Sequence record: PP968062.1
DNA: 64,000 nucleotides
Reading direction: 5' to 3' (one strand)
Shown here: in pieces, positions 1-64,000 of the stretch
Numbering within the stretch: position 1 is the first letter of the stretch
How the letters are laid out: each line of letters starts with the position of its first letter
The notes under the pieces: model-generated
What the model was told of the DNA's origin: nothing
What the model saw: the letters and a program-made list of their open reading frames with translations, nothing else
Database searches by the model: none
Translations under genes and position numbers: made by a program

Positions 1-431
1 TCAGTATCAATGTGATCTAGATCAACGATGAAATAGAAGTCCAGTTCACATGGAGTATTGGTTCCTTTGTTCTTGACAGAGTTAACCAGTTTCTCCAGAT
101 ACTCTTGGGATAGGTTAGGCCAATGCTTGAGCATAGCACCTACGTTCAACTTAACGTCACCACCCCAAGTGAAGTTGATGCAGACTACAAGTCTGTTCTC
201 AATTCGGTTTGTTCCAGGTAGATCTAATACCACACCACTACCATCGATGATGCTGATCTCGTGGGTCGACTGATTCAGGTATCGAACTCGTTTGTCAACA
301 AGCCCTTGTCCGAAGAAGATGTTTTGGAAGACAGATGTTTGCCACCTGTCCATGTAAGACGTGTCCAGAGGACAGTCCAATACAGGATCGTCCTCAATGT
401 GTCCCGCTCGGGAACGGTTGATCTGTACCAT
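1..431 (-). CDS. hypothetical protein, 3' end truncated by window start (phiKZ gp122-like position)
   Basis: Hand translation: ATG at 431, MVQINRSRAGHIEDDPVLDCPLDTSY..., open to base 1; overlaps the end of 394-873. Not in the ORF track. Confidence 0.7.
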   Translation of the reverse strand, partial: MVQINRSRAGHIEDDPVLDCPLDTSYMDRWQTSVFQNIFFGQGLVDKRVRYLNQSTHEISIIDGSGVVLDLPGTNRIENRLVVCINFTWGGDVKLNVGAMLKHWPNLSQEYLEKLVNSVKNKGTNTPCELDFYFIVDLDHIDT

Positions 432-873
432 TTAAAACTATCCTATCCAATCTCATCTCTACTGGACGCCCTTGACGCCTACTCCGTTCTTGACGAGGCT
501 TATATCGATCCGTCGTTGATACTTCCGGATTTCTATAATCTCTTCCTCCACGTTTCCCGTGCGCAACACGCGTTTTACCTTTACCCTTCCGCGTGCTGCG
601 CGTACGCTGTTTTTCTTCAGGGTTACCTCCTGATTCTTTACAGCGTCCATTGGCAATATTAACCTGACGCATTTGCTTCTCGAATCGATTAGCAAAACGG
701 GTCATATTCTCATCCTGACTAGGATGAAGTTTTTTGGTCGGTTGAGAGTTGGATTGGTAAGACGTATCATTACCAACAGTAGTATCTTTTTCCTGGACGA
801 CAATGTCGCCGGGATTCATTTGGGTTTCACTGAGCTCTCGCTCAACATGACTCCCGTGTGCACTCCAGAACAT
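394..873 (-). CDS. basic, low-complexity hypothetical protein
   Basis: GAGGA RBS upstream of ATG 873; early-promoter motif at 912-919; K/R-rich C-terminal half. Confidence 0.6.
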   Translation of the reverse strand: MFWSAHGSHVERELSETQMNPGDIVVQEKDTTVGNDTSYQSNSQPTKKLHPSQDENMTRFANRFEKQMRQVNIANGRCKESGGNPEEKQRTRSTRKGKGKTRVAHGKRGGRDYRNPEVSTTDRYKPRQERSRRQGRPVEMRLDRIVLNGTDQPFPSGTH

Positions 874-904
874 TGTCTGATCCTCTAATTGGGGAATATT
901 TCAT

Positions 905-930
905 CATCACTGTAATATAGATTTGAAATA
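905..930 (-). promoter_or_regulatory. phiKZ-type early promoter (TATATTAC)
   Basis: Minus strand TTTCAAATC-TATATTAC-AG; the same motif recurs at 16274, 17441, 58680 and as TATATCAC at 18873. Confidence 0.65.
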
Positions 931-944
931 TTTTTTAATGACGA

Positions 945-978
945 CATAAAGCCTCTACCCGAAGGTAGAGGCTTTATG
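945..978. terminator. bidirectional hairpin terminator downstream of major capsid gene
   Basis: 15-bp perfect inverted repeat CATAAAGCCTCTACC-cgaa-GGTAGAGGCTTTATG. Confidence 0.85.
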
Positions 979-1088
979 CCAGCAGTCAGCTTTACACTTC
1001 CGCTTTACCGCTCCAGGCGGCGGGCCACTCCGTCTTCAAGATAACGGGTAGTTCCATTCTCAAGCTTACGGAAGGTTCCCTTTCCAGT

Positions 1089-3314
1089 TCAACCCTTAAC
1101 GGCGTCGACCAGGGGCTTGTTCCACTGAGACTCACCCATCACTTCTTCGAAGCCAGTAACGTCGAATTCGAGAGCGAACGGGATGTTGTTTACGTGCAGG
1201 TTGAACGGAATCGCAGCGATTTCGCGAGTAACTTGCTGGCCACCACGGGTGATCGGCAGGTCGGCGATTACGGTCGATACGTAGTAGAATTGACCGAAGC
1301 TGAGGATGTCGTTCTCTTGCGGGTTCTTACGAGTCGGAACCACTACCAGTTTACCGTCGAACAGTTCGTTGTTGGTCGATACCAGGTCGTATTCCAGGTA
1401 AGCGCCCAGGGTACGATCGTCGCCCTTGGTCATCAGGTAGTTAGCGATCTCTTTGTCCGAGCAGAACAGGAACATCGGACGCTCGTCTTGGTTGCCGGAG
1501 ATCACACGGAAGGCTGCTTCGATGTTGGATTCACGGTAGGCCGGGAACAGTACACCTTTAACAGCGTTCAGGATTGCCGAGCAGACATCTTCCCAACGGT
1601 CTTGCGACTTCAGGGTGTCGATCATGTCAGGCAGGTGCAGCTTCTTGTAGCGGTAGGTCGGACGCATTACTGCGGACAGAGCACCTTCAACAGCACCGAA
1701 CTGCGGACGGTCGAAACCGTTAGCGGTTACTTCTTTCAGCTGAGCCAGGTAGTTCAGCAGGCGCTTAACAGCGTTGTTGCTGTTACGGATGTTGGTGTTG
1801 ACAGTCAGAGCCTTAACAACTTCGCCCGGACCTTCTTCGTCCATGGTGCTCAGCGGCAGGGTTACCGGAGCGTGCATCGGAATCGGGTGACGGAATTGCA
1901 GGGCACGAGTTTGCAGCAGGTGACCACGCTGACGACGGTTGGTGTTGGTGAAGCGGGTATCGAGGTCGAAACCAACGATTTCCATTTCGCCAATGCTGTC
2001 GACCAGTGCTTTACCATCGCCAGTTTCCAGATCGATACGACGCTTGTCTTCGTCCAGGATACGGTCGATAGTTACTTCACCAATGGTGAAGCGGCTGTCG
2101 CCACGGCTCAGGCTAACGTGACCGCTGAATTGCATGCTCAGACGCAGAACCCACTTACGTTGTTCCAGTTCTTTCATGCCAGCAGTTTGAGCTGCATCAG
2201 TAGTACGAGTAACGGCCGATACGGTCAGGTCGTCAGACCAGAAGTCGATCTTGGCGCCACGGGTATCACCAACCAGGTCCGGCTGGAACACTGCGCGCGG
2301 CAGACGTTCGGTTTGGAACTTGATGACTTTACCTTGGAACTTCACGTACAGAGCCTTCAGGCGGCCCGACGGATCGATGGTGTCCGAAATGTCCAGCATG
2401 CCTTTGTTGATCAGCAGGTTGGCGTTCGAGTTACCCATCAGGTCCAGTTTAACGCCCGGCTTCAGCGGAGCAGTTTCGATGGACATGTTTTGTTCGTTGA
2501 TAACGGTTACCGGAGGCAGCAGAGCCGGATCAGCGAAGTACTTCAGGTTGGTACCAGCAGGATCGATGGCCGGGATCAGTGCAGTGCACTCGTCGTCCAG
2601 GATGGACGGATCACGATAGGCTTCAACCATGTTGACTTCTTGGTTGTCGAGCTTCTGACCGGAAACAGCGTGGTAAACGTCTTTCATTACCGCGATGTAC
2701 GGCAGTACCTGAACCACACCGCCCTCGATCGGGTTGATTACGGTGGTCGGATAGATACGCTCAGCGAACTCGTCCTGACGGGAAGCAGCCAGGTTATAAC
2801 CAACGGTCACAACGCGGAAGTCACGCTGGGATTTCTCGTTGTAGTTTTCCAGACCAACGCCAGCAGCAGCTTCGAAAGTTTGGATCGAACCAGCCGGGCC
2901 ATCAAAGCGGTGTTCTACCGAAATGACGTTCTTGTCAGTGGAAGCAATTTTCTTACCAACTTGTTTCAGAGCCTTAACGTACTCAGTGGAGTTGGACATT
3001 GCCAGAGCAGCCATGGTAGCGGCCGACAGTTGGTTCTCGCCTACACGGCTTGCAGCGCCTTCGAAGGATTCGAAGCCACAGGTACGGGCGATCTTTTGCA
3101 GGCTAGCGTACATGCCAGCAGCGCTTTGAGCATCTTCGTCGCTCAGTTGACCGAAGGATTCCAGGCCGATTTTACTGATCAGTTTGCTACCGGCAGACAG
3201 AACGCTGTCACCGTAGTCTTTTTCCAGATCCAGTTTACCCAGGAAGTTTTCCATGGAGAAACGAGTCAGGTTTTGTTCGCCGTTCACTTTGAACAGAGCT
3301 TTAAGGTCTTTCAT
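1089..3314 (-). CDS. major capsid protein (phiKZ gp120-like)
   Basis: 741 aa, strongly biased codons, GLE/NY-type prohead-protease site (~residue 157), position next to the DnaB-like helicase, strong terminator. Confidence 0.9.
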   Translation of the reverse strand: MKDLKALFKVNGEQNLTRFSMENFLGKLDLEKDYGDSVLSAGSKLISKIGLESFGQLSDEDAQSAAGMYASLQKIARTCGFESFEGAASRVGENQLSAATMAALAMSNSTEYVKALKQVGKKIASTDKNVISVEHRFDGPAGSIQTFEAAAGVGLENYNEKSQRDFRVVTVGYNLAASRQDEFAERIYPTTVINPIEGGVVQVLPYIAVMKDVYHAVSGQKLDNQEVNMVEAYRDPSILDDECTALIPAIDPAGTNLKYFADPALLPPVTVINEQNMSIETAPLKPGVKLDLMGNSNANLLINKGMLDISDTIDPSGRLKALYVKFQGKVIKFQTERLPRAVFQPDLVGDTRGAKIDFWSDDLTVSAVTRTTDAAQTAGMKELEQRKWVLRLSMQFSGHVSLSRGDSRFTIGEVTIDRILDEDKRRIDLETGDGKALVDSIGEMEIVGFDLDTRFTNTNRRQRGHLLQTRALQFRHPIPMHAPVTLPLSTMDEEGPGEVVKALTVNTNIRNSNNAVKRLLNYLAQLKEVTANGFDRPQFGAVEGALSAVMRPTYRYKKLHLPDMIDTLKSQDRWEDVCSAILNAVKGVLFPAYRESNIEAAFRVISGNQDERPMFLFCSDKEIANYLMTKGDDRTLGAYLEYDLVSTNNELFDGKLVVVPTRKNPQENDILSFGQFYYVSTVIADLPITRGGQQVTREIAAIPFNLHVNNIPFALEFDVTGFEEVMGESQWNKPLVDAVKG

Positions 3315-3387
3315 GTTTGATTCCTACGCAGGATGGGTTTTGGTTATTACAAAATATCTTGTCAAACAAAGCTGGTATTTTCCGGAT

Positions 3388-3924
3388 TCAGCTTTGCGAC
3401 TCCAGATAATAAGTGAAGAGATTTGTTGCCATTACTTGCTCAAATGGGCAAGCTCTAGTCAGCTCGCTAATCATACTATCAAAGAAAGTATGGTTAGCCT
3501 TGATTGTGAGCCGGTCAGGATCGCTTGAACCAGTGTGCAGACTCTTCTGCACCGCAACCCAAAGATACTCATCTACAGGATAAAGGCTATAAACACTGAT
3601 ATAATCAGAGTCGTTAGCTTTACGTAGTGCCAAGTTAGCAATACGTTCCCCTAAACGATTATGCAATTCTTGCATCTTGAATTGATTTTCGTCTTCGGTG
3701 GTTGCCACTTGGGCGATCCCGACTATCGGACTGTCGGCTTTCTCGATCTGAGTGCCTTGACAGAACCGGAAGGGGAATTCATTGATAGCAGCGTCGATCT
3801 CCGCAAGGTCATTTACCGAGCTTACGGAAGCTATATAGTTGGGGCAGAGTAGCTTAGTAAACTGCACGCCATCAGCTTTGTACTGATCATAGACTGCTTC
3901 GGGGATAACAAGTAACTTGATCAT
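3388..3924 (-). CDS. virion/head-associated protein (phiKZ gp119-like)
   Basis: 178 aa between helicase and capsid genes; CTATGT late motif at 3967-3972. Confidence 0.7.
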   Translation of the reverse strand: MIKLLVIPEAVYDQYKADGVQFTKLLCPNYIASVSSVNDLAEIDAAINEFPFRFCQGTQIEKADSPIVGIAQVATTEDENQFKMQELHNRLGERIANLALRKANDSDYISVYSLYPVDEYLWVAVQKSLHTGSSDPDRLTIKANHTFFDSMISELTRACPFEQVMATNLFTYYLESQS

Positions 3925-4061
3925 CGGGATATTGACCTATTGTGGGACCAAGGCTATTAAGTGTCTACATAGGAATATATACTTAATTCGGAGACAAATT
4001 ACTTACGATAAAAATGATACACGGTACATCATTTTAAATTTACTAAAAGGATGCGGTTCAA

Positions 4062-5600
4062 ATGTCCTCCCCAAAACAGCTTCTTGTCAGTTGCGTTACC
4101 CTACTTTGCCTGGAACATCGCCCTGATTCTCCAGCTTCTCCTTCTACCGAACTGATAGACAAAATCGTTGGTTCTCTTGAAATTAAAGAAACTACCGTAG
4201 ACCACGATCATGGTCGTCAGACTTTCCTTGAACTGCGTAAGTTGGTTCAAGATCTTAATAAGAAGGTTAAGCACGAATTCCCGAGCATTGCTGAAGTTCT
4301 GCAATCTGTGCAAGTAAGTTGCCGTGAAGAGAACTATCTGTACGAAGCCGTGCTGAATGGTGTTAATGAGAACTTCCCAGATGGGATGGCCATTATGCAT
4401 CGGATTAACTCCTATCGCCGTTCGCTTAATGAATACATCAACGATGAAACTATTAAAGCGATCATGAAGGAGTATTCTGCTAAGCTTCTGTTTAACCGTG
4501 GTGGCGGTAATGATATCGCTGGTATGATCAACGAGATGGGCGCTAAGCTTGATCCTTATGTAAAGGCTCGTGCTGAAAGTCGACATCCCGCTGAAATGGG
4601 TTGCCTTGATTTTGACAACCCTGAAGGTGTAGAAGAATTCTTCGAAGCTGTACAAACTACTTTGTCTGCTGATGGTGCATTCAAATTAGGTTGGAAAGGT
4701 TTCAACCGAGTATTGGGTAGTTTGGGTGCTTTCCGTCGTGGTGAGTTCATTACCACTGCGGCACTGCAACACAACTTTAAGTCTTACCTGGTTATGCTGT
4801 TGTTCGTTCACGTGGCTCTGTTCAACAAGCCGTATATGCGTGACAAGTCTAAGAAGCCTCTGCTTCTGTTTGCAACTCTTGAAAACGAAATCGCTGACAA
4901 CCTTCTGACCATCTACAAATACATCCGTGAAAACGAAACGGGTGAGGAAGTCATTGTTAAGGACATCGACAAGCGTGAAGCAGCTGCTTATGTTTGTGCT
5001 CGTCTGGAAGAGAATGGCTTCAAAGTTAAGATGGTTCGTTTCGACCCAACCGAGTTTACCATTGGTGGTTTCACTAACTACCTTGATGGTCTGCAAAGCC
5101 AAGGTTACGAACTTCAGTTCCTGGTAGTTGATTACCTGAACATGCTGCCTAAAACTGGTCTGGATGCGAAAGTAGCTGGTGACGACATTCGTCTGTTGTT
5201 CCGTCGGATGCGTAACTATACTACTCCTCGTGGTATTACTTTCATTAGTCCTCATCAGCTAGGTTCTGACGCTCTGCAACTTATGCGTGAGAACACTGAA
5301 GACTTTGTTAAGGTAGTAGCGAACAAAGGTTACTACGATGGATGTCGTCGTCTGGGTCAAGAACCTGACCTAGAACTGTTCCACCACATCATCCGCCATA
5401 AGGGCAAAGCGTATCTCGCTATTCAGCGAGGTAAACACCGTAACACTGTAACTGGTGAAGAGGATCAGTATGTCCTGTTGCCATTCAGTAACATCGGTAC
5501 GATCCCATGGGACATTGATAAAGAAGAAGACTACTCGATGAAAGTTGTACCGGGTTCGGTAATCGGTGGTGATCTTGATTCTGACGCTTGGTCCATCTAA
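4062..5600 (+). CDS. DnaB-like (SF4) replicative helicase (phiKZ gp118-like)
   Basis: FRRGEFITTAALQHNFKS (divergent Walker A), FLVVDYLNML (Walker B), SPHQL, IQRGKHR motifs. Confidence 0.85.
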   Translation: MSSPKQLLVSCVTLLCLEHRPDSPASPSTELIDKIVGSLEIKETTVDHDHGRQTFLELRKLVQDLNKKVKHEFPSIAEVLQSVQVSCREENYLYEAVLNGVNENFPDGMAIMHRINSYRRSLNEYINDETIKAIMKEYSAKLLFNRGGGNDIAGMINEMGAKLDPYVKARAESRHPAEMGCLDFDNPEGVEEFFEAVQTTLSADGAFKLGWKGFNRVLGSLGAFRRGEFITTAALQHNFKSYLVMLLFVHVALFNKPYMRDKSKKPLLLFATLENEIADNLLTIYKYIRENETGEEVIVKDIDKREAAAYVCARLEENGFKVKMVRFDPTEFTIGGFTNYLDGLQSQGYELQFLVVDYLNMLPKTGLDAKVAGDDIRLLFRRMRNYTTPRGITFISPHQLGSDALQLMRENTEDFVKVVANKGYYDGCRRLGQEPDLELFHHIIRHKGKAYLAIQRGKHRNTVTGEEDQYVLLPFSNIGTIPWDIDKEEDYSMKVVPGSVIGGDLDSDAWSI

Positions 5601-5605
5601 TGACA

Positions 5606-5636
5606 TAAATGCCTTCCCTCCGGGGAAGGCTTTATT
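5606..5636 (+). terminator. intrinsic terminator
   Basis: GCCTTCCC-tccg-GGGAAGGC followed by TTTATT, directly after the helicase stop. Confidence 0.8.
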
Positions 5637-5660
5637 CACAAATTCACAAGAGTAAATAGC

Positions 5661-6062
5661 ATGAGTTGTATTGACGCACTGATTGATAACCTAAAGGGTT
5701 ACCTTCGTTTCAATCTACAACAACGTCATGGTACTACTGTTCTGGTACATGTGGCATCCCAAAACCTCTATAAAGTAAAATTCGAAGTAGCTAAGCTTTT
5801 CATTAATGCATTAGATGGCATGGAAGTTGACTTCCTTACAATGTCCGCCAATGAGATCATGGAGAAGGGTGAGCGTTATCGAGCATCCCTGTTCTTTAGT
5901 CATCATCTCCATATCGACATTAAGCAGAAAGCTGCCCCATATCCAGATGGTGATTTCCTTGGAGTGGACGTAACCAACTATTCCAAATACTTCTACGATA
6001 CAGACCCGTGTCAAGAAGGTCAGGCTATGTTGGCTAACTATCTCGAAGAACGTAAGACCTAA
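5661..6062 (+). CDS. hypothetical protein
   Basis: 133 aa ORF bracketed by two terminators. Confidence 0.7.
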   Translation: MSCIDALIDNLKGYLRFNLQQRHGTTVLVHVASQNLYKVKFEVAKLFINALDGMEVDFLTMSANEIMEKGERYRASLFFSHHLHIDIKQKAAPYPDGDFLGVDVTNYSKYFYDTDPCQEGQAMLANYLEERKT

Positions 6063-6068
6063 CATACT

Positions 6069-6095
6069 GCTCCCTACGGGGAGCTTTATGTCGTC
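6069..6095 (+). terminator. terminator with TTTATGTCGTC tail
   Basis: GCTCCC-tacg-GGGAGC-TTTATGTCGTC. Confidence 0.75.
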
Positions 6096-6118
6096 ACAAT
6101 CTTATAACACTAATTAAC

Positions 6119-7135
6119 ATGGAATTCATCATGTTCGGACAAGACGAAAATAATATCTGGTTAGAATACCCTAGTACTGGCTTTGAAGATATCGAAAACG
6201 CGCGTAAAGTCGCTAACAGTTTGGATAGCCTGGCATTTAAGGTACGCAGTGCCCCTGTAGCGTCGCTGGAAGCATTTTGTATTGCTTTTAATGCCATCGT
6301 AGGCGAAGACTTCAAACCCTCTAGAACGGTCTCTTTGGAGGGCTTTAGTGGGGCTCCGTCTCCTATGCATCATCTGGCTACTCGTATTACCCAACATAGT
6401 AACAACATGCACGGAGCAATTAACCTTGCTTTAGAAGATTTCAACAAAGATGCTCTAGCTAAGTTTAAAGAAATCGTTGATGGTTATCGGAAAGCCCGTG
6501 CTCAATTGGATCATGTGAAGACAGATCTTGAGCCTACTGATAGCGTCGTTAAGATCAATCACGAGCGCGTCTGGAAACTGTTTAACAAGAATAACAAATT
6601 CGTTAAACCCGAATCCATTAAAGAAGATGTGATGGATGTTGGTAAGATCGTAGGTACTATCAAAGATGCAGCTGTTAGACTTAGCTCTGGTCGCCCTGTT
6701 CAACTAGATCCCGCTAAGTACGAACTGATGATGAACACTTTCGTTGTGATTAAGGATAACTCCATTACGTTCGAGTCTCCTGAACCTCCGAAACCCAAAG
6801 ACGAATACAGTGCTGGTGACATCGCTTGGATCGTTGGTTGGAGTGTCATGTTTAACGTTGTTGGTCTTATCGGTTCTCTGATTTTCAAGAAGAAGACTGC
6901 TTCTGAAGCTGATCGGAAACGTGGCGTTAATGAAATGCTTGCTTTCATCAATACGATCAAAGGTTTCGATCGGAGTATCACTGAGATTGAAAGTGCAATC
7001 AAAGCACTACAGCAAACTGAAGAGAACAAAGAGATGTCAGCTATGCTGATCAATAGTGCTATCAAGCTTACCAAACATATCACAGACGTCACTTACGGTG
7101 CTGCTGTGTTGTTCACTAAGATTTCTAAGAGTTAA
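6119..7135 (+). CDS. probable protease-processed virion (internal head/ejection) protein with a hydrophobic segment
   Basis: ASLE, VSLE and LALE sites in the N-terminal 110 aa; hydrophobic IAWIVGWSVMFNVVGLIGSLIF. Confidence 0.6.
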   Translation: MEFIMFGQDENNIWLEYPSTGFEDIENARKVANSLDSLAFKVRSAPVASLEAFCIAFNAIVGEDFKPSRTVSLEGFSGAPSPMHHLATRITQHSNNMHGAINLALEDFNKDALAKFKEIVDGYRKARAQLDHVKTDLEPTDSVVKINHERVWKLFNKNNKFVKPESIKEDVMDVGKIVGTIKDAAVRLSSGRPVQLDPAKYELMMNTFVVIKDNSITFESPEPPKPKDEYSAGDIAWIVGWSVMFNVVGLIGSLIFKKKTASEADRKRGVNEMLAFINTIKGFDRSITEIESAIKALQQTEENKEMSAMLINSAIKLTKHITDVTYGAAVLFTKISKS

Positions 7136-7144
7136 AATATTAAT

Positions 7145-7170
7145 GGCGAGGTTTGGGCCTCGCCTTATTA
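7145..7170 (+). terminator. terminator
   Basis: GGCGAGG...CCTCGCC-TTATT after stop at 7135. Confidence 0.7.
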
Positions 7171-7337
7171 TTTCGTCATAGACTCTAAAGCAGGAATAAG
7201 GATTAAAGAGGTTTATAATTAGAATAAGGAAATACCTTCGGTATTGTTTATTACTAAATAAAACCCCCCTCCTCCGGAGGTACCTTTTCCTCGCTCTACA
7301 GATTTATTAAACACCCTAGTAAAACTTCTAAATCGAT

Positions 7338-7383
7338 AAAAAAAAAATAAACTAAGTAAAGCCCTCTCCACAAGGAAGAGGGC
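7338..7383 (-). terminator. terminator for 7392-7658
   Basis: GCCCTCT/AGAGGGC stem; A-tract at 7338-7347 reads as poly-U on the minus strand. Confidence 0.65.
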
Positions 7384-7391
7384 AATTGAGG

Positions 7392-7658
7392 TTAAGCTGC
7401 TCTAGTAAACAAAAGATTACTAGAGTTAGATTTAATATGATAGTTCGATGATCCATCAATCCATTTAGCTTCGGAAAGCTCGTTCACAAGTCTCCCATTG
7501 CCAATGTAACCTAGGAACATCTTACCATCGTATACAGCAACTTTGATTTGCTCATTTCGTCCGTAGACTAGTGGCTTACCATTGAATGCTGTTACCTCTA
7601 GACCTGTTAGATATCCACGGTTGGGATCAGGTCTGGACCTTGTTTCAAAGACTTTCAT
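7392..7658 (-). CDS. hypothetical protein (88 aa)
   Basis: GAGGAG RBS before ATG 7658 (MKVFETR...); start re-called from the track's 7676. Confidence 0.6.
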   Translation of the reverse strand: MKVFETRSRPDPNRGYLTGLEVTAFNGKPLVYGRNEQIKVAVYDGKMFLGYIGNGRLVNELSEAKWIDGSSNYHIKSNSSNLLFTRAA

Positions 7659-7711
7659 TAGAAGTCTCCTCTGCAAGAAAGCCCACTTGGGCGAAAAGTC
7701 AAGCTTAAACT

Positions 7712-7749
7712 TGACGACATATAGCCCTCCTGTGCAACCAGGAGGGCTA
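7712..7749. terminator. hairpin with TATATGTCGTC tail on minus strand
   Basis: TAGCCCTCCTG/CAGGAGGGCTA 11-bp stem. Confidence 0.7.
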
Positions 7750-7786
7750 ATCTTTTCAGAACGTACGGTGTTGTTATAATACTGCT

Positions 7787-7915
7787 AGCGAAAATGCCCA
7801 CGAGGGGTAAGTAGCTAATCCGCAGTTCTCTTGGACGACACCTACTGACAGTGTAGTCGCGAATGCACTGTTTGGAGCCCCATTGGTTTAGCGGCCAATG
7901 GGGATTTCCTTTTTA
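7787..7915 (+). ncRNA. candidate structured small RNA
   Basis: TGnTATAAT at 7772-7780, several hairpins, ends in CCCCATTGG/CCAATGGGG hairpin plus T-rich tail; no ORF with an RBS. Confidence 0.3.
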
Positions 7916-7930
7916 TGCCGCTTCGGACTT

Positions 7931-8350
7931 CTATTTAATAGGTTTCTTGTACTTCCATTTGTACAGTTGGTGCAGGATGAAACTCAGAACACCTAAAGCC
8001 AGTACACCTGCAATAGCCGTACCGACGATCTCTTGGGGAGTGATTGCATTGAACTCGGTACCGAAAACAACCCGAGTAATGATAATGAGCATCAAACCGA
8101 TCAGAGTGGTGACCCAGAGACGCGGGTGCAAGGAACGACTCAGACGAAGACCTGGAACAGAAACACGTTCCATCCGAGTGGACCAGGTGTGGTTACGGTA
8201 GTACATCATGTCAGTGAAGTAATCACTGTAGATGTGCAGTAGTTCCCCACGCTGATCGCCGGTACCATGAGCCAAGCCATGGTAGTAGTAAATACCACCA
8301 TCTTCTTTGTGGGTGTAAAGTTCAGCGTTGTCTTTGGTATACATCGACAT
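7931..8350 (-). CDS. hypothetical membrane protein, DUF1653-like N-terminus
   Basis: YTHKEDGGIYYYHGLAH...LLHIYSD pattern followed by two hydrophobic helices. Confidence 0.6.
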   Translation of the reverse strand: MSMYTKDNAELYTHKEDGGIYYYHGLAHGTGDQRGELLHIYSDYFTDMMYYRNHTWSTRMERVSVPGLRLSRSLHPRLWVTTLIGLMLIIITRVVFGTEFNAITPQEIVGTAIAGVLALGVLSFILHQLYKWKYKKPIK

Positions 8351-8355
8351 TTTTA

Positions 8356-8622
8356 TTACTCCGGCATTCCAGTGTGCACAAGAGAATTGAAACGAACATC
8401 GAACGTGTCGTACATGTCGGCAGTCAGTTCTTCGAAGACTGGACTATCCATGAAGGATTCAAGTGCACGACGAGCCGCAAGACGCTTATCACCTTCACCA
8501 TTAGCTCCGGGATAAACCGAATTACCCTCACCTGGCTTAGCAAAGCCATCAAAAACATGTGACTCACCTTCACGGTCAGTCACAGTTGCTTTAACGGAAT
8601 AGCCTGCGTAACGGAGTCCCAT
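8356..8622 (-). CDS. hypothetical protein
   Basis: 88 aa, abuts both neighbours. Confidence 0.65.
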   Translation of the reverse strand: MGLRYAGYSVKATVTDREGESHVFDGFAKPGEGNSVYPGANGEGDKRLAARRALESFMDSPVFEELTADMYDTFDVRFNSLVHTGMPE

Positions 8623-8864
8623 TAGTCATCCCATCCTTTTACTTCGTACCATAGACAGGCACGATTGTATTCAACAATGTAACCGTCTTTACGGAGAATT
8701 TCCGCTTGACGATCATTCATCTTCCCTTCAACAGGCGTGTTCTCGTTGCTGTAATCGAAGTTTACCTCTGAGTCGCCAGCGAGCGCCCGTTGCTTAATTT
8801 TAGCATGGATAGATTCCATACCGGCTTCTTTATAAAGAAGTTCACGCAGTTCTTGTAATGTCAT
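8622..8864 (-). CDS. hypothetical protein (80 aa)
   Basis: Start re-called to MTLQELREL, which makes an ATGA overlap with the stop of 8861-9070. Confidence 0.65.
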   Translation of the reverse strand: MTLQELRELLYKEAGMESIHAKIKQRALAGDSEVNFDYSNENTPVEGKMNDRQAEILRKDGYIVEYNRACLWYEVKGWDD

Positions 8865-9070
8865 GTAACTACCCCTACAATAAAGACTCGACTGATTTCG
8901 TTGAGATAAGCGAGTACTAGAAGAATACCTGACCAGATAGCGATATTCATTGTAGTACGCTTTTCTTCCAATCCAGGACAAGTGGAATTAACTATTCGAT
9001 GACAGAAAGCACCGAATAGACCAAGTCCCATCGCGACAAAGATGATGGTAAACCAACCAAGATAGATCAT
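8861..9070 (-). CDS. small membrane protein (2 TM)
   Basis: Two hydrophobic stretches; ATGA-coupled on both sides. Confidence 0.65.
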   Translation of the reverse strand: MIYLGWFTIIFVAMGLGLFGAFCHRIVNSTCPGLEEKRTTMNIAIWSGILLVLAYLNEISRVFIVGVVT

Positions 9071-9621
9071 TGCTGTTGTACCGGTGTCAGTTGTTTGAGA
9101 GCATTGATGATACGGTGAACAGTATCACGTGCCAGTTCTCGGGTATGGAAGTTATTGGATATTTGGTAACGCAGTTCGACTTCCCCAGTTTCAGAGTTAC
9201 GGTCGAAATCTTTTACGATGTATTCACTATCCAGAATAGCTTCCACCATTTCTTTGTTGAGGTCGAACTCAGCGATAGTTGGTGAAACCAAACGACCCTG
9301 GAGATTTCTGATTACCTCATTGCGGAATGCAATGGCGCCTTCGGCAATCTCCAGTCGCTCTTCGATGGCGATAAACGGATTCTTCCAGAGTTCGGTTTCC
9401 ATGGTAGGACGAACAGAGGCTTTCTCCCATGCAATGCACCAGTAGTACCAACGTTCTTGGATTTCTTCGTTGGCTTTATCGAATGCAGCTATCGCGTTTT
9501 TATTACGATGGCAATCCAGAGGACGAGTATCCTTCGGAAGCCAGGTGTCAGTCTTCTCGTGGTAAACGAAACGATCAACACCGGGAGTTACGGCTTGGAA
9601 TTCCTTCAATTTTTTATCCAT
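9067..9621 (-). CDS. hypothetical protein
   Basis: 184 aa, first gene after an intergenic gap. Confidence 0.7.
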   Translation of the reverse strand: MDKKLKEFQAVTPGVDRFVYHEKTDTWLPKDTRPLDCHRNKNAIAAFDKANEEIQERWYYWCIAWEKASVRPTMETELWKNPFIAIEERLEIAEGAIAFRNEVIRNLQGRLVSPTIAEFDLNKEMVEAILDSEYIVKDFDRNSETGEVELRYQISNNFHTRELARDTVHRIINALKQLTPVQQQ

Positions 9622-9749
9622 GTGAAATAATACCTATTGGTTGATAGTATGTAAGAAGATTACGCGTTATTTCTTATTCCTACTGCTGGGTGTTTGCCCG
9701 AAACGCGCAATGCTTGAGACGAACTCTTGGGCGAAAAGAGATGGTATTT

Positions 9750-9783
9750 AGCCCCTACCTTCGGGTAGGGGCTTTATGCCGTT
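9750..9783. terminator. bidirectional terminator
   Basis: AGCCCCTACC-ttcg-GGTAGGGGCT-TTATGCCG. Confidence 0.8.
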
Positions 9784-10066
9784 AACCGACAATAAGACCC
9801 TCAAGCATTAGGGTTTCGGTGTCGGACGCAGGTTGAGTCAGACGAGTTACACGAATGTAGTTCGTCCAGTCACTCCTGTCATAACAACAGCTGCAACCAC
9901 GGACCTTGATGTTGACAGCTTCGATTTCGAAATCATCGAGCTTGATTTCTTTACCGAAGTGATCGACCATGCGTTGGAACAACTTACCGAAGGAGAACGT
10001 TTCGTACTCGCAATCGATGTGGAGGACATCGACAGTGTCCACCGGGGGATTGTAACTACTGCTCAT
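9782..10066 (-). CDS. hypothetical protein (94 aa)
   Basis: AAGGAG RBS before ATG 10066 (MSSSYNPP); GCSCC motif. Confidence 0.65.
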   Translation of the reverse strand: MSSSYNPPVDTVDVLHIDCEYETFSFGKLFQRMVDHFGKEIKLDDFEIEAVNIKVRGCSCCYDRSDWTNYIRVTRLTQPASDTETLMLEGLIVG

Positions 10067-10394
10067 TAGCCATCTCCTTACGTTTGTTTTTGGCCCAGTT
10101 CTTTTCATACTTCGAACTGATGAATTTCGCAGCGCCTGCGTTCAGCCAGTAGCGTTCGCCTTTGAGATAGCGTTCACGTTTGGCACGGGTCAGGCGAAGA
10201 GGGTCGAACATGTCCTGCTGGTCACACATGTATCGATTCCGCAGGAAGCAGTTGTCGTTCAGAATGCGAACGCTGTACAACTGACCGAGTCGGCAATTCG
10301 CAAGAATTGCTTTCTCAGTACGCAGACGACGTTCGTATTCCTGGGCATCTGCTTTACGAGAACGAGGATGCTTTCTTCCGAGTTTCTGAGACAT
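10056..10394 (-). CDS. basic hypothetical protein
   Basis: 112 aa, R/K-rich. Confidence 0.65.
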   Translation of the reverse strand: MSQKLGRKHPRSRKADAQEYERRLRTEKAILANCRLGQLYSVRILNDNCFLRNRYMCDQQDMFDPLRLTRAKRERYLKGERYWLNAGAAKFISSKYEKNWAKNKRKEMANEQ

Positions 10395-10405
10395 TGTGGT
10401 TTTTC

Positions 10406-10711
10406 CTATTCCGTTGGTTTACGAAAAATCTTATCATGGAAAGTCATCGCTAACACGACACCTACGGAGCCACCTAGTCCACTGGATATAATAGCGGGAA
10501 GACCCACTATTACAAATAGACCAATGGTGGTTAGCTCAAGGGTACTGATACCCCACGAGGTGAAGAAAGCTGCTTTTTTGTATCCATGAAAGATGTTTCT
10601 TTGTTGAAAGGTTTTTACAAAGGCGTAGATGAACGACGTGGCCGTACTTAACAGTAGTAATACCCAGACAGGTAGATCATGATTAATGTTAATCACTTCT
10701 CTTGTTCCCAC
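10406..10711 (-). CDS. small multi-pass membrane protein
   Basis: Three hydrophobic segments. Confidence 0.65.
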   Translation of the reverse strand: MGTREVININHDLPVWVLLLLSTATSFIYAFVKTFQQRNIFHGYKKAAFFTSWGISTLELTTIGLFVIVGLPAIISSGLGGSVGVVLAMTFHDKIFRKPTE

Positions 10712-11721
10712 TTGGTAGGTTCACGTTTACTACGTTGGACTTTATGGATACCTTCCAATTGGTAACCACGGCCAGTTGCTTTGTAGCTGTGTTCCTGATC
10801 CACACGTGCATGGAAAGCCAGGAGGGCTTCGATCGGAGCTTCCACCGGGAAGTACTCGGTGTTGTTGCAGTCCCAACCGAATTCCCACACACCTTCGCGA
10901 ACTTCGTAGCTGTTATCGGTGAGGTAGGTGATGTTGATCGTGTGTGTAGTAGCATTGGCACCGTTGAAGAAAAACGAACCTTCGGTAGCACGAACATCAA
11001 TGCGACCATCATCGATGGTATCCTGATAGTAGAAGCCACGCTTGAAGAAGAACTGAAGCATTGCATTGAAGTAACTGTTCAATACAGCCACTGCGTTAGC
11101 ATCTTCGACTACCCATTTACCATCAACAATCTTGTTCAGATAGTCGCGGTCATGTTGGATACCGAAGTCATTCACGATATCGGCATACAGCTTGTGGTGT
11201 TGAGCAACTTCATACAGACGCTCCAGGGTAGCCCAACGGAGCACACCAGTGGGATGGAGACCCAGCATGATGCGACCGATGTTCCACATGCCAGCACCGT
11301 TGGCTTTGTAGCTCTCGTCCAGGTAGCCTTTGACTTGGGCACCGGGAGAGAGTTCGTCAGCCGGGAAACCAGATGCAGTACGAATGCGGATAACGTTCAG
11401 TACCGCTTCGGGTTCTTTCATGTCCAGCAGGTCAACGCCGAAGGTAGTCCAGCTACCACGGATCTTGTGCTGATACGCAACGCGAACGGTCCCACCGAAC
11501 GGAGTAACGAACCAACGGGCGTCTTCATTGATGACCATGTGGACACCACAGTTCCACAGCGCAGCCAGAGGATCAGTGGATGCCAGGATACGCTTGGTAT
11601 CGTTCTCTTCGCTTTCGGTAGCTTCAGGGCTGGCGCGGAGATGAGTCAAGAGGAACAGGATGGCGGAGTCGTTGGTTTGGGTATTGAGCATTGCACGAGT
11701 CAGGGATGCATTGATGATCAT
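10693..11721 (-). CDS. hypothetical protein
   Basis: 342 aa, phage-typical codon usage, AAGGA RBS. Confidence 0.75.
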   Translation of the reverse strand: MIINASLTRAMLNTQTNDSAILFLLTHLRASPEATESEENDTKRILASTDPLAALWNCGVHMVINEDARWFVTPFGGTVRVAYQHKIRGSWTTFGVDLLDMKEPEAVLNVIRIRTASGFPADELSPGAQVKGYLDESYKANGAGMWNIGRIMLGLHPTGVLRWATLERLYEVAQHHKLYADIVNDFGIQHDRDYLNKIVDGKWVVEDANAVAVLNSYFNAMLQFFFKRGFYYQDTIDDGRIDVRATEGSFFFNGANATTHTINITYLTDNSYEVREGVWEFGWDCNNTEYFPVEAPIEALLAFHARVDQEHSYKATGRGYQLEGIHKVQRSKREPTKWEQEK

Positions 11722-11736
11722 TTCGTAATTTCCTTT

Positions 11737-11937
11737 TTACAGAGTGTTGAGGGTGATGAAGGTATACTGTCCCAGGGCGAAAGCACCGAAGAGGCAGAAT
11801 CCGAATTGGGCTATATCCCGACCACCATTTTTCTCATTGGAACTGAGATAGGTGAGGACCCCGCAGCAGAAGCAGAGGATACCAAGGATGACGAACAGGG
11901 CATAATGGAAAATTCCTACAGTTTCACACATTTTCAA
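11737..11937 (-). CDS. small membrane protein (2 TM)
   Basis: AAAGG RBS; two hydrophobic helices. Confidence 0.6.
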   Translation of the reverse strand: MKMCETVGIFHYALFVILGILCFCCGVLTYLSSNEKNGGRDIAQFGFCLFGAFALGQYTFITLNTL

Positions 11938-11970
11938 TTTCCTTTTTGCGTTATAAAAGAGACACGGTAT

Positions 11971-12001
11971 AAAAATAAAAAAGGGGACCCGAAGGTCCCC
12001 T
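11971..12001 (-). terminator. intrinsic terminator
   Basis: AGGGGACC/GGTCCCCT stem, T-tract on minus strand. Confidence 0.8.
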
Positions 12002-12005
12002 GGTG

Positions 12006-12638
12006 TTACGCGGCTACCTGAGTGTAGGCCAAAGCATTACACTTCGGCTTACTCGGAGAGACCTCACTGAAGAACATCACGCGATCGTTGATGTACTCGC
12101 GGGCCAGTTCTTCAGATTCGAAGAACATACCCATGGACAGTTTATCTTTCGCATCTTCCATTGCAACCGGCGTACCACGTGCTTCGATCACCACAGACCA
12201 GACACGACCACCGGTATCCATTACGGTTACCAGATGGAAGAAGATCTTGGTCGGATTAGGTAGAGCAGCGGTAGCGGGTTTGGACCACTCCGTTACAGTA
12301 CCCAGGGCCTGGACGGTCATGTCAGCAGTATTGCGCTGATGCATCCAACCTTCCACAGTCGGTACACCGTTTTTCAGGACGATGATATCATACCAGCTCG
12401 CGTTGTTACGTACGACACATCGTTCGTATTTACCACCGGCATTGACGTTACCCATGATCAACACATCGTGAAGCGGAACTTCGATGTGAGTGATCTTGGA
12501 GGTGTAATCAGGAATCAGACGATCATCGACTTTCACCCAGTTAGCTGCACGAGGATGCGCCAGTGTAGCACGAACAACGCCTTTGACAGCTTGTTCTTTG
12601 AGAGCAGCCATTACCAGAACTGCTTGAACGACGTCCAT
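12006..12638 (-). CDS. hypothetical protein
   Basis: 210 aa, AAGGAG RBS. Confidence 0.75.
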   Translation of the reverse strand: MDVVQAVLVMAALKEQAVKGVVRATLAHPRAANWVKVDDRLIPDYTSKITHIEVPLHDVLIMGNVNAGGKYERCVVRNNASWYDIIVLKNGVPTVEGWMHQRNTADMTVQALGTVTEWSKPATAALPNPTKIFFHLVTVMDTGGRVWSVVIEARGTPVAMEDAKDKLSMGMFFESEELAREYINDRVMFFSEVSPSKPKCNALAYTQVAA

Positions 12639-12647
12639 AATTACTCC

Positions 12648-12788
12648 TTAATGCATGTTTTCTATTTTGACAATATCCCACTGTGACAATTCAGTGTCAC
12701 GGTAGAACATTTGAAGTGCATCATCGATTCCCATTTGAGAGGGAGCCTCCCAGACGGTACCATTGTAACACGTGATTTTCCAGAGCAT
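12648..12788 (-). CDS. small hypothetical protein (46 aa)
   Basis: Hand-found: GGAG RBS, MLWKITCYNGTVWEAPSQMGIDDALQMFYRDTELSQWDIVKIENMH. Confidence 0.55.
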   Translation of the reverse strand: MLWKITCYNGTVWEAPSQMGIDDALQMFYRDTELSQWDIVKIENMH

Positions 12789-12822
12789 GACTACTCCATG
12801 TTAAAAGTTCTTAGGGGGCGAA

Positions 12823-13941
12823 TTATTTGATAACAACCGCTTCCGAGAGAGTTTCCATACTACCGATAACCAGTTTGGATTTCTCTTCATCGGGTTCTTC
12901 CATTGCTTCACGCAGGAGTTCACCGATAGTTTTGGGTTGAACGTCATCGCTGATTTCACGAGAACATGCCGAGTCTTCGAACATGTCGGTCATCCCGAAG
13001 TCGTCATCAAAACCAGAGTCGTAGTACGAGTCTTCCATGGAGTAACTCGATTCATCGGAAGAGTCCGAAGACTCACCGTACATCTCGTCGAAGTCATGTT
13101 CCATTTCTTTCTCGTACATCTCGCTCATCGCTTTGTTATCTTCTTCCTGTGCTTTACGACGAGAAGTCTTGTAGAACGGCAGCAGGCGTTGCAGGACTTT
13201 ATGGAACTTCTTCTTGTTGATCAACCAGCTACTGGAATAACGAGACAGTTTTACTTCAGCTGCCTTGATAGTCGGATCAGCATACATCGCTGCTATCAAT
13301 TTCTCCAGATCGTACAGATGATCCTTCGAAGGGTTGGTATACGCGGGATGCTCTTGGAGAGCGAACATCACGAACGTACGCATGTCAGTGATGAAGTACT
13401 GGTTGTGGTGCTTGTTGATCTCGACGTAGACCGGATCGGTATGACGATGGTAGTCGAACTCTTCAGCCCATGTCAGGTTGCGAACCTTAGTGGGACGAGG
13501 ACCTTCTACCCAACGAACAGTCGGATGTTTCTCACGGATGTTCCAACCATGCATGCGGTCGTATTCAGTCGGTTCTTCTTTGAACCAGGTGAAGTTACCT
13601 TCGCCACGTTCGAGGATCTTTTTACACCAGCTAATGTTGATGCTGTACTTGCGTCCTTCGATCAAGTTGCAGGGTTTATCCAGAACAGCGACATAGCTGT
13701 CATGACCATTGGCCACGATACCAAGAACGGTAGCTTCGAAGGTTTCATAACGCTGACCGGGATACACGCGTTCATTTTCGTCCAGGAAACGGAGAGAACA
13801 GGACTCGAAGATTGCACGGGTACCAGCAGGGAAATGAGCGCGGCCGAAGGGGCTCTCGGCTTTACGTTCCTTGCGACGTTCGATAACCCATTCCAGTTTT
13901 TCTTTGGTCAGACGGGTGGTGGGTTCGCGATATTGTTTCAT
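12823..13941 (-). CDS. hypothetical protein with acidic C-terminal tail
   Basis: Start re-called to MKQYREP (AAGGA RBS); D/E/S-rich last ~80 aa. Confidence 0.75.
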   Translation of the reverse strand: MKQYREPTTRLTKEKLEWVIERRKERKAESPFGRAHFPAGTRAIFESCSLRFLDENERVYPGQRYETFEATVLGIVANGHDSYVAVLDKPCNLIEGRKYSINISWCKKILERGEGNFTWFKEEPTEYDRMHGWNIREKHPTVRWVEGPRPTKVRNLTWAEEFDYHRHTDPVYVEINKHHNQYFITDMRTFVMFALQEHPAYTNPSKDHLYDLEKLIAAMYADPTIKAAEVKLSRYSSSWLINKKKFHKVLQRLLPFYKTSRRKAQEEDNKAMSEMYEKEMEHDFDEMYGESSDSSDESSYSMEDSYYDSGFDDDFGMTDMFEDSACSREISDDVQPKTIGELLREAMEEPDEEKSKLVIGSMETLSEAVVIK

Positions 13942-14008
13942 GGTAATTTCCTTTTTACATTTGGGTTTAGTTGAGTACATCTCAATGCATCCTTTCCAAG
14001 ACACATTG

Positions 14009-14035
14009 AGATGGGGTCTCCGAAGAGACCCATCT
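14009..14035. terminator. terminator
   Basis: GGGTCTC-cgaa-GAGACCC core stem. Confidence 0.7.
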
Positions 14036-14036
14036 A

Positions 14037-14639
14037 TTATTCCTGGGTCAGTTCCCCAAGACGACCTTCAGCTTTCATACGGCGGATCTCCGAAATGGAC
14101 TTACCGTATTTTGCAGCCAGTTCCTTTACGGTGCCTTCAGGGGCAGGTTTACTCATGTTGCGAAAGTTTTGCTTGGCGATGTTGTAGTTTTGAGCCTGAA
14201 GAGTTCTCAGCTCAGAACGAACCAAAGCATTGCCAATGCACTGAGAGGTGAAAGTGACCATGAAAGACTTCAGCTTATCACGGTACGTATTGACCCATGC
14301 ACAGGATTCATCCACGTGCGTGCACATGTACTCGGCGGCTTTGGCATATTCCAACAAGCCGACTGCATCTGGTCCAACATCCTGGTAAACCATTTTGTTG
14401 AAAAGGCCCAGTGCGATATCAGATGCACGTTCAGCTGTAATGAAATCGATTGCATCATTAATGATCAACGTTTCCAGATCTTTGAACTTAACCGCATCGT
14501 TTTTGATCAACGCCAGCATAGCGTCAACCTTTACGGTCAACATCATGTCTTCATTACGACGATTGACCAGTTCATTGGTCTGCTCTTGGGTGAACACATG
14601 GTCCACGTTTTGGAAGACTTTCGACAGACGACTATCCAT
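14037..14639 (-). CDS. hypothetical protein with C-terminal HTH-like motif
   Basis: GTVKELAAKYGKSISEIRRMK; GAGGA RBS; CTATGT motif at 14669-14674. Confidence 0.7.
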   Translation of the reverse strand: MDSRLSKVFQNVDHVFTQEQTNELVNRRNEDMMLTVKVDAMLALIKNDAVKFKDLETLIINDAIDFITAERASDIALGLFNKMVYQDVGPDAVGLLEYAKAAEYMCTHVDESCAWVNTYRDKLKSFMVTFTSQCIGNALVRSELRTLQAQNYNIAKQNFRNMSKPAPEGTVKELAAKYGKSISEIRRMKAEGRLGELTQE

Positions 14640-14812
14640 TTATTTATCCTCATTTACAGTGAATGCAAACATAGTACATTTCGGTTTAGCCGGATGTTGA
14701 CACCATTCCTTCGAAACCTTACCATCGGGTTTGGTCAGTTCATAATAGAACTCACCGCAAGCAGCAGCGAGTCCCATCAGAACTGCAAGAAAACCTACAC
14801 CTATTTTGGTTT

Positions 14813-15199
14813 TCACTTAGCGATGATCCGTTGTACGAAATGTTGGAGATTTGCAACCAGCCGATCGAACTCTTCCTCGGTCAGCTGATCACGATGAGAT
14901 TCCAGAAGTACTTCTACCTCCGGAAGAACGTTCAGAGCGATGTCCAGCTGGATACGCGAAATGAACTCTGCGACATCCAGTTCACGATCACGCCTGAGCC
15001 GATTCACCAACTTGCGATGTTGATCACTATTACGGTAGGCCGAGATCTTATCGATCAGGATGTCCGATATACTGCTTTCGATCTGCTGTACTTCGGTCGG
15101 ACCTTCTTCCTTGTAGGCTGCTTTTACCGCCAGAACAGCTGCTACTGCGGTAGAGGCAACAGCGACTGCAATGAGACCATACTTGATGTAGTTTTCCAT
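14813..15199 (-). CDS. single-TM hypothetical protein
   Basis: N-terminal YGLIAVAVASTAVAAVLAVKAAYK. Confidence 0.7.
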   Translation of the reverse strand: MENYIKYGLIAVAVASTAVAAVLAVKAAYKEEGPTEVQQIESSISDILIDKISAYRNSDQHRKLVNRLRRDRELDVAEFISRIQLDIALNVLPEVEVLLESHRDQLTEEEFDRLVANLQHFVQRIIAK

Positions 15200-15204
15200 G
15201 ATAT

Positions 15205-15531
15205 TTACTCCCAGCCCATTTCGGCTTTGAATTCATCAACGCGGGTATCAACGATGGCTTTATATTCGCCATCGCTATCACGCATCTCTAGTGCCATCTT
15301 GATACGAAGGCCCAGCAGGCGTCGTGAGAAATCCCTGCGCACCTTGAACTCTTGTTCACTTTCAGCGTTGATGCGAGTAATTTCGAAGAGAGCCTCCAGC
15401 TTCTTCGAGAACTCGTTGAAGTAGATCTTGTCCGTGACTTTCTGAGCCAGGATATCTACACCGATCATGATACCAGCTACGGCGAAACCAATGCCAACAC
15501 CGATCGCTACTTCTTTGAGAGTCTGGTTCAT
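15205..15531 (-). CDS. single-TM hypothetical protein (108 aa)
   Basis: Start re-called to MNQTLKEVAIGVGIGFAVAG (AGGA RBS). Confidence 0.65.
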   Translation of the reverse strand: MNQTLKEVAIGVGIGFAVAGIMIGVDILAQKVTDKIYFNEFSKKLEALFEITRINAESEQEFKVRRDFSRRLLGLRIKMALEMRDSDGEYKAIVDTRVDEFKAEMGWE

Positions 15532-15568
15532 TTTATATTTTCCTATTTTCGAATTTGGGGGATATTGC

Positions 15569-15721
15569 TTAACGCAGTTCAGCTTTGGGCTTTGCAGCTT
15601 CTTCCTTAGCTTTACGACGTTCTTCCAGCCAGTTGTTGTGGTACATGGCAACGCCAGCGAAGCCAACAACGGCGACGGCGATAAGGCCAAGTTCCAATGC
15701 GTTTTCTTTAATGAAGCTCAT
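15569..15721 (-). CDS. small single-TM protein (50 aa)
   Basis: Hand-found: MSFIKENALELGLIAVAVVGFAGVAMYHNNWLEERRKAKEEAAKPKAELR, AAGGG RBS. Confidence 0.6.
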   Translation of the reverse strand: MSFIKENALELGLIAVAVVGFAGVAMYHNNWLEERRKAKEEAAKPKAELR

Positions 15722-15726
15722 GGTGA

Positions 15727-16068
15727 TTATCCCTTCAGAGTGCTGTCGGCATTGAAGACATCGGGACCAACCGAGAGACTTCCCAGAAGATCCGGCGCGA
15801 GGTATACGGAGTTGAGAGTTTCGTAAACACCGGCAACGGCATCTACTTTGACCAGACTAGAACTACGCAGGGAAACCCACTCACCGTTGCGATAGGTTTC
15901 ACCGACCAGTACACGAACGTCATCGACGTCGTTACGGTGTGGCCACAGTACCTTGCCTTCCACCACTTCTACGTTACGTGCATGGTAGACCAGTTTACCG
16001 TTCATGCGCGCAACGATGTTCGGACGCTGAAGATCATCGATAACTTTAACAGCGACTGCCTTTTCCAT
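15727..16068 (-). CDS. hypothetical protein
   Basis: 113 aa, AAGGAG RBS. Confidence 0.7.
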   Translation of the reverse strand: MEKAVAVKVIDDLQRPNIVARMNGKLVYHARNVEVVEGKVLWPHRNDVDDVRVLVGETYRNGEWVSLRSSSLVKVDAVAGVYETLNSVYLAPDLLGSLSVGPDVFNADSTLKG

Positions 16069-16079
16069 TTTGTATCTCC

Positions 16080-16235
16080 TTATTTAGTTACAAGCATTTC
16101 TTGGCCATTCGGCCCGATACGATGACCGAGGATAACCTCGGATTCTTTTTCAACTTTCGGAGCTTCATAGGAACCACCGTAAACAACAGCAGCACCCAGA
16201 ACCATACCAACCAGAATCATTACGATAGCTTTCAT
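16080..16235 (-). CDS. small single-TM protein (51 aa)
   Basis: Hand-found: MKAIVMILVGMVLGAAVVYGGSYEAPK..., AAGGA RBS, first gene after the early promoter at 16274. Confidence 0.6.
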   Translation of the reverse strand: MKAIVMILVGMVLGAAVVYGGSYEAPKVEKESEVILGHRIGPNGQEMLVTK

Positions 16236-16264
16236 GTTGAGTTTCCTTCTCAGAATAGGGGTTT

Positions 16265-16292
16265 ATCACATTTGTAATATACGTTTCAAATG
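16265..16292 (-). promoter_or_regulatory. early promoter (TATATTAC)
   Basis: TTTGAAACG-TATATTAC-AAATGTGATA. Confidence 0.7.
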
Positions 16293-16348
16293 GATTAAAA
16301 TGTACATTCGAATGAGATAAAGGAAAGGGCTCCTAAGAGCCCATCCAG

Positions 16349-16630
16349 TTACAGCTTGTTGAGGAACTTGCGGATCTCTTCACGCAGCTCGCGCAGAGTT
16401 GCGGTCATGAGGATCTTTTCTTCTGCATCGCTGATCAGCCTTTCAGCCAGCCCTTCCAGTTCGATCTTGCGTTCGTCACTGGTGTAATGAGTCGGCAGAC
16501 GATCGTTTGCATCGCGCAGTTGTTGCAGAATTTCTTCCGCGGTGTTTTCGTCGGTCCAGGTGATAGCGATCATAGAGAGAACGCCACCGATGAGAACGCA
16601 GCCGAGACCTTTAGCGATATTGGAAAACAT
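16349..16630 (-). CDS. single-TM hypothetical protein
   Basis: Hydrophobic N-terminus, AAGGA RBS. Confidence 0.65.
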   Translation of the reverse strand: MFSNIAKGLGCVLIGGVLSMIAITWTDENTAEEILQQLRDANDRLPTHYTSDERKIELEGLAERLISDAEEKILMTATLRELREEIRKFLNKL

Positions 16631-16658
16631 GGTAAATCCTTACAGTTGGAAGTATATG

Positions 16659-16859
16659 TTAAGAGGTTGCTTCTTCGGGAGTAGCTTCGGTCGGTTCCGA
16701 TTCCGGAGTAGCGGGCGCTTCGGTTTCAGCCTCGGGTTCTGTGGCGGGGGTTTCAGCTTCCACCGGTTCCGCAGACAGGGTATCATACAACTTGTAAGCA
16801 GCGGTACCCAGAGCGAGGACAGCTGCAACAGCACCAGAGGCGATCAGAATCTTTTTCAT
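16659..16859 (-). CDS. single-TM protein with acidic E/P/A/T tail
   Basis: KILIASGAVAAVLALGTAAYK followed by EAETPATEPEAET... Confidence 0.65.
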   Translation of the reverse strand: MKKILIASGAVAAVLALGTAAYKLYDTLSAEPVEAETPATEPEAETEAPATPESEPTEATPEEATS

Positions 16860-16873
16860 GGGCGGTTTTCCTT

Positions 16874-17203
16874 TTAAGGCAGGTCTTTGTATATGACCTG
16901 TTTGATGTAATGGTCGATCCGCGGTTCAGCGGTCTTCCTGATTGGTTCGTATTCCTTGGAGAGGATTACGGTTACTTCCTCCCAACAAGCATCACGTAAT
17001 AACTCGTAACGCTTCTCGGGAGTTCCAACAAGGTACTGGCTCCTACGGAGCAAGACACAGTGATAGCTATCAATAATCTTACCAGCATCATTAACAACCT
17101 TGTTCACCATGTCGATATGGCGCTGCATCAGATAGGCAGTTCCAGCACAACAGGCTACAACCACGCCAGTCACTACAGCGCCGATGACGTAGACGGTTCT
17201 CAC
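16874..17203 (-). CDS. single-TM hypothetical protein
   Basis: GTG start overlapping the upstream TGA; hydrophobic N-terminus. Confidence 0.6.
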   Translation of the reverse strand: MRTVYVIGAVVTGVVVACCAGTAYLMQRHIDMVNKVVNDAGKIIDSYHCVLLRRSQYLVGTPEKRYELLRDACWEEVTVILSKEYEPIRKTAEPRIDHYIKQVIYKDLP

Positions 17204-17295
17204 GAACCTACTACTTCGTCGTAGATGGCACCTGCAATGTTCATTGCCATGATACCAACGGTTACCACGAAGACGGTCTTGAAGAGAGTGTTCAT
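17200..17295 (-). CDS. small hydrophobic peptide (31 aa)
   Basis: Hand-found: MNTLFKTVFVVTVGIMAMNIAGAIYDEVVGS; AAGGAG RBS; ATGA coupling. Confidence 0.5.
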   Translation of the reverse strand: MNTLFKTVFVVTVGIMAMNIAGAIYDEVVGS

Positions 17296-17402
17296 ACTTG
17301 TTCTCCTTGAGCAGCGTTGAAGACTTCGTCTACAGCCCAGCAGGCAGCGTTGACGACGATGATGCAAGCAGCGAGTTTAACACAGAAACGTGCAAGGTCC
17401 AT
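17292..17402 (-). CDS. small hydrophobic peptide (36 aa)
   Basis: Hand-found: MDLARFCVKLAACIIVVNAACWAVDEVFNAAQGEQV; AAGGAG RBS. Confidence 0.55.
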   Translation of the reverse strand: MDLARFCVKLAACIIVVNAACWAVDEVFNAAQGEQV

Positions 17403-17430
17403 GGTGAATCTCCTTGATTTGATTGGCTAT

Positions 17431-17458
17431 TATCACACTTGTAATATAGCCTTTAAAT
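17431..17458 (-). promoter_or_regulatory. early promoter (TATATTAC)
   Basis: TTTAAAGGC-TATATTAC-AAGTGTGATA. Confidence 0.7.
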
Positions 17459-17476
17459 TGGTTTGAATGTAATCGG

Positions 17477-17911
17477 TTAAACTACCGACTTGCGGGTAAT
17501 GCGTTCGATCAGGTTCTGATCAGTGATGAAGTGACCCAGTACACGACCGATGATATCATCGGCCATGTGTTCGTTGTGGATGTTCACATCAGTGCACAGG
17601 TTGTTGATCAGGCCAGCTTGGCGCTGAAGACCTTGAGTGTTAGCGATGGACTTCTTGCGATATTCCTTGATCACTTCAACGAACTGACGTTCACCGGTAA
17701 TGAAGCGACTGTTCAGACTGGAATAACGCAGGATGTTTTCCATCTTGCCGATCATGTTGTCCATGGTCGACATGTGCCACTTCCAGATATCGGACTTGAT
17801 ATCCTTGGCCAGTTCACGTTGATGGTTCATGTAGATGGCATAAGACATGTAAGCGATGAAGGCGATTACACTCAGGGCTACGATTACGTTGATTGCGATA
17901 TTCATTTTCAA
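17477..17911 (-). CDS. single-TM hypothetical protein
   Basis: N-terminal IAINVIVALSVIAFIAYMSYAIY. Confidence 0.7.
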   Translation of the reverse strand: MKMNIAINVIVALSVIAFIAYMSYAIYMNHQRELAKDIKSDIWKWHMSTMDNMIGKMENILRYSSLNSRFITGERQFVEVIKEYRKKSIANTQGLQRQAGLINNLCTDVNIHNEHMADDIIGRVLGHFITDQNLIERITRKSVV

Positions 17912-17978
17912 TTTCCTTTTGGGTTGGAGTGAAGCGACATAAAGCCCTGATCGGAATGACCAGGACTTTTAAGTTTGG

Positions 17979-18452
17979 TTAAGCAAGGGCCGCCATCCAG
18001 GGCGGTACAACGACCACCATCTCGTTTGGGATATGACCGCTGAATAGTTCTAATGCTTGTTTCACATCAGGCCATTTCAACATGCCGTTTCCGCAACCGA
18101 GCGGGGGTACAACGATCTTCCACTTAGGGTCGATCCCATCTTCTACATCAATGTTGTCGACGATCCATTGAAGACCGTCATTGATGTAGCTTAACTGTGA
18201 ATCATCTTGCCACCGATCTTTAGTCGGGAACATCATGTAACGTTTACCATCATCACCTAGATAGATGGCTGGGTTACCGATTGTGATGATACGGTACTTG
18301 CAGTCATGCTTGTACTTCTGATACAGCTCGGGGAACTTATCGCGAAACCTCTCGGCTAGACCAGTTCCCATTACGCCTCGGGTGTTAACAGTGATAAGGT
18401 AAAGATCCCCAGGCTCTTTAAAGATGTCTTTACCTATTACGAATTCAGCCAT
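17979..18452 (-). CDS. macrodomain ADP-ribose hydrolase (DarG/TARG1-like)
   Basis: ITVNTRGVMGTGLAERF, MMFPTKDRWQDDSQLSYINDGL and PPLGCGNGMLKW match macrodomain signature loops. Confidence 0.85.
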   Translation of the reverse strand: MAEFVIGKDIFKEPGDLYLITVNTRGVMGTGLAERFRDKFPELYQKYKHDCKYRIITIGNPAIYLGDDGKRYMMFPTKDRWQDDSQLSYINDGLQWIVDNIDVEDGIDPKWKIVVPPLGCGNGMLKWPDVKQALELFSGHIPNEMVVVVPPWMAALA

Positions 18453-18521
18453 AGTGAATGGCTCCTTTGCCCTACAAAAATCTAATGGTCATGAGACCAC
18501 AACTCATCAGATTGTGCAAGA

Positions 18522-18686
18522 TTAGGCGAACTCGTTTACCGCCTTTTTTACTGCTATAGTTAGGGTAATTGCAGCGGTTATCATCGCGAGTCCAGCGGTT
18601 GCATATTGGAGCAGTTCACGGTTGTGCGCATACTCGCGTCTGGATTTCTCGTTGTCTTCGTGGGACTTTTTGTGATCGTAGAACAT
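18522..18686 (-). CDS. small protein with C-terminal TM (54 aa)
   Basis: Hand-found: MFYDHKKSHEDNEK...ATAGLAMITAAITLTIAVKKAVNEFA; AAGGA RBS. Confidence 0.55.
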   Translation of the reverse strand: MFYDHKKSHEDNEKSRREYAHNRELLQYATAGLAMITAAITLTIAVKKAVNEFA

Positions 18687-18695
18687 GATGTATCC

Positions 18696-18839
18696 TTAGA
18701 GACCGTTAAAGATCAAAGTGAGAATCAAAGCAACTGCAAAGGTAGCGATTACGCCTTCGAGTGTAATCCAGCTCGGAGGTGTGTTGGGGTCATTACGCTT
18801 TTCACGGGGGAACATTTCTTCCTTAGCTTGTTCTTGCAT
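18696..18839 (-). CDS. small protein with C-terminal TM (47 aa)
   Basis: Hand-found: MQEQAKEEMFPREK...ITLEGVIATFAVALILTLIFNGL; TATATCAC motif at 18873-18880. Confidence 0.5.
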   Translation of the reverse strand: MQEQAKEEMFPREKRNDPNTPPSWITLEGVIATFAVALILTLIFNGL

Positions 18840-18846
18840 AAAGCAC

Positions 18847-19278
18847 CTAATAGAACTGGTTTATTCCCTCTTGTGATATAGGGTTTAAAATGCTTTGAAT
18901 GCAAGGTGGACATTCACGCAGTTCTATAATCAACGCTTCTATGTTACCTTCTTCATTACAATACGTTTGTACATTAGTTATTTCCCCATTTAGACTATTG
19001 AATGCTAGCCTGTGGTGATGATACAGATCTCTGAAGTGCCCTTCAAAGTAACTAGCCGATACCGGATAACGCTGGAGTTCCATTAGGATGTATTGATAAC
19101 CCTTATTGAACTCTTGGGCATTATGGTTGTAAATGAAGTTGTGTTGCAGTTTGATGTATTCAGTTGCCAAAGAGTACAGATGGTTTATTACATCCATGTT
19201 GAGGTCAATGAACCCCTTTAAAGATCCAATATAGTTGTATGACCATACGTGGTCAATACGAAAGAGCACGTTCTGCAT
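18847..19278 (-). CDS. hypothetical protein
   Basis: 143 aa, AGGA RBS, visibly AT-richer than neighbours. Confidence 0.65.
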   Translation of the reverse strand: MQNVLFRIDHVWSYNYIGSLKGFIDLNMDVINHLYSLATEYIKLQHNFIYNHNAQEFNKGYQYILMELQRYPVSASYFEGHFRDLYHHHRLAFNSLNGEITNVQTYCNEEGNIEALIIELRECPPCIQSILNPISQEGINQFY

Positions 19279-19309
19279 ATGGTCCTACCTAAATAAAAAC
19301 CCACCCCAA

Positions 19310-20695
19310 TTAAGGGGTGGGATCTATACCGTCTTCTGTTACTTCGAAACGGTTAATGAAAACGCCCAGCGTTACAATACCGACGTGGCGATTGACTGTG
19401 GCCCCAGCGTCAGCACTCTTACGTTGTTCGTTTACACCTAATAACACACCGTGGTATGTTTTAACCTTGTTATCAGAGATCGTCTGAAATTTGACAGGCA
19501 TCCCAGGATACAGAAGATCCGGATTACCATAAGTCCATTCGAGTTTAATCTCTTGTCCCTGTTTCCTAGCCATATCGCTGTATTGCTTGAACGGGTTAGA
19601 AGTCAACCGATCCTTAGCCCAGCGTACATTATTGAAACCGGTATCCAGATCCTTCATCTTGACTTCAAATAAGTTAGTAGCCCGATCAACGAGCATCTTA
19701 TTATCTTTATCAATAGCAAAGTCCTGGAAAATTTTACGTGCATCACCAAAGCGGAACGAGTTACCGTTCTGAATCTGCTCTGCAAGGCCACTATCAAGCG
19801 AACTAGCGTCACCCGTGGCCAAGACAGTAATGTGTCGCATCGTGTTTCTAAACGTCTTTTCGGCGCCTTTATAGCGGTCGTTAGGAACGTTGATCAGGTT
19901 GAGTACTTTCGTATTCTTACCGTATCGAGTTGTATCGTAAAGAGGATAGAAATAGATGATCTGGTTCTGGATATATCGACCCATTCCAGTTGCATAGATT
20001 CCACCTTCTTTATCTTGAAGGAACCTGTGAACATCCTTCAGAGGCATCCCATCGGGAATGATAATTTGGTTACGTTCTTCTTGGCTATAACCATCGGCTA
20101 CATCCATAGCAATTAAACGTTGATCATCTGCCCCACCTACCAATTGACCAAACTGAGTCCAGATAGACTGCAAGGCATTCATGGTAGTTGTAATGCGATA
20201 CGTGGTACCGCAGGTAACCATCATCATTTTGTACGTCAGTTCATCTACTAACTGCATCTGAACTTTAATCATACCGATTTGGTTCATCGCCTCACGAGAT
20301 TTCAGGTTAGAGTGTTTACCGGATAGTGCCGGGTTATCATCACCACTAACAGAAATAAATCCACGATAACGCTTTGTAACAGCCTTACGTTCAACATCAC
20401 GTGTAGAGATAGTATCGAGCAGAGGAAGCTCGGACAAATCCACCTGTAGATTATCACGGTAAGGAACGATGTCATGAACGTAGTCACCATAACCGATCAG
20501 AAATTGCACTTCACGAAAATCACCTAACTGGCCACTCCCATAGTCCCTCTGTAAATACAGAAAATCGAGACGGATGGGAGTAATCCATTTTTTGTTAGCG
20601 AGGATCTTAATCTCATTACGGAAGTTAGCGTAGCTTTCGCCGATCTCAGTTACCTGCTCTACTTCACGCATTAATAGCGTGCTATCGACAGACAT
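19310..20695 (-). CDS. virion protein, probable baseplate hub (phiKZ gp101-like)
   Basis: 461 aa; size and synteny; C-terminal LLYPGMPVKF...YHGVLLGV pattern typical of hub proteins; terminator at 19295-19321. Confidence 0.6.
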   Translation of the reverse strand: MSVDSTLLMREVEQVTEIGESYANFRNEIKILANKKWITPIRLDFLYLQRDYGSGQLGDFREVQFLIGYGDYVHDIVPYRDNLQVDLSELPLLDTISTRDVERKAVTKRYRGFISVSGDDNPALSGKHSNLKSREAMNQIGMIKVQMQLVDELTYKMMMVTCGTTYRITTTMNALQSIWTQFGQLVGGADDQRLIAMDVADGYSQEERNQIIIPDGMPLKDVHRFLQDKEGGIYATGMGRYIQNQIIYFYPLYDTTRYGKNTKVLNLINVPNDRYKGAEKTFRNTMRHITVLATGDASSLDSGLAEQIQNGNSFRFGDARKIFQDFAIDKDNKMLVDRATNLFEVKMKDLDTGFNNVRWAKDRLTSNPFKQYSDMARKQGQEIKLEWTYGNPDLLYPGMPVKFQTISDNKVKTYHGVLLGVNEQRKSADAGATVNRHVGIVTLGVFINRFEVTEDGIDPTP

Positions 20696-21267
20696 TATTC
20701 GGCCTCCACAACGTAACGCTCAATCTGATCAACGATAGATACGTAAGGTTTCAACTTACCATCAACTTCAGCACGACCTTGCAACCACTTGTTAGTAGAT
20801 GCCAGGTTCCGACGACGGTTCATTGCTACCAGAGAGTCAAAGATTTGACTACGTACGTCTTCACGCGGTTCCAGCTTCTTAGCCAGTTCGTATACCTCAA
20901 TTGCCAAAGCTTCGAATAAACGAAGATCTTCAATTGGAGGGAATCCATCTGGATGTGCATGGAATAGAGTTTGTTCACGCCAGTCACCCAGATGCTTCTG
21001 AATATCAGAATAGATCTGAGCGCAGTCTTTATAGTTAACCAGGCCAACCGTGTAACCTTCACCTAGTAACATTGCCATGCCAGCCGCAGTCTGTTGACCG
21101 CGGGACATGTGCATTGCCCGTTCCCGGTCGACTTGTTTGTCGCCAGTTACGTTGATGTGGTTATTACGGAGGTAGTTGGTACTATAAGCTGCAAGGTCTG
21201 GGACAACAACTTCATAGCGGAGATGGAACAAACGCCATGCCGCAGTGTATCGTTCACAGAGTTGCAT
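20695..21267 (-). CDS. conserved jumbo-phage protein (phiKZ gp100-like)
   Basis: 190 aa, coupled to neighbours; synteny. Confidence 0.65.
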   Translation of the reverse strand: MQLCERYTAAWRLFHLRYEVVVPDLAAYSTNYLRNNHINVTGDKQVDRERAMHMSRGQQTAAGMAMLLGEGYTVGLVNYKDCAQIYSDIQKHLGDWREQTLFHAHPDGFPPIEDLRLFEALAIEVYELAKKLEPREDVRSQIFDSLVAMNRRRNLASTNKWLQGRAEVDGKLKPYVSIVDQIERYVVEAE

Positions 21268-21273
21268 TGGAGA

Positions 21274-22680
21274 TTACCTCGTTGCGTATTTAAGTAGAGC
21301 AATCAGGACAGGGTGATAATAGAAGCGTTCCAAGTTATCCCAAGAGAGGCAGCACTTAGTAACTTTCCTCAACTGGTTCATGTCCATCGGTTTGCGGTTG
21401 ATCATTTGCCAAGCTAGCATTTCCAACTTTGTTTGTAGCTTAGCGTCTTCGGTGTAGAATGCTTCGGTGAATACGTAGAAGTTATCACGTACTACTGGAG
21501 CGATATCAGCTGGTCGATCCCAAGCACTATCTTGTTTGATAGTGTTCGGGTCAGCACGCTTGAACCATTCAAGATCTCGTTCTTCCTGAGTCTTGTATGG
21601 CGTCTGTGGACGACGGGGTTGTCCTTCATGGAAAGGAATACCTTCCGGACGAGCACGGTCTTCACCATCGTACTGGGAGTCTACATCAGTAGGAGCATCC
21701 ATCGGGAATACGAAACGTGGGATACCGGTATAACCGATAGCTTGAAGTTCAGGACGCCAGCGAGAGATTCGTGTAGCTACAAGATGAGCGCGCTCAGTAG
21801 AACCACACAGACGTGTAGCGTCTTGCCGGAGAATAGCATCCCACACAGTAGGCTGTTTCATTACCGGTTCAGACATCACGTTCAGAAGCTTAACGTTCAT
21901 CATCCGACGGTCAGCTTTCATATCAACCATCATTATCATTGCTTTAGTAACGAAGTGGTCGTATGTCTTCATCAGCTGATCCGGTACAAGGAACGTACTG
22001 TGCTCAACAGAGAAGAAGTCACTGATATAACGACGGATGATTTCTTTACGGAGAGCAACGAAGTCTTTCTGATCTTGTTGTTCTTGTTCCGTAACGAAAG
22101 GACCGCAACCACTGGTCAGAGAACTGGCCGAGTAGTAATAGGTCAGAATGGTTTTGCGTTCAAGGTCAGCAATCTGTTGTTCAGTCAGTTTGCTAACCAT
22201 CTTCCATTCAATGGCGTAAGTCGAATCACGCAGGAAGGTTTCACGACGAGCAGCCGTGATAGTAAACAGACCCAGTACGCCGTCACCGATGTTACCGATG
22301 AACATGTCTCCGACGTTAGGTACTAGGAACGGATACGTGTGACCAGCACCAGTTACCGAGAACGTACGAATGCGTTCATCCTGAGAGATATCCAGAGACT
22401 GGTTTACTTTCAGGTCCATTCCTTTAATGCAGCGATACTGCTGATAAGGAGGCTGACGGTGCAGGGCTAGCGGAGTCGGTTCTTGAGTCGTGTCCAGAAC
22501 CTGAGAGAAGTACGTGACGTTCCAGTTAGAGCCGTTGATCCATGCAAGCATAGAACTCTTCGGTACGAACTTGGTGTCAATGGCAATACCCCTATAAACA
22601 TCGGGACGTGCTTTAACTTCGATCGGGTTAACTTCTGGACTCTGAGGAGCGACTTCTTCCTCGTCTACAAAAAGAGACAT
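21274..22680 (-). CDS. virion structural protein (phiKZ gp99-like)
   Basis: 468 aa; synteny. Confidence 0.65.
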
Positions 22681-22682
22681 CG

Positions 22683-24368
22683 TTAACTCCTAATGTCGGA
22701 AATGATGTGTGCAAACAATACGTTCAATGGACCGACTTTATGTTGATCTATATAACCACCACCTGGTCCAACTTCTGCAATGATCTTGTCTTGCTCTTCA
22801 CGAGCTTTAGCAATATCACCCCATTTCACGATACCACGTTTAAACGTATTAGGTAATTCAGACGTGATAGGTGTAGTACCTTCACCTGGAGCTTCTGGGT
22901 TTTCTGGACGAGGGCCACTTAGGCCCAGTAGTTTCATCTTCTCGATCGGGTTACGACCAATACTAACACGGAACAACCGGAACAGACTCCAACAAGTAGT
23001 TGGATAACGGCGAATCATCTCCCAGTACTTATCATGGATACCATAGAAGTTCTTAGAGAGACTGATTTGGATGTGGTAATACTTCAGCGGATCTAATGGG
23101 AATGTTGTTCTCAGAAGAGTAGTTCCAGGATCAATCGTCATCGGTACACGTAACCGTTCGTTATTTTGGTACAGACGGATTTCAAAGAAAGAACCATCTG
23201 CAATTGCAGCTGTTCCTAATGTCTTAATAAACTCAAGCCAATACGGGTTGAATGTAAACCGACCTAGGTTCTTGAAGTCCATCAGAGATGTCAGGTCATC
23301 CTTACTCAAACACAGCAGTCCGTTAAAGAACGTGAAGCGGTGAATAGGAATCTGATCGGTATGCCAATCATCGACATCTGGATGTTGAATGTAGGGCAGC
23401 CCCATGTCACGCATCAGAAGGAACTGATGGTCAAGGGTACCACGCAGAGAAGTTGTCTTACGATCAACAGCCTGATAGTTCTGATAACGATATTCAGGAC
23501 GGAAGATCTTCGGGATCACACACTGGTTCATCAGCATCGGGTAAGATACCCGCATGTGAGTTGGCCGCTCGTAACGACAGAGATAACTGAAGTTAACAGT
23601 GTAGCCACCAGCATTGTCAGAAGACTTCTGTGGAGTATCAGGAGACGAACTGAAATCGAACCAACCTACCACGTCAACTTGTCGTTCGTAGATAGTCAGC
23701 GTCGGATGGGTATCGATAAGAGTAGCCATCTCAGTCTGCGGTTGGCACCAATGAGCTTCCATCCATTCTTGGAAGGATTGATCACTTGGCCAATTAGACT
23801 TCTGCATCGTATCGTACAGACCTTTCATAAGGCCCAGTAGAGACGGAGGAACGTTGTAGTGATAAGTCAACGACATAGTCATCTCAGCACCACCAGCAGA
23901 ACAACGAATACGTTGATCGTCTAACCAGCGTTGAGCCAGTACTACGTTAGGTGCCTGATACTCGATGTCAATCCTGAAATCAACAAAGCGTCGAATAGGA
24001 CGAATTGTAATATCGTGAGTCTCGTCTACAAATAGAGGGAAGTTCTCGTTATTGTAAACAGAGGTGGAAAGAGTAAAGTTCTCTTCCGCTATTTCTTCAT
24101 AGGACACTACAATCCTTTCTTCTGGATCGAAGTGTACTGCGTCAGCTGCATCACAGCAGTTACCGAACATACCGTCGTTCATTGGAACTGTATCGATACG
24201 ACCTGGGAGTAGAACTCTGGTTGCACCGGGTAACTGCATCATGGTAGCAATCTGTCGAACAGCATCAACAGACACCTTCCGCATTACGGTTTCGTATACG
24301 TCTGGCAAGGGGATAGTTGCATGGGGCATGGTAACCACCTCATGGTTTAAGATCATAAGATCCGGCAT
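22683..24368 (-). CDS. virion structural protein (phiKZ gp98-like)
   Basis: 561 aa; synteny. Confidence 0.65.
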
Positions 24369-24404
24369 AAAGCCCTGCCTTTTTGGGCAGGGCGATATGT
24401 TGTT
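24364..24404. terminator. terminator after the internal head protein array
   Basis: GCCCTGCC/GGCAGGGC stem flanked by GGCATAAA and GATATGTTG. Confidence 0.75.
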
Positions 24405-24406
24405 AC

Positions 24407-26983
24407 TTACAGAGCTTTGCGAACAGCGCCAACGATACCATCAGCCATGTCGAGTGCGTGTTGAGTTGTGAACTTGTACGCATCAACGTGAGCGTGGGAT
24501 ACCTTCAGCATTGCAGAAGCCAGATCGTCGAGATCAGCTTGCTCGTTCCAACCCGATGCACGAGAAGTAGTATCGAATTCACTGGAACCCGTACTCAGAG
24601 CACGGTTACGAGTAACATCAAGATTAATGATGTCATCGATCGCTTTGGAACCAACCGAGTCAGCGAGTTTATCAGCCAGAGCAACGTAAGCCTTAGCCAT
24701 CTTCAGCATGTTAGCCAGATCAGCTTTTGTTACATCGAAGGAAGTAACACGATCAGCTACTTTGACTTTCTTGAACACAGGAACAAGAGTGTAGCCAATA
24801 GCTTCGATACCACTGTCACGACCACGTGCACCTTTCTCGTACTCAATAGCCCAACCACCCATGAGGGCGTTAGCCATGTTTTCCGGATACTTGGCAGGTT
24901 TGATGTTCAGAGCAGTCTTAACCAGCGGACCAGTCTTCTCGTAACCACCTTCGGTAACAGCCTTGTTGATTACACCTACTACTTCTTGCAGAGCACGTTC
25001 AGAGTCTTTGATACCCTTAACAGCGATCTCGGAAGTAACACGCAGGTCTTTAGCAACAGCCTGTACCAGGTTACCATCTTTGGTAGCCAGATCAGCGGAG
25101 ATACCTTTAATGGTTTCACGACCGATGTTGGATTGACTGAGTTTGGTCAGGGCCAGGTCTACATCTTTGTTAAGAGCGTTCGCACGTTTCTTAACTTTAG
25201 TGACCAGAGGACCTTCCCACCATTTGATCAACTTCTCGTTCAGAGCACGCTTCAGGCCAGTAATACGACTAAGGAAACCACGGAAGGATTCCAGCGAGGC
25301 ATTGTAGTACTTGTCGAGATCGTCTTTACCATAGTTTTCCATGGAAGGAATGGCAGGAGCTGCATTACCGAATGCCTTAGCGAGTTCATCCAGTTTAGAC
25401 TGAGTCAGAACCAAAGTCTGAACACTGTAGCTTTCGTTAGACAGACCATACTTCAGGATCTCCATGAAGCCTTCAACAGACTCTTTCTCTCTCTGAAGAT
25501 CTTCGATGGTACGAGAAGCATCAACGGCTTCTTCTTCATCAGCGTTAGCATCTTCTTCAGCTTCGTCTGCTTCTTTTGTGGCTTCGGCTACATCGTCCTC
25601 AGTGACATCAGTGTCAACGTCTTCGATATCCAGTTCACCTTCGTCAAAGTCAGCTTCGCCATCTGCGTCGATTTCTCCATCGGGAGCGTCTTCTTCGATT
25701 TCTTGGAGGACGGGCTCTTCTTCGGTGGATTCACTCTCAGACTCATTTGGAGTCTCATCGGTAGACTCGGGTTCTTCAGCTGGTGCATCTTCAACCTCCG
25801 TCTCAGTTTCGGCAGGAGTCTCTTCTTCGATAACAGGTTCGTCCGCAGGTGTCTCTTCGACTTCTTCAGTCTCAGTAGCACTGGGTTCTTCCAGTTCAAC
25901 CGGCGGTTCTTCCGCAGTAGACTCCTCAACAGGAGTTTCGCTTTCTTCTACAACGGGCTCTTCGAGTTCAGCTTCAGTCTCTGGGACTTGTTCTTCAACC
26001 GGAGTTTCCTCAGCAGGAATATCGGTGCCAGTATCTTCCGCAACTTCCTCAGTGGTCTCTTCAGTCTCAACTACGTCGGCAGCAACTTCTTCCTCGGTAG
26101 TTTCCGCAATTGATTCCTCTACCTGAGGTTCAGATACTTCGCCAGCTTCTTCTTCCAGTTCAGGAGTAGATACACCGTCTACGGGAGCATTAGCGTCGTC
26201 AGTAGCCTCGGGTTCCAGTTCCGGCATTTCTTCCTCTTCGCCACCTAGAGTCTCACCACCTTCAACAGCAGCAGGTTCTTCATTGGTAGCTTCAGGAGCA
26301 GCGTCACCAACATCGCCTACTTCAGACAGATCTGCCGAGGAGGTTTCATCGGTAGCTTCAACCGGAGCCTCAGGAGCTTCACCTATAGTTTCAGCTTCAG
26401 CGGTTTCACCAGCGTCATCAACTGTAGTTTCAGTATTCAAGGATTCGATGTCACCAGTCTGTTCGGAAGCACCGGTTTCACCGGAGTTCTCGATATCAAC
26501 ACCGGAATCACCTTGTTCGTCAGTAGCCGGAGTATTACCGTTTACATCGACATCACCGGACTCGATAGCTTGGGCATCGGAAGCAGCTGCATCAACAGTT
26601 TCTTGTTGAGTGGCTTGGATCTGCTCAGCTTGTTCGGTGAGTTGCTGTACTTCAGCAGCCTGAGCTTGTTCAGCTTGGCTAGCCGCAGCTTCAGCAGCGG
26701 TTTCGTTAGTAGTAGCCATCGGTTCAGGAATGCCAGTAGACTCATCGTTGGTCTCGCCAACGACAGGTTCTTCTACTACTTCCAGATCGCCATCAGGTTT
26801 TACTTCTTCGGTAGGGGTAGCTTGAGCCAGTTCATCACCAGCTTCAACCACATCATTTTCCGGAGTTGCAGATGCTTCTACGTTAGTAGCATCTACAGTT
26901 TCAACAGTCTCGGGCTTGTCTTCGGTGGAGCTCTCATCGAAGTCTTCGAGACTGGTGATATATTTGTGGATGTTCTTCAACAT
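24407..26983 (-). CDS. internal head protein with very long acidic propeptide (phiKZ gp93-gp97 family)
   Basis: 858 aa; E/D/T/A/P-rich to about residue 480; SLE, SVE, SME sites, then globular domain. Confidence 0.75.
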   Translation of the reverse strand: MLKNIHKYITSLEDFDESSTEDKPETVETVDATNVEASATPENDVVEAGDELAQATPTEEVKPDGDLEVVEEPVVGETNDESTGIPEPMATTNETAAEAAASQAEQAQAAEVQQLTEQAEQIQATQQETVDAAASDAQAIESGDVDVNGNTPATDEQGDSGVDIENSGETGASEQTGDIESLNTETTVDDAGETAEAETIGEAPEAPVEATDETSSADLSEVGDVGDAAPEATNEEPAAVEGGETLGGEEEEMPELEPEATDDANAPVDGVSTPELEEEAGEVSEPQVEESIAETTEEEVAADVVETEETTEEVAEDTGTDIPAEETPVEEQVPETEAELEEPVVEESETPVEESTAEEPPVELEEPSATETEEVEETPADEPVIEEETPAETETEVEDAPAEEPESTDETPNESESESTEEEPVLQEIEEDAPDGEIDADGEADFDEGELDIEDVDTDVTEDDVAEATKEADEAEEDANADEEEAVDASRTIEDLQREKESVEGFMEILKYGLSNESYSVQTLVLTQSKLDELAKAFGNAAPAIPSMENYGKDDLDKYYNASLESFRGFLSRITGLKRALNEKLIKWWEGPLVTKVKKRANALNKDVDLALTKLSQSNIGRETIKGISADLATKDGNLVQAVAKDLRVTSEIAVKGIKDSERALQEVVGVINKAVTEGGYEKTGPLVKTALNIKPAKYPENMANALMGGWAIEYEKGARGRDSGIEAIGYTLVPVFKKVKVADRVTSFDVTKADLANMLKMAKAYVALADKLADSVGSKAIDDIINLDVTRNRALSTGSSEFDTTSRASGWNEQADLDDLASAMLKVSHAHVDAYKFTTQHALDMADGIVGAVRKAL

Positions 26984-27078
26984 GTTGTTTACCTTTCTGT
27001 ACAGAATACGAGTAGCGCTGTTCGTCCTAAACGCTACTCATGGACGAAACACTGTTTCAGATTATTGAACGCCATGGC

Positions 27079-28200
27079 TTACTTAATGTTGGCACTGCAT
27101 ACATTAAGAGTAGCGTTAAGATTACGCCCGGCAAGAGCCAAGACACCCAAATAAGGATTAGCAAGCCAATCAATGTAGCGCTCAAGCACTTCAACAAACT
27201 GACGTAGAACTGTTTCATCTACTCCCTCGATTTGGTCATTGGCAACCTGATTACGGATTCCTTTAACAATTGCAAGCATTGCACGGATCCGTTCCTTACG
27301 ACGATGACGAATGTTCATGCCACTAGCACGTCCAAACATTTCAGCCATCTTCTCTACTTGGCGCAATACAGAGATCTGTACAGGACCGCCAAAATGTTGG
27401 AACTTGATCACACTAGGAATCGGAAGCGGGTCACGCTCGGAGTTATCTAGCTTAACGCTGATACCCATCATTCGTTCGTAACCAGTAGCCTCTGGTGCCT
27501 TATCAAGGACGACCATTTGGTAATTACCCATTAGGTGTAGAGACTCATGGCGGTAACCGCGATGGTTGTACAGCGGATTGGATGCAACCATCTTAACAGG
27601 GTTATTCAACATGATGGTTTCAATGAGCTTCTTCAGTTCCTCAGTCGACTTGATAGTGGTAGGGATATGGAATGCAGCTCGAATGAGTTCTTCGTTGTTA
27701 TAGTCAAAGAACTGTTTACCGATTTGTTCTAGGTTCTTTAGGTTTGCAATTAAAGCCTGAACTTCGTTAATAGCCTTATACCGAACACACAGGTTCTGGA
27801 TACGTGTAGCTACTTCGAAGGTAGGTTCCTTAGAACGACGTGCAGTAGTACGAGTGAGCGTACTTAGTTCTTCTACACGGAGAAGGATCTTATCGAAGGC
27901 AAGAGACAATGCAAGACTACCATCAAACATGTCTTCCATGATTCGAGTAAGGAAAGCAATGATCTTATCCAGAATACCGACTACGGTACCTTTAAAGTCT
28001 TCACAACCTAGATCCAGTAGATGAGCTTCTCTTTGGAAAACGGGATAGTTCTCAAATCCACCAATGAGATCGAGAATCCGATTAGCAGTTGCTTCATCTT
28101 TTTCCAGTAGTGCACTAAGAGCCGCAGGAGAATCATCGAATACTACGGTTTCCTCTTGCGGTGGGATTTCCACTTCGAGAGGGATAGTTTGTGTTTCCAT
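27079..28200 (-). CDS. internal head protein paralog
   Basis: GFENY and GCEDFKGTVVGILDKIIAFL processing-site/helix pattern. Confidence 0.65.
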   Translation of the reverse strand: METQTIPLEVEIPPQEETVVFDDSPAALSALLEKDEATANRILDLIGGFENYPVFQREAHLLDLGCEDFKGTVVGILDKIIAFLTRIMEDMFDGSLALSLAFDKILLRVEELSTLTRTTARRSKEPTFEVATRIQNLCVRYKAINEVQALIANLKNLEQIGKQFFDYNNEELIRAAFHIPTTIKSTEELKKLIETIMLNNPVKMVASNPLYNHRGYRHESLHLMGNYQMVVLDKAPEATGYERMMGISVKLDNSERDPLPIPSVIKFQHFGGPVQISVLRQVEKMAEMFGRASGMNIRHRRKERIRAMLAIVKGIRNQVANDQIEGVDETVLRQFVEVLERYIDWLANPYLGVLALAGRNLNATLNVCSANIK

Positions 28201-28248
28201 ATTAACTCCTGAACATAAGACGGGACTCCGAAGAGCCCCGTCGATGTC

Positions 28249-29676
28249 TTAGTCTTTTGCCGGCGCTTTATGCATGGCGACTTCTTGCATGTAGACAGAA
28301 GCGTAGGCTGCAACAGTGCGGGTAACGTACCGAATGATTTCACGAGAACGCGGGTTGGATTCGCGAATCATTTCCAGAGCGGTTTGAGTTACTTTGCGAG
28401 CAGCTGCTTTAGAAGCTTCGTCCAGATCAGCGGAGGTCAGTTGACCTTCGATCTTCTCAACGGCTTTCTTAATAGCTTCGGCACCTTCTTTGATCTTACC
28501 GTGTTCGTCACGAGCCTTCTTCAGGATCTCGATAACGTTACGCAGATTCTTGGTGTTCTTACGCAGAGTGCTCGGATCAGATACCTTCACTTCGAATTCA
28601 GCTGGAGCTTCTTTCGCAGAAGCAGCTGGACCGATACCGTAGACGATACCATCAGCATGCAGTTCTACACGCATATTGCCAGGGAACACATCGTGGTTAG
28701 CACCATAGATATCATCCAGCGGAGCGATAGCGTGACGGAGTTTATCCGACATTTCATCGCCATCACCTTTGACAACACTGTAGCTGTTCAGCAGCTTAGC
28801 CAGGTTCTCGTAATACTTCTTAACTGCGCTCGGATAAACGTAAGCAGAGAAGTGAGCCAGACCCGAGAGAGCTTTGGTATCGTTCAGTTTGGATTTACCG
28901 TTAGCAAACACAGGACCCGGATTACTCAGGATAAAGGTCTTACCGGTACCACTCCAAACATTACCACCCGCTTCAAGAGCTTCTTCTACTTTAGCAACAG
29001 CGTTATCTGCTTTGGTGATACCAGTCATCAGATTCTCAACGCCATCAAGGATAGCGGTAACAATCTTAGCGATGATCTCTTTCAGTTTCTCGAACGCCTT
29101 GTTAGCGTACTCTTTGATATCTTCAACAGAGATCTCAGCACGCAGGATAGCAGAACGATCACCGGCATCATACGATTCGAGACCAGTGGAAATTTTATTG
29201 GTACCCAGGACACGTTCAACTTGTTTGATACCTACACGGAGGAAGGCAGCAGTTTGTTGAGAGATATCACCACGAGCTTGACGCAGGAGACCAGTATAAG
29301 CTTCCAGAGCGTGTTGTGTTTCGATCAGTTCGTCAGCACGTTGTTCCAAGATCTCTTTCTCAACATGAGCATGAGAAACAGCATCGAGAACGCCAGCGGC
29401 TTCAGTTACATCGATAGGACCTTCAACCGGAACGATCTCGACAGGGACTTCAGTCGGAACAGGTTCAACAACATCTGCACCTACGGCACCGATTTCAGGA
29501 ACCGGAGTAGGAACAGGGAGTTCTTCAGGAACAGTGGTACCAACCACCGGAGTCTCTACGACTTCAACGGGTTGGGTTTCGATAGGAGCTTCTGCAACGG
29601 CAGCAACTTCTGGAGTAACCGGAGCTTCTTGGAACTCTTCCAGGCTACTGGTATACTTATGGATGGATCGTAGCAT
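28249..29676 (-). CDS. internal head protein paralog
   Basis: SLEEF, ALEAY, GLESY, SVEDIKE sites; E/P/V-rich propeptide. Confidence 0.75.
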   Translation of the reverse strand: MLRSIHKYTSSLEEFQEAPVTPEVAAVAEAPIETQPVEVVETPVVGTTVPEELPVPTPVPEIGAVGADVVEPVPTEVPVEIVPVEGPIDVTEAAGVLDAVSHAHVEKEILEQRADELIETQHALEAYTGLLRQARGDISQQTAAFLRVGIKQVERVLGTNKISTGLESYDAGDRSAILRAEISVEDIKEYANKAFEKLKEIIAKIVTAILDGVENLMTGITKADNAVAKVEEALEAGGNVWSGTGKTFILSNPGPVFANGKSKLNDTKALSGLAHFSAYVYPSAVKKYYENLAKLLNSYSVVKGDGDEMSDKLRHAIAPLDDIYGANHDVFPGNMRVELHADGIVYGIGPAASAKEAPAEFEVKVSDPSTLRKNTKNLRNVIEILKKARDEHGKIKEGAEAIKKAVEKIEGQLTSADLDEASKAAARKVTQTALEMIRESNPRSREIIRYVTRTVAAYASVYMQEVAMHKAPAKD

Positions 29677-29736
29677 TACATTTTCCTCAGAGGAGAATCA
29701 TCGCGCGATGATGATTGTTGATAACCATAGAATTGG

Positions 29737-30897
29737 TTAAGATGCGGCACTGAGCTCCATCTCACAGACCTTGTTACGGATGTCTGTAATCGAGTTGATG
29801 CGTGCAACAATAGGACCGTAGCTAGGACGGAGTTTAGGGATGAAGTCCATCACGATGCTGGATACCTGATCCAGAGCTTCACGAGACTTCTTCCAAACGG
29901 TTTCCCCACGGCGATCTTCAAGCTTGATAAGATCCTGAGTCAGACACTTCATCTGGTCATAAATCTTAGCCTCTTCCTTAAACAGCTCACCCAGATTGTT
30001 AGTAACCTGCAAGTTGTGTTTAAGAGTGCGTTCAATTTCAAGACGGCTACGTACGTGATGTTCGTACTCATGTGGACCTTCAGTCATCTCATCGTCATGT
30101 ATAACGTAAGGACCTAGGGAGTCATGGCGGAAACGAATCAGGTAGTTACCAGGAAGGACAATGTCTTTCATGGGGTAGACGATACTGGTATGCTTACCAA
30201 TGAACTCTGAGTTTGCTTCAAAGGTCGTAATGTCACCAGTTTCTACATCATAGCTCTTGAGCGATTTGCATAGGCGATTGATGTTATCAATGACGTACTT
30301 CGGATACGTTTGCACGAAGAACTTCATTACAGCGGTTTCAGCTTTGAAATCGTCCAGGCAGAACTCAGAGCCTGCAAAAAGTTTTGTTGCTCCACTGATA
30401 GTGATCGTAGTGTCACCATTGTGGAATTCCATGCTCGTCTTCCGAGAAGGAGATTGACGAGTCAGTTTCAAGAGTTCTTCTGTTTTCTTTTCAGTACGAG
30501 TAAGACCGCTCGTTACTCGTTGAGCAAGTTGCTTAGCTTCTTCGATGATCTTTTCGATCAACTCAAGAATCTTCTTACCGATTTCTTTTAACTTATCAAC
30601 AAGAGACTCTTGCGATACAGTCGGATCAGTTAACAGGGCTTCAAGCGATACACGTTCTTTCTTACCCAGTACGTGATCAATGTGTTCAAGGCCAACAGCC
30701 ATGAACTTACGGGTTTGTAAACTAAGACCATCTCGACCAGCATCAGTCAGTTGGTCGAGATAGTTTTCAACAGCAATGTGCGCTTCAAACAGTTCTCGGA
30801 ATTCATGTTCGTGATCATTGATGATCATGTCAGGATATTCTTCTTGGGGACTGTCTTTCAACTGAGGGCGGTTAGCCGGGTTTTGACGGGTGTCCAT
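29737..30897 (-). CDS. internal head protein paralog
   Basis: AVENY, SLEAL, SQESLVDKLKEIGKKILELIEKII. Confidence 0.75.
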   Translation of the reverse strand: MDTRQNPANRPQLKDSPQEEYPDMIINDHEHEFRELFEAHIAVENYLDQLTDAGRDGLSLQTRKFMAVGLEHIDHVLGKKERVSLEALLTDPTVSQESLVDKLKEIGKKILELIEKIIEEAKQLAQRVTSGLTRTEKKTEELLKLTRQSPSRKTSMEFHNGDTTITISGATKLFAGSEFCLDDFKAETAVMKFFVQTYPKYVIDNINRLCKSLKSYDVETGDITTFEANSEFIGKHTSIVYPMKDIVLPGNYLIRFRHDSLGPYVIHDDEMTEGPHEYEHHVRSRLEIERTLKHNLQVTNNLGELFKEEAKIYDQMKCLTQDLIKLEDRRGETVWKKSREALDQVSSIVMDFIPKLRPSYGPIVARINSITDIRNKVCEMELSAAS

Positions 30898-30940
30898 TGT
30901 ACGGTCTCATTGAGTTAAACATAGAATTTGGCAAGACAGT

Positions 30941-30971
30941 CATAAAGCCCTCCTTCGGGAGGGCTTTTATG
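30941..30971. terminator. terminator between paralogs
   Basis: AAAGCCCTCC-ttcg-GGAGGGCTTT. Confidence 0.8.
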
Positions 30972-32234
30972 TTAGTACTTAGTAAGCTCGTGTTTAGCGA
31001 TAGTCAGCTTGGCGTAAACAGAGGTTACGATCTGACGTTCAACTTGAGCGATTACATCCAGCGAACGGATCTTAGTGATCAGATTGGAGATAGCACCGAA
31101 TACAGCAGGATCATCCAGTTCAACGGTCAACTTAGCGCCGAGGTCATTGGATAGTTGTTGCAGTTCAGCATTGTGGCGATTCACAGCTGCATCATCAGTC
31201 ATGATACTCAGAACGCTTTCGCATTCTTGAGCAAACTTGGTGATAGCACTGGCAGGACGCAGTTCAACTTCGATAGGACCTTCAGCATCTGTACCTTTGA
31301 TGATCTTGAAGCCGAGGTTATCCATATCCCAGGACAGACGAATACTACCCGGAAGGAAGTCTTGACCAACAGAAGCTTGAGTGACGTTAGTCATCTCAGT
31401 GTGGGTATGATCCAGAACACTTTCGATGTATTCTTGAGCACTACCTTTACCAACGTTGTTAGTAGCGAATTTCATTACCGACATCAGAGCTTTCGGTAGA
31501 CGATCGTACAGGAATACAACATAAGCTTTCTCGTTAGCAATCGTATCATAGGTGTTCTCACCATCGGCTACGATGTTACGGGTATCTTCGATCTTGACTT
31601 TGGTAGACTCTTCATCAACATCGCCCTTACGAGCTTGAATCTCTTCAGCTTTCTTACGTAGATCTTCCGAAACATTGTCCGGTACTGAACCACGCATCTT
31701 ACCGCCAGGATAAGCGGGGAATGCACGAGAAGCCAACATAAGTTGTTGAGCAGCTTGTTTGGTTTTAGCCTTAGGACCAGCCAGTTTCTGATAAACAGCC
31801 TTAGCACGTTCGATCAGTTTAGCAATGAACTCCATGATACGCTTGCCAAGGGCCTGTACACGCTCTTTAACGTCCTCAATCGACACAGTGGTAGTCTGCA
31901 AGCCGTCACGCAGAGAACACGTCTTAAACGCTTCCAGAGACAGTGCTTCGCGCTGGATACCAAGACTAGCATCGATCTGTTTCATACCAATCCGCATCAT
32001 GGCAGCGGACTGTTTGGTGATACCTTTATCACCAGCTTGTTTCAGGAGTTGAGAATATGCTTCGAGGGATTCAGCGACACCTTCGAGTTCTTCGGATTCA
32101 ACTACTTCTTGTTCTGCAACTTCATTTTGGAAGTCGGATACGTCTTCAATCTCGACCTGGATATCCTCAGCAGGTTCGATGATCGTGTCAGCGGGTTCTG
32201 TATTTACGTTACAGGGCATTTCGGTGTCTAACAT
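30972..32234 (-). CDS. internal head protein paralog
   Basis: SLEAY, SLEAF, SIEDVKERVQALGKRIMEFIAKLIE. Confidence 0.75.
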   Translation of the reverse strand: MLDTEMPCNVNTEPADTIIEPAEDIQVEIEDVSDFQNEVAEQEVVESEELEGVAESLEAYSQLLKQAGDKGITKQSAAMMRIGMKQIDASLGIQREALSLEAFKTCSLRDGLQTTTVSIEDVKERVQALGKRIMEFIAKLIERAKAVYQKLAGPKAKTKQAAQQLMLASRAFPAYPGGKMRGSVPDNVSEDLRKKAEEIQARKGDVDEESTKVKIEDTRNIVADGENTYDTIANEKAYVVFLYDRLPKALMSVMKFATNNVGKGSAQEYIESVLDHTHTEMTNVTQASVGQDFLPGSIRLSWDMDNLGFKIIKGTDAEGPIEVELRPASAITKFAQECESVLSIMTDDAAVNRHNAELQQLSNDLGAKLTVELDDPAVFGAISNLITKIRSLDVIAQVERQIVTSVYAKLTIAKHELTKY

Positions 32235-32250
32235 GATTGCCTCGAAAAGG

Positions 32251-32293
32251 GAGTTGGATTACATAGCATAAAGGGAGCCGAAGCTCCCCATGC
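32251..32293 (-). promoter_or_regulatory. terminator hairpin followed by late-promoter-like CTATGT element
   Basis: 21/23 identical to 35002-35024. Confidence 0.6.
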
Positions 32294-32295
32294 TT

Positions 32296-34983
32296 TTAAC
32301 GAGTGGATGCATCCATCCAGTTCATCAGACCACGGATGTAAGTGAAGTAGAACTCCCACTGCCCACCACCGGCCTTGAAGAATGTAGCTTCGCCATCGTT
32401 ACCAAACTCGGCAATCTTACTTGCCAGTTTGACACACCATTTCTGAGTGTCATCTTTGGTATACTGAGCGATGTTACGGATGACATCAGTGTACTTACCA
32501 GTGCCAGCCATGTGAGCAGGAACGAAACGACTAAACAGACCGTGTTCGTTTACGACGTTGAAGGTTTCCCACCAAGTCTTACCCATAGAAGCTTCCCAAT
32601 AACCTTCTACGTAATCGATAGCTTTAATGATTTCAGCAGCAGCTTCAGCAACCTGTTCTTGGGTCATTGCAGGGAGAGTAACTTCAGCGTAAGAGTGAGC
32701 CATACCGGAGTTGTACTTAACCGGTTTGAACTTCTCAGCATCGAAGCTCGGCATTGCGTCGTACATCTTCTGCGCTTTCTCAGGATGGGTGCGATACTCC
32801 ATCTTGATCAGATAGTCGGTATACGGTTTAACAGATGCCGCTGCACGAGTGAATACAGATGCGTTACCACGAAGGGTTTGATTCAGGTGGCCAACCGCTT
32901 TAGCAATAACCTGTTTGAAATTATCATCCAGAGACGGGTCACCTTTGAACTTAACCTCACCTTCTACGAAGCGACGATTCTTCAGCCAGTTCGGATCAGC
33001 AAAAGTCTTAGCGATCTTTTCTTTGGCGGCAAGGTAACGTTCAGGTTGTAAATCTTCTTTGCGACCATGAATCATCGCATTGAAGAAATGACCTACTTCG
33101 TCGAAGAAACCTTCGTTAGAGAATACCAGGGGGTCATGGGACTCCATACCGGCACCTTTAACTTTCAGGTTGTTCAGGCATGCTTCCAGATACATCGCTT
33201 TACCGGACGAAGTATAGGTGACAAGAGTTGTAACCATTTGCAGGTTCATTTCTTGGATCATCTTAGTGATAGTACTAACGTACAGTTGTTGCAGTTCTTG
33301 AGTGTAACGTTCATCACCACCAGTACGGGCAGCTTTGATAGCTTCCTGAGACTTCTTCTGAGCGGAATCAACAATGCGAGTAATACGATCAGACTTACCA
33401 GCATTCTGATAGAACTTCTGGAGTGCCTTCAATTGAGTTTCAATCTGACCACGTTCAAGAGCATCGAGTTCTTCGCCAACGCGATCATCAGTAGCACGCT
33501 CAAGAATCAGTGCATGCCCTTCACGGATAATCTTACCACCACCAGGCAGAGCTTTCTCAACTTTGTCTTTGTTGGATTCGAGGCGTTGTTCAATGATAGC
33601 TTTGAACTCAGCTACGCCTTCACTCGAAGCTTCCATCTTAGCCAGTTGCTGACCAAGGAAGACAACGTTGGATTGCATAGCCATCGCGGCAGATACAGCC
33701 AGATCGATTACAGCTACTTCAGCAGAGGTATCAGTACCTACGAACTTACCGTCGGCATAGAAAAAGCGAGCTTTAGAAACTTTGATCTTCTCGTTTTCGG
33801 CGTAAGCGTTACGAGGCGTCTCAGCGATTGCGGTCAATGCCTTCTGTACACGGTCTTCAGCGCGGCTACGTTCGAAATCGAAGTTCTTCAGGTACTCAAC
33901 GAGCTTAGCCCAAAGTTCTTGGATCTTCTTGTAAATAGCACCACCGATTTGTTTCATACGACCAGTGATGGTATCTTCATTGACGTCTACCGATTCCATA
34001 GCGGAACGAGGAGTAGTGTCGAAAGATTCCAGACCAGTTGCTTTAGTCTTCAGACCAAATGTACGATCGATGTGCATCAGACTCGAATGCAGTACAGCAG
34101 CCGATTGCTTGGAGATACGACCGGACTTAACGATATCGTGATAAGCTTCTAGTGCAGTCTGTGCATCATGGAGCGAATCAATACTGGAAGATACTTGTTC
34201 GATACGATCGTGCGCCAGTTGAGTGGATTCATCCATTTCAACATCAGCAGCAGTCATCGGTTCAGCAGGAGCAATTTCTTCGATCGGATGAGCTAGAGGT
34301 TCGCCTTCAATGTTTTCATTCGAGGGCTTCTCTTCTTCCGAGGTTTCGCTTTCTTGAATTTCTTCACTGGCAGCTGCTTCATGGGCTTCTACCTGCTCAT
34401 GAGCTGTGGGTTCTTCAGCAGGAGTCTCGGACTCTACTTCAGATTCAGCTTCTGTTTCAGAAACGGGGGTTTCCATTTGAGTGCTGGGAGCAGCGGGATT
34501 CTCAATTGGCTCAGGAAGAGCATTCTCTTCAACCACTTCGGTGTCCGTGGATTCTTCGCTAACTTCCTCACTAGGAGTTTCGTTAACAGCGGGTTCAGTA
34601 GCCGCACCAACATCTTCAGGAGTAATAGCAGGTTCATCGCTGTTCTCGCGTACTACTTCAGACTCGGAACGTTGAGCTTCGATATTCGGCTTCTCACCGG
34701 TACCGTCCCATAGGGGTTCATGAGCATCACCGAAGTCTTCATGACCATAGATGCCTTGACGAGTAACCCACTCACCTTTAACGAATACCCAGTCAACACC
34801 GTTAACGTGGTATACCGCACCTTCTTCCGGATTCTCGGGAAGGTCTTTGGTAGTGGTCAGTGCTTTTACAGACGTCTCTACGGATTCAACCGGAACATCA
34901 TGGGCGACACCGTCGCCAATCGATTCGTTAGAAAGAGTGGCTTTACCACCACCCAGGTGCTTTTGCAGATTATGAATAGACAT
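32296..34983 (-). CDS. internal head protein, large (acidic propeptide plus two domains)
   Basis: 895 aa; SNE, ALEAY, GLESF sites and an internal AGME...SNEGFF. Confidence 0.75.
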   Translation of the reverse strand: MSIHNLQKHLGGGKATLSNESIGDGVAHDVPVESVETSVKALTTTKDLPENPEEGAVYHVNGVDWVFVKGEWVTRQGIYGHEDFGDAHEPLWDGTGEKPNIEAQRSESEVVRENSDEPAITPEDVGAATEPAVNETPSEEVSEESTDTEVVEENALPEPIENPAAPSTQMETPVSETEAESEVESETPAEEPTAHEQVEAHEAAASEEIQESETSEEEKPSNENIEGEPLAHPIEEIAPAEPMTAADVEMDESTQLAHDRIEQVSSSIDSLHDAQTALEAYHDIVKSGRISKQSAAVLHSSLMHIDRTFGLKTKATGLESFDTTPRSAMESVDVNEDTITGRMKQIGGAIYKKIQELWAKLVEYLKNFDFERSRAEDRVQKALTAIAETPRNAYAENEKIKVSKARFFYADGKFVGTDTSAEVAVIDLAVSAAMAMQSNVVFLGQQLAKMEASSEGVAEFKAIIEQRLESNKDKVEKALPGGGKIIREGHALILERATDDRVGEELDALERGQIETQLKALQKFYQNAGKSDRITRIVDSAQKKSQEAIKAARTGGDERYTQELQQLYVSTITKMIQEMNLQMVTTLVTYTSSGKAMYLEACLNNLKVKGAGMESHDPLVFSNEGFFDEVGHFFNAMIHGRKEDLQPERYLAAKEKIAKTFADPNWLKNRRFVEGEVKFKGDPSLDDNFKQVIAKAVGHLNQTLRGNASVFTRAAASVKPYTDYLIKMEYRTHPEKAQKMYDAMPSFDAEKFKPVKYNSGMAHSYAEVTLPAMTQEQVAEAAAEIIKAIDYVEGYWEASMGKTWWETFNVVNEHGLFSRFVPAHMAGTGKYTDVIRNIAQYTKDDTQKWCVKLASKIAEFGNDGEATFFKAGGGQWEFYFTYIRGLMNWMDASTR

Positions 34984-35001
34984 ATCGATTCTCTGACTTG
35001 T

Positions 35002-35054
35002 GAATTGGATAACATAGCATAAAGGGGAACCGCGTGGTTCCCCGATATGACGTC
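35002..35054 (-). promoter_or_regulatory. terminator hairpin followed by late-promoter-like CTATGT element
   Basis: GGGGAACC/GGTTCCCC stem, then CTTTATGCTATGTTATCCAATTC. Confidence 0.6.
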
Positions 35055-36351
35055 AACGCAGACGCTTCTGTTCTTCTTCCGTAGGTTTACGAAGAGGAGC
35101 TTGATAAGCCTTAAGTTCCAAGTCAGCTACAAGAGCAAGACTTGCGATCAGGCGAATCATTCCAGCGAGTGTGTTGTTATAGTCGATGATCATCCGCATG
35201 ACGTTATTGAGAATCATGGTTAGATCGTTAACAACGTTGGATACGGCTGGGCGAGCTTCATCACGCTCCTCTTCACCCGGTTTCTTACGACCTTGGCTCT
35301 GGCGGAGTTGGCCAGCTTTAACACGGATCTTCTCGGCAGATTGTTCCAGCTTCCGTAGTTGCACGGAGATCTTCTGGTCATAACCTTTACGGGATTGGAG
35401 ACGCTTAGCCAGTCCAAGCAATACACCTAGACGTTGACGGATAGCGTTTACAGGAGATACCTGAATAACATTATCACCATCGTTCATTGGCTTCTGTTCA
35501 GGGACCGTGTAATACTTAAAACGGAAGTCACGGATAGAGTTAACCATGAACTGCCAGTCTTTAAGTTTCTCGGTTTTGGTCTCGCTAGGTCCAGAGAAAT
35601 AAATGGCCTTGTTACCCTGAGTAAGTCCAGAACGGAATAACGTTGCATTAACCCGGAATCGGTCGTCTTGTTCTACTTCAATAGCACCCTTCATCCAGCG
35701 CTTGGCGTTGAAGATCTCAAACCGGATGGTAGAGTCATCAGTCCACTCTTCGTCTAGAGTAAGTGTATTGAAGGTCTTATCAATTGCAACAAGATAAGGA
35801 ATAAAGACTTTGTCATAGAAGTCGATGGTGTTCTGGGTTTGTTCCAGAGCAGGACGAATCTCTGTCGGAGAGAACTCGCCATTGATATTGAACTTCTTCG
35901 CTTTCCTCAGTTCGATCTCAGGTTTGAATGGTTTCGTCTCATTCAAGTTAGAGGCCATTTCGTAAAGCATATTGATGCGCTCTACGGTTCGATCGATACC
36001 AGCCATCAGTACTTTAGCATAGCCGTATAGATCACTGTTCGCTCTTTTAATTTCTACTTTTGTGCGTTCCCAAACCTGCCTGCTAGAATCACTAATATCC
36101 TCGGTAGAAATAACATTAGTGAAGCCGAATTTATCAACTGCATAAGCAAGCATCTCAGGGCTAGTGGTCTCGTAGTTATTCTGAATAAAAGTATCCAGAC
36201 GTTCTAGAGATTCCATCCCAGTGAAAAGCTTATCCAGTTTTTCTGCGCAAACATCGAACTCGTTGAAGTCAGCTTCAATCGAGACGGACAGATCGACGGG
36301 TGTTACCCCGTCGACTGCGTTAGGTTGGGAATGGTCAACTGAGTCAACCAT
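35053..36351 (-). CDS. head protein (phiKZ gp92-like), processed
   Basis: 432 aa; GMESL, STEDI sites; synteny. Confidence 0.65.
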   Translation of the reverse strand: MVDSVDHSQPNAVDGVTPVDLSVSIEADFNEFDVCAEKLDKLFTGMESLERLDTFIQNNYETTSPEMLAYAVDKFGFTNVISTEDISDSSRQVWERTKVEIKRANSDLYGYAKVLMAGIDRTVERINMLYEMASNLNETKPFKPEIELRKAKKFNINGEFSPTEIRPALEQTQNTIDFYDKVFIPYLVAIDKTFNTLTLDEEWTDDSTIRFEIFNAKRWMKGAIEVEQDDRFRVNATLFRSGLTQGNKAIYFSGPSETKTEKLKDWQFMVNSIRDFRFKYYTVPEQKPMNDGDNVIQVSPVNAIRQRLGVLLGLAKRLQSRKGYDQKISVQLRKLEQSAEKIRVKAGQLRQSQGRKKPGEEERDEARPAVSNVVNDLTMILNNVMRMIIDYNNTLAGMIRLIASLALVADLELKAYQAPLRKPTEEEQKRLR

Positions 36352-36361
36352 GGACCCCTCC

Positions 36362-36901
36362 TCAGTTATTTATCTTTTCAGGGACACTACCAAACAACAT
36401 GTTCAGTGTGTACATGAGATCGTCAAAGCCACCTTTCCGTTTCAGCCATGCTTGAAGCATTGCATCTACATCCGGAGACAGACCGTAGCTCAGGAACAGC
36501 TCAGCGATATCACGACGGTCTTCGATCAGTTGAAGACCAGCCGGCGGCTCAGCAGTAAGAAGCATCGGCCAGGAATGAATGCTCATCCGACGTGTACCAG
36601 TTGCAATGAAGCGAACGGTATCTTTCAGGAAAGCGTAGTTGTGATCAGCGATCAGTGCGTTGTTGTCTTGACGGATGAACCAGTTATAGTTACCATCAAA
36701 CTTAACACGTGCTAGGTCGATTACACGCTTACGGAATTCCCAATAGACGGTACGACGAGGGAAGTTGGTATACTCGATCATCAGCTCAACTACCCGAGGA
36801 TCACCTTGACGCATGGTGAAACGTTGAGTAGCTTTAGCTTGACCACCGGAATACTCACGGCTAGCATCGAAAGGTTTGACTGCATTAGTAGGCATGGTCA
36901 A
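36362..36901 (-). CDS. conserved hypothetical protein (phiKZ gp91-like)
   Basis: 179 aa; AAGGAG RBS; synteny. Confidence 0.65.
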   Translation of the reverse strand: MTMPTNAVKPFDASREYSGGQAKATQRFTMRQGDPRVVELMIEYTNFPRRTVYWEFRKRVIDLARVKFDGNYNWFIRQDNNALIADHNYAFLKDTVRFIATGTRRMSIHSWPMLLTAEPPAGLQLIEDRRDIAELFLSYGLSPDVDAMLQAWLKRKGGFDDLMYTLNMLFGSVPEKINN

Positions 36902-36905
36902 CTCC

Positions 36906-37799
36906 TTAGTTTACGCCGGCACGTTCTTCGATCTTAGCGATCTCGTATTCGTAGGCGGAGATACGACGCTCGTAAGCTTCGATTTGTTTCTGAAGTACAG
37001 GGCTGGTCGGTTCTTTAGCCAGAAGAGCACGCAGTTCTTCCAGACGAAGCTGGAGACCGTAGTATTCTTCTTGAGCTACGTTGTAACGTTCAGCTTGCAT
37101 TTCAGCAATCAGCTTGCCGATAATCAGGAACGGGTTTTGACGAGGCGAGAAGCCAGCCATACCCAGCGGGTCAGTCTTAGTCAGACCGAGGTTCTGTTGA
37201 GCGACTTGGAAAGTAGCTTCGTCAACAGTAGCATTAGAAGCAGCATTCAGCTTAGACTTCAGAGCTTGAGGTTGCAGAACCATTGCCGGGTACAGAGCAG
37301 CAAACTGCTCCATGTTGGTTTCGATCCAATCGGATTCCGCCGAGGTCCAAGCGGCACGGGTAGCTTTACCATGAAGGGCAGCTTCTTGGGCAACAAGGAA
37401 CAGAAGGTACTTACGACCGAAGCGAATGTAGAAAGCCAGACCTTCAATGAACTTGAGCATGTTAGCCCGGTCGAAGGTCAGGTTGGTGTTGGTGAACTGG
37501 ATAGAGAACAAGCTACGGATTTCTTTACGGATAACTTCGAAGTTACCACGGATGTTGTCCAGAGAACCGAGCATCAGATCGATAGCCGGAGAGTTAAAGT
37601 TAATCCCACGGCGCAGTACCATTTCCATCCGCTTAGCGAGATTGGATTTCAGGGGAATACCCTGGAAGGCCTCCCGAACGTCTGCAACGATCGGGGCCAG
37701 TGTATCGTCATATTCAGTCTGGAGTTGATCCAGAACGTTCAGCAGTTGACGACGCTCCATTACAGGTGCAAGCTGCTGGACATAGTTAAGAATACTCAT
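36906..37799 (-). CDS. inner-body/head protein (phiKZ gp90-like)
   Basis: 297 aa, helical/coiled-coil C-terminus; synteny. Confidence 0.65.
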   Translation of the reverse strand: MSILNYVQQLAPVMERRQLLNVLDQLQTEYDDTLAPIVADVREAFQGIPLKSNLAKRMEMVLRRGINFNSPAIDLMLGSLDNIRGNFEVIRKEIRSLFSIQFTNTNLTFDRANMLKFIEGLAFYIRFGRKYLLFLVAQEAALHGKATRAAWTSAESDWIETNMEQFAALYPAMVLQPQALKSKLNAASNATVDEATFQVAQQNLGLTKTDPLGMAGFSPRQNPFLIIGKLIAEMQAERYNVAQEEYYGLQLRLEELRALLAKEPTSPVLQKQIEAYERRISAYEYEIAKIEERAGVN

Positions 37800-37814
37800 C
37801 TGTCATGTCCTTAG

Positions 37815-38993
37815 TTAAATGTTGGTTTGCATCTGTTTGCTGAACATCTTGAAGATTTCAGTGATGTCCTGACCTTTGGATTTCTCGGCCATCTTGATTT
37901 CGTCGATACGGAAGCTCGAAGAGATATCCACACCACGATGATAGATGGTCACACGCTGCCAGCGCTCGTCAACAACGATCAGCATCAACAGGTAGCTGTT
38001 GTCGAATATTTTGCGACGGGTATTAGCGTCTTCCAGCTTGCCATACAGAGCGTTAGCAGTTTCTTTCATAGTCGAAGCGGAAACTACAGCAATGTTGGAT
38101 GCATCAGCCATGGATACACGGCCAGTCTGAACAGACTTGCTCAGGTTGTTACGACGGCGATCAGTGATTTCCTTGTAGACACCAGACTTGTCACTTACCA
38201 GAGCAGCGAAGTGAGCATCGATCATATCCTGACCGAGAACGAAGTCGCGCCAGAAACGAATCTGACCAGTCTTAACCAGGAAGAGGCGATGACCCCAAGT
38301 ATCACGTCCGCCGGCACTAAAGATATGAGTAAGAGTCTGCGACGGAACTGCTGCCGGAATCAGACGAATGAGCACAGGTAGTTTTGCCTTGGCGTCACCA
38401 TCGGTGATTTCAACGTTCAGCAGCTTACCAACAGCGAGGTTCTCAGTTTCGTATACTTTCTGGGTATCGCCCGAAGACATACGAGGAGAAGCTTCTTTCT
38501 TATCACCTTTCTTACGATCATCGTCTTTCGATTGTTCGAATGCTTCTTGCGAGTATTCGGCAATCAGTTCAGGACGGATCTTTTGGTTGAACGATTCCAG
38601 AGACGGGAAACCGTTCTGGTAGTTCTCTTTGGAGAACACAGCGCCACTAACATCAGCACCGATCGAACGGTACGGGTTCAGGCTGTCGAATACTTTGAGA
38701 GTATCGATCTTACCAACACCAAGTACCATGTTAACAGCTTGCAGATAATATCCAGCGAACTGGCTCAGTGCCATCTTCAGGATATCTTGCATGTACGGTT
38801 GGTCGACCAGAACGCTATCAATGATAGCGAGAGGCTCAACCCGACACGGGCGAGTCAAATCGGCAAGAGAGTTGATCTCCATGCTATTTTTGGTCGCATT
38901 AAGGACTGTGGTCATAAGACCTTTAAAAGCTTGGCTACCGGCAGCAGCACCCGCTGCGCCAGCCATAGCACCAGCTACGATTGGTAGTGGCAT
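37815..38993 (-). CDS. inner-body/head protein (phiKZ gp89-like)
   Basis: 392 aa; FSKENY, PSLESF, YSQEAF sites; synteny. Confidence 0.65.
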   Translation of the reverse strand: MPLPIVAGAMAGAAGAAAGSQAFKGLMTTVLNATKNSMEINSLADLTRPCRVEPLAIIDSVLVDQPYMQDILKMALSQFAGYYLQAVNMVLGVGKIDTLKVFDSLNPYRSIGADVSGAVFSKENYQNGFPSLESFNQKIRPELIAEYSQEAFEQSKDDDRKKGDKKEASPRMSSGDTQKVYETENLAVGKLLNVEITDGDAKAKLPVLIRLIPAAVPSQTLTHIFSAGGRDTWGHRLFLVKTGQIRFWRDFVLGQDMIDAHFAALVSDKSGVYKEITDRRRNNLSKSVQTGRVSMADASNIAVVSASTMKETANALYGKLEDANTRRKIFDNSYLLMLIVVDERWQRVTIYHRGVDISSSFRIDEIKMAEKSKGQDITEIFKMFSKQMQTNI

Positions 38994-39031
38994 CGTTCTC
39001 TTCCTTCATTGGTTCGCAGAGATTTGAAAAA

Positions 39032-40075
39032 ATGGCATTAAGTGATTATCTAACGCAAATTACACAGAACATTGGGATGTCGCCGCGCGATCGTTCCATT
39101 GAAGATTCCTTCAAAGGCCTGAACATCACAGGTCGTAACAATGCGATTTCGTTAAATACAGAAAACCATGGTTATACTTTCTTTACCCGCCCATTGCTGA
39201 ACTTGGCTGAGGATAACTGCATGGTGGACAGACGTCTGTCCATGATCCTGAATCCTAACCCACAAAGTATCGAGCGTATGGTTAGGGCATATTTGGATCC
39301 ACGAGCTCATAGTGAGGGTGGCACAACATGGTGCGCTGGAGTAGATCCTCTTAACCCTTTCATCCCTTTGCTCAGTAACAACTTGATTAGTCTTACTGGC
39401 TGGGAAGATTTCACTATCAACTTGGGAACCACAACTCCCGGTGTGTACCGTGACGTAATGTCCTACGTGGACGACGTGCCATATCAGTACAACACCTACG
39501 ATTTACAGGCGACGTTCCGCAATATTGCTGGAGATCCTATAACATGGATGTTCAAGATCTGGCTAGTCTATATGGGTCTCAATCGTGAGGGTCGTATCCT
39601 ACCTTATCCAGATTTGCTGATGTTAAACGAATACGATGCGAACACTCGTATCTATCGCTTAGTGATGGACTCTACTAAGACGTTTGTTACCCGAATTGCA
39701 GCTTGTGGTGCAGCGCTTCCAATGAACGCTCCTACAGGTCAGATCATCAACTTTACAGGCGATGGCGCAGAGACTCCGTTCCAAACTGCTAGTGATCAAC
39801 TCAACTTTAGTTTCCGTTGTATGGGAATGACAATTTACGATCATATCTTGATCTATGAGTTTAATGATCTTGTTGAAACATTTAACCCGCTAATGCGTGA
39901 CAACAATAGGGGTCGTCTGACTCAGAAGTTGAAACAGCATGAAAAGAAATGGTTTAACTTCCAAGCCTATCCATATATCAACGGTACTACCATGGAACTC
40001 GAATGGCATGTACCGAAATCTATCTACGAACAGTTGGCTGGTGGGAACCTGACCCGCGGATTCAATCCAAGTTGA
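39032..40075 (+). CDS. tail/baseplate protein (phiKZ gp88-like)
   Basis: Start re-called to MALSDYL at 39032; divergent from 38993; synteny. Confidence 0.6.
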   Translation: MALSDYLTQITQNIGMSPRDRSIEDSFKGLNITGRNNAISLNTENHGYTFFTRPLLNLAEDNCMVDRRLSMILNPNPQSIERMVRAYLDPRAHSEGGTTWCAGVDPLNPFIPLLSNNLISLTGWEDFTINLGTTTPGVYRDVMSYVDDVPYQYNTYDLQATFRNIAGDPITWMFKIWLVYMGLNREGRILPYPDLLMLNEYDANTRIYRLVMDSTKTFVTRIAACGAALPMNAPTGQIINFTGDGAETPFQTASDQLNFSFRCMGMTIYDHILIYEFNDLVETFNPLMRDNNRGRLTQKLKQHEKKWFNFQAYPYINGTTMELEWHVPKSIYEQLAGGNLTRGFNPS

Positions 40076-40085
40076 GGAAATTTTA

Positions 40086-43001
40086 ATGAGTCAGTTTAAA
40101 GAACGGATGTATAGTGCACGACGCAACCCCGCGTTGATGCAGACCATCGCTCTTAATGAACTGGATGCGCAAATAAACGGCTCTGGTAACGGAGCCGTTG
40201 TTGCAGATATTCCAGATGCTTCCATTCCGTTCGTATTCTCTCTTGAATGCGGATCGATGGAAACCGCCATGGCTATCAGCGAGATGGAAGCTCTTGGTCG
40301 TCAGCTATATCCTCGTCTGTCCCTGAACAACGAAGAAATCTACAAGCACATGTCCGATGACGATTACATTGGACGTTTCGCTTCTCCGGCTAAGACACCG
40401 TTTAACTTCTTGATCGCTTATGATGAAATTATCGCTAAAGCCGTCCCCGTCGGTAACACCGGTATCCGTAAACTTATTATCCCTCGTCTGACCGAGTTCG
40501 ATGCTGCTGGTATTAAGTTCACTATGCAGTACCCGATTGAAATTCGTGTAATGCGTCATGGTGGCATCACGATTGAATATGTACTCGATAAGACTTCTCC
40601 CGTTGAGACCCTTTCTACTAACATTGTCCCTTGGACCATGTTGGTTATCGATCGTCGTAAAGTCGTGTCACTCCAGATTCCGGTTTATCAGTTTGCAGTT
40701 AAGACCCATACTGAATCCCTGAACCCATCGAGCTTGTTCCAACAGTCTTATCCATTCACTGATAAGTTCTTCTATGCTCGGGCTTATATTAGCCGTGCAG
40801 AGAATGATCAATGGGAGGAAGTTAAGACTACCCACTCCGATCTCGTTTATGACCCGATGAATCTGACCGTAGTGTTTAAGGTAGTGGGTAATAAACTCCA
40901 GGTGAGTATCCCGACTATCTACACCAATACACGGATGGCTCAAGGCGATATTCGAATCGACATCTATACCACTCAAGGTAAGATGGATCGTGATCTGGGT
41001 TCGTACAAAGCTAACCAGTTTAAATTCTGGCTGAATGACATCGATGATGATCGCACCTTTGTATCCCCTCTTACTACCTTTAACTTGATTCAAGCTTTGG
41101 CTCGTGGTCGTGTAGAGGGTGGCGCAGATTCGGTAGACTTCAACGTACTCCGTAACCAAGTTATCAATAACACCCTGGGTGCTAACCAGGTACCAATCAC
41201 TAACGTACAGATCGAAGATGCTGTTCAACGTCGTGGTTATACCTTAGTATCCAACATCGATAACATTACCAATCGTCAGTTCCTCGCCTCAAGACGTCTA
41301 GGAGAGCCTAGAGCGCTCGATGTTATTTCTGGTGCTGGCGTTGCTATGTCTCAGCTAAAGGTTGATATGGAGTCCCTAGCGGGCTCTGTACACGTGTTTG
41401 ACAATGGTGATCGTCTCACTATCAAACCGAGCATGCTTTATACGTTCAACAAAGGACGTGTGAACACTGTAGCCGATGCTGAGATTACTCGACTGACTGG
41501 CAGCACTGCCGAACAGATCGCTCGTGAAGTAAACAACGGTCGTTACGTATATTCTCCTTTCCACAACGTACTCGATGCATCGCGTGAGAACTTTGAGGTT
41601 CGTCCTTATTACTTGGATAACCCGACTATCACTGAGAAGATCTTCGTTGGCGAGAACGATACAGCTAACCTACAAGCAGCTATCGATGTATTCAATATCG
41701 AGAAGACTGAAGATGGTTATCGGATTACTGTTCGTTTGGAATCCGGAGAGCAGTTCAAGAAACTGGCCGATGAGCAGATCGTATTGCAAATTGGTTATCA
41801 ACCTCCAGGTGAGAATCGTTGGGCTTCCGTTAACGGTAAGTTCATCGGCATTGAAGATGAAGAACGCGTATTCGCTTTCGATATCAAGACAAGGCATGAC
41901 ATCAACTCGAAGAATGAACTGTATACGACTAACATGTCGATGTTCTCTGACGTACAGAACAACTTCGCTACTCCGTTGAACACTCTGCTTGACGTTACCA
42001 TCATGGTAGTCAATACTACAACTCCAGGTTATCAACCTAACGTGATCGATGAGATGGTTCAGGTTCACCTGCTCCCTCAGCAATTCATGGTTGTAAACCG
42101 TGAACGCCTCGTAACTGTATTGGGTTACGACATGACCAAGATGTGGCGGCGTAGCCGTACTGTTCTGGGTGATGAATCGTATCAACATTGGGACCACGAT
42201 GTAATGTGGTTCTATGAGGAGAATGAGTATCAGCGTGACGAACAAGGTAACATTATTGTTGAGATTCTTCCTAACGGTCAACTCGACTACAAGATCCTCC
42301 ACAAGAAAGGAGATCCTGTTCTGGATGCCAATGACGTTCAAGTTAAGAAGCATCAACGTGGTGATGTTATTCTAGACACTAATGGTCGACCTGTATTGGT
42401 TGCTCCTCGTAAGCGTCTTCGTGAAATCACTCTGATGATGGTCGATGGTTTGTTCTACTTCGCTAACGAGAAATCCGCTCTTGACTACAAAATCGAGATT
42501 CCGATGGAGTTCGTTACTTGGCTGGCAAACGACATCTCTATTCTTGATGCACAACTTCTTGAGATGTGCGAGATGTATCTCTATCCGACTACTACTTACG
42601 GTGACACTACTGTTACTGTTCGTGAAGGTCAGAAGGCTACCATCTCCGTAGACCAAGCGTTCACTCTTAGCTTCTATTTGAAGCCTGCTGAATACACCAA
42701 CACTACAATCCGTCCGAGCCTGATGTCTAATGGTAAGTCGGTATTAAACGAGTATATCAGTCGTAAGACTGTGTCGATGTCCGAGACAGTTGCACAACTG
42801 GAAGCTACCTCGGGTGATGGCGTACAAGCACTTGAAGTGTTCGGTCTGGGTGGCACTGACAACTACGCAATCCTTACAGTAGAAGACGATGCAGTTCGTT
42901 TGGCTATTCGTAAGAAGCTGGTTGTACTGGCTAACCAAGAACTGACTGTGGAGGATGACGTGCAGTTCAACTTCCTCAAACATGAAGTGCTTTCGAACTA
43001 A
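40086..43001 (+). CDS. baseplate wedge protein (phiKZ gp87-like; T4 gp6/P2 gpJ-like)
   Basis: 971 aa; GRVEGGADSVDFNVLRN resembles the baseplate-J GGxDxE...LR motif. Confidence 0.65.
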   Translation: MSQFKERMYSARRNPALMQTIALNELDAQINGSGNGAVVADIPDASIPFVFSLECGSMETAMAISEMEALGRQLYPRLSLNNEEIYKHMSDDDYIGRFASPAKTPFNFLIAYDEIIAKAVPVGNTGIRKLIIPRLTEFDAAGIKFTMQYPIEIRVMRHGGITIEYVLDKTSPVETLSTNIVPWTMLVIDRRKVVSLQIPVYQFAVKTHTESLNPSSLFQQSYPFTDKFFYARAYISRAENDQWEEVKTTHSDLVYDPMNLTVVFKVVGNKLQVSIPTIYTNTRMAQGDIRIDIYTTQGKMDRDLGSYKANQFKFWLNDIDDDRTFVSPLTTFNLIQALARGRVEGGADSVDFNVLRNQVINNTLGANQVPITNVQIEDAVQRRGYTLVSNIDNITNRQFLASRRLGEPRALDVISGAGVAMSQLKVDMESLAGSVHVFDNGDRLTIKPSMLYTFNKGRVNTVADAEITRLTGSTAEQIAREVNNGRYVYSPFHNVLDASRENFEVRPYYLDNPTITEKIFVGENDTANLQAAIDVFNIEKTEDGYRITVRLESGEQFKKLADEQIVLQIGYQPPGENRWASVNGKFIGIEDEERVFAFDIKTRHDINSKNELYTTNMSMFSDVQNNFATPLNTLLDVTIMVVNTTTPGYQPNVIDEMVQVHLLPQQFMVVNRERLVTVLGYDMTKMWRRSRTVLGDESYQHWDHDVMWFYEENEYQRDEQGNIIVEILPNGQLDYKILHKKGDPVLDANDVQVKKHQRGDVILDTNGRPVLVAPRKRLREITLMMVDGLFYFANEKSALDYKIEIPMEFVTWLANDISILDAQLLEMCEMYLYPTTTYGDTTVTVREGQKATISVDQAFTLSFYLKPAEYTNTTIRPSLMSNGKSVLNEYISRKTVSMSETVAQLEATSGDGVQALEVFGLGGTDNYAILTVEDDAVRLAIRKKLVVLANQELTVEDDVQFNFLKHEVLSN

Positions 43002-43002
43002 G

Positions 43003-43040
43003 CGGCATAAAGCCCGGCCTTGAGCCGGGCAATATGTCGT
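43003..43040. terminator. bidirectional terminator at convergent junction
   Basis: GCCCGGC/GCCGGGC stem with TATGYCG tails on both strands. Confidence 0.8.
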
Positions 43041-44314
43041 TAAACACCGAGTTCGCGTTTGATCTCTTCAAACTTCTTATTCAGTGCTTCCCAGCCCGCG
43101 TCAGCTACATCGCTAACAACGTGTGCGTAGAAGTCTTCACGAACGATATCGTGAGCCTTGATGAAGAAGTTAGCGTAGGTCGCACCGGCTTTGTACTGAT
43201 ACAACGGCAGCTTATGGAAGATGTTAACCATGTCATTCAATGCTTCGATGCCAGTATTGATACTCTCAACAGTGGCTTGTAGCTGTGACATAGGTACAAC
43301 CGATTCTTCGAAATCATAACGACGGATCTTGCGAAGTTCATCTGCACACTGACCGTAGATATCGTAGATGAAACGGTACGAGAAAGCTTCACGCTTCAGC
43401 ATACGCTTAGAATCTTCGAAGAAACGAACACCAACACGTTTGTGCTTGATGTAGAAGTTAGGATCGTCAGATTGAGTATCCATGTTCTTCAGAGTTTCAG
43501 CCAAAGACTTAAGACGCGGACCAACGTGAGAATCGAAACCAAGTTCCAGACGGGAACGGTCCATTACCTGACGTACTTGACGGACTTGTTCAAGTAGCTG
43601 AGCGCCATACTTCTGAGCTTCTTGTTGGAGGTTACGTACACGACGAAGATCGTCATCTACACCAAAAGCCAGAAGACCCAGATCAGAACGAGGGAGCTTA
43701 GGATCAAGCAGAACAACTTCAGCAGCTTCGTAGTACTTACGATCTAGATTACGAGTACCAAGCTTGTTCATGGCTTGCATCGCTTTCCAGTTCGATTCCA
43801 GTTTGACGATCTGGCCGTTGATGCTATCAATACGACCTTGGATGAGTTCATCAGTCATCGTGAGAGACTTAACCCAACGCCAGGCTTTAGCTACGAAGTC
43901 AATCAGAGCACGGAACCATTCCTTGATAGTAGCAAGGATAGCTGCACCGATAGCTTCATTAGAAACTTTCATGTTAAGGCTGGTACGCGTCGGAGTGAAC
44001 AGTGAGTTATAGTTCTCAAGGGAAGGATATACCGGAACATTCAGACCGATCGATTCCATGGAACTATGGATGTTACGAAGAGCAGTGATGTCGTGCGAGG
44101 ATACACCTTCTGCTTTGATAGTAGCACGCAGCTCAGTCAGAGTAGTTAGATGCTCCAGTGCAGCGTGTACTTTGGTTTGCAGTTCGGGGTCAAGTTGAAC
44201 ACCGGCTACGGGTTCTGCTTCAACCTCTCGATCAAGCAGTCGTTGTTCTTCAAAAAGAACATCTTCATGTTCATGCATTTTCATTACCTTTAGAATGCTC
44301 GTGGAGCTTGTCAC
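43040..44314 (-). CDS. processed virion head protein (phiKZ gp86-like)
   Basis: ALEH, SME, PSLENY, VSNEAIG sites. Confidence 0.65.
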   Translation of the reverse strand: MTSSTSILKVMKMHEHEDVLFEEQRLLDREVEAEPVAGVQLDPELQTKVHAALEHLTTLTELRATIKAEGVSSHDITALRNIHSSMESIGLNVPVYPSLENYNSLFTPTRTSLNMKVSNEAIGAAILATIKEWFRALIDFVAKAWRWVKSLTMTDELIQGRIDSINGQIVKLESNWKAMQAMNKLGTRNLDRKYYEAAEVVLLDPKLPRSDLGLLAFGVDDDLRRVRNLQQEAQKYGAQLLEQVRQVRQVMDRSRLELGFDSHVGPRLKSLAETLKNMDTQSDDPNFYIKHKRVGVRFFEDSKRMLKREAFSYRFIYDIYGQCADELRKIRRYDFEESVVPMSQLQATVESINTGIEALNDMVNIFHKLPLYQYKAGATYANFFIKAHDIVREDFYAHVVSDVADAGWEALNKKFEEIKRELGV

Positions 44315-44573
44315 GTAGGAGGTACAACTCTAAACGAATAATCTCCTCAATCGCCTTACGTCGTGCAACAATAACACCACGCTTAGAATCGAAGGCAGTT
44401 TTATTCGCAACAATTGCATCGGTGACTATCCGATGTCCATTACTTAGTTTAGTAATGCAGACAGTCACCAACATTTCAGGGTCAGAGATGATCTTCTCTT
44501 TAACAATTAACGACTTGGCGTATGCTTTAGTAATCCTAGGATGCACCAAATCGTCATGGGTATGGTCGACCAT
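44271..44573 (-). CDS. Phage Gp49/gp66-family protein
   Basis: PRIT..SLIV.E...VTVCI..LSNG...FD...G..VARRKAI..I..LELYLLRDKLHE matches the family pattern; AGGGGAG RBS. Confidence 0.7.
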   Translation of the reverse strand: MVDHTHDDLVHPRITKAYAKSLIVKEKIISDPEMLVTVCITKLSNGHRIVTDAIVANKTAFDSKRGVIVARRKAIEEIIRLELYLLRDKLHEHSKGNENA

Positions 44574-44590
44574 GACGACCCCTCCCTGAC

Positions 44591-45031
44591 TTAGCCTTCT
44601 ACTTCAAGCTGGCGCAGAACGTTAGTCACTTCGTTTTGGCACTTGGCGAATTCGTAGCGGCTAGCGAGCATTTGTGCGGTAGCGGTTTCATCGCTGGTCT
44701 GATATTCTTCAGCGGTAACAGATTTCATCGCAGCTTCAACGATAGCCGGATCAGTTACACAGTTAATCAGTTCCAGACGAATACGGACGATCTGCTTGAA
44801 CAGTTCAGTAGCAAGTTTCAGATCGAGAGCAATGTTCTCGTTAACCTGACCAGCTACTTTACGGAGCATGGGCATATGCGCATCGATCAGCTCTTCACAG
44901 GAAAGGCTCGGATCGAGTTGAACATAGAAACCAACAGCGTTAGCTACGAACATAGCGCGAGCTTGACGATCATTGTTGGTCGGAGATTTGATTTCTTTCA
45001 GGATGCGGGCAATTTCAAAACCAGTACGCAT
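44591..45031 (-). CDS. virion protein (phiKZ gp85-like)
   Basis: 146 aa; synteny. Confidence 0.6.
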   Translation of the reverse strand: MRTGFEIARILKEIKSPTNNDRQARAMFVANAVGFYVQLDPSLSCEELIDAHMPMLRKVAGQVNENIALDLKLATELFKQIVRIRLELINCVTDPAIVEAAMKSVTAEEYQTSDETATAQMLASRYEFAKCQNEVTNVLRQLEVEG

Positions 45032-45046
45032 TTCGGTCTACCTTGT

Positions 45047-46294
45047 TTATTGAGTTAAGCGGAAAGCTTGTAAGAACAAATCATTGTTCAGCAATGTCTC
45101 TAGATTCTCTTCTGCTTGCTTGTGATGTAACTCACGCCGGCGTGCAGGGCGGAAGAATTCTAAGACAGAATCAAACATACCACGATTGTTCGAGAAATCT
45201 TTAATGATGTCATCAATAGCTTTTATGTCGTCACTCATAGCAGCTTTATCTTTAGCTGTATCAGAACGGCGAAGCTGAGCGATAAGATCACGACGCACTT
45301 TCATAATGCGTTCACGGGGATCATCGTAACGGGCAGAGAAGTTAAACTCGTCTACTTCGGCATTTATTATGATCACAAGCATAACTAGTGGGGAGAACCA
45401 CAACATAGCTAGTGCGTGGATAATCATCATGAAGTAACCGGTTTCCCGATGTTCGAGTCCGTAGTACTTATCAAACTTATGCAAACATGTGGCGAGGTCA
45501 CGACTATAACCCAAACGACTGGCAAACATATCTGCCATTTGTTCTTCACGACGCATTGCCGTAACGGGGTTATTCATCAGGTGGTGTCGTGGGGCTTTCT
45601 TATAAGCAGAAAGGATGGCACGACGCACATTGCCAACATCTGAACGATCGTTGATATAGGCTTCGTATTCTTCTGGCTTCAGGTTATCTTTGAGCCATTT
45701 GTCGGTGAAGATCTCCAACTTGAATACGTTCTGTTTCTTACCTTGCAGGATCTCGATCCCGTCAGTCAGGTAATAGTTGAGCCAAACGTAATCACCCATG
45801 TACATGAAGACGTTGAAGGTGTGACCGATTTCGTGAATCAGTGCAGCTGCTACTTCACGAATTGTAAAGCCCAGTTTCTCACTAATGAATCCCAGGGAGA
45901 TATAGACTTTAAATTTGAGTTCGTCAGCAAGACCACCTTTAACATGGACGTTCTTTACATCGATAACTGTTTCCAGTTTACGAGGGTCGTTATAGCTGTT
46001 CTCAGCGCGAAGCCGTTTGTGAGCATTATACCAAGTACCGCTGTGACCCAAGGCCATCATTTCAATACTGACGCCAGCATCCAGACCAGTATCGCCAGAA
46101 ATGGTGAAGTCGTAATTGATACCAGTTTCAGCTTTCAGTTCCGCTGTAAAATCTGTAAGGAGTTTGACCGGAATGATTTTGTCTTTTGCGTATGCTTCCC
46201 GAATCAGAGTAATGTATTTCTCCGTGATCGGGCCAATGTTGGACTTAGCTCCAACAGCTAGCATCTCTTGAGAGATAGTGAATCGGTTATACAT
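45047..46294 (-). CDS. zincin metallopeptidase-like virion protein (phiKZ gp84-like)
   Basis: AALIHEIGH (HExxH) and downstream EEQMADMFASRLGY. Confidence 0.7.
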   Translation of the reverse strand: MYNRFTISQEMLAVGAKSNIGPITEKYITLIREAYAKDKIIPVKLLTDFTAELKAETGINYDFTISGDTGLDAGVSIEMMALGHSGTWYNAHKRLRAENSYNDPRKLETVIDVKNVHVKGGLADELKFKVYISLGFISEKLGFTIREVAAALIHEIGHTFNVFMYMGDYVWLNYYLTDGIEILQGKKQNVFKLEIFTDKWLKDNLKPEEYEAYINDRSDVGNVRRAILSAYKKAPRHHLMNNPVTAMRREEQMADMFASRLGYSRDLATCLHKFDKYYGLEHRETGYFMMIIHALAMLWFSPLVMLVIIINAEVDEFNFSARYDDPRERIMKVRRDLIAQLRRSDTAKDKAAMSDDIKAIDDIIKDFSNNRGMFDSVLEFFRPARRRELHHKQAEENLETLLNNDLFLQAFRLTQ

Positions 46295-46400
46295 GAGAGT
46301 GGCCTACTCGTCAGTTTTATTAATCATAAAGTAAAGCTCGAATGAGAGATTACTGGGGTGATTAATACTACGTGTTTTAAGATTTAAAAAGGAACTCGAA

Positions 46401-48110
46401 ATGAGTGATGATATTTCTTTTAGTAAAGAAGATGTAGTTGGTATCGAAGCTAAACATATTACTTACGTTACCGACCGTAACCATCGCAAGCATGACTTGC
46501 ACGTTGTTAAAGAGGTCATCCATCTTAAGGACAAGCGTCGGATTCCTCGTCTCCGTTTTATTGAGGATTATGAACGTCCTTGGTGGTTGGACCCTGAGGC
46601 CAACAAGAAAGAAGGGCAACGTTCTTACACTGAGAAGAAAGACTACGAATATGAGAAGAAACTCCTCAAACGTAAGTCTACTCAAATTAACATGCCGCAC
46701 GCTATCGCTAAAGCTCTTGGTGATTACAGCATGGGTCCTAACCCACGGATGCGTCAACTGAGTCGTAGTCCTTATCTGTACGGTTCTGACGTTAGCTCTG
46801 TTTGCTATCTGAAGAACGACTATCGAATGGCTGCTCCTGATCTGATCTCTCGTAACACTGTCGCTGGTGGCGACATTGAGACCAACGTTTACGAAGATGG
46901 TAAAGATGGTGAGATCATCTGCATGTCCGTATCGTTTAAAGATAAAGTCTATCTGGCTTATCTGAAACGTTGGGTAAGTGACCTCAAAGATCCTATACAA
47001 GAAACCTTTGATGAACTGGAACGTATCCCTGAGTTGGTTGCTCTTCGTAAGGGACGTAATCTGAACATCGAGATCGAAGTAGTTGATCAACCGGTTCACA
47101 TCGTAATTAACTGCATAAAGCGTCTCCACAAATGGAAGCCTGACTTCTTCTCCTTCTGGAACATCAGCTTCGACATGAGTCGAATCCTGAAAACTCTGGA
47201 AGACGCTGGTGTTGATCCGGCGGTTGTATTTAGTGATCCGTCTGTACCGGCTAACTACAAGTACTTCCACTTCCGTCAAGATCAAGCGATGACCACTACG
47301 GCATCGGGTGTAACCAAGTCTAAAGGTCCAGAAGACCAATGGCACTGGATTACTTGCCCTGCATCTTTCCAACCGATCGATGCGATGTCTACTTACCGTG
47401 TAACTCGTCTGGCTAAAGGTAAGGAACCGTCTTACGCGCTTGATTACATTCTGAAGAAAGAACTCAACGTCGATGAAGATGCTGAGATTCTGGGTGAAGG
47501 TGATCTGGTTAAGTTCCAGAAAGGTCTCGACAAACTGTTAGCTGAACGTCCGGGTAGTTATCCTTATCTGTTCGTTAACTACAGCGGTAAAGAAGATGAC
47601 TGGACTCCGGTTGAACACTTCACTTGGGGTGACACTGTAAACCTGGGTAACCATGTTCGTTACACCATGAACTTTGGTAAGCTTAAGTTCCCTGAAACTG
47701 ATCACCTCGGAGGGATCGAATGGCACATTGAGATGCAGAAGAACCACAAGGTTCGTTATGGTCTTTACAACATCATCGACTCCATTCGTCTGGAGCAACT
47801 CGATGAGAAGATCAATGACCTTGCCAGTTCTATTACTCTGTTCTCGAAGTCTTCCGACTATAAGAACTTTAGCTCTAACCCGAAGCGTCTTTGTGACGAC
47901 ATGCACTTCTGGTATCTGAACCGTCCTGAGCCGTGTGTCATTGGTACTAGCTCTGACCAAATGGTTCACGAGCTCGATCAGTACGTAGTGGGTCACGATA
48001 GCTGGATTGTTACACTGCCTTCTTACATGGCTGGTCCGAACGGATTGAAGTGTGTTAAGGACTTACCTGATTACAAGACTTTGATCTTTAGCCACGTAGC
48101 TGATTTGGAT
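46401..48110 (+). CDS. family-B DNA polymerase subunit with 3'-5' exonuclease domain (phiKZ gp82-like), exon 1
   Basis: GGDIETN (ExoI), FWNISFDMS (ExoII), YNIIDS (ExoIII); ends HVADLD, half of polymerase motif A. Confidence 0.85.
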
Positions 48111-49832
48111 TAAATATACGTAAAGATGATATTTCCTGTTATTGTATACAGGAGATATTAACATGATAAATAATGACATGCGTTACTTACCTCACTCTGG
48201 TCGACGGTATATGGTCAGTCGTTGTGGTAAGGTGTATGATACGAGTGGTATTGAGATAAAGCCTAATGGTGGTAACGTCAGATTAACTTGGTTAAATGGC
48301 GACGATAGTTATTCGGTGGGCATGTTAGTAATTGTAACATACCAGCCTATATACCTACCTGATCACCTTTGGATAAAAATCGAACCTCTTCATCTAGATT
48401 GTGACCCTAACAATAATCATGTCGATAATTTGCGGTATCGTTTCGTAAATGGTAAATTGGAGTATGAAGCAATTCCAGGCTTCTACTATATTCCACATTA
48501 CACCAAATATGTAATCGATATTTACGGAAATATGCTCACTGCTGAAAATGGCAGAGATAAGACTTGGGGTTATGTAAAGTCAGATCTAGAACGTAATTCG
48601 AAAGGTGGATACAGATTTACACGAGTCGTTAATGAACCCGGTGTTAATTCTGTGCTACTTAGACATAGAGCGTTGTGTTTTGTGTTTAAACCAGTTGAGC
48701 GTGCAAGTGATTATGACTTGCTCGTAAACCACATTGATGGCGTACCAGGTAACGATAACTTAGACAATTTGGAATGGGCGACGTATGCAGAGAATAACAA
48801 GCATGCTCACGCCAACGGTCTAAGTGGTGGTAAAGCTAAAGGTGTACTGATGCGTAATATTGAAACCGGTGAACTGAGTAAATTCGCAACCACTAAAGAG
48901 GCGGCGAAAAGTCTTGGGCATGGTTCCAATGCACAAATACGACATCGCTTAAGACATGGTCAAACCATCCACTATCTCGATAATTTACAATTCAAATGGG
49001 ATGATGGTACCGACTGGCTGGATGTGGATATAACCACACCTGCTATTGAATGTAAAATCGGTACAATGATGGCTTCTCGAAATGTCTTAACTGGTGAAGT
49101 CAGAACTTTCGGATCATTTGAAGAAGGTGAGAAATTAACTGGTATTGACAAACAGACGATTGCAATTCATATTCGTGATAATCAGATTGTTCCTTTCCAA
49201 GGTTTTAATTTTGGTTGGTACAAAGAAGGCATGGAATGGCCTATTCATTCTGATATTAACATGAAGGCCTACAAGAAATATCCGACACGTACGCCTGACC
49301 CAATTATTGTGGAAGACATGATACTTGGGGATAAAGTAATCGTGGAAAGTAGGAATGAATTAGCTACTCTTCTTAAGATCAGTCCCAGTTATGCTACTCA
49401 ACTTGTGTCAAACGCAATGATTTATCAGGATAGGTACAAAATGACCTATCATCGTTTACGTGACAACATTTTAGTCCCATCAAGTTGGAATACTTGATGC
49501 AAACTTCTTTAATTGCCGGGGAAATCCTTAGAGACATGTACACCAAATCCATGTAGTGATACATGGACGGCCAGATTAACTACCTGGGTATGGTAAAAGA
49601 GACATGTATTGGGTGATCCGCAGCGAAGCTTCTCTCTGAGAAGAACGTTCAACGACTATCGAAACCACTGCGCAAGCAGACAAGGGAGTAGAGTAGGATC
49701 AAGTGATCCGAAATGGGAAGCATCCGATCCTCGCAAGAGAAGGATGGTGATATAGTCTCCACATCCAGGGAAAGCCTGGAGCAGCACGTTATAGTGCGGA
49801 TAGAGCGTAACGAACTCTATCGAAGATACTGG
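48111..49832 (+). mobile_element. group I intron with homing endonuclease in loop L1
   Basis: 5' exon ends in U, intron ends in G; P 49511, Q 49615, R 49647, S 49749; P7 GACTAT/ATAGTC; splicing restores DLD-IVSTYP in frame. Confidence 0.9.
48142..49497 (+). CDS. HNH homing endonuclease (NUMOD4/HNH plus NUMOD1-like repeats)
   Basis: VNHIDGVPGNDNLDNLEWATYAENNKH; earlier degenerate HLDCDPNNNHVDNL; AT-richer; likely start 48163 (GGAG RBS). Confidence 0.9.
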   Translation: MYTGDINMINNDMRYLPHSGRRYMVSRCGKVYDTSGIEIKPNGGNVRLTWLNGDDSYSVGMLVIVTYQPIYLPDHLWIKIEPLHLDCDPNNNHVDNLRYRFVNGKLEYEAIPGFYYIPHYTKYVIDIYGNMLTAENGRDKTWGYVKSDLERNSKGGYRFTRVVNEPGVNSVLLRHRALCFVFKPVERASDYDLLVNHIDGVPGNDNLDNLEWATYAENNKHAHANGLSGGKAKGVLMRNIETGELSKFATTKEAAKSLGHGSNAQIRHRLRHGQTIHYLDNLQFKWDDGTDWLDVDITTPAIECKIGTMMASRNVLTGEVRTFGSFEEGEKLTGIDKQTIAIHIRDNQIVPFQGFNFGWYKEGMEWPIHSDINMKAYKKYPTRTPDPIIVEDMILGDKVIVESRNELATLLKISPSYATQLVSNAMIYQDRYKMTYHRLRDNILVPSSWNT

Positions 49833-50066
49833 ATTGTCAGTACTTATCCGAACGTTAGCCAGATTCTCAACATTGCTCGGGAAACAACTGTCATGGAATT
49901 CTCCATGATGAAAGATATCTCTGAGCATCATCGTCGAGAAGTAGGGGTGAACTTAACTGGTGGTCGTGTCAACGCTATTGAGATCTGCCAGAAGATCATG
50001 AAAGCTCCGAAGTTGGATGAGATGTTGAAGCTCTACATGGAGAAGAAGGCTAACTCCCCAAAGTAA
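49833..50066 (+). CDS. DNA polymerase subunit, exon 2 (77 aa; spliced product 647 aa)
   Basis: Begins IVSTYPNV directly after the terminal intron G; codon usage like exon 1. Confidence 0.85.
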   Translation: MVSTYPNVSQILNIARETTVMEFSMMKDISEHHRREVGVNLTGGRVNAIEICQKIMKAPKLDEMLKLYMEKKANSPK

Positions 50067-50431
50067 CATATCGATGGAAACGCCGCGGAGGATACGAATG
50101 TTCCTCCGTTGGTGATAAGCGGTTCTCTGCTCTTAATGCTCAAATGCCAGATGGTCGTACAATCGAGATGCACTATCAATGTGACATCAAAGGTTATGAA
50201 CCAGGTGGTACTAATTGGAAGCTTGGTAAAGGTAAACCTCCATTAGCTTCTATAAACTCCTGGGAGGCCTATTACGGGCTTTGGGAGACTTGGGCTAAGG
50301 CAAACCCTGACTTGATGAAAGAACTTCGTATAGGAGCCGATAAGAACGAAGGATATCTTTCTGATGTCTTTGCATCGACTAGTATTTCACAGGCTCGTGC
50401 TCTAGCAGAACTTTTGAACAAAGGCTATTGA
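50057..50431 (+). CDS. NADAR-like domain; no ATG/GTG/TTG before 50144; possibly reached by -1 frameshift
   Basis: In-frame YECSSVGDKRFSAL..DGRTIEMHYQCDIK aligns by eye with YbiA FSNF..DGKTWPTSEHYFQAQK. Confidence 0.55.
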   Translation, partial: PKVTYRWKRRGGYECSSVGDKRFSALNAQMPDGRTIEMHYQCDIKGYEPGGTNWKLGKGKPPLASINSWEAYYGLWETWAKANPDLMKELRIGADKNEGYLSDVFASTSISQARALAELLNKGY

Positions 50432-50470
50432 CAACATATTGCCCGGCTTAAGGCCGGGCTTTATGTCGTT
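50432..50470. terminator. bidirectional terminator
   Basis: GCCCGGC/GCCGGGC plus TTTATGTCGTT. Confidence 0.8.
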
Positions 50471-51122
50471 AAGCTTTACCAATCAAATCTAGAACAGGTC
50501 GCCAACCATAGTTAGCCATACCTGAATCAGCTATTTCGGTCGTGGTACCGATTAGCTGGTTATACCCGCGTGCGCGGTGAAACTGTGGATCAGCAGCGGA
50601 TTCTTCTTGGACCCAGCAAGCACTTCCTACTACAGAGGGAGCACACCCCAATTCAACATTCGTGAAACTAGCTAATACTGGATTATAGTTAGCTGACCTA
50701 CCCACGCCTAGTGGATACATCCAACGCTCCCACTCGCCACCCCAACTTATCGTGTTAGATACAACATTCTTAGTTGTACCGGTCATAACTCGAACACGAA
50801 ACTGATGTCTACCGATTTGGATGATCTTACCAAAGATAAGATCTTTCGCATTTAGTTCAGTCCATCGAATGTTGTTTCTCAATTGCTGTTTAGCAATGTA
50901 GATAAGTTTCCCGTTTTCCACCATTTTTAACCAACCGCCCGCGGTTGCAATAGGCGTACCTTCGGTGATACCAACGAGGTTAGCAAAAGCCAAAGGTCCA
51001 GGTAAGCCTTCTACAAACTCACCATAAAAGCCATGGAGAGAACTACCAGAGATAAGTTCTTGCGGGCCAGGTGGTAATGTGTCATCGTACATCTTAAGTA
51101 CGGAAAGCAATGACTCGAACAT
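50469..51122 (-). CDS. virion protein of the phiKZ gp83/gp131-like paralog family
   Basis: GFYGE, GWLK...GKLIYIAK..LR..I.W, GEWERWMY and C-terminal GWRPVLDL motifs. Confidence 0.7.
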   Translation of the reverse strand: MFESLLSVLKMYDDTLPPGPQELISGSSLHGFYGEFVEGLPGPLAFANLVGITEGTPIATAGGWLKMVENGKLIYIAKQQLRNNIRWTELNAKDLIFGKIIQIGRHQFRVRVMTGTTKNVVSNTISWGGEWERWMYPLGVGRSANYNPVLASFTNVELGCAPSVVGSACWVQEESAADPQFHRARGYNQLIGTTTEIADSGMANYGWRPVLDLIGKA

Positions 51123-51193
51123 ATGTAATCCTGCTCTTCTAAAAACCTATACCGTTGACGGCATAAGCCCTCCCCGAAGGGAGGGCGTTATGT

Positions 51194-52639
51194 TTATTGT
51201 ACTTGTTGGAAGTACTGGAGCAGCAGAGGCTGGCGCTTGGTCGGGAATAGGGATACCAGACTCGGAACGTCGTACTGGGTACGAGCTTCTTTGTTCTCAT
51301 CAGCGAAGATGAAGAACAGAGTCAGAATCTGGATATGGGATTCCTGCACACCACCTTGTACGCTAAGGCCGTCGGTGAAACGGAAAGCGTGGCTGTCATC
51401 AAACAGACCAGGAGATTGGCGGTTCTCGGTAATGAACTTACGAACGATCTCCATGCCATTCTTGAAGCCAATCGGATCTTCAAGGTTGATAACATAACGA
51501 ATAACGTTGTCGAGTTGCTTCTGGGCCATGACACCAGTTTGGGGAGTCAAGGGTTTGCCAGGAGCACAGATCTCTTTGTATTTCTTGAGAGTTTCTTCGA
51601 TGTAGGATTGGTTCACTTCGGTAAGTCCTTCGTAGGAGAGTTGGATACGAACAGCTTCGACGTCTACTTTCGGAGCAGCCGCAGTCGGAATAGCACCGGT
51701 CAGATGAATGGTTTCAGTGGTTTGACCAGTTTGAGCTTTGTAAGCCAGGATAACGTCTTCAGGAGCATTGCTCTTGCTAACCAGAATCAGACGCTCTTTC
51801 AGTTCAACTGCAAGAGACGGTTCACTGGTAGCACCTTCAGGCCGGATCTCACCAAGAGCCCAGCTTTCGAGTTCTTGAGTAGTCCACTGAGTTGCCTTAC
51901 GAGCAAAACGAGTGATGTCAGATTTCCAAGCACCTTTAGAAGTTTTGTCGGGAACAATACCGCTAACAAGGAACTCTTTGCACTGCTGTGGATTCCAAGC
52001 GAGGTCGAGAGTAGCTTCACGGCGTTGATGTTCAACAATAACTTCTTTCAGAACATTGTAACGAACATCTTCAACAAGCTCACCTTTGATATACTGTTCG
52101 AGTTCTTCTTTAGTCCAACCCGATACCGGAGTATCAACTAGAGGTTTGACTTCCTCAACTACCTCTGGTTCAGAAATAGCTGTGGTAGCTTCTTCTCGAA
52201 GAAGATCGACTAGAGCAGGAGTAGGTTCTGGATCAGCCAGCTCTTCTTCTGTTTCACCTTCGGGAGGAAAATCAGTAGTCTCTTCGAGATCACTTTCTTC
52301 TTCGCCTTTGGGATCATCGCCATCTTCGGCTTCAAGACGAGCTAGCTCCATCTCGGATTCCGTGTCGGTATCGAACTTATCAACAACTTCACTGCAAGTC
52401 AACATCCGACCGTCGTCATCATAGAACGCCTCACGGTGGAGTGCAGCTAGAACAGGAGCTACGACCGCTGCTACTTCGTTGTCATCATGATCTTCGAAGG
52501 CAGCTTGTAGATCTTCAAAAGAAAGGGGACCGTATTCAGCCGGAGGCTCTTGGGGAGTTTCCGGAATAACGGAGGTAACAGGCTCTACAGGTTTAGTAAC
52601 GGTAGGGATAGAGAAACCACGATTGCGATTTTTAGCCAT
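51194..52639 (-). CDS. hypothetical protein with acidic N-terminal half
   Basis: 481 aa; AGGA RBS; terminator at 51156-51192. Confidence 0.75.
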   Translation of the reverse strand: MAKNRNRGFSIPTVTKPVEPVTSVIPETPQEPPAEYGPLSFEDLQAAFEDHDDNEVAAVVAPVLAALHREAFYDDDGRMLTCSEVVDKFDTDTESEMELARLEAEDGDDPKGEEESDLEETTDFPPEGETEEELADPEPTPALVDLLREEATTAISEPEVVEEVKPLVDTPVSGWTKEELEQYIKGELVEDVRYNVLKEVIVEHQRREATLDLAWNPQQCKEFLVSGIVPDKTSKGAWKSDITRFARKATQWTTQELESWALGEIRPEGATSEPSLAVELKERLILVSKSNAPEDVILAYKAQTGQTTETIHLTGAIPTAAAPKVDVEAVRIQLSYEGLTEVNQSYIEETLKKYKEICAPGKPLTPQTGVMAQKQLDNVIRYVINLEDPIGFKNGMEIVRKFITENRQSPGLFDDSHAFRFTDGLSVQGGVQESHIQILTLFFIFADENKEARTQYDVPSLVSLFPTKRQPLLLQYFQQVQ

Positions 52640-52701
52640 GGGTATTTCCTAGTTTGTGAATAGTCAAAGAATTAGGGGAATTGGTAAGATTCCCCTTAGT
52701 C

Positions 52702-54045
52702 TTAAGAGAGTCGGCGGACAGGGTCCCATTTAACAGTCTTCAGGGTAGCACTGTGCATCTTCTTCAGAAAGATACTCAGGAAGCGACCACCCACCCCAGC
52801 GGCAGCTGCGGGAATACCGTTTGGGTTCTCAGCAAGAGCTTTACCTGCACAAGTAGCACAGATGTTTTTGTCTCGACCAAGAATACCTTTCTCAACGTCG
52901 CGACCGGTCTTACAAGTCATTGGCCCACGAACATCGATAATATCCCCCATCAGTCCATCAATGTTTTCAGATGTAATCAGAATGGATTCCCCATTCTTAA
53001 CCATCGTGTAACCGACAAGTTCTTTTGCATTGAACTTATCAACACGGGTCGGAACACCGATATGAGTTTTGCAGTCCGGTTCGATAATCCGTACAGTACC
53101 AACCATTCGATAAATCGTCTTAGTCGATTCACCACCCAGAGCAGTCTGAGCACCACGGCTATAGGAACCATAACGCAGAGAGTTGTTCATTACAGGCATG
53201 TGGTCTGTATCGATACCTTCTTCGAGAGATTTAGAGATCAACTCAACAGAAGTACCATCAGAGAACGGAGATTCACCACCAAATAAATAGTGAACTTTCT
53301 TACGGACACCACCGAAGAGCTTAGCGTGTTTAGCATCGTAGAATTCATACGACTCGTCATCAGCCAAATACCCTTCATCCAGCTTGATCAGTTCGTTACC
53401 GATCTTAGCCACGATGGCTGGATCAGTAAGCTGGTCTTTATACTGTTCCAGAAGAGCAGCACGGACCTTATCGCGATCAGGGTGGGCAGTCATCGACTTA
53501 CGAGTTACCGACGTCACAAGGCTGTCTGCATACGCAGGAATAGCCAAGCAATGGTCAGCGAACATTAGATACTGCCAAACATAGATCTTACCGTCAGGAG
53601 CACGTTCAGTAACGTTACCATCCTCACGGTCATCGATCATTCGGTCCAGGAGTTCGTTCTCAATCTTGGACGGACTGAAATAGCCAGTCTGGAATGGGAA
53701 GATATCTCCGAAAGGAATTACCAAGCAAAGGTAGTTAACGAATACGTTACCATAGGTAGTGCGTACAGGCTCGGTACCTTTATAGTTCTCGATTTCACCC
53801 GGTTGAAGGATGAATTCATCGCGGAAGTGCAGAGGTGCACGTCCTTCAATGTAATCTTCGATGTAGATCTTTTCATCGCCATTAGGCATGTAGAACCACA
53901 TCCGCCCTTCACCGAAGTGGGGCTTGTACGGCATGTCGGGAACGTCGTCATTATTAAGAACAACGTTGAACAAACTGTTCATCCAAGCACGCTTCTTACA
54001 GAGACCAGCTTTGATCCCTAAAAGGAAATAGTCACGCAGTTTCAT
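52702..54045 (-). CDS. virion RNA polymerase beta'-like C-terminal subunit (phiKZ gp80-like)
   Basis: YGSYSRGAQTALGG, DCKT, C..CAG and FLSIFLKKMH resemble beta' regions F-G. Confidence 0.85.
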   Translation of the reverse strand: MKLRDYFLLGIKAGLCKKRAWMNSLFNVVLNNDDVPDMPYKPHFGEGRMWFYMPNGDEKIYIEDYIEGRAPLHFRDEFILQPGEIENYKGTEPVRTTYGNVFVNYLCLVIPFGDIFPFQTGYFSPSKIENELLDRMIDDREDGNVTERAPDGKIYVWQYLMFADHCLAIPAYADSLVTSVTRKSMTAHPDRDKVRAALLEQYKDQLTDPAIVAKIGNELIKLDEGYLADDESYEFYDAKHAKLFGGVRKKVHYLFGGESPFSDGTSVELISKSLEEGIDTDHMPVMNNSLRYGSYSRGAQTALGGESTKTIYRMVGTVRIIEPDCKTHIGVPTRVDKFNAKELVGYTMVKNGESILITSENIDGLMGDIIDVRGPMTCKTGRDVEKGILGRDKNICATCAGKALAENPNGIPAAAAGVGGRFLSIFLKKMHSATLKTVKWDPVRRLS

Positions 54046-54916
54046 TTAGCTGCCCCATTTTGATTTCGATCTCACGGATCTCACGTTCCATAATCATTCG
54101 TTCCATGTCGTTCTCAGTGTATTCATCGAGAGACATCTTGACAGTACGGAAGATACCATCCAGGGGAAGATCGGAGAAGAATGCCAGGCCAACCATTTCA
54201 TAGGCTGCTGCTTGAGCACCTTTATTATCGAGTGAGTCCATGCTACTGGTCAGGAGTTCTAGCCAAGGACGACCGATACGCATACCTGCATTAGAGAGTT
54301 CCAGAACCATACTGAACTTATCACGACCCAGAGTAGATAGGAGACGGTTCAGTACACGGATACGAGATACAGGTGCGGTATATTCATCGACATGACCACG
54401 AGTCATCATTGTATCCTGAACGAGTCCTTTCAAAGCCTCAACAAACGATACAGATACTTCTTGAATCAATGGCCACATCTCATCAAAAGATTGACGTTCA
54501 AACATTGGTACAAGATGAGCAAGGATCTCTTCATTATCGAAGTCTCCTTGTAGGATCAATTCAATCTGATCCGGAAGAATATAGTGAGGTATGCCCAAGA
54601 TGGTACGAACTACAGCAAGACGTTGTTCTTGAGTAGCTTCATCCGATACCTTAATTTCATGGGCAGCCAGGACTTGATCATGTGCCACACGAATGATGTC
54701 GTCGATACGACCGAGTAACATCATTGTGTCAGCATAGTCATCCGCAATCGAACAGACTGTATGCAGTTCATCCAGAGCTGCCGAGTAATCCATTTCCTCT
54801 AGGGAAGCTACACAGTCGAGCATGATTTCTTTACGTTCTTCCATCACCAGAGGAGTGAGGATACTATCAAGCATTTCTTTCATTGGAATTATCCTGTATA
54901 AATGAATATCTAACAT
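54032..54916 (-). CDS. conserved hypothetical protein (phiKZ gp79-like)
   Basis: 294 aa; 14-nt overlap with the RNAP subunit gene. Confidence 0.7.
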   Translation of the reverse strand: MLDIHLYRIIPMKEMLDSILTPLVMEERKEIMLDCVASLEEMDYSAALDELHTVCSIADDYADTMMLLGRIDDIIRVAHDQVLAAHEIKVSDEATQEQRLAVVRTILGIPHYILPDQIELILQGDFDNEEILAHLVPMFERQSFDEMWPLIQEVSVSFVEALKGLVQDTMMTRGHVDEYTAPVSRIRVLNRLLSTLGRDKFSMVLELSNAGMRIGRPWLELLTSSMDSLDNKGAQAAAYEMVGLAFFSDLPLDGIFRTVKMSLDEYTENDMERMIMEREIREIEIKMGQLNETA

Positions 54917-55007
54917 ACGGTTAGGTTGCTGGTATTCTTTATAAACCGTGAAAAGTTACGTTTCCTGTTACATCTATGTTACTACACTATTTCCCAATGG
55001 AGCTTCA

Positions 55008-55604
55008 ATGACTAAGTTTAGTGAAATGCCGTTTAATCTGATGGACACTGCACATCATCCAAAGCCTACTCCTGAAGATGAAGCGAGACTCTCTGAAGCC
55101 CTTGATAAAATCTTTTCCCGTAATCCGCAAATGGAGCACAATCAAATGACCGCACTAACCCCGAAAGAACAACTGGACCAAGCAGTAGAAGCCTCCGCAG
55201 TTGCTGCTCAACAACTGATAAAAGAAGATGGCTGGGCTATCCTTCGTGAACTGTATCGCGAGACGGCTATTGCCCTCAACGCTACCTCTATTGTTGTTCT
55301 CCCGGCTTTGGACCGTCGTGAAGAAATCCTGGGCAAACTCAGTGATCCTGAAGGCTTCTCGAAAGACCTGCAAAACTGCATGGCTGACGTTGAGCAGATG
55401 ATCAACGCCCTGGGAGCTCTTCGTGTTCTTCATGTAGACAAAACTGGTATTCCGGAACTGGCTGATCTCGATCTGATCGGTAAGCTAACTCTGGGCTATG
55501 CAAATCTCCAACACAAGATCGAAACAGGTGTTCAGCCTCTGCTGCTGGCTCTGGTCGCCAAAATGCAAGAAGCTGGTGTAGACACTGTTTCCTTCGTGAA
55601 ATAA
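55008..55604 (+). CDS. conserved hypothetical protein
   Basis: Start re-called to MTKFSEM (GGAG RBS); CTATGT motif at 54974-54979. Confidence 0.7.
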   Translation: MTKFSEMPFNLMDTAHHPKPTPEDEARLSEALDKIFSRNPQMEHNQMTALTPKEQLDQAVEASAVAAQQLIKEDGWAILRELYRETAIALNATSIVVLPALDRREEILGKLSDPEGFSKDLQNCMADVEQMINALGALRVLHVDKTGIPELADLDLIGKLTLGYANLQHKIETGVQPLLLALVAKMQEAGVDTVSFVK

Positions 55605-55615
55605 GGTAATACAAA

Positions 55616-57217
55616 ATGCAAGAGCTTGATATGGATAAAGAAGACAATTACCCAGCTGAGGGTAATTGGGAACAACAAGCTGGTGCAGCAGAACAGGGAC
55701 CTACGGGTCCCACTCTGCCAGATGCCCCTGCTTCGGAAGAAGTAGCCTCTACTCCTCCTCCGGAACTTCCTCCTCTGGATATCGATCAGAAGGAAGTAAG
55801 TTTTACTGAATCTCGTAAGTGCTTCAGTGAGGCAATTCCTGGTTCCGCCTCTCTGATGAGTTTCATCCTTGAAAATCCCATCACCTTCAACAAAGTTCTG
55901 GAACGCCACAGTGCTCTCCTGAACGGAATGCAACAAGGTGATCTTACCACTACTAATAGCGATCGCGATTGGCTGATCTCTCTGGTGTCTGGTATGAACC
56001 ACACCAACCTTGACCCGACTCCTATCGGCGGCACTGAACGTCAAGGTTCTCACTGGCAACAAGGTATCTCGGCTCACGATGGTGACAATCTGATTCGTCC
56101 GGGTCGTCCTTCTCAGAAGATCGATCGTAATAAACGTCACAGCAAAGAAGAGCTCCTGGCTTACCTAGCTAAGAAGTCTGGTCTGGGTGCTACCTACGAA
56201 GCATTTATGCCTCGTTCTGGTATCTGGCTGCGCCTGCGTGCTCCGACTCTCTCTGAAGTCGTAGCTCTGCAAACCGAGATGCAACAAGTTAAACTGCGTC
56301 TGGGTATGCAAACCAAAGGCATGTCGTTCTCGAACGCTGGTTCCGTAATGATGGACGCAATGACTAACCTGGCTCTGTCCTGTGTTATTGCTTCTAACAA
56401 GTCTTACGTAACTCCGTCTGACCTGGAACACGAACTGTCGATCTTCGACGAAGCACTGTTGCACCACGCACTAGCTTCTACCATGTACATCGATGGTTTC
56501 AACTACGACGTACCGTGTATCGCTGATCCGGATAACTGTACCGCTCGCATCACTGCTAAGCTGAACATGTCTTCGATCGTTTGGTTCGATAACACTGTAT
56601 TCAGTACTGAACAACGTAAGTTCATCGCTAAGAAATTTGCACCTGCTACTGATGAAGACTTCAAAGCTTATCGTGAAGGCTTTGGTATCGGTGGTAAGCG
56701 AGTGTTCTGGTTCGGTGACATCGGTGTTCGTCTGGCTATCCCGACCATCGCTCAACGTAAGATGGCTGCTTCCCAGTGGTCTCAGACTCTGATCGAAATG
56801 TCTCAAGGTACTTTCAACGAGCCACCTCATGGCATACAGCGTTCTGCTTACATTGATAAGCTGAGCAAAGCTACCATCGCTATGCAATACGCTCACTGGG
56901 TCGATGCTATCTACGAGAAAGACGATGAAGTAGAAGACTTTGACGACCAACTGATTTCCGATGATGAAGAGATCATTAGTGACTATCTGGCGAATACCTT
57001 GAGTGACCCTCAGTACTCCGATGACTTCTTTGAATCGGTTCATGAATACACTAACTCCTGTGTACTCGCAATCGTTGCTCTGCCTTCGCATAACTGCAAG
57101 CAGTGCAAAGGTCCTCAAGGCCAGGCATTCAACGAACGATTCCCGCACCTTGTACCGCTCGATCTGATGGCAATATTTTTCACGTTGGCGGGCCAGAAAG
57201 CCAAGCACCTGGAGTAA
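55616..57217 (+). CDS. conserved jumbo-phage protein (phiKZ gp77-like), Cys-motif containing
   Basis: 533 aa; CIADPDNC and CKQC; AAGG RBS. Confidence 0.75.
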   Translation: MQELDMDKEDNYPAEGNWEQQAGAAEQGPTGPTLPDAPASEEVASTPPPELPPLDIDQKEVSFTESRKCFSEAIPGSASLMSFILENPITFNKVLERHSALLNGMQQGDLTTTNSDRDWLISLVSGMNHTNLDPTPIGGTERQGSHWQQGISAHDGDNLIRPGRPSQKIDRNKRHSKEELLAYLAKKSGLGATYEAFMPRSGIWLRLRAPTLSEVVALQTEMQQVKLRLGMQTKGMSFSNAGSVMMDAMTNLALSCVIASNKSYVTPSDLEHELSIFDEALLHHALASTMYIDGFNYDVPCIADPDNCTARITAKLNMSSIVWFDNTVFSTEQRKFIAKKFAPATDEDFKAYREGFGIGGKRVFWFGDIGVRLAIPTIAQRKMAASQWSQTLIEMSQGTFNEPPHGIQRSAYIDKLSKATIAMQYAHWVDAIYEKDDEVEDFDDQLISDDEEIISDYLANTLSDPQYSDDFFESVHEYTNSCVLAIVALPSHNCKQCKGPQGQAFNERFPHLVPLDLMAIFFTLAGQKAKHLE

Positions 57218-57282
57218 TCAACGAGGACCCCCGTCATAGTCGTCTGACAATTAACTTGGATGACTATAACGGGCACGTCACA

Positions 57283-57678
57283 ATGAACTCTTTCGGTCGT
57301 AGGACATCTAACGGTAAGAGTGCATTCGATGAACTCGTGCGGACGCTAGGAGCCGTAAGGCCAGTTATCGCTGAGATGATGACGCGCAAGGCTTATCATA
57401 AAGACTATGGTATTTTCGATCACGATTCAGATGAAGCAGATCCTTTGGACTTGGTTCGCCTGCATCCTAAAGAAAACATCATTGAAGGTGGACCTGAGCG
57501 TACTTGGATTCGTAAATTCGTTAACTACAAGATCAATGAGATCTACGGAGTGTCGTTATTAGACTTCTTCGAGATTCCATTTAACCATTGCCTGTTTATG
57601 GTTGAACTCGCTGAGTCAAAAGCTCTGCAAGGTAGTATTCAGGCTAGACAGCTTGAGAAAGATCTTGGACTGAAATAA
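57283..57678 (+). CDS. conserved hypothetical protein (phiKZ gp76-like); start uncertain
   Basis: Open frame after the gp77-like gene, ending at a terminator. Confidence 0.6.
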   Translation: MNSFGRRTSNGKSAFDELVRTLGAVRPVIAEMMTRKAYHKDYGIFDHDSDEADPLDLVRLHPKENIIEGGPERTWIRKFVNYKINEIYGVSLLDFFEIPFNHCLFMVELAESKALQGSIQARQLEKDLGLK

Positions 57679-57729
57679 AAAAAAAATAAGGCATACGCCC
57701 TCTCCCGAAGGAGAGGGCTATATGTCGTC
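57677..57729. terminator. bidirectional terminator at convergent junction
   Basis: GCCCTCTCC-cgaa-GGAGAGGGC; A-tract on the left, TATATGTCGTC on the right. Confidence 0.8.
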
Positions 57730-57969
57730 TTACACTTGCGCTTCGATCATCATGAAAAGACCACCCAAGAAGAGGGTTAACAACGCAACGATTGCAGCGC
57801 CCCACATGAGGACAGTGCAGATTGTGTTGATACGGTCCAACATGATTCGATCTTTCTTGGGTAGACGAGTACGACGGATATCGTCATCGTCTTTCACCAG
57901 TTTGGCTACAAACAAAGAGCCTGCAATAACTGCAAGCGCGATCCACCAGACGAGCATGATGGCTTCCAT
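57730..57969 (-). CDS. small membrane protein (2 TM)
   Basis: AGGAG RBS; two hydrophobic helices. Confidence 0.65.
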   Translation of the reverse strand: MEAIMLVWWIALAVIAGSLFVAKLVKDDDDIRRTRLPKKDRIMLDRINTICTVLMWGAAIVALLTLFLGGLFMMIEAQV

Positions 57970-57982
57970 GATGAACTCCTTG

Positions 57983-58243
57983 TTACTTCATAAACATCCA
58001 GGGTGGCATCTGTAGCGTCGTGTAGACACTAACCAAAGCCGTGAGGAGAAGCACTAGGTAAATAGCAAAGCTAATAGCCCAGCTAACACAGAGGAACATA
58101 CAGAAGTACTTCCAATTGGGAAGCCACTTGCATACGCCCATTACGAACAGCCATGACACGATATAACCAATCAGGAACATCAGTCCTGGGAAGCTAATCG
58201 TAGCGTAGATAAAGGCAATTGGGTTGGTGAACATCAGATCCAT
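57983..58243 (-). CDS. small membrane protein
   Basis: Mostly hydrophobic, 86 aa. Confidence 0.65.
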   Translation of the reverse strand: MDLMFTNPIAFIYATISFPGLMFLIGYIVSWLFVMGVCKWLPNWKYFCMFLCVSWAISFAIYLVLLLTALVSVYTTLQMPPWMFMK

Positions 58244-58251
58244 GTTGGTCC

Positions 58252-58440
58252 CTATTTAGGAAGCATGTCAAAGAGATGGTATCCTGCGTAGCCTGTAACA
58301 GCGATTATGACCATTCCAATAAGAACCGTTACGATTCTATCCGACGGGGTCTTACCGCTTGCTACAAGCCCGTAGAACGTCGTTAAGCCTCCTATCAACA
58401 ACAGGGTGAAGAAGGCAAAGACTATTACGGTCCAACTCAT
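58252..58440 (-). CDS. small membrane protein (2 TM)
   Basis: Hydrophobic, 62 aa. Confidence 0.6.
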   Translation of the reverse strand: MSWTVIVFAFFTLLLIGGLTTFYGLVASGKTPSDRIVTVLIGMVIIAVTGYAGYHLFDMLPK

Positions 58441-58443
58441 AGG

Positions 58444-58644
58444 TCAACTCAGGAAGATGATGTAGAAGGCAGCGATCACCAGCAAGATTACCGCCAGGAT
58501 TGCCGCCAGTGGACCGGAGATATTGAAAGCTTTCGCCAACTCGATCGGCATGTGGGATGTTTTAACACCCAATGCGTGCTTCAGGCAATACACGGCGAAC
58601 AGGATAATGATCAGAAAGCAGAAAACGTTAGACAGAAATGCCAT
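58444..58644 (-). CDS. small membrane protein (2 TM)
   Basis: AAGGAG RBS; first gene after the early promoter. Confidence 0.65.
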   Translation of the reverse strand: MAFLSNVFCFLIIILFAVYCLKHALGVKTSHMPIELAKAFNISGPLAAILAVILLVIAAFYIIFLS

Positions 58645-58671
58645 GGTATTACTCCTTTAGAGGGGCTATAT

Positions 58672-58697
58672 TCATTGTTGTAATATAGGCTTTAAAC
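58672..58697 (-). promoter_or_regulatory. early promoter (TATATTAC)
   Basis: TTTAAAGCC-TATATTAC-AACAATGA. Confidence 0.7.
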
Positions 58698-59021
58698 CAG
58701 TTTAAGTACATACGACAGGTTAGCCATAGCAAACAGGGCTACTGTAAAGAACCCAAACCAACCGATGAAGTAGTAACGATAATCACGCCACCACTTGGGA
58801 GTATCATAACCATTCGGATTGATTACAGCATTACCGATACCCAATACACAGGTCCAGATAGCTGCAACACCAGTAAGGATACTCAGCGTAGTGAACGGTA
58901 GATAAATATACGCTGCGATAGGGATAGCAATAACCGCAACAAGAATGCAGAACATCAGGTTGGGGAAAGGAAGAGCACCGTGGGGAGCGTTTTCATAAGC
59001 GTGTTGAGAGAAAGTAGTCAT
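58692..59021 (-). CDS. membrane protein (3 TM)
   Basis: Start re-called to MTTFSQH (AAGGA RBS). Confidence 0.65.
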   Translation of the reverse strand: MTTFSQHAYENAPHGALPFPNLMFCILVAVIAIPIAAYIYLPFTTLSILTGVAAIWTCVLGIGNAVINPNGYDTPKWWRDYRYYFIGWFGFFTVALFAMANLSYVLKLV

Positions 59022-59031
59022 TTCATTTTCC

Positions 59032-59304
59032 TTAGATGTTGGTAACAGCAATTACAAACAGGATCAGCGTAAAGTAAGTTAATACCAGGTAACATTTCTT
59101 TACGAACGTATGGATCAATCGGGTCAACGCAATCTCAGAATACTCTATAGACTGCTTTATTAACGTCGGTTTGATGTTCTGTCCGGCTAAACGTAACATG
59201 TGTTTATAGTGCGCGGTTCTGTACTCCTCGCGGAGCTTCAGTTCCAATACATACATCATGACGGCTAATATCGGTGAAACAATAAGCAGGATCACAGGTG
59301 ACAT
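59032..59304 (-). CDS. membrane protein (2 TM)
   Basis: Start re-called to MSPVILL (GAGGA RBS). Confidence 0.6.
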   Translation of the reverse strand: MSPVILLIVSPILAVMMYVLELKLREEYRTAHYKHMLRLAGQNIKPTLIKQSIEYSEIALTRLIHTFVKKCYLVLTYFTLILFVIAVTNI

Positions 59305-59354
59305 TTCTCTATTTCCTCTTCGTGGCATAAAGCCCACCCGGAGGTGGGCTATGT

Positions 59355-60890
59355 TTAGTGCATGGATATACGCCGTAGCACCATCGACAATGTCTTCCCA
59401 GCGAAATGTTCTCCTTTATTACGTGCATATCTCACGTGATGCGGTATGTTCTCGCAGACCATGTAGGTCAAACGTGGGACTACGTCAAGGAAATCTTTCA
59501 GCTTACGGAGACGACCCAGAATTTGGATGTTGTCTTTCTTCGAGTCAGTTGCTTGGAGAAGCACTACCTCACGAAGGTTAGGAATGTCTACACCTGTACC
59601 GGATGACTTAATAGTAGACACCGTAATGTCGTTATTAAGTAGCTGATCGTAACTACACCCAGAGACATGTCCGTTAACAGTCAAGTCAGGGAACTTAGTC
59701 TTCAGGTATTTAACCAGCTTTTCAATGAAGGCTACAGTTGCACACAGGAGGAGTAGCTTCTGACCAGGTAAGCGGTCTTTCACATACACGCCTTCTGCAA
59801 TACGACCAACCATCTTGAAGTATTCATCCATCCGCTTAGGATCTTTCATCATTACTGTTTCGTAACGCGCATGGTTATACGTGTTCTTAAACGGAGTCAG
59901 ATAATCCTTAGGCTTGATCTTAGGTTCGGTGTAGAGTAACCCCATGCAGTTGATGTAGACGTCGTAGTTAGGCAACCGACACATCGTCTCGGCAGGCAAC
60001 ATCTTGTCAATCATCTTCGTCACGTAGGCATTCCCTGTGTAGGGAGTAGCCGACAGATATATCTGCTTATTAATGTTCGAGTAAATATCGATCCGGAAGG
60101 TTAGACCTGGATCCTCTTGAATCTCGTCATTGATTTGGCAGCCTGCTTGGATTGCTTCGTGGAACCGGGGCGGTGGTACATTATACCCGAGCTCATGGAG
60201 TCGGTTTCCGTACTTCTCGAAGTTATCAAGATATGCCCGGTAGGTAGTAGAAGAGATTACAATAACGTCAATCCCTTCAAGATCGTTTTCAACGCCACGA
60301 TCAATCAGTTTCTGAAGCTCGGCGGAACCAGAGATTGTGATGTATCTCTGAGCAATGTCTTTGTACGTGTTCTGGAGAGCCTCAATCCAAATACCGAAGT
60401 ACTTGGGAGGAACCATCACAACGCAACGACACATCATCGAGGCAAGGGATGCTAGACTTGTTAGGGTCTTTCCTTTACCTGTTTGTAGGTCAACTCGTGC
60501 AGAGTGTAACCAGTCCCGCAAAATGTCTTCACGGATGATTTCCTGATAATCCCGCAGTACGTATTTTTCGTACATCTCGTAGGTAGCTGCTGCTGCCTTT
60601 GGGACAGGGATATCCTCAATCTCGACTCGTTCTCTTGGGATACCTTTGTTCTCCAGATAACCGATCAGGTCTTCTAGTGAATTTCGGTGGATATAAGTCT
60701 CTGATAGATCTTCGAAACAACCATAGTACTTTTTCTTGAGTTCCATGATGATTCGATTACCAGGGATCTTCTTAGGTTCTTTCAAAGAAAGCCCTTCAAG
60801 AAACCCCTGCATTTTAGCGAACGTTTCCCGAGTATACCCAGATAGTCGGACACCATGCGTATAGCGCTCAGCCTTGAGTATCGGTACCAT
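59355..60890 (-). CDS. SF2 helicase, UvsW-like (phiKZ gp75-like)
   Basis: LQTGKGKT (I), NDEIQE (II), LSATP (III), SSGTGVDIPNL (V), QILGRLRK (VI); terminator at 59324-59353. Confidence 0.85.
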   Translation of the reverse strand: MVPILKAERYTHGVRLSGYTRETFAKMQGFLEGLSLKEPKKIPGNRIIMELKKKYYGCFEDLSETYIHRNSLEDLIGYLENKGIPRERVEIEDIPVPKAAAATYEMYEKYVLRDYQEIIREDILRDWLHSARVDLQTGKGKTLTSLASLASMMCRCVVMVPPKYFGIWIEALQNTYKDIAQRYITISGSAELQKLIDRGVENDLEGIDVIVISSTTYRAYLDNFEKYGNRLHELGYNVPPPRFHEAIQAGCQINDEIQEDPGLTFRIDIYSNINKQIYLSATPYTGNAYVTKMIDKMLPAETMCRLPNYDVYINCMGLLYTEPKIKPKDYLTPFKNTYNHARYETVMMKDPKRMDEYFKMVGRIAEGVYVKDRLPGQKLLLLCATVAFIEKLVKYLKTKFPDLTVNGHVSGCSYDQLLNNDITVSTIKSSGTGVDIPNLREVVLLQATDSKKDNIQILGRLRKLKDFLDVVPRLTYMVCENIPHHVRYARNKGEHFAGKTLSMVLRRISMH

Positions 60891-60946
60891 AAAAAATCAA
60901 CGAGGGGAATGGGAGAGCCGAAGCTCTCCCAACCTCGGCCTCCAGC

Positions 60947-62920
60947 TTAGAGCAGTTTGCCTCCCATGACCGCGAGATCGTAGGGATGGTCGTTCCTCAG
61001 TGTGTAGAGGAAACTGCCAGGATTGTTCAACGGCTCATGTTGCTTCTCGAACGACATCGCACCTGCCAACGAACGGGACATCATCAGTTTGTTGTATTTC
61101 TCAAACTGACCCGTTATACCCGGCTTAGGCAGACGGTAATCGCGATCAGCGATAGAGCGCACCATCATAGCATAAACCAGAACCTCACAGTGAATTGCGT
61201 TCAGAGAGAACTTCTCGTTCAGCAGAGCCACAGTAGCCGCCAATGCATCAACGGGGTCTTTGTAGTTCTTAAGATAAGTCTTGCTAGTAAAACCTACCTT
61301 ATCTGAACTCAGTTTCGAACCTTCGGTATCACTACCGGAGTGCAGGAACGACTGGATACGCTTCATCACTTCGTACATGTTTACGTGCTTGTTCGGCAGC
61401 GTCAGGAACGGCAGAGTAAAGTCAAACCCAGCCATATCGATCACGATGTTATCGCGAGCATCCAGTTCCCAACGTACACGTTTGATGTGTTGTAGCATTT
61501 CAGTCGACAGACTAGCTCGACGGTTATACAGCGATACCGTCAGAACGTCACCTTCATCCACCCCTTCCACAGTACGAACCAAACCGATGCGTGTCAGTTC
61601 AGAAGCACTAGGCGCTGGATATGCACTCAGGTCATCAATCATCAGAATGTCGGCGAGGTTTTGTGCCTCGTTACGACCAATCATCAGACGGAAGCCTTTA
61701 CCCGATAGTTCTTTCTTCAGGTACAGCGTTTCAGCAGCAGAGCCTGTACGCAGATACTTCGCTTCGATACCACCGATCTGATACTGTTCAACCGCGGAGG
61801 TTGCGTCAGTGTGTTTAGTCGACAATACCGCAGAGGTGATCTTGTCACCCATGGATACAGCAGACACCTGACCAATGACAGTTCCTTTCGGAATGGAGAA
61901 GCTCAGTCGACCATAGCAACGGGAACATACGCCCTGAGGATCCGGATGCATACAACCCAGGATGGAACGCATCTTGATCTTCTTACCGATCAGATGTTTC
62001 TCATCACCTTTCAGCCAATCCAGTTGCCCAGTCTGTTCATTCAGATAGTACTTACCACGCAGTGCTTTCAACGTACCCTGCATTACAGGGAAGTCGATCA
62101 GATGACCATTACAGTCACCAGTGTGCAGGTTCTGTACGTACTGAGCAATCAGCTGAGATTTCCGGTTGAAGTACTCGGTTACTCGCAGAAGCTCTTTGTT
62201 ATACAGCAGAGCTTTTGTACCGGAGCGGGATTCGATCATGTTTTCATACAGACCCCAGATACCGTCAATGTAACCAGTGGTACACGGTTCACTGAAGATG
62301 TCAGAGTTAATGTCTGTCGGAAAACCACGAGGACCATATGCCTGGAGCAGCTGTTCCATTTTCTGCGTACCCGAACGCAGGCCTTCGATGATGCTGTTAC
62401 CACGGAACTGAGTTTCGTCGTTGAATGCCTCCTTAATCATGCCATAGGAAATATTCTCGATACCATGGGTAGTAGGCTGAACGTTTTCGTTTGCCTTTCG
62501 TACGGCCGGGTGGTTGTACACTTCCATGATATCGAAGATCGACAGAGTTGCGATGTAGGCACTCAGTCGAGTAGTGGTTTCGTTATACAGCCAGTTTTTA
62601 CCTTCGATGGCCAGCTTAGCCAGAATCTCAGGATCAATCTGTTCACCACTCCAACCGTGAATACCCCAGATCACTTTGTTCAGATACTTCACCAGGGACT
62701 TAGAGGTAACCCGAGTGGACGCCAGGTGATAGTCTTTCAGAACTGGTGCATCGGGGAAAGCTTTCAGTGGATACCAGAGCAGAACCGATAGCTTGGTGAT
62801 CCGATCTTTTGCATAGAGTTTCTCTCCGTCATCAAAGACGATCTCATGCCATTCACTCGGAATGGACCACAGTTCGTCATAGCTCATGTTGAGAAGATCG
62901 CGTGCTTTATACTGCTTCAT
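60947..62920 (-). CDS. non-virion RNA polymerase beta'-like subunit (phiKZ gp74-like)
   Basis: ESRSGTKAL, TEYFNRK, RSILGC...GVCSRCYG, SAVLSTKH. Confidence 0.85.
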   Translation of the reverse strand: MKQYKARDLLNMSYDELWSIPSEWHEIVFDDGEKLYAKDRITKLSVLLWYPLKAFPDAPVLKDYHLASTRVTSKSLVKYLNKVIWGIHGWSGEQIDPEILAKLAIEGKNWLYNETTTRLSAYIATLSIFDIMEVYNHPAVRKANENVQPTTHGIENISYGMIKEAFNDETQFRGNSIIEGLRSGTQKMEQLLQAYGPRGFPTDINSDIFSEPCTTGYIDGIWGLYENMIESRSGTKALLYNKELLRVTEYFNRKSQLIAQYVQNLHTGDCNGHLIDFPVMQGTLKALRGKYYLNEQTGQLDWLKGDEKHLIGKKIKMRSILGCMHPDPQGVCSRCYGRLSFSIPKGTVIGQVSAVSMGDKITSAVLSTKHTDATSAVEQYQIGGIEAKYLRTGSAAETLYLKKELSGKGFRLMIGRNEAQNLADILMIDDLSAYPAPSASELTRIGLVRTVEGVDEGDVLTVSLYNRRASLSTEMLQHIKRVRWELDARDNIVIDMAGFDFTLPFLTLPNKHVNMYEVMKRIQSFLHSGSDTEGSKLSSDKVGFTSKTYLKNYKDPVDALAATVALLNEKFSLNAIHCEVLVYAMMVRSIADRDYRLPKPGITGQFEKYNKLMMSRSLAGAMSFEKQHEPLNNPGSFLYTLRNDHPYDLAVMGGKLL

Positions 62921-62946
62921 TATTTACCTCTTGGCCTACGGCCTGG

Positions 62947-64000
62947 TTAAACACCAGGCGCGTACTTGAACTGCAACCCACGGCATTCCAGCAAGTGAGA
63001 CAGGAGTCCCACCGGACGGGAGTTACCGAACGGGATCTTAGAACGATCAACTGCCTTCTCGATGTTGGACGGCTGGTCCGCAGTCAGGATGGAGTTGATC
63101 ACAGCAACGTGAGCTTCTGGGTTGTTGGTTTGGTCCAGCAACTCTACGGTAGGCAATGCACCCACAGTACAGTTATAAGAACGAGTCTCGGATTCACCGA
63201 ACGAACGAATCGCGCTCTCACGACCAGGAGTACTGGAACGATCAGAGTTATTCAGCTTCGACGGTAGACCGAACTGTTGAGTCTTCACAGATGCTACAGC
63301 CGACCAGTCTTCACCGATCTTTTCCAGAAGCATCATGTAAAGCGGACCGAGCAACATTGGATCTTTGGTAGTCACCTCTTTGCCAGTCTGGTCACGATAC
63401 GTAACCGGAGCATATGTCGGACAGAACCGGGATTCCAGGATCTTGTTACTTGCAGTCGGCAGATGGACCGGATCGTCTACCGGAGAATACAAATAAGCAA
63501 ACCCGTCACGCAGAACGTGTGCTACGTGTTGAATAGGGTTCGGATGATCCTTAACCATTCCATGCATAGTCGGAGTGACGATTGCATAGAAGTCCAGCAG
63601 TTCATTGAATGCGTACTTAACGAAGTCAGCGTTGTTACGGATGTGGTTAACCACTGCATCCAGTTCATACGAACCATGACGCTCTAGCCCACATTCAATT
63701 CGGAGACGTTGAGCCAGATCGCGAGATGCTGCACCGAAACCATGTTCATAGATACGACCATAGTTAGAACGACGCATAGTCGAGCCGCCAAAGATAACAA
63801 CATCTGCAACGTTACCATTCACGTCACGAGGCATATCTGCTCGCTTCATGATCTTACAAACGACACCTTTTCCGCCATGAAAATCAGTAGCTTTATATGC
63901 ACCGCCCGGTTCTTTAATCGATTCATAGGTGATTTCAACACGCCATTCATCAAGTTGATCCAGTCGATACATACGTGTCAGCTTACGTTGACCTTCGGCT
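62947..64000 (-). CDS. non-virion RNA polymerase beta-like subunit, C-terminal part (phiKZ gp71-73-like); 5' end outside window
   Basis: DFHGGKGVVC, RRSNYGRIYE, GPLYMMLLEK, IRSFGESE; frame stays open upstream of 63972 to the window end. Confidence 0.88.
   Translation of the reverse strand, partial: AEGQRKLTRMYRLDQLDEWRVEITYESIKEPGGAYKATDFHGGKGVVCKIMKRADMPRDVNGNVADVVIFGGSTMRRSNYGRIYEHGFGAASRDLAQRLRIECGLERHGSYELDAVVNHIRNNADFVKYAFNELLDFYAIVTPTMHGMVKDHPNPIQHVAHVLRDGFAYLYSPVDDPVHLPTASNKILESRFCPTYAPVTYRDQTGKEVTTKDPMLLGPLYMMLLEKIGEDWSAVASVKTQQFGLPSKLNNSDRSSTPGRESAIRSFGESETRSYNCTVGALPTVELLDQTNNPEAHVAVINSILTADQPSNIEKAVDRSKIPFGNSRPVGLLSHLLECRGLQFKYAPGV

Follow-up and report, generated by a model that had tools for sequence, protein, structure and literature searches.

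A probably mobile group I intron with an HNH endonuclease gene in its P1 loop in the replicative DNA polymerase gene of Pseudomonas phage HPP-Temi

The interrupted polymerase gene and the intron boundaries

The GenBank record of Pseudomonas phage HPP-Temi (PP968062.1) contains two separate "DNA polymerase" CDSs at one locus and no annotated intron, which raises the question of whether they are parts of one gene and, if so, what separates them. The locus was analyzed in a window of 64,000 nt of this genome. HPP-Temi is a PhiPA3/phiKZ-like nucleus-forming jumbo phage of the chimallin-encoding PhiPA3/phiKZ group, and its genus includes an annotated nuclear shell protein. The interrupted gene encodes DNAP-N, the N-terminal subunit of a split family B replicative polymerase; it is a homologue of phiKZ gp82, and its identity with the phiKZ group is about 66%. 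The phiKZ-type polymerase is naturally divided into N and C subunits (PMC13648687). According to the analysis, the DNA between the two CDSs is very probably a mobile IA-type group I intron with an HNH gene in its P1 loop, and its splicing would join GAT to ATT (Table 1).

Table 1. Features of the interrupted DNAP-N gene of HPP-Temi (positions in the window).
Feature	Position	Strand	Description
DNAP-N exon 1	46401..48110	+	570 codons; translation ends ...HVADLD, whose final Asp (GAT) is the catalytic residue of motif A
P1 5' strand (GGAU|UAAA)	48107..48114	+	holds the 5' splice site after U48110; sequence and Rfam-modelled homologous PhiPA3 P1 hairpin
Group I intron	48111..49832	+	1722 nt; Rfam match, intron-less alleles, structure and covariation
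In-frame TAA, first intron codon	48111..48113	+	ends exon 1 translation on unspliced RNA
13-bp hairpin	48127..48160	+	3' strand contains the HNH ORF Shine-Dalgarno AGGAG (48150-48154)
HNH homing-endonuclease ORF	48163..49497	+	444 aa; N-terminal domain, HNH_3 motif with His190, NUMOD1-like repeats
Candidate P10 guide TGACAA	49461..49466	+	complementary to exon 2 +2 to +7 (49834-49839); weak candidate
Internal guide sequence, P1 3' strand (UUUAGUCC)	49470..49477	+	read as HNH ORF codons Leu-Val-Pro
P2 hairpin	49480..49497	+	49480-49485 with 49492-49497, perfect 6 bp, 6-nt loop
Ribozyme core	49504..49821	+	P3, P4, P5-P5c, P6, P7, P7.1, P7.2, P8, P9, P9.1, P9.2
P6-J6/7-P7-P7.1-P7.2 segment	49640..49714	+	shares 93-97% identity with the intron in nvRNAP beta' genes of the phiKZ-like type
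Terminal (omega) G, 3' splice site	49832..49832	+	sequence and intron-less alleles
DNAP-N exon 2	49833..50066	+	77 codons, starts IVSTYPNVSQILNIARET; remainder of motif A and start of the palm insertion

The two exons were searched separately, and the natural intron-less gene of 647 aa was used as a stand-in for the spliced product. Exon 1 matched PHROG 3011 (DNA polymerase) at profile positions 3–496 (E value 3.4e-200), and exon 2 matched it at positions 497–570 (E value 1.1e-27). Since the profile is divided between the exons exactly at 496|497, the join is seamless. Neither exon has a match in Pfam, and exon 1 has none among PDB sequences; the PDB matches of exon 2 are designer PPR proteins, which were dismissed as a repeat artefact.

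An earlier note, made from the sequence, had proposed that exon 1 ends with TTGGAT, that the intron opens with a TAA stop and closes with a terminal G, and that splicing restores DLD-IVSTYP. TTGGAT is found at positions 48,105–48,110, the in-frame TAA follows directly, and after G49832 exon 2 opens with ATT GTC AGT ACT TAT CCG (IVSTYP). TAA is also the first codon of the PhiPA3 and Goslar introns and of the first intron of the fnug gp055-homologue gene (fnug_67). In six close relatives (HHBS36_1, PA1C, BRkr, phiLBG22, phiHQ, and PS119XW; protein identity 93.5%), DNAP-N is encoded by a single ORF of 647 aa that reads ADLD-IVSTYPN across the predicted junction; the identity of the exon 1 protein with that of the intron-less HHBS36_1 is likewise 93.5%. 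Both exons are collinear with the uninterrupted 647-aa homologues and contiguous in HHBS36_1 and phiKZ, and the gene is in one piece in 284 of the 290 phage records carrying it. The predicted GAT|ATT junction matches the reading of the intron-less alleles and is unambiguous, since the flanking bases differ; the comparison of alleles suggests that the intron is spliced at this point. No RNA run with this sequence turned up among sequencing runs, and four DNA runs yielded contigs only. The proposal that motif A is interrupted at its catalytic residue also held, as Asp570, the last residue of exon 1, aligns with phiKZ D562 in an identical context, and D562 was assigned as the motif A catalytic Asp by cryo-EM (preprint PMC13648687). 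A metagenome scan for the exon–intron junction gave 67 matches, all of them due to chance and none with a polymerase context.

Ribozyme structure and the open reading frame in the P1 loop

The group I assignment was borne out by the Rfam model RF00028, which matched positions 49,446–49,781 with a score of 59.2 bits (gathering score 50) and an E value of 1.7e-12. The element is a real group I intron, an ordinary type of mobile element for phages, and is absent from the public annotation. In a hand-built model of the HPP-Temi intron, all 85 pairs are canonical, and eight of them are compensatory relative to PhiPA3. RNAalifold analysis of eight related introns found double changes in half of the pairs (30 of 60); P7 is invariant among the compared introns and so uninformative for covariation. 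The core from P3 to P9, including the P3/P7 pseudoknot, is backed by covariation. Between P7 and P3', P7.1 and P7.2 form hairpins at 49,668–49,679 (with a GNRA loop) and at 49,696–49,709 (with four compensatory pairs relative to PhiPA3). The intron is of the IA type, a subgroup called from the extra helices P7.1/P7.2 and P9.1/P9.2 without a formal classifier. The segment from P6 to P7.2 is nearly identical to that of the nvRNAP beta' intron, unlike the orthologous segment of PhiPA3, indicating that the core is a mosaic.

According to the model, the end of exon 1 and the first four intron bases (GGAU|UAAA) would pair with the guide located 1.36 kb downstream. The pairing consists of eight contiguous base pairs and includes the U48110-G49474 pair, which the earlier note had also recognized. 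Its claim that P1 forms only with this guide was too strong, since the guide comes only second when the 1.7-kb intron is screened for chance partners by pairing alone, and a candidate of 9 bp is present at G48818. What singles out 49,470–49,477 is its position beside P2 and homology with the PhiPA3 P1 hairpin. In addition, intron-plus alleles carry GGAU where intron-minus alleles carry UGAC. P2 is among the helices that RNAalifold recovered, and it shows compensatory changes. When IMG/VR was scanned for the guide-P2 20-mer, the sole match was PhiPA3 itself. The P1 that Rfam proposes for HPP-Temi (49,450–49,482) contains four non-canonical pairs and was rejected as a forced fit. As for P10, the proposed pairing of TGACAA with exon 2 exists, but the assignment is doubtful, as the hexamer is 7 nt away from the wobble G, lacks a PhiPA3 counterpart and would be expected by chance at 2–6%. 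Guanosine-initiated splicing would then join GAT to ATT, giving ...ADLD-IVSTYPN..., that is, motif A with the catalytic Asp. The strands of P1 are separated by a loop of 1.36 kb, a distance that could slow folding.

The HNH ORF (about 1.35 kb) is located in L1, since the P1 loop of the ORF-less PhiPA3 intron at the identical site has a length of only 3 nt. As had been proposed, the tail of the ORF encodes both the guide and P2: they correspond to its last nine codons and the stop, of which the last five codons and TGA (49,495–49,497, the end of the P2 3' strand) belong to P2. The GC content of the ORF is 39.5% vs. about 45–47% in its surroundings. The protein matches Pfam HNH_3 (PF13392; 30.1 bits, cut-off 24.8) and PHROG 59; the NUMOD1 score of 22.0 bits is slightly below the cut-off of 22.8, and homology with PhiPA3 gp210 extends through this region. 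His190 aligns with H82 of gp210. A PDB sequence search with the protein found no match, and single-sequence AlphaFold (AF2) modeling was uninformative (pLDDT 29). Near-identical pieces of the ORF are present in wastewater metagenomes. A search of the phage-intron literature found no ORF described in a "P1 loop", and a literature check showed that nuclear introns are documented to carry HEGs in P1.

Related introns and mobility

At the identical insertion site, the DNAP-N gene of PhiPA3 (gp085) contains an unannotated, ORF-less intron of 344 nt (71.7 bits), whose P1 hairpin has 7 bp and whose L1 has 3 nt. The PhiPA3 and HPP-Temi introns share the TAA first codon, the guide, P2, P3–P6, P8, and P9, with a core identity of 82.8%. 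They differ in that PhiPA3 has neither an endonuclease gene nor a P10 candidate; P7.1/P7.2 and P9.1 also differ, with compensatory changes. In the exon flanks from -12 to +12, HPP-Temi shows three differences from PhiPA3 vs. nine from the close relative HHBS36_1; among these nine are a switch of serine codon (AGT/TCG) and the GGAU that P1 requires. This co-conversion signature points to a tract of roughly 20 nt around the HPP-Temi insertion site, and the intron, being optional among close relatives and flanked by apparently co-converted exon sequences, is seemingly mobile. A single site thus exists in three states, with an ORF-plus intron in HPP-Temi, an ORF-less one in PhiPA3, and none in the PA1C group, a natural comparison in which the entry of an endonuclease gene into a ribozyme loop and its exit can be studied.

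Another chimallivirus group I intron, in the vRNAP beta-subunit gene of PhiPA3 (gp211/gp209), is also inserted right after conserved Asp codons (GAU|U) and, as in HPP-Temi, carries an I-HmuI-like HNH ORF, gp210, between the 5' splice site and the guide. The gp210 ORF crosses the guide (GUC CCA = Val-Pro, in the HPP-Temi frame) and continues into P2, with its stop codon in the 3' strand of that helix. The HPP-Temi protein has 26% identity with gp210 (E value 2e-23), the catalytic His being aligned. The two systems differ in the host gene, which is an RNA polymerase gene for gp210 and a DNA polymerase gene in HPP-Temi, and gp210 lacks the N-terminal domain of roughly 105 aa. Nicking and interference activities of gp210 were demonstrated (Birkholz et al. 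2024, PMC11620839), and its H82R variant is inactive, nicking being abolished by mutation of H82 (PMC11620839). The searched text of PMC11620839 on gp210 describes no RNA structure.

In Escherichia phage Goslar, the same host gene as in HPP-Temi contains an unannotated intron with gp069 (NUMOD1/HNH), which is the closest phage relative of the HPP-Temi HNH protein (31% identity, the N-terminal domain included). Its ORF is located directly after exon 1, ahead of a GUCC guide and a group I core. The Goslar junction, AD|LD, lies 6 nt upstream of the HPP-Temi site, the ORF stops 3 nt before the guide, and the core is divergent (44.7 bits, below the Rfam threshold). The ORF-in-L1 layout of HPP-Temi therefore recurs in the PhiPA3 gp210 intron, the Goslar polymerase intron, and a phiKZ-like RNAP intron. 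The ORF overlaps the guide and P2 in HPP-Temi DNAP-N and in PhiPA3 gp210, and no such overlap is found in Goslar gp069 and a phiKZ-like gp056 homologue. This recurrence, together with the putative co-conversion tract, the mosaic core, and the hairpin at the ribosome-binding site considered below, is new here.

Outside this group, the introns with I-HmuI of SPO1, I-BasI of Bastille, and I-PfoP3I of Pf-WMP3 are self-splicing, belong to the IA type, and interrupt a conserved motif of the polymerase; they encode HNH nickases that drive homing with co-conversion. These phages and their polymerases are unrelated to those of HPP-Temi, and the insertion sites differ. The ORFs of the three introns sit in other peripheral loops.

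Translation, splicing, and the function of the endonuclease

The 13-bp hairpin upstream of the HNH ORF has an MFE of -15.5 kcal/mol (z -4.2), and one of 200 shuffled sequences folds equally well. According to this folding model, the hairpin sequesters the ribosome-binding site of the endonuclease and would damp its translation from the precursor RNA. The 444-aa enzyme, related to I-HmuI and gp210, would be translated in a frame that crosses the guide and P2 and ends where P2 ends. The earlier note had suggested on these grounds of overlap that endonuclease translation and splicing compete for one RNA. The sequestering hairpin fits such competition, and I-TevI/td is a precedent for a translation–splicing conflict (review PMC3984707). 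In the T4 td intron, the endonuclease ORF overlaps the ribozyme core and translation is restrained to protect splicing (PMC3984707); however, td encodes a GIY-YIG enzyme in the P6 loop, whereas HPP-Temi has an HNH gene in L1, and in T4, unlike in chimalliviruses, transcription is coupled to translation. The arrangement is not unique to HPP-Temi, as it recurs in other chimallivirus introns. In a phage that keeps transcription apart from translation, such competition seems doubtful.

With a probability approaching an even chance, the intron is spliced without any such competition, transcription and self-splicing being completed in the ribosome-free nucleus and the endonuclease being made later in the cytoplasm from the exported excised intron or residual precursor, so that the overlap with the guide and P2 would be tolerated and not regulatory. 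HPP-Temi belongs to the chimallin-encoding group, and according to a review (PMC12908238), the phage nucleus strictly uncouples transcription from translation; with transcripts made in a nucleus free of ribosomes, a co-transcriptional conflict may never arise. The overlap is also kept in PhiPA3 gp210, which is an expressed active enzyme. On the other hand, a stop at the first codon and a strong hairpin at the ribosome-binding site are devices seen where ribosomes do threaten folding, as in I-TevI/td, although they may be inherited. The locus could serve as a system for testing whether nuclear uncoupling relaxes the conflict between intron folding and ORF translation.

In the proposed mobility of the intron, the enzyme would nick intron-less DNAP-N alleles of co-infecting relatives, and repair would copy the intron with roughly 10 nt of exon on each side. 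After gp210, it is the second candidate intron endonuclease in nucleus-forming phages and presumably targets the replicative polymerase gene at the part encoding the catalytic site. It is unlikely that the intron splices while the HNH protein no longer acts in homing, being either in decay (the Goddard-Burt cycle) or, on the model of PhiPA3 gp210, kept chiefly as a weapon of interference that damages the polymerase gene in competitors without the intron, for example PA1C-like phages or phiKZ. The 26%-identical gp210 does act in interference competition, intron-less phages that share the host show conservation of the predicted target region, and PhiPA3 has the same intron without the ORF, which indicates that loss or gain of the ORF does occur. 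Yet the HPP-Temi ORF is intact over 444 codons, with a Shine-Dalgarno sequence and the catalytic His, near-identical pieces of it occur in wastewater metagenomes, and the shortness of the co-conversion tract speaks for homing having really taken place in this lineage.

A broader reading, also rather improbable, unites several of these points: the HNH gene in L1, with its frame running into the guide and P2, would be a co-inherited chimallivirus intron module, tolerated because splicing takes place in a nucleus that lacks ribosomes. In that case the excised intron would act as the endonuclease mRNA, and the HPP-Temi enzyme would be in addition an interference weapon directed at the DNA polymerase gene of intron-less competitors in the same host.

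It is highly improbable that the intron is dead and that the polymerase subunit is produced as a 570-aa fragment ending at the TAA and a 117-aa fragment starting from ATG 49,713. GenBank does annotate the CDSs in this way, the polymerase is already split into N and C subunits, and this ATG is in frame. Against this reading, every part of the ribozyme is intact, the changes relative to PhiPA3 preserve the structure, and the family is rich in compensatory pairs; the exon flanks retain both the U-G wobble and the GGAU that P1 requires. The break would separate the catalytic Asp from the SxYP of motif A, the ATG lies inside P3' without a Shine-Dalgarno sequence, and the 40 extra N-terminal residues would be translated ribozyme sequence. 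With a spliced DNAP-N as the preferred reading, the annotation of a phage proposed for therapy needs correction, one polymerase gene having been filed as two CDSs and two spurious ORFs. The same annotation error was uncovered in PhiPA3 gp085 and Goslar gp068.

Intron position in the DNAP-N gene

Megablast matched the window at 100% to record PP968062.1, Pseudomonas phage HPP-Temi, with window position 46401 equivalent to 232401 in the record. This phage is a Pawinskivirus in the PhiPA3/phiKZ group and has a genome of 303 kb. The analysis confirmed that the polymerase gene of this jumbo phage, DNAP-N (phiKZ gp82 homologue), contains a real mobile group I intron (48111-49832), absent from the annotation, with an HNH gene in L1, the loop of P1. 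Mobile group I introns with such genes are already a well-known kind. GenBank record PP968062.1 has no intron annotation at the polymerase locus, and the paper describing HPP-Temi mentions neither an intron, nor HNH, nor DNA polymerase. HSP1_CDS0347, together with codons 1-40 of HSP1_CDS0348, falls inside the ribozyme core; both are almost certainly annotation artefacts.

Annotated features of the HPP-Temi locus and related introns of PhiPA3 and Goslar
Feature	Location	Strand	Remark
"DNA polymerase" CDS, GenBank record	window 46401-48113		
HNH endonuclease CDS, GenBank record	window 48163-49497		
Small hypothetical ORF, HSP1_CDS0347, GenBank record	window 49609-49755		
Second "DNA polymerase" CDS, HSP1_CDS0348, GenBank record	window 49713-50066		
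PhiPA3 gp085 (DNAP-N) intron	L003:3040-3383, NC_028999.1 about 74531-74882	minus	Unannotated, ORF-less; Rfam 71.7 bits
PhiPA3 gp211/gp210/gp209, published gp210 intron	L077:1162-2230	minus	ORF through guide and P2
Goslar DNAP-N (gp068) intron	L076:2866-4630, NC_048170.1 about 81189-82950		Carries gp069 (NUMOD1/HNH) in L1

The last six bases of exon 1, up to 48110, are TTGGAT, and TAA comes next; G49832 is the last intron base, and exon 2 opens with ATT GTC AGT ACT TAT CCG. All coordinates of the earlier note were correct when checked against the sequence, and its interpretation of the locus is supported. The exons were searched separately, with a naturally intron-less gene standing in for the spliced product. 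In the PHROG DNA polymerase profile 3011, exon 1 covered positions 3-496 and exon 2 positions 497-570, the two pieces abutting exactly. The gene is in one piece in 284 of the 290 phage records having it. In the close relative HHBS36_1, both HPP-Temi exons align gap-free with a single 647-aa CDS reading ...FSHVADLDIVSTYPNVSQ..., and the gene is likewise uninterrupted in PA1C, BRkr, phiLBG22, phiHQ, and PS119XW. The predicted GAT/ATT junction is fixed because these intron-less alleles align across both exons, and it cannot slide because the bases at the two splice-site flanks differ. We infer that the HPP-Temi intron is spliced.

The replicative family B polymerase of phiKZ is split into DNAP-N (gp82, 638 aa) and DNAP-C (gp50), and D562 of DNAP-N was assigned as the motif A catalytic Asp (2026 preprint, PMC13648687). 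Residues 556-569 of phiKZ read CHIADLD-IVSTYPN, and D562 corresponds to the last residue of HPP-Temi exon 1; therefore, the intron lies directly after the catalytic Asp codon and interrupts motif A as had been proposed. Pfam and PDB sequence searches did not detect the divergent HPP-Temi DNAP-N polymerase. Exon 2 ends with ...TCC CCA AAG TAA, a CCCAAAG-like slippery run (window 50037-50431 region) also found in PhiPA3, and the ORF that follows (50144-50431, PHROG 9995) lacks an obvious separate start.

Structure of the ribozyme

The Rfam group I covariance model matched 49446-49781 with 59.2 bits (gathering score 50). P1 is formed by GGAU/UAAA (48107-48114) and 49470-49477 (UUUAGUCC) with eight contiguous base pairs, including U48110-G49474, and P2 (49480-49497) is a perfect 6-bp hairpin. 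The P1 pairing thus exists as described earlier, but its partner is not the only one: by pairing alone, the guide ranks second inside the intron for the 5' splice site, and it was identified by homology and position instead. The proposed P10 (49461-49466 with 49834-49839, 7 nt from the wobble G) is also present, but it is a weak candidate: 2-6% of shuffles would give such a pairing by chance, and it has no counterpart in the orthologous PhiPA3 intron.

The secondary structure was written by hand (P2, P3, P4, P5-P5c, P6, P7, P7.1, P7.2, P8, P9, P9.1, and P9.2), and all 85 of its 85 pairs are canonical. The intron was assigned to the IA type because the P7.1/P7.2 helices stand between P7 and P3'. 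The orthologous PhiPA3 intron is 82.8% identical over the core; eight pairs (in P5b, P7.2, and P9.1) are altered on both sides with pairing kept, and two further pairs are altered conservatively on one side. A single "broken" pair was rejected as an alignment shift at a bulge. RNAalifold analysis of eight related chimallivirus introns independently recovered P2-P6, P7.2, P8, P9, and P9.1, with compensatory change in 30 of 60 pairs.

A 75-nt segment of the core (49640-49714, P6 to P7.2) shows 93-97% identity to the intron of phiKZ-like nvRNAP beta' genes (KEN49, PA7, fnug, and OMKO1), and at the equivalent segment the PhiPA3 intron has different and shorter P7.1/P7.2. This similarity to the nvRNAP beta' intron but not to PhiPA3 points to recombination of the HPP-Temi core with another intron. 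A second group I intron was found outside the window (PP968062.1 119681-119966, 70.5 bits). PhiPA3 contains four group I introns and Goslar one above threshold and two below; none was found in the HHBS36_1 genome.

Endonuclease gene and intron mobility

PhiPA3 carries an ORF-less intron at the same DNAP-N site. The RefSeq CDS of gp085 stops at the same TAA, the first intron codon, and exon 2, comprising 77 codons absent from the annotation, resumes 344 nt later; there, P1 folds locally into a 7-bp hairpin whose loop is 3 nt long. Both introns share the first seven bases, the guide, P2, and P3. In HPP-Temi, an insert of about 1352 nt (48118 to about 49469), with the HNH gene and its own Shine-Dalgarno sequence, lies between the shared 5' bases and the shared guide, which places the ORF in L1 in agreement with the original proposal. 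The GC content of the insert is 39.5% (45-47% in exons and core). Homology of the HNH protein to its relatives stops at about residue 431-436, and the last nine codons and stop are pre-existing guide and P2 sequence, so the ORF tail does encode these elements. The ORF may have been gained in HPP-Temi or lost in PhiPA3.

Members of the genus differ in whether they carry the intron. Intron-plus alleles (HPP-Temi, PhiPA3) read GAT YTG GAT / ATT GTN AGT at the site, and intron-minus alleles (HHBS36_1, phiKZ) read GAC CTT GAC / ATC GTN TCG. From -12 to +12, HPP-Temi has nine differences from the close relative HHBS36_1, including the AGT/TCG serine switch, and only three from the distant PhiPA3; beyond these limits the pattern is reversed. 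The flanks are thus a short co-conversion tract, which also provides the GGAU required by P1. In public sequencing run X5, a 31.7-kb contig of a related phage, with about 93% identity in the exons, carries 440 nt of different sequence at the 48105/49833 site, perhaps a third intron variant, and in run X1 unrelated sequence abuts both exon ends there. The occurrence of three natural states at a single site and the nucleus-forming host add modest interest.

The HNH protein contains Pfam HNH_3 above the cut-off, and NUMOD1 scores just under it. Its best phage relative is Goslar gp069 (31% identity, N-terminal domain included), and near-identical ORF pieces occur in two wastewater metagenomes. PhiPA3 gp210, a demonstrated nicking homing enzyme in interference competition that is inactive as H82R (PMC11620839), is 26% identical, with H82 aligned to His190; by this homology, the HPP-Temi protein is presumably a nicking enzyme as well.

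The endonuclease gene has its AGGAG sequestered in a 13-bp hairpin (48127-48160, -15.5 kcal/mol, z -4.2). Tight control of ORFs that overlap core sequence, with I-TevI as an example, is noted in a review (PMC3984707) and is a precedent for the suggested competition between endonuclease translation and splicing, which is plausible but unproven in HPP-Temi. A nuclear shell protein is among the annotated proteins of the genus, and these phages transcribe inside a nucleus from which ribosomes are excluded (review PMC12908238); splicing may therefore finish before ribosomes meet the RNA.

Similar layout in other introns

Nuclear group I introns with HEGs located in P1 have been documented (PMC3679873), and no description of the ORF-in-L1 layout in phage introns was found in the papers searched. 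The following cases indicate that the HPP-Temi layout is not unique. In the PhiPA3 gp210 intron, ...AAC GAT GAT stands directly before the 5' splice site, and the HNH ORF comes after the site with its own GGAGG. The frame passes the guide ACAGUCCCA, reading GUC CCA as Val-Pro in the frame also used in HPP-Temi, and continues through the 7-bp P2 to a TAG stop, the last three bases of the 3' strand of P2. In Goslar, exon 1 of DNAP-N ends with FVAD followed by TAA; gp069 comes next and stops 3 nt before the GUCC guide, and a group I core of 44.7 bits, below threshold, precedes the unannotated exon 2 (LDISSSYPN...). Relative to the HPP-Temi site, this insertion is displaced 6 nt upstream. In the phiKZ-like phage fnug, the gp055 homologue fnug_67 carries only a hypothetical-protein annotation; its first intron opens with TAA, and the ORF fnug_68 lies downstream of the 5' splice site and ahead of the guide.

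In one fnug intron an HNH ORF follows P9; another carries an ORF within L1. The KEN49 "RNA polymerase beta subunit" gene (PHIKZ055 homologue in fnug) contains two to three consecutive group I introns (L004:1001-3130 and L005:2378-3130).

What the first reader, a model, noticed from the sequence alone, without database searches (positions are those of the whole stretch)
50037..50431. Putative -1 programmed frameshift fusing the DNA polymerase subunit to a NADAR-like domain
Seen: the polymerase ends TCC CCA AAG TAA. C_CCA_AAG (50057-50063) is a perfect X_XXY_YYZ heptamer, with GGAG 14 nt upstream and a CGGAGGA/TCCTCCG hairpin at 50086-50108. The -1 frame reads PKVTYRWKRRGGYECSSVGDKRFSAL... continuously into the 50144 ORF. 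That frame has a stop at 50051, no ATG/GTG/TTG until 50144, and no SD before 50144, yet the segment before 50144 aligns with the NADAR N-terminal motif. Known: NADARs remove guanine ADP-ribose added by DarT1, and A_AAG is shift-prone in bacteria. Inference: a fraction of polymerases carry a lesion-erasing domain at the fork. Caveats: the hairpin is farther away than the usual 5-9 nt, and a 1-nt sequencing error or recent indel gives the same picture.
Basis: partly seen in the sequence, partly recalled or inferred. Interest (0 to 1): 0.75.

Follow-up and report, generated by a model that had tools for sequence, protein, structure and literature searches.

The report
Frameshift fuses phage polymerase to NADAR
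In this phiKZ-like jumbo phage, a gene for a small DNA-repair-type enzyme (a NADAR-like ADP-ribose remover) has no start codon and is almost certainly made by ribosomes slipping back one base at the end of a DNA polymerase gene, a trick conserved in many relatives, including phiKZ itself.

Summary
The window is Pseudomonas phage HPP-Temi, a phiKZ-like jumbo phage.

- **Polymerase gene.** It is the phiKZ gp082 orthologue. It is split by a group I intron rather than being a separate "subunit", and it ends TCC_CCA_AAG_TAA.
- **-1 frame.** This frame is open from 50054 to 50431 and encodes a 122-aa domain. The domain's most conserved residues lie upstream of the first ATG (50144).
- **-1 arrangement in relatives.** In all 18 related polymerase loci with this arrangement, an N_NNA_AAG heptamer sits in the polymerase frame inside the short overlap: C_CCA_AAG, G_GGA_AAG or A_AAA_AAG. 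Thirteen of the 18 have no ATG, GTG or TTG in the domain's frame.
- **Other arrangements.** Two contigs separate the ORFs by one in-frame TAG. Two phiKZ-like metagenomic phages encode polymerase and domain as a single ORF.
- **Domain identity.**
  - The three best structural matches are all NADARs (Z 8.7, 7.4, 7.2; next 4.1).
  - A profile chain links it to Pfam NADAR-DarT1.
  - The catalytic Glu, Lys and Asp are invariant.

Best explanation: programmed -1 frameshifting makes a polymerase-NADAR fusion. I infer that it removes ADP-ribose from DNA. No protein-level evidence exists yet.

The parts
46401..48110 (+). DNA polymerase exon 1 (570 codons; phiKZ gp082 / PHROG 3011 type)
   Evidence: PHROG 3011 'DNA polymerase', E 3.4e-200. 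Collinear with the intronless HHBS36_1 polymerase to window 48103.
48111..49832 (+). Group I intron interrupting the polymerase at the ...ADLD|IVSTYPN... motif
   Evidence: Rfam RF00028 at 49446-49781, 59.2 bits against a gathering score of 50. Boundaries come from the intronless homologue. Exon 1 ends in T and the intron ends in G.
48142..49497 (+). HNH/NUMOD1 homing-endonuclease ORF inside the intron
   Evidence: Pfam HNH_3, E 3.9e-7 (30.1 bits, above its cut-off), and NUMOD1, E 2e-4 (21.9 bits, just under its 22.8 cut-off). Annotated as HNH endonuclease in PP968062.1.
49833..50063 (+). DNA polymerase exon 2 (77 codons, ends ...ANSPK); the spliced zero-frame product is 647 aa
   Evidence: 91% nt identity to the 3' end of the intronless HHBS36_1 polymerase gene. 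PHROG 3011, E 1.9e-27.
50057..50063 (+). Slippery heptamer C_CCA_AAG in the polymerase frame (proposed -1 shift site)
   Evidence: Identical in phiKZ, PhiPA3, HHBS36_1, Phabio, 201phi2-1, Viktualia, three UViGs and run X2. Replaced by G_GGA_AAG or A_AAA_AAG in other lineages.
50064..50066 (+). Polymerase stop codon TAA directly after the heptamer (candidate 'shifty stop')
   Evidence: TAA, TGA or TAG directly follows the heptamer in every C_CCA_AAG and G_GGA_AAG lineage except 201phi2-1, which has one extra codon.
50063..50431 (+). NADAR-like domain ORF in the -1 frame (122 codons from the GTA at the shift site, then the TGA stop); no usable start codon. The predicted transframe product is 647 + 122 = 769 aa.
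   Evidence: The invariant residues G10, S14, G17, D18, S22, A23 and A26 lie before the first ATG (50144).
50081..50114 (+). RNA hairpin (core CGGAGGA/TCCTCCG) starting 17 nt after the heptamer; role uncertain
   Evidence: Strong in Temi, PhiPA3, HHBS36_1 and the UViGs (-18 to -19.5 kcal/mol). Weak in phiKZ (-8) and different elsewhere. Partly a by-product of Gly-Gly and Ser-Ser codons.
50039..50042 (+). GGAG 14 nt upstream of the heptamer; probably incidental
   Evidence: Present in Temi but not conserved in PhiPA3, phiKZ or the UViGs.
50441..50459 (.). Terminator-like GC hairpin between the convergent NADAR ORF and the minus-strand virion gene
   Evidence: 8-bp stem followed by TTTAT on the + strand, and also scored on the - strand.

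Best explanation
The polymerase mRNA is first spliced to remove the group I intron at 48111-49832. Most ribosomes then terminate at TAA (50064) and make the 647-aa polymerase.

A fraction slip back one base on C_CCA_AAG. The tRNAs on CCA and AAG re-pair with CCC and AAA, probably while the stop codon waits in the A site. These ribosomes continue with GTA ACA TAT... through 122 more codons. The product is a 769-aa polymerase carrying a C-terminal NADAR-like domain.

The domain has the NADAR fold and the Glu/Lys/Asp catalytic set of the DarT1-associated NADARs, which remove ADP-ribose from guanine in single-stranded DNA. The inferred function is removal of ADP-ribose (or a related base adduct) from phage DNA by an enzyme tethered to a polymerase. 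Because the polymerase works inside the phage nucleus, the domain would be carried there too.

**Shown:**
- the sequence anatomy;
- the absence of a start codon;
- purifying selection on the pre-ATG segment;
- conservation and turnover of the heptamer;
- natural in-frame fusions;
- the fold and catalytic residues.

**Inferred:**
- the slip itself and its efficiency;
- the substrate;
- the benefit of tethering.
For: - **Anatomy:**
- **Essential N-terminus.**
  - The family normally consists of stand-alone proteins of about 123-127 aa. Their start lies 3-6 residues before the W.RRGGYECS motif and is preceded by an SD.
  - So the 27 residues before Temi's ATG are an essential part of the domain. 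Seven invariant columns lie there.
- **Selection on that segment:** dN about 0.05-0.06 with dS 0.8 to saturated, against phiKZ, PhiPA3 and HHBS36_1.
- **Heptamer conservation.**
  - All 18 polymerase loci with the domain in the -1 frame have N_NNA_AAG in the polymerase frame inside the overlap window: C_CCA_AAG x10, G_GGA_AAG x1, A_AAA_AAG x7.
  - Thirteen have no ATG, GTG or TTG in the domain frame before the GD motif. Noxifer has one only more than 120 codons upstream.
- **Wobble base.** The base before CCA is always C, although the codon encodes S, P, N, V, A or L. It is G before GGA.
- **No SD.** None sits at working distance from the ATG of PhiPA3 or the GTG of HHBS36_1.
- **Single-ORF fusions in phiKZ-like contigs next to a PhiKZ_MCP gene.**
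  - P0243: polymerase residues 29-541 plus domain 560-677.
  - P0276: polymerase, then DUF4326, then the domain. It was found in two samples.
- **Other fusions:** the domain is also fused to family A DNA polymerases, RecD/Pif1-type helicases and AlkB.
- **Same-frame case:** two contigs have polymerase and domain in one frame, separated by a single TAG.
- **NADAR identity.**
  - Structure: VIA-align Z 8.7 (8bat), 7.4 (2b3w) and 7.2 (8bau), against 4.1 for the next hit. An Atlas cluster with PF22397 matches at TM 0.75.
  - Sequence link: hhalign to a Rhizobium phage protein gives 98.7%, E 2.4e-16. That protein passes the PF22397 gathering score.
  - Catalytic residues: E35, K43 and D101 align with the E-x6-K and D-x-E motifs of G. 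lovleyi NADAR. PMC11543638 section 12 shows the E. coli C7 equivalents of these residues (E88, K95, D171) to be catalytic.
- **No indel:** none at the site in run X1.
Against: - No transframe protein, ribosome-profiling or reporter data were found (literature searches).
- No stimulatory structure sits at the canonical 5-9 nt spacing. The hairpin starts 17 nt downstream and is not conserved in phiKZ, Phabio or the 201phi2-1 group.
- PhiPA3 has an ATG, and HHBS36_1, 201phi2-1 and Viktualia have a GTG, at or near the junction. Free domain could therefore be made in those phages.
- In the Psa21/RVTF4 clade the domain is in the +1/-2 frame with no -1 heptamer, and most members have a TTG or GTG start. 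The -1 route is therefore not universal.
- The window protein itself gives no Pfam NADAR hit, and Foldseek against the PDB finds nothing.
- I did not check which tRNA-Lys species Pseudomonas uses to read AAG. This affects how slippery A_AAG is.
Confidence: 0.72

Rival explanations
1. The domain is made as a free ~14-kDa protein. Ribosomes would use translational coupling or re-initiation at the polymerase stop and start on a non-canonical codon (ACA or GTA in Temi, ATA in phiKZ). On this view the heptamer is conserved only because it encodes the polymerase's terminal Pro-Lys.
For: - The family is usually stand-alone.
- PhiPA3 has TAATG and HHBS36_1 has GTGA at exactly this junction.
- Most members of the Psa21 clade have overlapping TTG or GTG starts.
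Against: - Thirteen of 18 lineages have no ATG, GTG or TTG at all. The codon at the PhiPA3 ATG position varies freely: ATG, ATA, ACA, ACT or GTA.
- There is no SD at working distance, unlike the stand-alone homologues.
- In the A_AAA_AAG lineages the heptamer lies between 4 codons (L105) and about 30 codons (L055) upstream of the polymerase stop. The -1 frame is open from there, which coupling at the stop does not explain.
- The wobble base preceding the heptamer is constrained across different amino acids.
- Single-ORF fusions exist.
Confidence: 0.12
2. RNA polymerase slippage on the short homopolymer runs (A3 or C4 here, A6 in other lineages) yields a fraction of mRNAs one base shorter. These mRNAs would encode the fusion directly.
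For: The outcome would be the same fusion. A_AAA_AAG lineages have a run of six A.
Against: - From established knowledge, productive transcriptional slippage normally needs runs of about 7-9 identical bases. CCCAAAG and GGGAAAG have only three A.
- What is conserved is the codon-phased X_XXA_AAG pattern, including the final G, not run length.
- X3, the one run laid that may be RNA, yielded a single Logan contig covering only 50335-50500, so the site could not be examined.
Confidence: 0.05
3. The arrangement is a decaying gene or an assembly error: a stand-alone gene in Temi that lost its start (or gained a 1-nt indel) and is no longer expressed.
For: Temi's closest relatives (HHBS36_1, PS119XW, PA1C) have GTG where Temi has GTA.
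Against: - The full ORF is intact and all invariant residues are kept.
- dN/dS is far below 1, including against other start-less lineages.
- phiKZ, Phabio, five A_AAA_AAG UViGs and others are also start-less.
- Run X1 contigs match the site without gaps.
Confidence: 0.03

Closest known systems
Phage lambda gpG/gpGT tail-assembly chaperone -1 frameshift (G_GGA_AAG), and its conserved counterparts in tailed phages
   Same: - An X_XXA_AAG heptamer near the end of the upstream ORF.
- The downstream ORF has no start of its own and is expressed only as a C-terminal extension.
- No obligatory stimulatory structure.
- The arrangement is conserved across diverged phages while the exact heptamer varies. 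Locus L065 uses lambda's own heptamer.
   Different: The genes are a DNA polymerase and an enzyme domain, not tail chaperones. Here the stop codon usually abuts the heptamer. Efficiency is unknown.
E. coli dnaX tau/gamma -1 frameshift (A_AAA_AAG)
   Same: Recoding inside a replication gene. Seven related loci use the same heptamer, A_AAA_AAG.
   Different: - The dnaX shift truncates the protein, giving gamma. Here the shift extends it with an extra catalytic domain.
- dnaX has an upstream SD-like element and a stem-loop 6 nt downstream. No equivalent conserved elements were found here.
DarT1-associated NADAR antitoxin (DarG1; Geobacter lovleyi NADAR 8BAT; Pfam PF22397)
   Same: The fold matches (Z 8.7). 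The Glu-x6/7-Lys motif and the catalytic Asp are present (PMC11543638). A homologue passes the PF22397 threshold.
   Different: - Only 122 aa. It lacks the N-terminal beta1-beta2-alpha1 extension proposed to bind ssDNA; the alignment starts at residue 54 of 8bat_A.
- One extra residue lies between Gln and Lys.
- There is no DarT1 partner gene.
- There is no direct Pfam hit.
AdfN (T4 gp30.3), the phage NADAR that counters DarTG1 (PMC11825919)
   Same: A phage-encoded NADAR-fold protein. The plausible role is reversal of guanine ADP-ribosylation of phage DNA.
   Different: T4-type NADARs carry His at the third catalytic position (PMC11543638, PMC11825919), whereas this family has Asp, like DarG1. 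AdfN is a free protein. No sequence-level hit links the two.
AdfM (phiKZ gp104), the nucleus-localised macrodomain that counters DarTG2 (PMC13309987)
   Same: It occurs in the same phage group, is the same kind of countermeasure (removing ADP-ribose from phage DNA), and has the same need to be inside the phage nucleus.
   Different: A different fold (macrodomain) and a different target (thymine adducts). It is a separate gene with its own import, and no recoding is involved.

Membership tests
Programmed -1 ribosomal frameshift site (bacterial/phage type) | X_XXY_YYZ heptamer phased in the upstream (zero) frame | tested here: met
   C_CCA_AAG lies at 50057-50063 in the polymerase frame.
Programmed -1 ribosomal frameshift site (bacterial/phage type) | The -1 ORF is open across the site, encodes a real protein and lacks its own initiation signals | tested here: met
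   Open from 50054. There is no ATG, GTG or TTG before 50144 and no SD. The pre-ATG segment is under purifying selection and carries invariant residues.
Programmed -1 ribosomal frameshift site (bacterial/phage type) | Phylogenetic conservation of the frame relation and of a slippery pattern, with turnover of its identity | tested here: met
   All 18 loci with the -1 arrangement carry N_NNA_AAG in the overlap window, in three different heptamers at different distances from the stop.
Programmed -1 ribosomal frameshift site (bacterial/phage type) | Stimulatory element at canonical spacing: a structure 5-9 nt downstream or an SD-like element about 10 nt upstream. This is an accessory feature, absent from lambda G/GT-type sites. 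| tested here: not met
   The hairpin starts 17 nt downstream and is not conserved. The GGAG 14 nt upstream is not conserved. No common structure appears in the A_AAA_AAG group.
Programmed -1 ribosomal frameshift site (bacterial/phage type) | Transframe protein observed | not testable with these tools
   No proteomic or ribosome-profiling data are accessible, and the literature searches found none.
NADAR superfamily (YbiA-like fold) | Alpha+beta YbiA-like fold | tested here: met
   The model has pLDDT 96.9. The top three of 48,161 chains are NADARs (Z 8.7, 7.4, 7.2; next 4.1). The top Atlas cluster has TM 0.75, and 21% of its members carry PF22397.
NADAR superfamily (YbiA-like fold) | Direct match to a NADAR profile (PF08719 or PF22397) | tested here: not met
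   No Pfam hit for the window protein or for any of the 50 aligned members at E up to 10.
NADAR superfamily (YbiA-like fold) | Profile-level homology through an intermediate sequence | tested here: met
   The family profile against the Rhizobium phage RHph_TM2_3B protein gives hhalign probability 98.7%, E 2.4e-16. That protein matches PF22397 at 39.4 bits against a cut-off of 27. Its best PDB sequence hit is 8bat NADAR.
NADAR superfamily (YbiA-like fold) | Catalytic Glu and Lys (E88 and K95 in E. coli C7 NADAR) and a third acidic residue (D171) | tested here: met
   E35, K43 and D101 are invariant in 50 sequences. They align with the SVE...SSK and TDIE motifs of G. lovleyi NADAR through. Residue roles are from PMC11543638.
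DarG1-type antitoxin (PF22397, DarT1-associated NADAR) | N-terminal beta1-beta2-alpha1 extension and an adjacent DarT1 toxin gene | tested here: not met
   The domain has only 122 aa, and the structural alignment begins at residue 54 of 8bat_A. The neighbours are the polymerase and virion genes.
DarG1-type antitoxin (PF22397, DarT1-associated NADAR) | Hydrolysis of ADP-ribosyl-guanine in ssDNA, and rescue from DarT1 | not testable with these tools
   Needs a biochemical assay or a toxicity-rescue assay.
Group I intron carrying a homing endonuclease | Ribozyme core above the Rfam threshold; exon junction defined by an intronless homologue; U before the 5' splice site and G at the intron's 3' end; internal endonuclease ORF | tested here: met
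   RF00028 at 59.2 bits against 50. HHBS36_1 is collinear across 48110|49833. T at 48110 and G at 49832. HNH_3/NUMOD1 ORF. Splicing itself was not tested.

The most novel reading that the evidence does not exclude
Polymerase-NADAR fusion by recoding may be an ancestral, actively maintained trait of phiKZ-like nucleus-forming phages, reached by interchangeable routes:
- a -1 slip on three different heptamers;
- a possible -2/+1 event on GAA_AAG_AAG;
- read-through of a single UAG;
- outright gene fusion.

On this reading, the purpose is to carry a minimal DNA de-ADP-ribosylase, which lacks its own DNA-binding extension, into the phage nucleus and to the replication fork. It would ride on a polymerase, at a ratio set by recoding efficiency. 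This would make it a hidden second anti-DarT arm alongside AdfM.
Probability: 0.35. Interest if true: 0.9.

Novelty: new variant of a known kind. Interest (0 to 1): 0.82.

Why it matters
- **An unannotated protein in model phages.** phiKZ and its relatives are the model nucleus-forming phages and are candidates for therapy against Pseudomonas. Their annotations miss this domain. phiKZ lists only a 38-aa fragment (082.1). Temi lists two tiny ORFs, one of them out of frame.
- **A new use of recoding.** A recoding event that adds a catalytic anti-defence or repair domain to a core DNA polymerase would be new for phage replication genes.
- **A candidate counter-defence.** It would add a probable countermeasure against guanine ADP-ribosylation (DarTG1-type systems) to the known anti-DarTG2 factor AdfM.
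- **Nuclear access.** It suggests a simple way for a phage to get a small enzyme into its protein-walled nucleus.
- **Support for action on DNA.** The domain is repeatedly fused to polymerases, helicases and AlkB.
- **Testability.** Everything can be tested with standard phage genetics, reporters and mass spectrometry.

Tried and rejected
- **Direct family searches on the domain found nothing useful.**
  - Pfam: no hit.
  - NCBIfam: no hit.
  - PHROGs: only 'unknown function' family 9995.
  - PDB profile search: a spurious weak uL3 match, E 0.01.
  - Foldseek against the PDB: no hit.
  - Atlas feature search: only low-score, unrelated names.
  - The NADAR link appeared only with VIA-align, the Atlas shape search and an intermediate sequence.
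- **A conserved frameshift-stimulating structure was not found.**
  - The Temi hairpin is real, but it lies too far downstream, is degenerate in phiKZ, and is partly explained by Gly-Gly and Ser-Ser codons. Similar pairings occur in stand-alone homologues.
  - Folding 70 nt downstream of 18 sites showed no common element.
- **The upstream GGAG is not a dnaX-like stimulator.** It is not conserved.
- **Reads of Temi itself were not identified.**
  - No run clearly identifiable as Temi's own was found.
  - X1 holds only part of the stretch and may be a mixture or the source sample.
  - X9 held nothing.
- **Window statistics are uninformative.** Heptamer counts in the window are as expected by chance.
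- **The polymerase has no sequence hit in the PDB.** Its identity rests on PHROG and RefSeq annotation, weak family B matches, and the 201phi2-1 annotation note.
- **The literature reports no frameshift here.** Searches for a reported frameshift or polymerase-NADAR fusion in these phages found nothing.
- **The window encodes no tRNA genes.**
Full report
**Identity and context.**
The window is 100% identical to Pseudomonas phage HPP-Temi (PP968062.1, genus Pawinskivirus), a 303-kb phiKZ-like jumbo phage. The gene upstream of the finding belongs to PHROG 3011 'DNA polymerase'. It is the orthologue of phiKZ gp082 and 201phi2-1 gp144. phiKZ has a second polymerase, gp050, and both are listed as core genes (PMC12571901).

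- Rfam finds a group I intron core at 49446-49781 (59.2 bits, threshold 50).
- The intronless polymerase of phage HHBS36_1 is collinear with window 46401-48103 and 49842-50064. Its protein reads ...ADLD-IVSTYPN... across the gap.
- This places the intron at 48111-49832, with T before the 5' splice site and G as the last intron base.
- An HNH/NUMOD1 endonuclease ORF lies inside the intron.
- The spliced polymerase is 647 aa.

**The observation.**
- The polymerase ends TCC_CCA_AAG_TAA.
- The -1 frame has a stop at 50051 and then runs open to 50431.
- Its first ATG, GTG or TTG is at 50144, and no SD precedes it.
- The hairpin exists at 50081-50114, z -2.7.

The heptamer by itself is not unusual in the window, with 8 copies against about 6 expected. 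The case therefore rests on comparison with relatives.

**The downstream ORF is a real, complete domain without a start.**
- A search with the 125 residues from 50054 found 481 proteins. Most are 122-130 aa and 60-70% identical.
- Their Met lies 3-6 residues before the motif W.RRGGYECSS.GD.RFSA. Stand-alone genes have a well-spaced SD.
- In a 50-sequence alignment, seven invariant columns (G10, S14, G17, D18, S22, A23, A26) lie before Temi's ATG. Initiation at 50144 would therefore delete the most conserved part.
- That segment is under strong purifying selection. Temi against phiKZ shows 17 nucleotide differences in 69, 13 of them at third positions, with 2 amino-acid changes. dN is about 0.05-0.06 while dS is 0.8 to saturated.

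**Comparative anatomy of the junction.**
I collected polymerase-domain junctions from GenBank phages and IMG/VR contigs.

| Arrangement | Lineages | Start in domain frame |
|---|---|---|
| C_CCA_AAG, -1 frame (10 loci) | Temi, HHBS36_1, PhiPA3, phiKZ, Phabio, 201phi2-1, Viktualia, three UViGs | ATG in PhiPA3; GTG in HHBS36_1, 201phi2-1 and Viktualia; none in the other six |
| G_GGA_AAG plus TAG, -1 frame (1 locus) | L065 | none |
| A_AAA_AAG, -1 frame (7 loci) | Noxifer, L055, L077, L084, L086, L101, L105 | none; Noxifer has one only more than 120 codons upstream |

- All 18 loci with the domain in the -1 frame have an N_NNA_AAG heptamer phased in the polymerase frame. It lies inside the short window between the last -1-frame stop and the polymerase stop.
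- The rest of each ~590-codon polymerase ORF has 0-4 heptamers of any X_XXY_YYZ type.
- Thirteen of the 18 have no ATG, GTG or TTG anywhere in the domain frame upstream of the GD motif. In phiKZ the first one comes 69 codons after it.
- The codon at the position of PhiPA3's ATG varies freely: ATA, ACA, ACT or GTA.
- The base preceding CCA is always C, although it is the wobble base of codons for S, P, N, V, A or L. It is G before GGA.
- A metagenomic relative in run X2 keeps the heptamer, changes the stop to TAG and has GTA GTA after it.
- Contig pieces of run X1 match 49974-50098 exactly and without gaps. A sequencing error or private indel is excluded.

**Other routes to the same product.**
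- Two contigs (L092, L095) have polymerase exon 2 and the domain in the same frame, separated by a single TAG. The other ORFs of 100 codons or more in these loci end in TAA or TGA.
- P0243 (698 aa) is one ORF with the PHROG 3011 polymerase at residues 29-541 and the domain at 560-677. The polymerase part is 30% identical to the HHBS36_1 polymerase (E 3e-34). It sits on a 45-kb contig next to a PhiKZ_MCP gene.
- P0276 (919 aa) was seen in two samples with the same synteny. It reads polymerase, DUF4326, domain.
- The domain is also fused to several other enzymes:
  - family A DNA polymerases (P0293, P0304);
  - RecD/Pif1-like helicases;
  - AlkB;
  - RNase H;
  - SLOG/DprA-like domains and DUF4326.
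- It also occurs inside giant multi-domain proteins of 2,000-6,000 aa.
- These fusions show that a polymerase-domain polypeptide is a natural, selected product. They also tie the domain to DNA transactions.

**An exception.**
In the Psa21/RVTF4 clade the domain is in the +1/-2 frame and overlaps the polymerase end by about 20 nt. Most members have a TTG or GTG start, although L032 and L038 have none nearby. All share GAA_AAG_AAG. I could not decide between independent initiation and a -2 slip of tRNA-Lys from AAG to AAA.

**What the domain is.**
- Direct profile searches are blank.
- The AlphaFold model is confident, with pLDDT 96.9.
- An exhaustive structural comparison puts three NADARs on top: Geobacter lovleyi NADAR 8bat (Z 8.7), E. 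coli YbiA 2b3w (7.4) and Phytophthora NADAR 8bau (7.2). The next chain scores 4.1.
- The Atlas shape search gives a phage 'p043' cluster (TM 0.75) in which 21% of members carry PF22397 NADAR-DarT1.
- The family profile aligns to a Rhizobium phage protein with 98.7% probability. That protein passes the PF22397 threshold (39.4 against 27 bits), and its best PDB sequence match is 8bat.
- Through these alignments the invariant E35, K43 and D101 correspond to the E-x6-K and D-x-E motifs. The paper on DarT1-NADAR shows the equivalent E. coli C7 residues (E88, K95, D171) to be catalytic (PMC11543638).
- The domain is a minimal NADAR. It lacks the N-terminal extension thought to bind ssDNA, and it has no DarT1 neighbour. 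I therefore file it in the NADAR superfamily, not as a DarG1 antitoxin.

**Mechanism (inferred).**
After splicing, ribosomes reach CCA-AAG with the stop next. tRNA-Pro and tRNA-Lys can re-pair one base back on CCC and AAA.

From established knowledge:
- A_AAG is shift-prone in bacteria (dnaX, IS elements, lambda G/GT).
- A stop codon directly 3' of a slippery run raises shifting ('shifty stops').
- Lambda's G_GGA_AAG works at a few per cent without a stimulatory structure.

The shifted ribosome reads GTA ACA TAT CGA TGG... and adds 122 residues.

Efficiency is unknown.

The likely benefit is that a fraction of polymerases carry a de-ADP-ribosylase to the template. In these phages the fusion would also be carried into the phage nucleus with the polymerase. 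The related anti-DarTG2 factor AdfM must be nuclear to protect phiKZ (PMC13309987). T4's NADAR AdfN counters DarTG1 (PMC11825919).

**Rivals.**
- Re-initiation at a non-canonical codon does not fit four observations: start-less lineages, unconstrained 'start' positions, the upstream A_AAA_AAG sites, and the in-frame fusions.
- Transcriptional slippage is unlikely on runs of three A.
- Pseudogene or error is contradicted by selection, by conservation and by the reads.

**Novelty.**
Searches of the literature found no report of recoding in a chimallivirus polymerase gene or of a polymerase-NADAR fusion. Current annotations miss the domain: phiKZ lists a 38-aa '082.1' and Temi lists two small ORFs, one of them out of frame. 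The mechanism (-1 frameshifting) and the enzyme family (NADAR) are known kinds, but their combination on a polymerase is new.

Noticed in passing
window 48111-49832 (intron), 48142-49497 (HNH ORF): The polymerase gene is interrupted by a 1.7-kb group I intron carrying an HNH/NUMOD1 homing endonuclease, inserted at the conserved ...ADLD|IVSTYPN... motif. HHBS36_1 lacks the intron. PhiPA3 and contigs L092/L095 appear to have introns at the same site; in L092 the intron is short and has no ORF.
   Followed up: partly
window 49609-49755, 50136-50246, 50315-50431 (GenBank CDS0347, 0349, 0350): The deposited annotation places small 'hypothetical protein' CDSs inside the intron ribozyme. It also lists two tiny CDSs over the NADAR ORF, one of them out of frame. 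phiKZ likewise annotates only a 38-aa C-terminal piece (PHIKZ082.1), and PHROG 33573 is built from such fragments.
   Followed up: yes
L092 and L095, 2156-2881 (TAG at 2498-2500): In two identical metagenomic contigs, polymerase exon 2 and the NADAR-like domain are in the same frame, separated by a single TAG that is preceded by GGAGGA. The other ORFs of 100 codons or more in the locus end in TAA or TGA. This may be UAG read-through or suppression.
   Followed up: partly
L023 (Psa21), L024 (RVTF4), L032, L037, L038, L042, L048, L049: about 40-60 nt before the GD motif: In this clade the domain is in the +1/-2 frame relative to the polymerase. All members share GAA_AAG_AAG in the polymerase frame, where a -2 slip of tRNA-Lys (AAG to AAA) would enter the domain frame. 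L032 and L038 lack a nearby canonical start.
   Followed up: partly
proteins P0162, P0168, P0175, P0182, P0187 and others; P0283, P0324, P0307/P0316: The same domain sits inside giant 2,000-6,000-aa multi-domain proteins. It is also fused to RecD/Pif1 helicases, AlkB, T7-type RNA polymerase fragments (one cluster has 114 members), RNase H, SLOG domains and DUF4326. One source names a member 'A1S_2505 family phage non-structural protein'.
   Followed up: partly
window 50441-50459: A GC-rich hairpin followed by TTTAT sits between the convergent NADAR ORF and the minus-strand virion gene (50469-51122). It scores as terminator-like on both strands.
   Followed up: no
window 50090-50115: The hairpin's GGAGGA is followed 5 nt later by an out-of-frame ATG (50098) that opens a 5-codon mini-ORF (MFLRW). 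It looks like a by-product of the conserved coding sequence, and sequestering this SD-like element could be one reason for the hairpin.
   Followed up: no
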